Positions 1 through 8,451 of a DNA stretch of 8,451 nt are shown piece by piece (within the stretch, counting starts at the first letter, position 1; each line of letters begins with the position of its first letter). The position numbers and the translations under genes are program-made. The notes under the pieces were generated by a model. The model did not search any database. It was given only the letters and a program-made list of their open reading frames with translations, and was not told the DNA's origin. The stretch comes from a virus (Duplodnaviria; Heunggongvirae; Uroviricota; Caudoviricetes): positions 1 through 8,451 of the IMG/VR virus record IMGVR_UViG_2802429216_000005. One strand, 5' to 3'.

Positions 1-1433
1 TTATCGGCGTCAGGCTGGCTGATATTGGCTGCCTGCATAATTTTGTTTACTTCGTCAGCGGTAACTTTTACCGGCTCCGGTTGTGCGATCGTGTCAGATG
101 CACCAGTATTTTGTTGTGAACCTGAGTATGTACCGTTTTTGCGGGCAAAATATTCTTCTTTCGTGATTTCAGTAGCCCCTGCAGCCAGCGCCTTATTCAG
201 ACCAGAAAGTTTGTTTGCACGACCGTATTTTTCGCCATCCTTGTCGGTGAAGAGGAAGTAGAACGGCCCCTCACGCTCTACAGATGATTCGACTTCCACT
301 TTGCATTCGGTTTTTTCGTTGTCGTGAATTGCCGTTTCCACTGCGTCAGTTTCTGGTACTGGCGACGAGAGAGTATTAGCTGTGCCCTGATTTGTTCCTT
401 CGTCATCTTCAAACACGCCCTTTGTAGTCAGGTATTCAGTGATGTATTTGTTCAGTGCCACGGGATCTTTGTGAATGTCGATCGGGCGTTCACGGACAAG
501 GCCAAAAATAGTCTGGCGGCTGTAGCGAAGCGCATCAGGTTGTTTGCGCATTGATGCGGAGATGCGCTTCCAGTCTTCGCGATCTCTGGCGATAACTTCA
601 TTTTTAGCCCAGCGAAGGATGCTGCCGTCAATGTTTCCGGCATCCGCATCACCAGGCCAGAGATAGTAGGCCAGCTCCCTGTCCAGGGTTTTCCATGTCT
701 GCTTGTATTCGCGATGAATGGCGGCAGTTACAGGAGGGATTTTTTCTGCTGGGTTTTCAGTGTGCTGTCGGTTGGCTTTGGCGCGGGCAAGATCAACAAC
801 AGACGTGTATTTTCCAGTCTCTTTGCGCTCTGCGTCCTGCCGTTTTTTCCAGTTACGTAATTCAACCTGAATTTCGGGCCATTTGGTACCCGGCTTACAT
901 TTGTGTTTAACCCATCCGATAGCGAACAGTTTGCGTTCCGGATACATAGCGTTAATTTCAGGCGTTTTCATCAGTGCTTCAACGATATGCCCGTCAAAGG
1001 TAGCCACGTCTTCTTGCAGTAATTCCTGCGCGTCAATCGCCATATCAACGGTGATGTTTTCACATGTACCGAACTTAACCAGGACCGCGTTCTGTACTTC
1101 AAGGGACAGCTTGTCAAAATTGACGTTAATAGGATCGGATTCTGGTTCGACCGGAATAAAGGAAGCGGATTCCTCATCCCAGTGGTTTTCCTGCATATAT
1201 TCGGTATCCCAGGAGTCGATAGCAGGGCGGGGCATGCCGGGTTTATCTTCGCAGACAAGAAATTTATAAGCGCAGTCCTGAGCAGCAGGATATTGCTCCA
1301 GGAATTGCCAGGTAAATTTGGCACGGGCGCGGCGTTCATCACCGGCTTCAATGGCAGTGGCTACAGCAACTGCGCCCTCTTCTTTTATTGCCTGTTCGTC
1401 CGGAATGGCGGCGCAAATAAAGACTTTACTCAT
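1..1433 (-). CDS. Large acidic hypothetical protein, distal gene of the leftward early operon; N-terminal 477+ aa present, C-terminus beyond window start
   Basis: Minus-strand frame is open from ATG (1433-1431) to position 1; no in-frame stop, which is why the ORF track omits it. GAGG about 10 nt upstream (plus-strand cctc 1444-1447). N-terminus MSKVFICAAIPDEQAIKEEGAVAVATAIEAGDERRARAKFTWQFLEQYPAAQDCAYKF. All listed ORFs overlapping it lie in other frames and look like shadows. No catalytic motif recognised by eye. Confidence 0.75.
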   Translation of the reverse strand, partial: MSKVFICAAIPDEQAIKEEGAVAVATAIEAGDERRARAKFTWQFLEQYPAAQDCAYKFLVCEDKPGMPRPAIDSWDTEYMQENHWDEESASFIPVEPESDPINVNFDKLSLEVQNAVLVKFGTCENITVDMAIDAQELLQEDVATFDGHIVEALMKTPEINAMYPERKLFAIGWVKHKCKPGTKWPEIQVELRNWKKRQDAERKETGKYTSVVDLARAKANRQHTENPAEKIPPVTAAIHREYKQTWKTLDRELAYYLWPGDADAGNIDGSILRWAKNEVIARDREDWKRISASMRKQPDALRYSRQTIFGLVRERPIDIHKDPVALNKYITEYLTTKGVFEDDEGTNQGTANTLSSPVPETDAVETAIHDNEKTECKVEVESSVEREGPFYFLFTDKDGEKYGRANKLSGLNKALAAGATEITKEEYFARKNGTYSGSQQNTGASDTIAQPEPVKVTADEVNKIMQAANISQPDAD

Positions 1434-1526
1434 TTTGTTTTAACCTCATTACAGATTTAAGGGTGAACAAATCCCTGCCATTGCTGGCATATAAAAATGA
1501 AACCGGATATTAATTACGGTGCTGTT

Positions 1527-1718
1527 TTAAAGTCCTGCCGGTATTTCGTTATTATTAGTGTGAGTAGTTTTATCTACCGGATAACAGTTACCGGGAATTT
1601 TTTGTTCTGCTGCTGCAGCCATGCATTCTTTCATTGAACCGTATAAGCCAGTCACCAGCTCAAGAGATTCGCCGGAAACAAGATAAACTGTCAGAACGAG
1701 TGCAAATGTTGTATTCAT
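1527..1718 (-). CDS. Small protein (63 aa) with N-terminal hydrophobic segment, probably membrane or secreted
   Basis: ORF track; start ATG overlaps the stop of the upstream gene (ATGA, 1715-1718); AAGGA about 8 nt upstream; N-terminus MNTTFALVLTVYLVSG is hydrophobic; two Cys residues. Confidence 0.55.
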   Translation of the reverse strand: MNTTFALVLTVYLVSGESLELVTGLYGSMKECMAAAAEQKIPGNCYPVDKTTHTNNNEIPAGL

Positions 1719-1903
1719 TGTTTATATCCTTTTTGCAGCAGGTCCAGACGAGCCAGCATTGAAGGAATGCATACTTCATTTAACAGGTCCTGCTCGAGTT
1801 TTCTCTGCTTAATGGCGTCTTCAATAAATGTTTTGTCTCCAGTGATAACGCCAATTTCGAAACGAAGTTCAGACGTGATGGCATTACATGATAACTTTTC
1901 CAT
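1715..1903 (-). CDS. Small hypothetical protein (62 aa); alternative GTG start at 2008 would give 97 aa
   Basis: In-frame ATG at 1903-1901 is preceded by GAGGA with about 7-nt spacing, whereas the GTG at 2008 used by the ORF track has no obvious SD. Stop overlaps the next start (ATGA), indicating translational coupling. Confidence 0.5.
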   Translation of the reverse strand: MEKLSCNAITSELRFEIGVITGDKTFIEDAIKQRKLEQDLLNEVCIPSMLARLDLLQKGYKQ

Positions 1904-2406
1904 TATCGCGTCCTCAACAATGAATTTTGTGATGCGGTGCCTGGTGCCTCCAGGTGACGTTAACCAGTTAACAATTAACGCCGGATACAGAGAATCCACC
2001 CATAACACTGTTTTTGGTTTTAACTGTTCCGCGTGCGCTGAGCCGCATTCACCGCATCACAAAATTCACTTTTAAAAAAGGGCGGCAGAGCAGTCACGGA
2101 GTAAAACTGATACCGCCAAATGTCACCAGAATATTGATAACAGAGGGCGTTGTAGCGGGGTTGTCACTTAAGCGTATGGTCAACCTGACAACCCGGTGTC
2201 CTCAACGGGGAAAGGCGTCCCTCCCACCCCCGCCATACTTACCGCCGCGCCATTTCGCGGGTCGCCACAACCGGAAGCGCACGGTCGAATTAAATTTAAC
2301 GACACCGTGCAGTGAGACGAACTTCGCCGTGCGCTTTCGTGTTGTGTGCCTGCTTTTAACCACGTCAGGCGAGGTGGTTTCCGTCATTCCCCAACGACAG
2401 GAAATC

Positions 2407-2414
2407 TGTATAAT
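2407..2414 (+). promoter_or_regulatory. Candidate -10 element (TGTATAAT) for the plus-strand antisense cassette
   Basis: Perfect TATAAT at 2409-2414 with TG immediately 5'; followed by AAGGA SD (2435-2439) and ATG 2446. No convincing -35 hexamer found (best ATTCCC/GTCATT), so this is weak. Confidence 0.3.
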
Positions 2415-2480
2415 CTGGGTATCCCCAACGATCCAAGGAAATCATATGACAGAGCAAAGAGCACAAGCAGGTGATGGTGT

Positions 2481-2687
2481 ATGGACCGGGATGATATTCT
2501 TGACAGAATTTTTTATGGCTATTTTCTTGAGCAACTGTTTTCTGTAGCGACTGGTCGTCTCGATAAACTTCTCTCAGTAGTGAGTATTATCCTCGGTTCA
2601 TCTGTCATTGGCGGATTCATTCCGGAAATTTCTGGCGTTTTTATTGTTGTGATCGCAACCGTCCAAACGATTTATGGATTCGGATAA
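2481..2687 (+). CDS. Small membrane protein (68 aa), antisense to the leftward operon, at the sieB-like position
   Basis: ORF track; AGGTGA SD (2469-2474) 6 nt before ATG 2481; hydrophobic stretch LSVVSIILGSSVIGGFIPEISGVFIVVIATV consistent with a TM helix; AT-rich. Same frame as the next ORF, separated by a single TAA (2685-2687). Confidence 0.5.
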   Translation: MDRDDILDRIFYGYFLEQLFSVATGRLDKLLSVVSIILGSSVIGGFIPEISGVFIVVIATVQTIYGFG

Positions 2688-2702
2688 AAGTCAGGTAATA
2701 CC

Positions 2703-2927
2703 ATGAGAAAATCCGCAGAATATTTGCAGCTTTTTGATGATGCAGAAAAATATTCTGATTCGGAATTGAAAATTCAGTTAAAAACTCTGGAAAAAACAGA
2801 TAATCATATTTGGTCATCACTTAAAGATATTGCGATCTTAAAAACACAGATCAAAATAGGCGTCTCCATCGAACAACAAGAGAAGTTGCCCACAAAATCC
2901 AAATTGATGCGATTTCTTTGTGGTTAG
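2703..2927 (+). CDS. Small hydrophilic protein (74 aa), second ORF of the antisense cassette
   Basis: ORF track; very AT-rich; weak SD AGGT (2692-2695); same frame as 2481-2687. Could be the C-terminal part of a disrupted larger gene. Confidence 0.45.
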   Translation: MRKSAEYLQLFDDAEKYSDSELKIQLKTLEKTDNHIWSSLKDIAILKTQIKIGVSIEQQEKLPTKSKLMRFLCG

Positions 2928-3016
2928 GAATATCCAGATTGTTAAAGAGCATGCCGGAGGTTTATCCGTGTCCGGCGCACGCACTTCATCTGCGGAGAAC
3001 TACTTGAGCTCATTGG

Positions 3017-3232
3017 TCAGTAGTTTTCAATCACTCGCGAAACGTTTAATGCCGCGCTTTTTGCCAGAGTGGTAATATCCTGCTCCGCTGACACCAGTTC
3101 TTTAGAGAGGCGCTCTTTGTAGTCAGCGGCCTGCTTCAGGTCATTAATGGCGCGTATCTTTCCGCACATCCATTCGTAAATTTCATCCTCGGTATAGTCT
3201 GGTGCGATGATGACGGGTTCTCGTTTCTGCAT
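3017..3232 (-). CDS. Hypothetical early protein (71 aa)
   Basis: ORF track; GAGGA SD 6 nt upstream of ATG (3232-3230); same orientation as the repressor-proximal leftward operon. Confidence 0.65.
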   Translation of the reverse strand: MQKREPVIIAPDYTEDEIYEWMCGKIRAINDLKQAADYKERLSKELVSAEQDITTLAKSAALNVSRVIENY

Positions 3233-3261
3233 ACTGATTCCTCGAGGTGCCGCTTCGCTTA

Positions 3262-3390
3262 TCAGTCGTTAGATTTTGCCGAACTGGAAAGCGCCTGTTT
3301 AAACTCACTGAAGCTGAGAGCTTCTTCGCCTTCGGCAAGGCCTTCGAAGTATTCTTCGTAAGCCTTTTCCATGATTGCGTCGAAATCCAT
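3262..3390 (-). CDS. Tiny acidic protein (42 aa), below the ORF-track length cut-off
   Basis: Manual translation of the minus strand: MDFDAIMEKAYEEYFEGLAEGEEALSFSEFKQALSSSAKSND. Its ATG (3390-3388) sits 1 nt after the TGA of the upstream gene (TGAtATG), with GGTGAG just upstream. Size recalls Rac ydaG (44 aa, from memory), unverified. Confidence 0.4.
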   Translation of the reverse strand: MDFDAIMEKAYEEYFEGLAEGEEALSFSEFKQALSSSAKSND

Positions 3391-3391
3391 A

Positions 3392-3547
3392 TCACTCACC
3401 TGAATTTCTTTCCAGCCAGCGACGCGCGCCAGCTTCGGTTTTAAACGTTTTGCTTCTGGTATACGTCATCGCGGTGAACGTGCCGTCCTGGTTGGGAAAC
3501 ACGCCGTACACCAGAGATTCGTTGTTGCCAAGATCGATAGTATCCAT
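3392..3547 (-). CDS. Small protein (51 aa), first gene of the leftward operon; alternative upstream ATG at 3628 would give 78 aa
   Basis: Internal ATG at 3547-3545 has GAGG with 5-nt spacer, better than the context of the ATG at 3628. Protein MDTIDLGNNESLVYGVFPNQDGTFTAMTYTRSKTFKTEAGARRWLERNSGE. Size and position recall Rac ydaF (51 aa, from memory), unverified. Confidence 0.55.
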   Translation of the reverse strand: MDTIDLGNNESLVYGVFPNQDGTFTAMTYTRSKTFKTEAGARRWLERNSGE

Positions 3548-3725
3548 GCTGACCTCATTTCCCCTTAACGCCGGGGTAGCGGAACAAAAACCTGCTGCAT
3601 AGTTATTAAAGTTGAACCCTGCCGTCATGTTCTTACGCCTCGGGCTGGCTACTTAACCCCTGACCACTGCCGGGTAACTCTAGGTATTGCCCTGCGTTCT
3701 GTGGGGCGGGGTGGGTTGGCATGTA

Positions 3726-3775
3726 TATAATGTACTTTATGTTCAGTGTTGTAAAGTACTTTGAGTACATTTTAT
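3726..3775. promoter_or_regulatory. Putative leftward early promoter/operator (OL/pL-like) region
   Basis: Lies about 150 bp upstream of the first leftward gene. Contains TGTACTttatGTTC (3731-3744), palindrome AAAGTACTTT (3753-3762) and AGTACA (3764-3769), the same motif family as in the repressor/cro intergenic region. On the minus strand TTTACA followed by CATTAT at 17-bp spacing is a plausible -35/-10. Confidence 0.35.
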
Positions 3776-3845
3776 GTGTAAAAAAATGAGATGGGAAAAA
3801 GTGAAGCACAAACCCGGAGGGGGACGCTACCGGATTTATGCTGGT

Positions 3846-4265
3846 TTAAGAGGCTTTTTGTTTTTTCTTTCGTGCTAACTCTTCGTAAATTGCATTGTAC
3901 TTTTGTTTTTTCTCCTCAAGAGTTTTTAAAAGTTCATCTGTCTCACTGTCAGGGAGCTCGTCCAGAAGATCAATGATGATTTTTTGTCTTGGATTTAACT
4001 CCTGATAGAAACGTACCTGTCCACTTTCTTCTGTATCCTCTCCCAAAAGATAGGTTGGTGTTGTTCCAATGAGTGTTGCTAATTCCCTTAATTTCTCTCG
4101 GCGAGGAATTGTTTCGCCATTAAACCATTTGCTAACCGCTTTTGGTGTTAATTTCATTCGACGGGCAATTTCTGCCTGCCTTCCATGTTGTTCATAACCA
4201 GCGTTTTCACAGGCTAGCGCAAGCCTACTGGCGAACTCTTTACGCGCTTTATCTTCATGAACCAT
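3846..4265 (-). CDS. Prophage repressor, XRE/cI-type HTH N-terminal domain, no S24 peptidase domain evident (RacR-like)
   Basis: ORF track, 139 aa; HTH segment MKLTPKAVSKWFNGETIPRREKLRELATLIGTTPTYLLG; C-terminal half is charged and coiled-coil-like (ELLKTLEEKKQKYNAIYEELARKKKQKAS). Divergent from the Cro-like gene across an 80-bp intergenic region with repeated operator-like motifs. Confidence 0.85.
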   Translation of the reverse strand: MVHEDKARKEFASRLALACENAGYEQHGRQAEIARRMKLTPKAVSKWFNGETIPRREKLRELATLIGTTPTYLLGEDTEESGQVRFYQELNPRQKIIIDLLDELPDSETDELLKTLEEKKQKYNAIYEELARKKKQKAS

Positions 4266-4344
4266 AAGTTCAATGATATTCGCTCTTGAATGTACTGTCA
4301 GTTCTGTTATAGCATGTACTCAAAGTTCACATTGTGAGGGTGAT
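4266..4344. promoter_or_regulatory. Divergent promoter/operator region (OR-like) between repressor and cro-like gene
   Basis: Direct repeat TGTACTnnnAGTTC at 4291-4304 and 4315-4328 (24-bp spacing); palindrome CACAtTGTG at 4328-4336. Candidate rightward promoter TTGAAT (4286-4291), 16 bp, TATAGC (4308-4313). SD GAGGGTGA (4336-4343) before ATG 4345. Confidence 0.5.
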
Positions 4345-4599
4345 ATGAACCAGAAAACACTTGAAGATGTAATCAAAACTGTTCGCGTTTCTGTTGTGGC
4401 CGACGTTTGTGGTGTCAGCCAAAGAGCAATCTACAAATGGATGGATAACGGAAAATTGCCTCGCACTGAATATACCGGCGAAACAAATTATGCTGAAAAA
4501 ATCGCTCATGCATCAAACGGATTATTTTCTGCCGATGCAATTTTAACTATTGGCAGAAATAAAACTACTACGAAAAAGCTGTTGGGAGTTGATTCATGA
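4345..4599 (+). CDS. Cro-like / YdaS-like HTH DNA-binding protein (84 aa from ATG 4345; ORF track start 4273 rejected)
   Basis: HTH VADVCGVSQRAIYKWMDNGKLP; strong SD GAGGGTGA before ATG 4345, whereas the ATG at 4273 lies inside the operator region. Stop overlaps the next gene start (ATGA at 4596-4599). Confidence 0.75.
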   Translation: MNQKTLEDVIKTVRVSVVADVCGVSQRAIYKWMDNGKLPRTEYTGETNYAEKIAHASNGLFSADAILTIGRNKTTTKKLLGVDS

Positions 4600-5021
4600 A
4601 AATCAAGCATGAGCACATCCGCATGGCGATGAATGCCTGGTCGCATCCGGACGGCGAAAAAGTTCCGGCAGCTGAAATAACCCGGGCTTATTTTGAACTG
4701 GGTATGACGTTTCCGGAACTGTACGACGATTCACACCCAGAAGCCCTGGCTCGCAATACTCAGAAGATTTTCCGCTGGGTGGAGAAAGACACCCCTGATG
4801 CGGTTAAAAAAATTCAGGCGTTGTTACCAGCGATCGAAAAAGCAATGCCACCTCTGCTGGTGGCCCGAATGCGCAGCCACAGTTCAACCTGGTTTCGGGA
4901 GCTGGTGGAGACGCGGGAACGACTGGTGAGAGACGCTGATGATTTTGTCGCAGTGGCGATCGCTGGTTTCAATCAGATGAATCGTGGTGGTCCGGCGGGA
5001 AATGCCGTGGTGATGCACTAA
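4596..5021 (+). CDS. ydaT: YdaT-like protein (141 aa), the reported functional CII analogue of Rac/CP-933P-type prophages
   Basis: ORF track; position immediately after the cro-like gene with coupled ATGA start; size 141 aa versus 140 aa for Rac YdaT; N-terminus MKIKHEHI matches my recollection of YdaT. Assignment is from memory and synteny, not a search. Confidence 0.7.
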   Translation: MKIKHEHIRMAMNAWSHPDGEKVPAAEITRAYFELGMTFPELYDDSHPEALARNTQKIFRWVEKDTPDAVKKIQALLPAIEKAMPPLLVARMRSHSSTWFRELVETRERLVRDADDFVAVAIAGFNQMNRGGPAGNAVVMH

Positions 5022-5044
5022 AAGCACGGTGTTCGGAGTTTTTT

Positions 5045-5992
5045 ATGAGCAGCAAGCTTCATGGTCTTGTCTGGGAAGGGTGTGCCTTCACCGGCATGAT
5101 CTTATCCAGGGTGGCAGTAATGGCTCGCCTTGCAGATTACAGCAATGACGAAGGTGTGTCATGGCCTGCAGTGGAGACCATTCGTCGTCAGATTGGGGCA
5201 AAGAGTGAATCAACGGTTAAAGCGGCGATAGCGGAACTGGAAAAGAACGGCTGGCTGACGAAGGAGGAACGTAAGGTCGGTGGGCGTAATGAAAGCAATA
5301 TCTACCGTCTTAATGTGGAAAAACTCGAAGCAGCAGCAGCGGCGGCGCGTGAGGCATATAAACCGAAAAGAAAAATTAACCCGGTAAAAAATGACCCGTC
5401 AAATATTGACCCCTCAACGGTTGACCCCTCAAATTTTGATGGATCAACCGTTGATAAAAAACATTCGGTTAGGGGGACGATGGTTGGCCCCGATCCGTCA
5501 GTATTAAAACCTGATCCGCCAGATAAAAGATCTTCTTGTCCGGACGCTTCGCAACCGGACCCGCAGATGGCTGAACAGGATTTTTTAACCCGACACCCTG
5601 ACGCGGTTGTGTTCAGTGCGAAAAAACGCCAGTGGGGCAGCCAGGAAGATTTAGCGTGTGCGCAGTGGATCTGGGGGCGAATCGTGAGTCTTTACGAGCA
5701 GGCTGCCAGCGATGATGGCGAAATCATGCGACCGAAAGAACCAAACTGGACTGCATGGGCCAATGATGTGCGCACAATGCGGATGCTGGATGGCAGAACT
5801 CACAGACAAATTTGCGAAATGTTTGGTCGGGTACAGCGGGATCCATTCTGGGTAAAAAACATCATGAGTCCGGCAAAACTCCGGGAAAAATGGGATGAGC
5901 TGGTTATTCGTCTGGGGCGTTCGCCTGTACAGCGTTGCGTGAATCACATTTCTGAACCGGATACCGAAATTCCGCCGGGGTTCAGGGGGTAA
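5045..5992 (+). CDS. Replication initiator, lambda O-like: N-terminal winged-helix DNA-binding domain, central iteron-encoded repeat linker, C-terminal domain of unknown fold
   Basis: ORF track, 315 aa; GGAG SD 7 nt upstream; N-terminal region with HTH-like segment (VSWPAVETIRRQIGAKSESTVKAAIAELEKNGWL); central 5-aa tandem repeat NDPSN-IDPST-VDPSN-FDGST-VDKKH encoded by 15-bp iterons; position after cro and the CII-like gene. Confidence 0.8.
   Translation: MSSKLHGLVWEGCAFTGMILSRVAVMARLADYSNDEGVSWPAVETIRRQIGAKSESTVKAAIAELEKNGWLTKEERKVGGRNESNIYRLNVEKLEAAAAAAREAYKPKRKINPVKNDPSNIDPSTVDPSNFDGSTVDKKHSVRGTMVGPDPSVLKPDPPDKRSSCPDASQPDPQMAEQDFLTRHPDAVVFSAKKRQWGSQEDLACAQWIWGRIVSLYEQAASDDGEIMRPKEPNWTAWANDVRTMRMLDGRTHRQICEMFGRVQRDPFWVKNIMSPAKLREKWDELVIRLGRSPVQRCVNHISEPDTEIPPGFRG
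5391..5465. repeat. Five tandem 15-bp iterons, candidate phage replication origin inside the initiator gene
   Basis: aTGACCCgTCAA (5391), TTGACCCCTCAA (5406), TTGACCCCTCAA (5421), TTGATGGATCAA (5436), TTGATAAAAAAC (5451), at exact 15-bp spacing; each unit has dyad ends TTGA....TCAA. Confidence 0.6.
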
Positions 5993-6034
5993 GTGTTGAT
6001 TTGAGGTCATGAAGTTATTTTCTCAGGAGAGTTT

Positions 6035-6436
6035 ATGGGGGCTATTTATACCGAAGAACAGCGGGAAAGATTACAGCGTCACATCGTTGACCTTGTACGT
6101 AAAAACGGGCGTATGAAAATGCCACAACTGGCATCGGCAACATATGCTTCACATGATTCCATTCGCCGGTACCTGAAGATGCTGGTGAGCCAGGGCGAAG
6201 TGTATGTTGTCAGCGGAAAAGGGGTATTCCTTTCAGAGAGAGTTTACCGTGAATGGCTGGCAAGTTCGGCAAAAAAATCAAGGGTTATCCGCAAACCAGC
6301 ACAAAAACAGGGTAAGGCCGGAGTACAACCCTACGACCGGCACCAGAACGTAATTTGCCGGGAATGTCGTAACAGCGAATCAATGCAGCGGGTACTGGCT
6401 TTTTACCGGGGTGGATTTCAGGAGCTCGTATCGTGA
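6035..6436 (+). CDS. Putative winged-helix DNA-binding protein (133 aa)
   Basis: ORF track; AGGAGA SD; basic middle region (KKSRVIRKPAQKQGKAG) and CxxC near C-terminus (CRECRN); stop overlaps the next start (GTGA). Confidence 0.7.
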   Translation: MGAIYTEEQRERLQRHIVDLVRKNGRMKMPQLASATYASHDSIRRYLKMLVSQGEVYVVSGKGVFLSERVYREWLASSAKKSRVIRKPAQKQGKAGVQPYDRHQNVICRECRNSESMQRVLAFYRGGFQELVS

Positions 6437-6741
6437 AAAAGTGGGTGCGTGCCGAGATACTGATTCTACGGCAGTGTGCGGGAACAATGACGGTGGAATG
6501 TATCGGGATGCTTATTGGTCGTAGTGAGGCTGCGGTCAGAACGAAAGCGCGGGAACTGGGTATTAGTATGATGTTACGGGGTGATTATCACCAGTCAGCA
6601 AAATATCCGCAGAGTGATATTGAGCTGGCGCGACAGCTGCATCAGCTTGGCGTGTCCAGGAGAGAAATCGCCAGAAAATTTGGAATGCCGCTGCGCACAG
6701 TGAATAACTACGTTTATTTCGACAGGAGGGTGTCTGCGTGA
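6433..6741 (+). CDS. HTH-containing hypothetical protein (102 aa), GTG start
   Basis: ORF track; two HTH-like segments (GRSEAAVRTKARELGI; LGVSRREIARKFGMPLRTVNNYV); GTGA overlap with the previous stop. Confidence 0.7.
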   Translation: MKKWVRAEILILRQCAGTMTVECIGMLIGRSEAAVRTKARELGISMMLRGDYHQSAKYPQSDIELARQLHQLGVSRREIARKFGMPLRTVNNYVYFDRRVSA

Positions 6742-6971
6742 AAATCCTGTATCAGGATTACGGCCCGGTGGGACAGGTGGTTATCAGCAGTACTGTAATG
6801 GAGTTCCGGAAGCATAACCGTGTGGTGGATGCAGTACTGTTAGCCTGTCCGGGGATATCGGCGAGCCGTGCAGGTGTGTTTTTTATGAAGACGAAGTTAT
6901 ATGGCAGTACAGCGTGGATAAAGAAGGCGTACCGGGTAGCGTTACAGGAGGTAAACAGTGAGCGAAATTAA
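6738..6971 (+). CDS. Small hypothetical protein (77 aa), GTG start
   Basis: ORF track; GAGGG upstream; start overlaps the previous stop (GTGA); 3' end overlaps the next gene by 14 nt. Confidence 0.6.
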   Translation: MKILYQDYGPVGQVVISSTVMEFRKHNRVVDAVLLACPGISASRAGVFFMKTKLYGSTAWIKKAYRVALQEVNSERN

Positions 6972-7419
6972 CTGTCAGGCACTGCGAGAGGCGGCAGAGA
7001 AAGCAACTAAAGGAAGCTACATCGTAGGGCATACGTCTGTTAACCAGCATGGCAATTTAACAGGAGTTTTTGTTTGTCAAAAATGGAAAGGAGAACCCGG
7101 TGGCGTGATTGCAGAATGTCATGTTAACTGCCTGGTTGAAACAGATGCTCAGGCTTACGCAAACGCTGAATTTATTGCTGCCTTTAATCCAAAGGTTGCG
7201 CTGGCGATACTGGATAAGCTGGAAGCTAAAGACAAGCGCATTGCAGAACTGGAGGCGAGGGAAATCCAGTTACCTGCTGGCTTCGACCTTCGATATGGAC
7301 ACCCGATAAATGCTGATGAGCGACATGTGATGATACCTAAAGAAAATGGCAACTGGATTCATCGGACTGACTTAGAGCACTCACTACGTGTTGCAGGGAT
7401 TCGTATTAAAGGAGACTAA
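6958..7419 (+). CDS. Ead/Ea22-like family protein (153 aa)
   Basis: ORF track; strong SD AGGAGG before GTG 6958; N-terminal ALREAAEKATKGSY and internal NAEFIAAFNPKVALAILDKLEAKDKRIAELE resemble, from memory, the conserved pattern of Ead/Ea22-like prophage proteins. Confidence 0.7.
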   Translation: MSEINCQALREAAEKATKGSYIVGHTSVNQHGNLTGVFVCQKWKGEPGGVIAECHVNCLVETDAQAYANAEFIAAFNPKVALAILDKLEAKDKRIAELEAREIQLPAGFDLRYGHPINADERHVMIPKENGNWIHRTDLEHSLRVAGIRIKGD

Positions 7420-7420
7420 C

Positions 7421-7777
7421 GTGGAAATAAAACCAGAAGATGAGTTAAGTAATATTGTTTTATTTCCGGTAAAAGAGGATGACCCACGTAATCAGGTTAA
7501 TTTTCTTTATGAGCCATCGGAAAGACCATATTGTCATCACGACTCTGTCCGGGTTGACGAAAAAGAGCGTCAGGTCCGCTGTAAAATCTGCGGTGCAGTT
7601 GTGGAGCCATTTGACTGGATGCTCTCTGTGGCGAAAAGAGAAACCAGACTGGCAGATGATGTAAGGATCTTGCGCCAGGAGGAACGGGAAAGGCGGAGAA
7701 ATATAGAAAAGCTAATTCAGATTGAGCGTAACGTGAAAGCGCGGATACGCAGGGCGACAAAATCCAGAACAGAATAA
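7421..7777 (+). CDS. Hypothetical protein with putative zinc-ribbon (118 aa from GTG 7421; ORF track ATG 7388 rejected)
   Basis: SD AAAGGAG (7408-7414) 6 nt before GTG 7421, immediately after the previous stop (7417-7419); the ATG at 7388 would overlap the upstream gene by 32 nt. Cys/His cluster YCHHD...CKICG; basic C-terminus. Confidence 0.65.
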   Translation: MEIKPEDELSNIVLFPVKEDDPRNQVNFLYEPSERPYCHHDSVRVDEKERQVRCKICGAVVEPFDWMLSVAKRETRLADDVRILRQEERERRRNIEKLIQIERNVKARIRRATKSRTE

Positions 7778-7825
7778 TTAAATTTAGCACTGTTAAAAAT
7801 TTAATCCTTAACCGGAGGTATATCA

Positions 7826-8020
7826 ATGTCAAACGCACAGAAAGTTATTAACGCTGAAAAATATAACGAGTGGGTGAAAAAGTTCTCAGAGCAGATTTTT
7901 AAAATTACTGGCGACGAGAATGCGGCAAAAAATGAATTAGAGCCGTGGACACCTGAAGGTGTCGCCCCAAATTATTGCTGGTGGATGTTGATCCAGTTGA
8001 TGCTGCAAATGAAGCGATGA
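7826..8020 (+). CDS. Small hypothetical protein (64 aa)
   Basis: ORF track; SD GGAGG (7813-7817) with about 8-nt spacer before ATG 7826. Confidence 0.6.
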   Translation: MSNAQKVINAEKYNEWVKKFSEQIFKITGDENAAKNELEPWTPEGVAPNYCWWMLIQLMLQMKR

Positions 8021-8046
8021 GTTATCACAACGATTAATGTCAGGAG

Positions 8047-8064
8047 GCCGCCCGAAAGGGCGGT
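8047..8064 (+). other. Stable GC hairpin with GAAA tetraloop between an SD-like AGGAGG and the next start codon
   Basis: GCCGCCC-GAAA-GGGCGGT: 6 G:C pairs plus a closing G:U (8047-8053 with 8058-8064). No U-tract follows on either strand, so not a classical intrinsic terminator. Confidence 0.45.
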
Positions 8065-8072
8065 AATGAAAA

Positions 8073-8451
8073 GTGACTGAATTAACCAAAGAGCAATTAA
8101 TCGAAGAAGCCAAATTAAAAATAGCGATTGCGAAATGCCACCCCAATTCAGGGATGGCACGGGTAGAGGGCGAGTTATTCAAAATTGCACTGGCATCGCT
8201 GGTAGCAGAACCGCTGGTGCCCGTCATGTATAAAGGAATGAAACTGTTAACAAAAGAGGGGCTTGAGCTTATTCGTGACGGTATTGCGGAGGCTACGGGA
8301 CTGGAAGCAATGTGTATGGCTGATGCTTTGCTGTCTGGGGGGGGGGGGGCGGGGGGGGGGGGGGGGGGGGGGTTGTTTTGGCAGGGGGCACCAGTGGAAG
8401 CTTGCAGCACAGAGTGGGAGAACGGAAGCGCGGGAAAACAATCACGCCCTG
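8073..8451 (+). CDS. Hypothetical protein, GTG start, 3' end beyond the window; reading frame passes through the homopolymer G tract, so the distal part is unreliable
   Basis: Frame open from GTG 8073 to the window end (VTELTKEQLIEEAKLKIAIAKCHPNSGMARVEGELFKIALASLVAEPLVPVMYKGMKLLTKEGLELIRDGIAEATGLEAMCMADALLS...). Absent from the ORF track because it has no stop in the window. The G-run translates to poly-Gly. Confidence 0.4.
   Translation, partial: MTELTKEQLIEEAKLKIAIAKCHPNSGMARVEGELFKIALASLVAEPLVPVMYKGMKLLTKEGLELIRDGIAEATGLEAMCMADALLSGGGGAGGGGGGGLFWQGAPVEACSTEWENGSAGKQSRP
8337..8372. repeat. Homopolymeric tract G13-C-G22
   Basis: Direct count: G x13 (8337-8349), C (8350), G x22 (8351-8372). 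Confidence 0.95.

Follow-up and report, generated by a model that had tools for sequence, protein, structure and literature searches.

An intact prophage gene of the YdfE family whose predicted product joins a RecE-related front part to a DEDDh exonuclease domain

RecE of the Rac prophage is encoded in the early-left operon, has RecT as its partner and ends in a PD-(D/E)XK nuclease of 5'->3' polarity (DUF3799, PF12684, at residues 615-850 of the K-12 protein). The N-terminal region of RecE has been described as 'of unknown function', yet it boosts linear-linear recombination (2023 review, PMC11611040). A second group of related enzymes is formed by T4 DexA and EcD, stand-alone proteins of around 190-227 amino acids belonging to the DEDDh family. 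EcD, the DexA homologue of E. coli, cleaves only DNA containing 5hmC and protects the cells from T4, and K-12 strains have been reported to be devoid of DexA homologues (PMC12153337). In the early-left operons of lambdoid phages, genes encoding DnaQ-type nucleases have been described near int, together with 'RecE-2' proteins that have no nuclease domain; neither of them was given a role or counted among the genes of the recombination module, and their analysis was taken no further (2025, PMC12315714). Finally, in the Qin prophage of K-12, dicF, dicB and ydfD are followed by ydfE (b1577), a pseudogene in which IS2E interrupts the frame after residue 256, so that the downstream part including the nuclease domain is gone. 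This truncation is consistent with the absence of DexA homologues from K-12. A literature search on the function of YdfE found no study.

The window considered here is a stretch of 8,451 nucleotides of viral DNA. Its first 1433 positions hold, on the minus strand, 477 stop-free codons which start with an ATG at 1433-1431 and remain open past the window edge, and in 20,000 shuffled versions of these bases the frame never stayed free of stops. The initial annotation had described a frame of at least 477 codons running to the window edge and encoding an acidic protein, and both features were reproduced: translation gives the same frame, and the product has a pI of 4.98, with 82 acidic residues (D+E) versus 61 basic ones (K+R). 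Its statement that no motif could be recognised also agrees with a Pfam scan of the 477 residues, in which no domain was found with a release older than the families YdfE_N and YdfE_C. On the other hand, the gene can no longer be called unassigned, as it is annotated in RefSeq and covered by these two newer families.

The best record (NZ_CM169999.1) is 99.7% identical to the window over positions 1-8218 and carries the gene, 99.9% identical, in a form of 2484 nt encoding 827 residues; the window protein differs from this 827-residue orthologue at one residue. The window protein is besides 84% identical to K-12 YdfE over residues 1-256 (E 5e-164), and matches to both PF27430 (YdfE_N) and PF27432 (YdfE_C) are recorded in a precomputed table for a protein 99% identical to it (P0001) and for all of its 120 closest relatives. 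These comparisons show that the open frame corresponds to residues 1-477, the front 58%, of a predicted YdfE-family prophage protein of about 827 residues, and that, to judge from sequence, it represents the intact form of the Qin pseudogene ydfE, from which it differs in being open up to the edge of the window. The initial annotation had set a match to an established family with a known function against its own proposal; an established family was indeed found (YdfE), but not one with a known function.

The protein is already known and catalogued, and its gene is among the commonest prophage genes of E. coli. By megablast, 4440 of the 5426 complete E. coli genomes carry the same DNA, some of them as many as seven times, and RefSeq names the copies 'exonuclease' or '3'-5' exonuclease'. 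Thousands of genomes have an intact gene encoding 823-827 amino acids, and in three phage isolates, Tritos, Evi and PhiR42_1, the same slot is filled by undamaged copies of 823-826 residues. The coordinates of the features are collected in Table 1.

Table 1. Features of the early-left operon, modules of the window protein and location of a full-length orthologue
Feature	Position	Strand	Remarks
DicA-like repressor gene	3846-4265	-	start of the operon, followed by ydfA/B/C-like genes
DicF small RNA	2080..2131	-	Rfam RF00039, 77 bits vs gathering score 48, E 4e-16
dicB, cell-division inhibitor (kil-type)	1715..1903	-	annotation of L001 and of K-12 Qin
ydfD/DUF1482 homologue	1527..1718	-	as annotated in L001 (99.7% identical) and in K-12 Qin
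Shine-Dalgarno GAGG	1444..1447	-	around 10 nt 5' of the ATG; sequence inspection
YdfE_N head, residues 1-204 (PF27430)	822..1433	-	alpha/beta part 1-100 and helical part 101-204; pLDDT 83-94
Disordered linker, residues 205-244	702..821	-	pLDDT 41-54; low alignment occupancy and conservation
YdfE_C helical module, residues 245-340 (PF27432)	414..701	-	pLDDT 86-92; shared with RecE at around 250-353
Acidic Glu/Asp/Thr linker, residues 341-385	279..413	-	pLDDT 28-44; predicted disordered spacer
Mini-domain, residues 386-436 (GPFY..GRANK..EI..EEY.ARK)	126..278	-	beta-beta-alpha-beta-alpha; pLDDT 82-90
Variable linker and start of RecE-like middle region, residues 437-477	3..125	-	pLDDT 30-62
Full-length orthologue	L001:9001-11484		L001 is a 99.7%-identical locus

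The gene closes a dic operon of the Qin type, after dicA, dicF, dicB and ydfD. It stands in the place held by ydfE in K-12 and in the early-left slot that recE takes in Rac. In L001, Tritos and PhiR42_1 the next genes after the exonuclease gene encode a DUF4224/excisionase protein and then the integrase, and in Evi it is followed by an ORF of 252 nt and then by a gene for a mobile-element protein. The position assigned from the sequence, at the distal end of the leftward early operon, is the one found in the near-identical records, where the gene stands last, after dicB and directly before xis and int. Neither recT nor any other annealase gene is adjacent to it in L001, Tritos, Evi or PhiR42_1. 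A scan of positions 1-4400 for promoters and terminators gave counts that were not above those of shuffled sequences. The DnaQ-type nuclease genes and the 'RecE-2' genes described in lambdoid early-left operons (PMC12315714) match the present gene and its sisters with tails of the classes A and B described below.

The window part was modelled with AlphaFold2 from an alignment of 50 sequences (28-99% identity), with a mean pLDDT of 75 and a pTM of 0.32. The model contains four confident blocks, at residues 1-100 (alpha/beta), 101-204 (helical), 245-340 (helical) and 388-436 (beta-beta-alpha-beta-alpha), and three disordered segments, at residues 205-237, 344-385 (acidic) and 439-457. Fold comparison of the YdfE_N head gave no relative with known function. 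The YdfE_C module lies within a match to phrog_607 (residues 240-382), and its tblastn matches include RecE of Gifsy-1/2, HK225 and mEp237. In the mini-domain, nearly invariant residues are shared across proteins with different tails, and a profile search of PDB sequences found no significant relative of it; P0231, considered as an occurrence of the mini-domain in another context, was discarded because it is a mere fragment, after which the sequence is out of frame. The RecE-like middle region continues past the window, with a zinc ribbon at residues 552-566 of the full-length orthologue. The analysis shows that the window part lacks any catalytic motif and consists of folded, constrained modules joined by disordered linkers.

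Constraint was estimated as dN/dS against the three phage orthologues (Tritos, Evi and PhiR42_1). The values are 0.10 for the head, 0.23 for YdfE_C and 0.03 for the mini-domain, the lowest in the protein, with 0.19 for the window part overall; the linker at residues 205-244 gave 0.26-0.31 and the acidic linker 0.58-0.88. The folded parts (0.03-0.23) are therefore under purifying selection, and the acidic linker is not, being a spacer that evolves nearly freely. The head and the mini-domain are even more constrained than the catalytic domain, for which 0.17 was obtained. The seven-fold difference in synonymous divergence among the segments points to recombination inside the gene.

These values bear on the possibility that the gene is a decaying, non-functional prophage relic. 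Many of its carriers are defective prophages, the K-12 copy is a pseudogene and a neighbouring gene in the window has a nonsense mutation. Nevertheless, 477 codons are open, intact copies are found in thousands of genomes as well as in viable phage isolates, and the window part is under purifying selection, above all in the head and the mini-domain (0.03-0.10). The reading as a pseudogene was rejected on account of the open frame, the intact orthologues and this selection, and decay is thus hardly credible as an explanation.

The Glu/Asp/Thr-rich stretch of low complexity pointed out by the initial annotation corresponds to residues 342-387, which are predicted by AlphaFold2 to be disordered, at a pLDDT of about 29, and form the least constrained segment; the linker as delimited in Table 1 has a net charge of -10 and a pI of 4.05. 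It could be argued from this stretch, and from the acidic character of the region as a whole, that the N-terminal part works on its own as an effector against the host or its defences, for instance by mimicking DNA with the acidic linker, and that the nuclease comes second. That no known fold was found and that the K-12 remnant retains the head only would fit such an effector. Structured DNA mimics, however, differ from a stretch that is disordered and has a dN/dS of 0.6-0.9, and a structured DNA-mimic role of the linker was discarded for this reason. The K-12 remnant is moreover the product of the IS2 truncation and is annotated as a pseudogene, and PADLOC reports nothing on the N-terminal part. 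An effector role is consequently very improbable, and the proposal of an unrelated anti-defence or host-takeover protein, made as an alternative when the sequence was first read, found no direct support.

The relation to RecE is clearest in the middle of the protein. By BLASTP, residues 279-626 align with residues 294-591 of K-12 RecE (E 4e-65), with near-identity over around 150 residues that include the CxxC..CxxC zinc ribbon. Residues 1-278 gave no BLAST alignment with RecE, the head of which constitutes a separate Pfam family (Exonuc_VIII, PF06630), and no direct match to PF06630 was obtained with either the 477 residues or the full-length orthologue. Nevertheless, when the profile of the YdfE_N head was compared by hhalign with that of the RecE head, a probability of 97.6% resulted (E 3e-12, 185 columns), as opposed to 0.3% for an unrelated control. 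This indicates that the head is probably a remote homologue of the N-terminal domain of RecE, without being a member of PF06630. The head match together with the BLASTP alignment of the middle region implies that the whole non-catalytic region would correspond, module by module, to the N-terminal region of RecE, since the head (probably, and remotely), the YdfE_C-like region, the acidic linker and the zinc-ribbon middle region are shared by both proteins. The mini-domain at residues 386-436, on the other hand, is absent from K-12 RecE.

In the full-length orthologue, the only Pfam domain above threshold is PF16473 (Rv2179c-like) at residues 643-815 (E 7e-68; 228 bits vs a gathering cut-off of 27), no domain being matched in residues 1-640 with a Pfam release that predates YdfE_N and YdfE_C. 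The domain as a whole comprises residues 641-827. The catalytic Asp-Glu-Asp-Asp-His residues are present in the motifs DLET (647-650), FDNA (at 749) and HNALDDA (at 800), the alignment columns of DexA D7, D119, H186 and D191 are invariant, and the closest solved structure is that of T4 DexA (PDB 8KEL, E 2e-8). The tail, located outside the window, is thus shown to be of the DEDDh type (DnaQ/T4 DexA/EcD) and is predicted to be a 3'->5' exonuclease. The present protein shares all the catalytic residues with DexA and EcD, from which it differs by a RecE-like N-terminal extension of 640 residues.

It can be asked at this point whether the protein is a canonical RecE, namely a 5'->3' PD-(D/E)XK exonuclease with a downstream RecT. 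The operon slot shared with recE of Rac, the true homology to the N-terminal and middle regions of RecE, the partial match to the NCBI model for RecE and the label 'exonuclease VIII' given to orthologues in some databases would speak for it. However, the score with the RecE equivalog NF007259 of NCBIfam is 291 bits against a cut-off of 1269, with only model positions around 440-603 covered. Every near-identical or orthologous full-length copy ends in the DEDDh domain PF16473, with neither DUF3799 nor PD-(D/E)XK, a tail of predicted polarity opposite to that of RecE. Besides, xis and int are found downstream in place of recT. For the orthologues, in which DEDDh tails and adjacent xis/int genes are present, the canonical RecE was refuted, and for the window gene it has next to no chance of being correct: on the evidence of the equivalog score, the predicted DEDDh tail and the absence of recT after the gene, the present protein is not a RecE. 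The initial proposal of the N-terminal region of a RecE-family exonuclease with its catalytic domain beyond the window was accordingly right as to the RecE-related front and the C-terminal nuclease and wrong as to the type of nuclease. The two things it advised looking for turned out otherwise, with a DEDDh domain where a C-terminal PD-(D/E)XK domain was expected and DUF4224/xis and integrase genes where a downstream recT-like annealase gene was expected.

The name of PF16473 derives from the exoribonuclease Rv2179c of M. tuberculosis, and many copies of the present protein are named '3'-5' exoribonuclease'; a weak match to oligoribonuclease was also found. The tail could thus be a 3'->5' exoribonuclease acting on RNA (for instance transcripts of the operon or host RNAs) and not on DNA. 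Nevertheless, its nearest solved or characterised relatives are the DNA exonucleases T4 DexA (E 2e-8) and EcD (36% identity), and the RecE-like front as well as the sister fusions with a RecE nuclease or a Rad52-like annealase point to DNA transactions, which make RNA an improbable substrate.

These sister fusions were found when the family was surveyed. A search of 1.84 billion representative proteins gave 190 clusters related to the 477 residues, and a profile search gave 1369 proteins, from Enterobacterales only. The sequences following the shared region were clustered for 57 long representatives, which resulted in four main classes of tails. Class A (21 representatives, e.g. L004:5001-7226) is a Rad52-like annealase, predicted by structure only; class B comprises 12 representatives; class C (10 representatives) is the RecE-type PD-(D/E)XK nuclease; and class D (six representatives), which includes the present protein, is the DEDDh nuclease. 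Profile searches of PDB sequences with the tails of the classes A and B found nothing significant. When heads (YdfE_N or Exonuc_VIII) and nuclease tails (PD-(D/E)XK or DEDDh) are crossed, all four combinations occur. A rare variant of the family carries a ParB HTH.

The reading preferred here rests mainly on the freedom with which the front part has been exchanged between an annealase and nucleases that differ in polarity, and on the precedent of RecE. The part of the protein encoded in the window would be a non-enzymatic platform that places the attached DNA-end enzyme at DNA ends or on a partner protein, this enzyme being a 3'->5' exonuclease in the present case and a 5'->3' RecE nuclease or a Rad52-type annealase in the sister proteins. 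The platform would act upon derepression of the DicA-repressed early-left operon of the prophage, and the full-length protein would then shorten DNA at its 3' ends in phage recombination, replication or DNA degradation. Taken together with the identity of the protein as established above, a probability of around 0.6 can be given to this reading. Its main weak points are that the prophage studied here has no annealase gene and that the platform has no identifiable partner.

The strongest rival is a prophage nuclease of anti-phage defence, of the HREX/EcD type, in which the N-terminal part would regulate or target the tail and the DEDDh domain would attack superinfecting phages by destroying their DNA, for instance DNA with modified cytosines. 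An EcD-type gene, located by means of the published primers, encodes a stand-alone protein of 193 residues in a P2-like prophage, in contrast to the lambdoid early-left location of the present gene, and the tail is 36% identical to that protein (E 2e-35, 184 residues). The anti-T4 activity of EcD on 5hmC DNA (PMC12153337), the neighbours with exclusion-type roles (dicB and a gene in the position of sieB) and the fact that around 82% of E. coli genomes retain the gene, frequently within defective prophages, would fit defence. However, neither reported residue of 5hmC recognition is conserved: at the positions of DexA W152 and D169, Trp and Glu are found in EcD versus His and Lys here, the assignment of the Lys being less certain owing to gaps in the alignment of the D169 loop. 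The Asp of the tetramer (DexA D90, Ala78 in EcD), to the loss of which the specificity of EcD for modified DNA has been ascribed, is retained as D722. The operon is controlled by a repressor and hence expected to be silent in the lysogen, the PADLOC match is only to a generic DEDDh entry (E 4e-5), and defence would give no account of the sister proteins in which this head is joined to an annealase or a RecE nuclease. On balance, a defence nuclease appears unlikely, even if it comes before the other alternatives considered.

The finding itself matters little, as the gene is common, annotated in RefSeq and covered by Pfam. What gives it a wider interest is the N-terminal region of RecE, which makes full-length RecE useful for direct cloning through linear-linear recombination and the function of which has been puzzling since the 1990s. 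In a speculative and rather improbable generalisation, the YdfE/RecE-type N-terminal region would serve as an all-purpose adaptor through which different DNA-end enzymes (a 5'->3' nuclease, a 3'->5' nuclease, a Rad52-type annealase and the class B tail) dock onto a target that all of them share, for example a host protein of replication or repair or a DNA end. If this were true, it would explain the ability of full-length RecE in linear-linear recombination, and the DEDDh version would aim a DexA-like nuclease at incoming or broken DNA, possibly in defence of the prophage. The relation of the tail to EcD makes a defence role worth testing in a gene that some 80% of E. coli genomes carry, and the variety of its fusion partners (an annealase as well as nucleases that differ in polarity) and the strong constraint on its head and mini-domain mark the front part as a defined and testable module.

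The match to the DicF small RNA, which covers the full length of the Rfam model, shows that the window holds a Qin-type dic operon (coordinates of this and the other features are collected in the table). On the opposite strand, between the ydfC-like gene and dicF, lies a gene in the slot that corresponds to the one occupied by sieB in Rac. In the reference locus (NZ_CM169999.1) its product is 148 aa long and has a hydrophobic N-terminal half. In this strain the gene is probably a pseudogene, because codon 69 is an in-frame TAA whereas the 99.7%-identical reference encodes Gln. Two further differences from this otherwise 99.7%-identical locus were found: approximately 34 bp are extra at window 3568-3601, and past position 8218 similarity ends completely. 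The diverged part (8219-8451) contains a GGN/CCN-rich stretch at about 8290-8340, which gives long poly-proline runs in the minus-strand frames.

Features of the window and of related loci
Feature	Position	Strand	Details
Chi sites (GCTGGTGG)	window 4856-4863, 4901-4908, 7977-7984	+ (all)	sequence count
sieB-position gene	window 2481-2927	+	
DicF small RNA	window 2080-2131	-	Rfam, 77 bits, E 4e-16
EcD gene	L010:3989-4570		stand-alone, 193 aa; early region of P2-like prophage
Class B relative P0126	L005:5001-7109		conserved tail ~190 residues; phrog_26058

The three Chi sites are co-oriented, 0.2 being expected in 8.45 kb, and at least three were obtained in 0 of 200 shuffles. The early-left operon of this prophage has neither an annealase nor Gam. 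Taken together, these features fit the lambdoid phage class described as 'no Rec module, Chi-rich' (PMC12315714), three sites being too small a sample for a conclusion.

EcD, a stand-alone relative of the DEDDh domain, is an experimentally characterised defence exonuclease (PMC12153337). Its gene lies next to genes for a ParE-like toxin and a Dam methylase; a search with the forward primer located it in 26 genomes out of the 5426 of E. coli. Regarding the sister proteins that share the YdfE front part, the class B tail carries the motifs SGxTNIM and YRQQLTIAALQGLCANPA; a search for Pfam and PDB relatives of this tail found none.

Synonymous divergence varies about seven-fold among segments of the YdfE-family gene itself when the full-length reference copy (L001:9001-11484) is compared with three phage orthologue loci (L007, L008 and L009). 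Between the reference and phage Tritos, dS is 0.15 in the RecE-like middle region and 1.07 in the DEDDh domain. This spread points to recombination breakpoints within the gene, putatively located at its module boundaries.

Follow-up and report, generated by a model that had tools for sequence, protein, structure and literature searches.

The window (the whole 8,451-bp stretch of DNA that was analyzed) contains a gene predicted, from its sequence, to encode a lambda-O-type replication initiator (Table 1). The protein was matched over its full length by phrog_391, "replication initiation O-like" (E = 1e-113), and E. coli N96 has an annotated CDS that is 100% identical to the gene. Of 5426 complete E. 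coli genomes, 3053 contain a match to the gene, which covers ≥80% of its length in 1515; the matching IMG/VR viral contigs number at least 596. Pfam identified HTH_36 at residues 25–71, and AlphaFold2 gave a confident model of the N-terminal domain, with helices plus a beta wing. The nearest solved folds in a structure search with this domain were MarR, PadR, and ArsR winged-helix regulators, all weak (E of 4e-3 or worse); the search returned generic regulators of this kind only and no solved initiator homolog. The N-terminal domain, presumed to be the iteron reader, had no BLASTP similarity to lambda O or phi80 gp15; HTH_36 was the only Pfam match (Phage_rep_O was unmatched), and none of the NCBIfam models matched the protein. 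The C-terminal domain was 40% identical to lambda O over 112 aa (E = 1e-25) and 36% identical to phi80 gp15 over 124 aa (E = 2e-26) by BLASTP. Residues 109–169, between the two domains, had pLDDT values below 50 in the AlphaFold2 model and, because of this low confidence, probably form a disordered linker. These residues coincide with a stretch that is constrained at the DNA level.

Table 1. Features of the putative initiator gene and of the proposed origin within it (positions in the window)
Feature	Position	Strand	Basis
Putative O-like replication initiator gene, 315 aa	5045..5992	+	ORF; phrog_391; Pfam HTH_36; CDS identity
N-terminal winged-helix DNA-binding domain (predicted), aa 1–104	5045..5356	+	AlphaFold2, HTH_36
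Left A/T-rich stretch, 28% GC, alternative unwinding site	5356..5395		Nearest-neighbor stability scan
Block under synonymous constraint, proposed origin	5375..5560		Codon diversity
Iteron 1, ATGACCCGTCAA	5391..5402	+	2 mismatches to TTGACCCCTCAA; 15-bp register kept
Iteron 2, TTGACCCCTCAA	5406..5417	+	Exact match
Iteron 3, TTGACCCCTCAA	5421..5432	+	Exact match
Iteron 4, TTGATGGATCAA, degenerate inverted copy of TTGAGGGGTCAA type	5436..5447	-	2 mismatches on minus strand
Fifth position, left half-site TTGA only	5451..5454	+	Part of TCAACCGTTGA dyad
Degenerate iteron-like pair TTAGGGGGACGA-TGG-TTGGCCCCGATC	5469..5495		Counterpart in relatives
Two GATC-bearing 13-mers, CCCGATCCGTCAG and CCTGATCCGCCAG, 21 bp apart	5489..5522	+	Repeat family D17
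Right A/T-rich stretch, 36% GC (gene 51%), candidate unwinding element	5498..5539		Composition, stability scan
Right arm, AAAAGATCTTCTTGTCCGGACGCTTCGCAACCGGAC	5525..5560		Near-identical arms in relatives
C-terminal lambda-O-type domain (predicted), aa 173–292	5561..5920	+	BLASTP; confident AlphaFold2 model
Low-confidence tail ending ...EIPPGFRG	5921..5989	+	pLDDT below 50

Codons 116–137 of the 315-codon ORF (5045–5992) hold a repeat array whose 15-bp start-to-start spacing, read directly from the sequence, is exact: four 12-mers of the form TTGA-N4-TCAA are followed by a fifth half-site (5391–5454). A first-pass annotation had described five direct repeats at 15-bp spacing in the middle of an O-like gene. 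The spacing stands, and so does the location, given the full-length phrog_391 match and the 40% identity of the C-terminal domain to lambda O; the count is corrected to four full units and a half-site, and only units 1 to 3 run forward. Iteron 4 on the plus strand reads TGGA against CCCC, a mismatch at all four center positions; the better fit is to the reverse complement of the consensus, so that this unit is an inverted copy. Units 2–3 pair with unit 4 and the half-site to form a 20-nt inverted repeat. The encoded peptide, NDPSN-IDPST-VDPSN-FDGST, is the one reported earlier, as translation confirmed. Within the 8451-bp window, TTGANNNNTCAA occurs three times, always inside the array (0.32 expected; 0/200 shuffles reached three), and the alternative register TCAANNNTTGA occurs four times, again only inside the array (0.30 expected; 0/200 shuffles). 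Tandem Repeats Finder reported a period of 15 (3.2 copies) and, with a higher score, a period of 30 (2.1 copies).

Several further elements lie beside the array. When 40-bp segments of the gene are ranked from the least stable upward, the first four fall within 5287–5537, and the first, third, and fourth of them flank or overlap the array. The least stable is 5356–5395, where DNA-level conservation cannot be scored because the amino acids vary. The right A/T-rich stretch, 5498–5539, lies where the lambda and phi80 origins have their A-rich region; it is modest (42 bp, 44 bp past the last full iteron) and much weaker than that of lambda. For the adjacent AT-rich element that the first-pass annotation suggested looking for, there are two candidate stretches among the least stable of the gene, both of them short and modest. 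Where the window has the degenerate pair at 5469–5495, Edwardsiella and Erwinia relatives have a cleaner palindrome, TTAAGGGGTCAA-TGG-TTGACCCCGATC. GATCCGTCAGTA is almost invariant across the family, with its Asp encoded by GAT in 63/63 and 56/56 sequences; the iterons mostly use GAC. The GATC cluster owes its weight to this conservation and not to a stand-alone statistic, since within the window it is marginal (reached by 221/5000 random placements, p about 0.04). Right arms near-identical to that of the window are found in relatives with other N-terminal domains and in Shigella locus L006. In three relatives (L013, L018, and L021), the right arm has the lambda/phi80 version, TTCGTC.GAGAATTCTGGCGAATCC, and aligns with both origins, which points to homology. 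The same three have the TCGTCAGAGAATTCTGGCGAATCC palindrome region of the right arm, which has diverged to TCTTGTCCGGACGCTTCGCAACCGGAC in the window and in Shigella L006. DnaA boxes were not enriched (22 versus 18.9 expected), with one relaxed match at 5314–5322, and nothing notable was found by way of promoters or terminators in or beside the array.

The arrangement is conserved across a family of homologs. At 62 MARLAD-type genome loci, a winged-helix N-terminal domain is followed by a TGA-N4-TCA array with a 15-bp period and then by GATCCGTCAGT, and the window fits this pattern. In all 62 homologs and the window, which span many Enterobacterales genera, the array comes directly after the winged-helix domain; its copy number ranges from 1 to 9, and 4 is most frequent. 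Among close relatives in E. coli, length varies in whole 5-aa/15-bp units, resulting in proteins of 305, 310, 315, and 320 aa, and 80 IMG/VR loci comprise 4- and 5-unit alleles.

Synonymous sites were compared in 63 sequences from many Enterobacterales genera. Codon diversity was 0.157 in codons 111–172, versus 0.58 in the N-terminal and 0.56 in the C-terminal domain (Mann-Whitney p = 3.7e-16). The choice of codon depends on position: Ser is encoded by TCT at unit position 1 and by TCA at position 4, and Asp by GAC in the iterons and by GAT at D150 and D157. Where the window and Shigella L006 have the same residue, their codons are identical in 28/30 columns of the linker, compared with 28/59 and 43/83 in the domains. 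The constrained block (~5375–5560) is larger than the 5391–5465 originally assigned to the repeats, an extent that is too small for the functional unit. Overlapping ORFs in other frames across this stretch do not exceed 38 aa.

What is conserved in the array is the DNA motif rather than the peptide. The window iterons are of flavor A (TTGACCCCTCAA), and homologs use forward copies (TTGACCCCTCAA, encoding DPS) and inverted ones (TTGAGGGGTCAA, encoding EGS) interchangeably. Arrays mix TTGACCCC[TC]CAA (DPS/DPP) with its reverse complement TTGAGGGGT[CT]AA (EGS/EGL), with 23 C-centered and 12 G-centered units in total. Every unit of the Morganella array is inverted, and the counterparts of iteron 4 in relatives are clean inverted copies (TTGAGGGGT[CT]AA). 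Three other types of N-terminal domain, on the same C-terminal domain and right arm, carry other repeats: CATCGGGTCAAAATG, GCCGCAAAC..TGCGG, and CCGCAGAATCGCGG. Repeat type therefore covaries with the N-terminal DNA-binding domain, while the C-terminal domain and right arm stay constant. Together, the synonymous conservation across Enterobacterales, the orientation-dependent peptides, the covariation with the N-terminal domain, the position in the linker, and the right-arm match in some relatives support the view that the linker block is a cis-acting DNA element and not a peptide repeat.

We propose that a lambdoid prophage has its replication origin at ~5375–5560, within the linker-coding part of its initiator gene, and we assign this reading a probability of roughly 0.78. 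A phage origin had already been suggested in the first-pass annotation, and linker position, synonymous conservation, orientation swaps, N-domain covariation, and right-arm homology all argue in its favor. Initiator binding, unwinding, helicase recruitment, and origin firing at 5375–5560 are steps that we infer from these sequence comparisons. Counting against this reading are the modest A/T-rich element, the 15-bp spacing with its helical geometry, and the divergence of the right arm in the window from the lambda/phi80 palindrome. The prophage in the window may, moreover, be defective.

The repeats might instead bind the initiator or another phage protein for a regulatory purpose, with the true origin elsewhere; autorepression, a roadblock in the early right operon, handcuffing copy control, and a partition or packaging site are possibilities. 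Plasmid iterons act in control as well as in initiation, a ParB-like gene comes right after the initiator gene in some relatives, and the weak A/T-rich element would fit a site that binds protein without firing; unwinding and initiation at the array are, moreover, what we infer only. We nevertheless consider a purely regulatory site improbable. The combination of array, A-rich stretch, and right arm in an O-type linker corresponds to the lambda and phi80 origins, the repeat type tracks the N-terminal domain of the gene that hosts it rather than the widely varying neighbors, and no ParB gene was found in the window (ORF list and Pfam).

We attach still less probability to the conserved block being a recombination joint, that is, a patch of homology at which lambdoid phages swap N- and C-terminal domains, and which would persist because mosaics formed there survive. 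The block does lie exactly at the module boundary, with different N-terminal domains joined to the same right arm, and megablast matches to other phages were confined to the C-terminal half of the gene. The N-terminal half had no megablast match in any sequenced phage isolate, and no such isolate was more than 60% identical to the window over that half. A homology patch, however, needs no 15-bp dyads, orientation flips, or N-domain-specific repeats, and the iteron arms are better conserved than the spacers. A role of the right arm in exchange probably coexists with origin function.

A peptide repeat in a flexible linker, with the DNA periodicity a by-product of recent tandem duplication and without function in cis, is strongly disfavored. 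Such a repeat would suit a low-complexity linker that has low AlphaFold2 confidence and is probably disordered, and in which copy number varies by slippage, but synonymous sites are frozen across genera with saturated flanking domains, inverted copies retain the DNA motif as the peptide goes from DPS to EGS, and in flavor B the amino acid at the central codon varies with the arms CTGA...TCAAAAT fixed. Equally hard to sustain is a constraint on the mRNA (a structure or codon pattern slowing inter-domain translation, or control of mRNA stability): the predicted RNA folding of 5375–5565 (z = -2.48) speaks for it, but this fold is driven by an iteron-palindrome hairpin that needs an allele-specific forward/inverted arrangement and does not exist in the purely direct flavor-B arrays, no Rfam family matched the locus, no compensatory base-pair changes preserving a common fold were seen across the family, and conservation of the motif independent of strand implies recognition of duplex DNA.

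For the proposed origin, a mechanism can be outlined. The N-terminal winged-helix domain would bind the 12-bp dyads TTGA-N4-TCAA, probably as dimers, at four full sites 15 bp apart (three forward and one inverted) and at weaker sites downstream. Initiator bound at the array could then build an O-some-like nucleoprotein complex that destabilizes an adjacent A/T-rich stretch, most likely 5498–5539 beside the conserved GATC-bearing right arm or, alternatively, 5356–5395. The lambda-O-type C-terminal domain and the conserved ...IPxGFRG tail may bring in the host replicative helicase, which we propose because the phage lacks a P, DnaC, or DnaB gene; this helicase-loading step is conjecture, since no helicase loader is encoded. 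phmmer searches with lambda P, gp14, DnaC, YdaV, DnaB, and DnaT gave no match in the window, and the genes next after the initiator gene are a DUF977/Ren-like gene and then one for an HTH protein.

The type of tail is linked to the presence of a loader gene. No P, DnaC, or DnaB gene was located within about 2.5 kb in 50/52 loci with GFRG-type tails, and a P-like gene was present in 12/12 loci with WNSPEAW and TDW tails. Initiators of the same family are carried by the viable phages SfII, SfIV, LLS, phiNP, and YeP1 (SfII and SfIV are serotype-converting Shigella phages), and SfIV has no loader gene annotated beside its initiator gene. The locus could, in a more specific reading that we hold to be possible rather than probable, represent the origin of an "O-only" lambdoid class, in which a winged-helix initiator acts on 12-bp dyads in either orientation and the GFRG tail replaces P. 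The ...IPxGFRG tail would then directly recruit DnaB-DnaC of the host, or DnaB alone, and the 15-bp packing of dyads in both orientations would create a geometry unlike the O-some of lambda. Available passages of a 2025 study describe LLS and 34/314 lambdoid phages as having only an O homolog, without helicase or loader, and call the replication of such phages "not yet understood" (PMC12315714). The LLS initiator is 51% identical to that of the window over the N-terminal half and forms the same one-gene module; the passages on LLS in that study do not mention an origin.

This class without a helicase-loader gene has been little studied among phages, and the narrowing of the proposed origin to ~190 bp, together with a tail motif linked to loader absence, bears on how O-only lambdoid phages replicate. 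On the O-only reading, the tail motif would act as a switch, from which the need of a lambdoid replicon for a loader could be predicted. The array is also a clean natural case of dual coding, in which an array of DNA-binding sites dictates the amino acids of a probably disordered linker; it should be useful for annotation and advises caution in reading "peptide repeats." An origin inside the initiator gene is an established principle and the familiar lambdoid layout. The flavor seen here, HTH_36 with 12-bp dyads of mixed orientation at 15-bp spacing and without P, DnaC, or DnaB, is undescribed in the searchable literature, where we also found no binding or replication experiments for the HTH_36/phrog_391 O-like family. 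In the phage records with a matching initiator that were checked, neither an origin nor a binding site is annotated within the matched stretch. Literature searches with the motif strings returned unrelated primer matches only, and those that combined iterons with O protein, SfII, or SfIV gave nothing beyond lambda-type work. A paper on the origin of Stx phage "P27" concerns lambda-type iterons and not the HTH_36 15-bp-array family, and PMC6118388 concerns IncX1 plasmid iterons.

Among known systems, the Rac module (YdaU/YdaV, oriJ) was set aside: K-12 YdaU belongs to DUF1376 and is followed by YdaV, whereas the window has HTH_36 with a lambda-O C-terminal domain and no YdaV. The comparison with Rac-like phages made in the first-pass annotation is for this reason only loosely apt, holding for the upstream YdaS/YdaT-like genes and not for the initiator family; the oriJ papers that the search returned held nothing informative for a Rac link. 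In iteron plasmids (RepA, pi, TrfA), a winged-helix initiator likewise binds tandem repeats beside an A/T-rich unwinding element. Plasmid iterons are usually direct repeats of 17–22 bp that are not part of the rep gene, and their Rep proteins have the WH1-WH2 folds of the Rep_3 family; an iteron-plasmid Rep was rejected for the window, which has no Rep_3 Pfam match and has its repeats inside the gene. Precedents for short non-lambda iterons inside O-like genes are P22 gene 18, with four ~20-bp repeats in its own initiator gene, and phage L gene 18, with six 11-bp repeats (PMC8022706). Their repeat sequences and initiator families are different, and their partner is a DnaB-type helicase, gp12, which has no equivalent in the window.

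In the records of lambda and phi80, initiator-binding sites are annotated at the corresponding place in the linker. The lambda-like layout noted earlier is supported, and the remark that repeat length and sequence differ is correct. The lambda ori, too, is contained in the O gene, where it occupies the linker-coding part between the N- and C-terminal domains. It consists of several dyad-symmetric initiator sites, after which come a stretch rich in A and a right arm that is conserved; the window has a modest A/T-rich stretch and a diverged right arm in these places. Its N-terminal domain, however, is of another Pfam family than HTH_36, and lambda has a P gene and an O tail ending ...NTDWIYGVDL, in contrast to the ...IPPGFRG tail and absence of P in the window. 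Lambda iterons are usually given as ~19–20 bp; the annotated ones are four of 18 bp with starts 20–24 bp apart, compared with 12-bp dyads of 15-bp period and mixed orientation in the window. phi80 similarly has four annotated gp15-binding sites inside gene 15, and its downstream CAGTATTAAAAGATCTTCGTCC resembles CAGTATTAAAA...GATAAAAGATCTTCTTGTCC of the window; its sites are ~21 bp apart and of other sequence, its N-terminal domain is different, and it encodes a P-like loader, gp14. At a 15-bp spacing, adjacent sites point to nearly opposite sides of the helix, in contrast to lambda and phi80, where the phasing is ~21 bp.

The repeat observation was confirmed. The units start exactly 15 bp apart, and the three copies of TTGANNNNTCAA in the window of 8451 bp are confined to the array (0.32 expected), a count reached in 0/200 dinucleotide-preserving shuffles; the four copies of the complementary register, TCAANNNTTGA, are likewise found only there (0.30 expected; 0/200 shuffles). 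Tandem Repeats Finder detected periods of 15 and 30, the latter scoring higher. As first described, the array lies within an O-like gene, where it occupies codons 116-137 of a 315-codon ORF and encodes NDPSN/IDPST/VDPSN/FDGST. The first-pass annotation of five direct repeats holds for the spacing, but the fifth unit is a half-site, TTGA only, and unit 4 is a degenerate inverted copy (minus-strand consensus with two mismatches), which produces a 20-nt inverted repeat (5414-5433/5435-5454). Its extent of 5391-5465 is also too narrow, since the block under DNA-level constraint covers about nt 5375-5560.

Features of the window, by window position
Feature	Position	Strand	Remarks
DicF antisense sRNA	2080-2131	minus	Rfam RF00039, 77 bits, above gathering score
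cI-like repressor	3846-4265	minus	Upstream of initiator
Cro/YdaS-like HTH gene and YdaT/CII-like gene			Upstream of initiator
Initiator ORF	5045-5992	plus	315 codons
Iteron array	5391-5454		ATGACCCGTCAA-ata-TTGACCCCTCAA-cgg-TTGACCCCTCAA-att-TTGATGGATCAA-ccg-TTGA
Degenerate iteron-like pair	5469-5495		Window counterpart of family consensus
Two GATC 13-mers	5489-5522		21 bp apart
36% GC stretch	5498-5539		42 bp; gene, 51% GC
Right arm	5525-5560		AAAAGATCTTCTTGTCCGGACGCTTCGCAACCGGAC
C-terminal tail ...IPxGFRG	5921-5989		
DUF977/Ren-like gene	6035-6436		Directly after initiator
HTH gene and Ead/Ea22 gene			Downstream of initiator
G run	8337-8372		36 bases, single C interruption

Protein searches recovered 924 homologs, and a genome scan yielded 79 loci from many Enterobacterales genera. 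A 15-bp/5-aa periodic array lies directly 3' of the winged helix in all 62 loci with the same N-domain and in the window, with 1-9 copies (mode, 4). Close E. coli relatives differ in length by whole units (proteins of 305, 310, 315, and 320 aa), and 80 IMG/VR loci represent 17 alleles of 4 or 5 units each. Flavour A, T-T-G-A-(C4 or G4)-T/C-C-A-A, is found in the window, Edwardsiella, Erwinia, Mixta, and Morganella; flavour B, C-T-G-A-C/T-N-C-N-T-C-A-A-A-A-T, with a variable centre and invariant arms, is found in SfII/SfIV-like Shigella, Klebsiella, Providencia, and others. Flavour-A arrays carry forward units (TTGACCCC[TC]CAA, encoding DPS/DPP) alongside their reverse complement (TTGAGGGGT[CT]AA, encoding EGS/EGL), so that strand inversion keeps the DNA motif and loses the peptide. 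Twenty-three flavour-A units are C-centred and 12 are G-centred, and the Morganella array is wholly inverted.

A codon alignment of 63 sequences was used to compare codon usage wherever the amino acid is conserved. Mean codon diversity was 0.157 for codons 111-172, compared with 0.58 for the N-domain and 0.56 for the C-domain (Mann-Whitney p = 3.7e-16). The serine codon depends on its place in the unit, with TCT at position 1 and TCA at position 4. When the window was paired with the Shigella locus L006, same-residue columns had identical codons in 28/30 cases in the linker versus 28/59 and 43/83 in the two domains. No ORF longer than 38 aa was present in other frames over the constrained block. 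As comparative evidence, the orientation flips, codon diversity, and pairwise codons show that selection acts on the array DNA.

The family consensus 3' of the array, ...TTT[TC][GC]ACCCGTCAGAATCTGGCGGGGATCCGTCAGTAAAtTCAAaaca-GATCCaTCAGATAAAAAAcctTCTTGTCCG..., includes more iteron-like sites (TGAYCCRTCAG, 21-24 bp apart) with invariant GATC and A-rich spacers between them, followed by the right arm. Stability across the gene is lowest in four 40-bp windows, which begin at 5356, 5287, 5427, and 5498; the first, third, and fourth of these flank or overlap the array. Alignment of L013, L018, and L021 with lambda and phi80 revealed AAAAGAT..TTCGTC.G.GAATTCTGGCGAATCC, a segment that in the lambda/phi80 origins forms the A-rich region and palindromic right arm; the window and L006 carry a diverged version of it. 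Four GATC (Dam) sites (5442, 5492, 5513, and 5529) are crowded into 90 bp on the immediate 3' side of the iterons, a cluster that is marginal against chance within the window (221/5000 random placements). Aspartate is encoded by GAC in the iterons and by GAT at D150 (63/63 sequences) and D157 (56/56), and the invariance of these GAT codons, which give rise to two of the GATC sites, suggests a role for Dam or SeqA at the origin. A DnaA-box scan found no enrichment.

The window initiator matched PHROG 391 along its whole length ('replication initiation O-like'; E 1e-113). The winged-helix family HTH_36 was its only Pfam match (residues 25-71), and an NCBIfam search gave none. Its C-terminal part (~aa 177-290) is homologous to two known C-domains, that of lambda O (112 aa at 40% identity, E 1e-25) and that of phi80 gp15 (124 aa at 36%, E 2e-26), and BLASTP detected no similarity of the N-terminal part to either protein. 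An AlphaFold2 model, built on an alignment of 20 sequences, has a confident winged-helix N-domain (1-104) and a confident helical C-domain (173-292), with residues 109-169 and 293-315 at pLDDT below 50. The nearest solved folds to the N-domain were MarR/PadR/ArsR-type winged-helix regulators, with weak E-values. The low pLDDT at 109-169 places the repeats in an inter-domain linker that, judging from the model, is probably disordered. The four annotated initiator-binding sites in lambda O and the four annotated gp15 sites in phi80 gene 15 have the same relative position as the window repeats. The window iterons (GACCCCTCAAAT, 5391-5417) and lambda iterons (ATCCCTCAAAACGAGGGA, L084 435-519) have the substring CCCTCAAA in common despite no detectable sequence similarity between their N-domains; this could be due to chance or be a remnant of shared ancestry.

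Loci that combine an unrelated N-domain with the same C-domain and right arm have different linker repeats. Candidate iterons are five copies of CATCGGGTCAAAATG, ~22 bp apart, in L008-L012, GCCGCAAAC...TGCGG palindromes in L026, and four or five copies of CCGCAGAATCGCGGAAC in L034; the right arm common to these three other N-domain types is TCT[CT]GTCCGGA[AC]GCTTCGCAACCGGAC. Megablast against 50,697 phage records matched the window gene in its C-terminal half only. This co-variation and the C-half-only matches indicate two specificity modules that each travel as a unit, the N-domain with its repeats and the C-domain with the right arm. Lambda, P22, and phage L each have their own iterons inside the initiator gene (PMC8022706). 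Records L009, L012, L045, and L073, labelled Bacillota bacterium MAG, Veillonella parvula MAG, Vagococcus sp., and Chryseobacterium sp., contained enterobacterial prophage sequence, probably through contamination or mis-binning; in L009 and L012, the C-terminal tail of the O-like gene is identical to the window tail.

Other explanations fit these data less well. A recombination joint may describe a role of the right arm, but it leaves dyad repeats specific to each N-domain unexplained. Purely regulatory binding sites, with the origin elsewhere, are possible but less likely, given that the region corresponds to the origins of lambda and phi80. An mRNA structure is an unlikely reason for conservation of the block: its fold z-score (-2.48) stems from the iteron palindrome of this allele, which is absent from flavour B, and no Rfam family matched at the array locus. 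Survival of the motif on inversion, low codon diversity, and codon identity with L006 rule out a repeat at the peptide level only. Strong comparative evidence supports the proposal that the array is a phage replication origin with a lambda-like layout.

No P, DnaC, DnaB, or DnaT homolog was found in the window or beside most relatives. Across L001-L079, whether an O-like initiator has a loader gene can be predicted from its final ~10 residues. Among 52 loci with the window-type tail, 50 lacked a P, DnaC, or DnaB homolog within ~2.5 kb; a lambda-P-like loader follows the initiator in 12/12 loci with ...HWNSPEAWENTL or ...TDWIxG tails (lambda O ends in NTDWIYGVDL); and no partner was detectable for 13 loci with W..IW tails (Providencia, Yersinia, Buttiauxella). 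Viable phages with an initiator of the window family include SfII, SfIV, LLS, phiNP, and YeP1. No loader gene is annotated beside the SfIV initiator, and the LLS initiator is related to the window protein (51% identity, N-terminal half). According to a 2025 paper, LLS and 34/314 lambdoid phages have an O homolog only, and their replication is 'not yet understood' (PMC12315714). We conjecture that the C-domain and tail could recruit host DnaB or DnaB-DnaC directly.

The initiator gene had matches in 3053/5426 complete E. coli genomes; in 1515, the match covered at least 80% of the gene. A CDS in a dicB-carrying prophage of E. coli N96 is 100% identical to the window initiator, and the annotation of this closely related prophage places dicB and ydfB in the region equivalent to the window DicF. 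DicF and the N96 dicB/ydfB genes suggest a Qin/dicB-type lambdoid prophage, not Rac. The suggested comparison with Rac-like phages fits the neighbouring genes only, because K-12 Rac YdaU is DUF1376, a family other than that of the window initiator. The DUF977/'Ren-like exclusion protein' gene occupies the slot of lambda ren after P, as if O-P-ren had lost P. The best complete genome, E. coli OkiPb01695, is 100% identical up to window position 8346, with no match past it; the G tract and last ~80 bases may have arisen through faulty sequencing or assembly at a contig end, or they may be a private insertion.

The searchable literature yielded no description of a window-type origin, and the phage records listed as initiator matches (SfII, SfIV, LLS, etc.) leave it unannotated under the match. 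The window initiator belongs to the class whose replication is called not understood in the 2025 paper (PMC12315714). Iterons inside a lambdoid O gene are of a general kind that is already textbook, and the two-module arrangement is the classical lambdoid origin design. The window version is set apart by its winged-helix family, its 12-bp dyads, which are packed at a 15-bp spacing and can face either way, and its lack of a loader.

What the first reader, a model, noticed from the sequence alone, without database searches (positions are those of the whole stretch)
8337..8372. Anomalous 36-nt G13-C-G22 homopolymer near the window end
Homopolymers this long are essentially unknown in enterobacterial phage genomes. 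The tract sits inside an otherwise normal-looking ORF, forcing poly-Gly on the plus strand and creating spurious poly-Pro ORFs on the minus strand. Most plausible explanations are a two-colour Illumina poly-G artefact at a contig end, a dG/dC-tailing cloning junction, or a chimeric join; the 79 bp that follow may not belong to the same locus. A genuine hypermutable switch is possible but unlikely.
Basis: partly seen in the sequence, partly recalled or inferred. Interest (0 to 1): 0.6.

Follow-up and report, generated by a model that had tools for sequence, protein, structure and literature searches.

The report
Poly-G sequencing artefact at contig end
The 36-base G tract is a real 13-G run in a prophage gene followed by 22 falsely called Gs and about 80 bases of decaying base calls at the untrimmed end of a draft-genome contig, so it is a sequencing artefact and not biology.

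Summary
The tract is exactly as described: G13 (8337-8349), C (8350), G22 (8351-8372). It splits into a real part and a false part.

The window is the whole 8,451-nt contig PTRQ01000064.1 of a draft Escherichia assembly (GCA_002965625.1), so the tract lies 79 nt from a contig end. Positions 1-8350, including G13 and the C, match sibling Rac-like prophages with 0-1 mismatches. Those siblings carry a natural G8-G14 run here, inside a DUF551-family gene, always followed by CAGTGCCGTCAGTGCCG.

From 8351 on, 22 real bases (AGTGCCGTCAGTGCCGAAAGAA) are replaced one-for-one by G. The next 39 nt still match the true continuation in register (30/39, P=2e-11). The last 40 nt are noise (16/40). This tail matches nothing else in E. 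coli genomes, phages or plasmids.

At least ten other draft contigs break within 12 nt of the same run.

Best reading: base calling collapsed after a genuine G13 homopolymer, probably by the Illumina two-colour "no signal = G" effect, and an untrimmed read tail was kept as a contig tip. A chimeric join and dG/dC tailing are rejected. A real G22 expansion is very unlikely.

The only item of biological interest is the natural, length-variable G8-G14 run.

The parts
8073..8451 (+). Partial CDS running off the contig end, the N-terminal part of a prophage DUF551-family protein. It was deposited as the 126-aa partial protein WP_105279264.1. It is authentic only up to 8350.
   Evidence: The intact G13 allele (P0011, 230 aa) has the DUF551 domain at residues 161-227, which lies beyond the contig end.
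8337..8349 (+). Genuine G13 homopolymer. It encodes the Gly linker at residues 89-92 of the protein.
   Evidence: Identical to L002, which has G13. Siblings carry G10-G14 in inspected loci, and G8/G9 are inferred from exact frameshift products.
8350..8350 (+). Genuine C, the first base after the natural run (CAGTGCCG...).
   Evidence: Every natural locus of this lineage has C here. The match between the window and L002 runs through 8350.
8351..8372 (+). 22 false G calls that overwrite the true AGTGCCGTCAGTGCCGAAAGAA base for base, with no length change.
   Evidence: collinear with L002 and no indel needed. Only the 7 true Gs match, and all 15 non-G bases read as G.
8373..8411 (+). Degraded but recognisable copy of the true continuation (ATGTATTGGCAGGATGCACCAGTTGAAAG...).
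   Evidence: 30/39 identical in register, P=2e-11. It differs at positions that are invariant in five natural alleles. 8 of 9 errors are of the signal-loss type.
8412..8451 (+). Base calls indistinguishable from noise, running to the contig end.
   Evidence: 16/40 identical (P=0.07). A gapped alignment is no better than shuffles. No match in E. coli genomes, phages or plasmids.

Best explanation
This is a sequencing and assembly artefact seeded by a real homopolymer.

The strain carries a Rac-like lambdoid prophage. Its DUF551-family gene contains a genuine G13 run followed by CAGTGCCG... Reads entering the run from the left lost usable signal or phase after it. The next 22 cycles were called G, the following ~40 cycles were called partly correctly, and the rest is noise.

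No good read bridged the run, so the assembly graph broke there. One such untrimmed read tail, or a few, was kept as the last 101 nt of the contig.

The most likely instrument-level cause is Illumina two-colour chemistry, in which absence of signal is called G. This last step is inferred, not shown.
For: - **Contig end.** The window equals the complete contig PTRQ01000064.1 (8,451 nt) of GCA_002965625.1, byte for byte, so the tract is 79 nt from a contig end.
- **Abrupt change.** There are 0 mismatches in 8,347 nt against L006 and 1 in 8,350 nt against L002, through G13 and the C. After that, the window differs at 35 of 81 columns that are invariant in five natural alleles.
- **Replacement, not insertion.** G22 replaces exactly 22 true bases. 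The window stays collinear with L002 to its last base.
- **Decay along the read direction.** Identity is 7/22, then 30/39 (P=2e-11), then 16/40 (not significant). The errors are substitutions only.
- **Error spectrum.** All 15 overwritten bases became G. In the informative stretch, 8/9 errors are of the two-colour signal-loss type. The two-signal base A is hit most often: 6/14 against 3/25 for the others, P=0.047.
- **Tail is unique.** It has no match in 28 Gb of E. coli genomes, in phages or in plasmids. It has no exact match in viral, genome or metagenome contigs.
- **Natural alleles differ.** All 14 loci of this lineage fetched from other assemblies have G10-G14 followed by CAGTGCCGTCAGTGCCG. 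No product corresponding to a longer run exists in the 15-billion-protein collection.
- **Recurrent break point.** Partial N-terminal products ending just before the run occur on 10 other contigs. Three were inspected and end 1, 4 and 11 nt before the run. One Logan contig starts 10 nt after it.
- **Known artefact.** The poly-G problem of two-colour instruments is documented (PMC6129281; PMC11140927).
Against: - A classic two-colour poly-G tail runs to the end of the read. Here recognisable sequence returns for ~39 nt after the 22 Gs, so simple monotonic signal loss does not fit. Dephasing or run-length heterogeneity within the cluster after the G13 run must be invoked as well.
- In the last 40 nt only 11 of 24 errors are of the signal-loss type.
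- The sequencing platform, read depth and base qualities of this assembly could not be obtained. The paper describing the MOD1-EC collection is not held. That it was Illumina short-read data is my recollection only.
Confidence: 0.9

Rival explanations
1. Same artefact class, different instrument cause. Dephasing after the G13 homopolymer on a four-colour Illumina instrument, or a low-coverage consensus of a few poor read tails built by the assembler, rather than the two-colour 'dark = G' effect.
For: Sequence partly recovers after G22, and errors in the last 40 nt are not G-directed. This fits mixed-phase signal better than pure signal loss. Assemblies from many projects break at this run, so the homopolymer itself is troublesome whatever the chemistry.
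Against: 22 consecutive uniform G calls with 15/15 non-G bases converted are most typical of the no-signal call of two-colour chemistry (PMC6129281). No platform data are available either way.
Confidence: 0.3
2. A genuine biological allele. In this strain the homopolymer expanded to G13-C-G22 and the adjacent ~80 nt diverged through a local hypermutation or recombination patch.
For: The natural run is length-variable (G8-G14). The tract as written keeps the reading frame.
Against: - Slippage adds or removes repeat units. It does not replace 22 unrelated bases by exactly 22 Gs while keeping register.
- Divergence rises from 0/8,350 to about 55% within 100 nt and grows towards the contig end.
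- It hits positions invariant in alleles about 10% divergent.
- The tail matches no other sequence.
- The feature sits exactly at a contig tip.
Confidence: 0.03
3. A chimeric join or a dG/dC homopolymer-tailing cloning junction. On this view the 79 nt after the tract come from another locus or from a vector.
For: A long G run followed by sequence that BLAST cannot place looks superficially like a tailing junction.
Against: - The first 39 nt after the tract match the same gene's continuation in exact register (30/39, P=2e-11; best of all offsets, 46/79 against at most 38 in 500 shuffles).
- There is no vector or plasmid hit.
- The record is a 2018-era WGS draft contig, not a clone.
Confidence: 0.01

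Closest known systems
Poly-G read-tail artefact of Illumina two-colour chemistry (NextSeq/NovaSeq), as handled by fastp poly-G trimming (PMC6129281)
   Same: Non-G bases are called G when the signal is weak. It occurs at the 3' end of reads, and here it sits at a contig tip. 15/15 overwritten bases became G.
   Different: The G stretch is only 22 cycles long and recognisable sequence then returns for ~39 nt before decaying. It starts immediately after a genuine G13 run, which suggests homopolymer-triggered dephasing rather than end-of-read fading. The platform is not verified.
Homopolymer-induced assembly breaks and length miscalls in short-read data (e.g. PMC11140927 on homopolymer performance)
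   Same: A long G run degrades calls and breaks contigs. At least 10 other draft contigs end within 12 nt of the same run. Reported run lengths differ between otherwise identical prophages.
   Different: Most assemblers left clean, trimmed ends. This assembly kept a corrupted tail, which was then annotated and deposited as a protein.
Slipped-strand-mispairing contingency loci (phase-variable poly-G/poly-C tracts, e.g. in Neisseria, Haemophilus and Campylobacter; from general knowledge)
   Same: The underlying natural run (G8-G14) lies inside a coding sequence. Its length changes switch the frame: G10 and G13 give 229-230 aa, while G9, G11 and G12 truncate the protein.
   Different: No evidence here separates in-vivo slippage from sequencing miscounts. 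E. coli is mismatch-repair proficient. The G22 portion is not part of any such tract.

Membership tests
Two-colour Illumina poly-G artefact at a contig or read tip | Lies at the 3' end of a read, or at the end of a contig | tested here: met
   The window is the entire contig PTRQ01000064.1. The tract is 79 nt from its 3' end.
Two-colour Illumina poly-G artefact at a contig or read tip | True non-G bases are replaced by G in register (miscalls, not insertions) | tested here: met
   22 true bases are replaced by 22 Gs. The window is collinear with L002 to the last base. 15/15 non-G bases became G.
Two-colour Illumina poly-G artefact at a contig or read tip | The poly-G continues to the end of the read once the signal is lost | tested here: not met
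   After G22, 30/39 bases are again correct before decaying to noise. So this is not the textbook tail, and dephasing after the real G13 must contribute.
Two-colour Illumina poly-G artefact at a contig or read tip | Data produced on a two-colour instrument, with low base quality and low depth over the stretch | not testable with these tools
The collection paper is not held.
Phase-variable (slipped-strand) homopolymer tract | Tract length is polymorphic among otherwise near-identical genomes and toggles the reading frame | tested here: met
   This applies to the natural run only. Run lengths are G10-G14 in inspected loci, and G8/G9 are inferred from exact products. The flanks differ by 0-3 SNPs in 8.3 kb. 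G9, G11 and G12 truncate the protein.
Phase-variable (slipped-strand) homopolymer tract | Length heterogeneity demonstrated in vivo (within a clone, by an accurate method), with a phenotype | not testable with these tools
   Only assembled consensus sequences are available. Homopolymer miscounting cannot be excluded.
Phase-variable (slipped-strand) homopolymer tract | The variant arises by gain or loss of repeat units with the flanks preserved | tested here: not met
   For the G22 segment the 3' flank is overwritten, not displaced.
dG/dC-tailing cloning junction or chimeric join | Sequence beyond the tract derives from a vector or from another locus | tested here: not met
   The tail matches the same gene in register. 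It has no match in E. coli genomes, phages or plasmids.
DUF551 (PF04448) prophage protein (host gene of the tract) | Significant match to the PF04448 domain | tested here: met
   The intact G13 allele P0011 scores E=8e-17 over residues 161-227. The window's truncated and corrupted product P0007 has no domain hit, because the domain lies beyond the contig end.

The most novel reading that the evidence does not exclude
Beneath the artefact lies a real G8-G14 homopolymer in the Gly linker of a prophage DUF551-family gene. This run could be a true slipped-strand contingency tract that switches the protein on (G10, G13) and off (G9, G11, G12) in a Rac-like E. coli prophage. The G22 itself would remain an artefact.
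Probability: 0.25. Interest if true: 0.4.

Novelty: not a real feature. Interest (0 to 1): 0.1.

Why it matters
Mainly for data hygiene.
- The corrupted tip was annotated. It sits in RefSeq and UniRef as a 126-aa partial protein with a false poly-Gly tail (WP_105279264.1 / UPI000CF791A9).
- Such contig-tip artefacts create false ORFs and false 'anomalies' in genome scans.
- The case shows a practical rule: test whether an odd tract is in register with sibling genomes and whether it lies at a contig end.

The only biological residue is a natural, unusually long (G8-G14) and length-variable homopolymer in a prophage gene. It repeatedly breaks short-read assemblies.

Tried and rejected
- **Exact-pattern scans for the tail.** Scans of viral, genome and metagenome contigs gave 0 hits, so the source was not found that way. 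Scans for the natural junction in the same three collections also gave 0 hits.
- **Look-up of spurious ORFs.** The minus-strand poly-Pro ORFs, tried to locate the source contig, are not on record. The source was finally found through the cluster of the natural alleles' products.
- **Indel-type errors.** I tested whether the far tail aligns better with gaps, which would point to long-read error. It is no better than shuffles.
- **Natural divergent allele.** I tested whether the tail is one by aligning it to five alleles, including ones about 10% divergent. It differs at 35/81 invariant columns.
- **Apparent corrupted tip elsewhere.** P0017, a 137-aa partial with an unusual N-terminus, looked like a possible mirror-image corrupted tip. 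It has many other natural-looking differences and is more likely a divergent allele. This was not pursued.
- **Sequencing platform.** I tried to establish it from the literature. The collection paper (Genome Announc 2017, PMC5730671) is not held and no substitute was found.
- **Length coincidence.** A Logan contig is also 8,451 nt long. It covers a different span, so this is a coincidence.

Full report
**Observation.** The tract is exactly as reported: G13 at 8337-8349, C at 8350 and G22 at 8351-8372, with 79 nt left before the window end. Apart from these two runs, no G or C run in the window exceeds 5 nt. With 25.6% G, a run of G>=13 is expected 1.3e-4 times and a run of G>=22 6e-10 times in 8.4 kb. 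The tract lies in an ORF starting at GTG 8073. It reads ...LLSGGGGAGGGGGGGLFWQGAPVE... on the plus strand and creates three poly-Pro ORFs on the minus strand.

**What the window is.** The window is the early region of a Rac-like lambdoid prophage. It encodes:
- a RecE/YdfE-type exonuclease fragment, DicB, DUF1482 and DUF1391;
- an HTH repressor, a YdaT toxin-family protein and an HTH_36 replication-type protein;
- DUF977, Ead/Ea22 and a DUF551-family gene.

An exact-sequence look-up of the products of the natural alleles turned up a cluster member, P0007. This is a 126-aa 'partial' protein of Escherichia sp. MOD1-EC1915 on a contig of 8,451 nt. P0007 equals the window's truncated ORF. Its contig, PTRQ01000064.1 of GCA_002965625.1, is byte-identical to the window. 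The window is therefore a complete draft-genome contig, and the tract is 79 nt from its 3' end.

**What sibling genomes have at this spot.**
- Window 1-8346 matches the prophage of E. coli OkiPb01695 at 99.8% in one ungapped piece. The match stops inside the G run.
- Against loci fetched through an exact shared protein, the window has 0 mismatches in 8,347 nt to L006. It has 1 mismatch in 8,350 nt to L002, and this match runs through G13 and the following C.
- All 14 loci of this lineage fetched from other assemblies carry a poly-G here: G10, G11, G12, G13 or G14. The run is always followed by CAGTGCCGTCAGTGCCGAAAGAAATGTATTGGCAGGATGCACC.
- Exact-product counts in the 15-billion-protein collection show alleles corresponding to G8 (1 contig), G9 (14), G10 (2, plus 4 of a variant), G11 (13), G12 (13) and G13 (2). 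No full-length or frameshift product for G14-G16 is present.

So G13 plus C in the window is a genuine allele. The anomaly proper is 8351-8451.

**Anatomy of the corrupted stretch.** When laid on L002 without any gap, the window behaves as follows:

| Segment | Identical to L002 | Note |
|---|---|---|
| 1-8336 | 8,335 of 8,336 | |
| 8337-8350 | 14 of 14 | G13 and C |
| 8351-8372 | 7 of 22 | only the true Gs match |
| 8373-8411 | 30 of 39 | P=2e-11 |
| 8412-8451 | 16 of 40 | P=0.07; gaps do not help |

- The 22 Gs replace AGTGCCGTCAGTGCCGAAAGAA base for base. Nothing is inserted or deleted.
- From 8351 on, the window differs at 35 of 81 columns that are invariant in five natural alleles, some of them about 10% divergent.
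- The 79-nt tail has no match in 28 Gb of complete E. coli genomes, in 50,697 phage records or in 72,556 plasmids at word size 11 and E<=10. Its exact sequence is absent from the viral, genome and metagenome contig collections.

**Error spectrum.** All 15 overwritten non-G bases became G. In 8373-8411, 8 of 9 errors are of the kind produced by losing one or both signals in two-colour chemistry (A>T, A>C, A>G, T>G). A, the base that needs both signals, is hit 6 of 14 times against 3 of 25 for the other bases (P=0.047). In the last 40 nt the errors are unstructured.

**The run is a recurrent assembly break point.** Partial N-terminal products of 84-88 aa that end at a contig end occur on 10 other contigs. 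Three of these were inspected and end 1, 4 and 11 nt before the run. A Logan contig starts 10 nt after it. Those assemblers left clean ends, whereas this assembly kept a dirty one.

**Mechanism (inferred).**
1. Reads entering the genuine G13 run from the left lose phase or signal.
2. For 22 cycles the base caller returns G.
3. A partly correct signal then returns for ~40 cycles and fades into noise.
4. Reads from the opposite strand would suffer the mirror problem, so no clean read bridges the run and the assembly graph breaks.
5. An untrimmed read tail survived as the contig tip.

Two-colour Illumina chemistry calls 'no signal' as G, and its poly-G tails are documented (PMC6129281; PMC11140927). 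I hold the artefact class at about 0.9. Within that class I hold the two-colour cause at roughly 0.55-0.6, for two reasons:
- The classic tail does not recover as this one does.
- I could not obtain the platform. That the MOD1-EC genomes are Illumina short-read assemblies is my recollection only.

**Rivals.**
- *A real G13-C-G22 allele.* This would need a 22-for-22 replacement in register, plus divergence rising from 0 to about 55% within 100 nt, exactly at a contig tip and at otherwise invariant positions. I put it at about 0.03.
- *A chimeric join or dG/dC tailing.* This is contradicted by the in-register match of the tail to the same gene and by the absence of any vector or foreign match. 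I put it at about 0.01.

**Comparison with what is known, and novelty.** As reported, the feature is not real. It is closest to the known poly-G and homopolymer artefacts of short-read sequencing.

The underlying natural run is real and mildly interesting. It encodes a Gly3-4 linker at residues 89-92, upstream of the DUF551 domain at residues 161-227. It lies at a mosaic junction, because about 900 other E. coli genomes share only the part 3' of the run. Its reported length varies among prophages that otherwise differ by 0-3 SNPs in 8.3 kb, and out-of-frame lengths are the most common. The data here cannot decide whether that reflects in-vivo slippage or homopolymer miscounting.

**Verdict.** Interest is low.

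Noticed in passing
window 8337-8349; L001 3538-3547; L002-L007 at 13293; L016-L022: There is a natural poly-G run in the DUF551-family gene of this Rac-like prophage lineage. It is G10-G14 in inspected loci, and G8/G9 are inferred from exact frameshift products. It varies between prophages that differ by 0-3 SNPs in 8.3 kb. Out-of-frame lengths (G9, G11, G12) are the commonest. This could be a contingency tract or just homopolymer miscounting.
   Followed up: partly
window 8044-8071 (stem 8047-8053 / 8058-8064): A hairpin GCCGCCC-GAAA-GGGCGGT lies directly after an AGGAGG motif and 8 nt before the GTG start of the DUF551-family gene. The centroid energy is -15.5 kcal/mol and z is -3.1. There is no T-run, so it is not an intrinsic terminator. 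The 28-nt string occurs exactly in 103 IMG/VR contigs ahead of at least four different downstream gene starts. A 32-nt exact match occurs in Actinobacillus phage vB_Apl-pPE4 (H12). It may be a conserved translation-initiation or module-junction element.
   Followed up: partly
L002 13306-13322 (true continuation of window 8350 onward): A 9-bp direct duplication, CAGTGCCGT CAGTGCCG (encoding VPSVP), follows the natural G run directly in every allele of this lineage. It is partly conserved in divergent alleles.
   Followed up: no
window 8073-8451 (protein P0007): The corrupted contig tip was annotated and propagated to protein databases as a 126-aa partial hypothetical protein with a false poly-Gly tail. 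The accessions are WP_105279264.1 and UniRef100_UPI000CF791A9.
   Followed up: yes
L011 end; L126 end; L127 end; L128 start: Other draft assemblies break at the same homopolymer. Contigs end 11, 1 and 4 nt before the run and one starts 10 nt after it. Partial products indicate at least 10 such contigs.
   Followed up: yes
window 7826-8020: The 64-aa ORF just upstream of the hairpin is annotated as a frameshifted pseudogene in the closest complete genome, OkiPb01695 (CDS 3027-3238 in L001). It is intact in the window and in most siblings.
   Followed up: no
L016 (Logan SRR28422105_463): An unrelated Logan contig carrying the same prophage region is also exactly 8,451 nt long. It covers a different span and has G11, so this is a coincidence and not the source.
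   Followed up: yes
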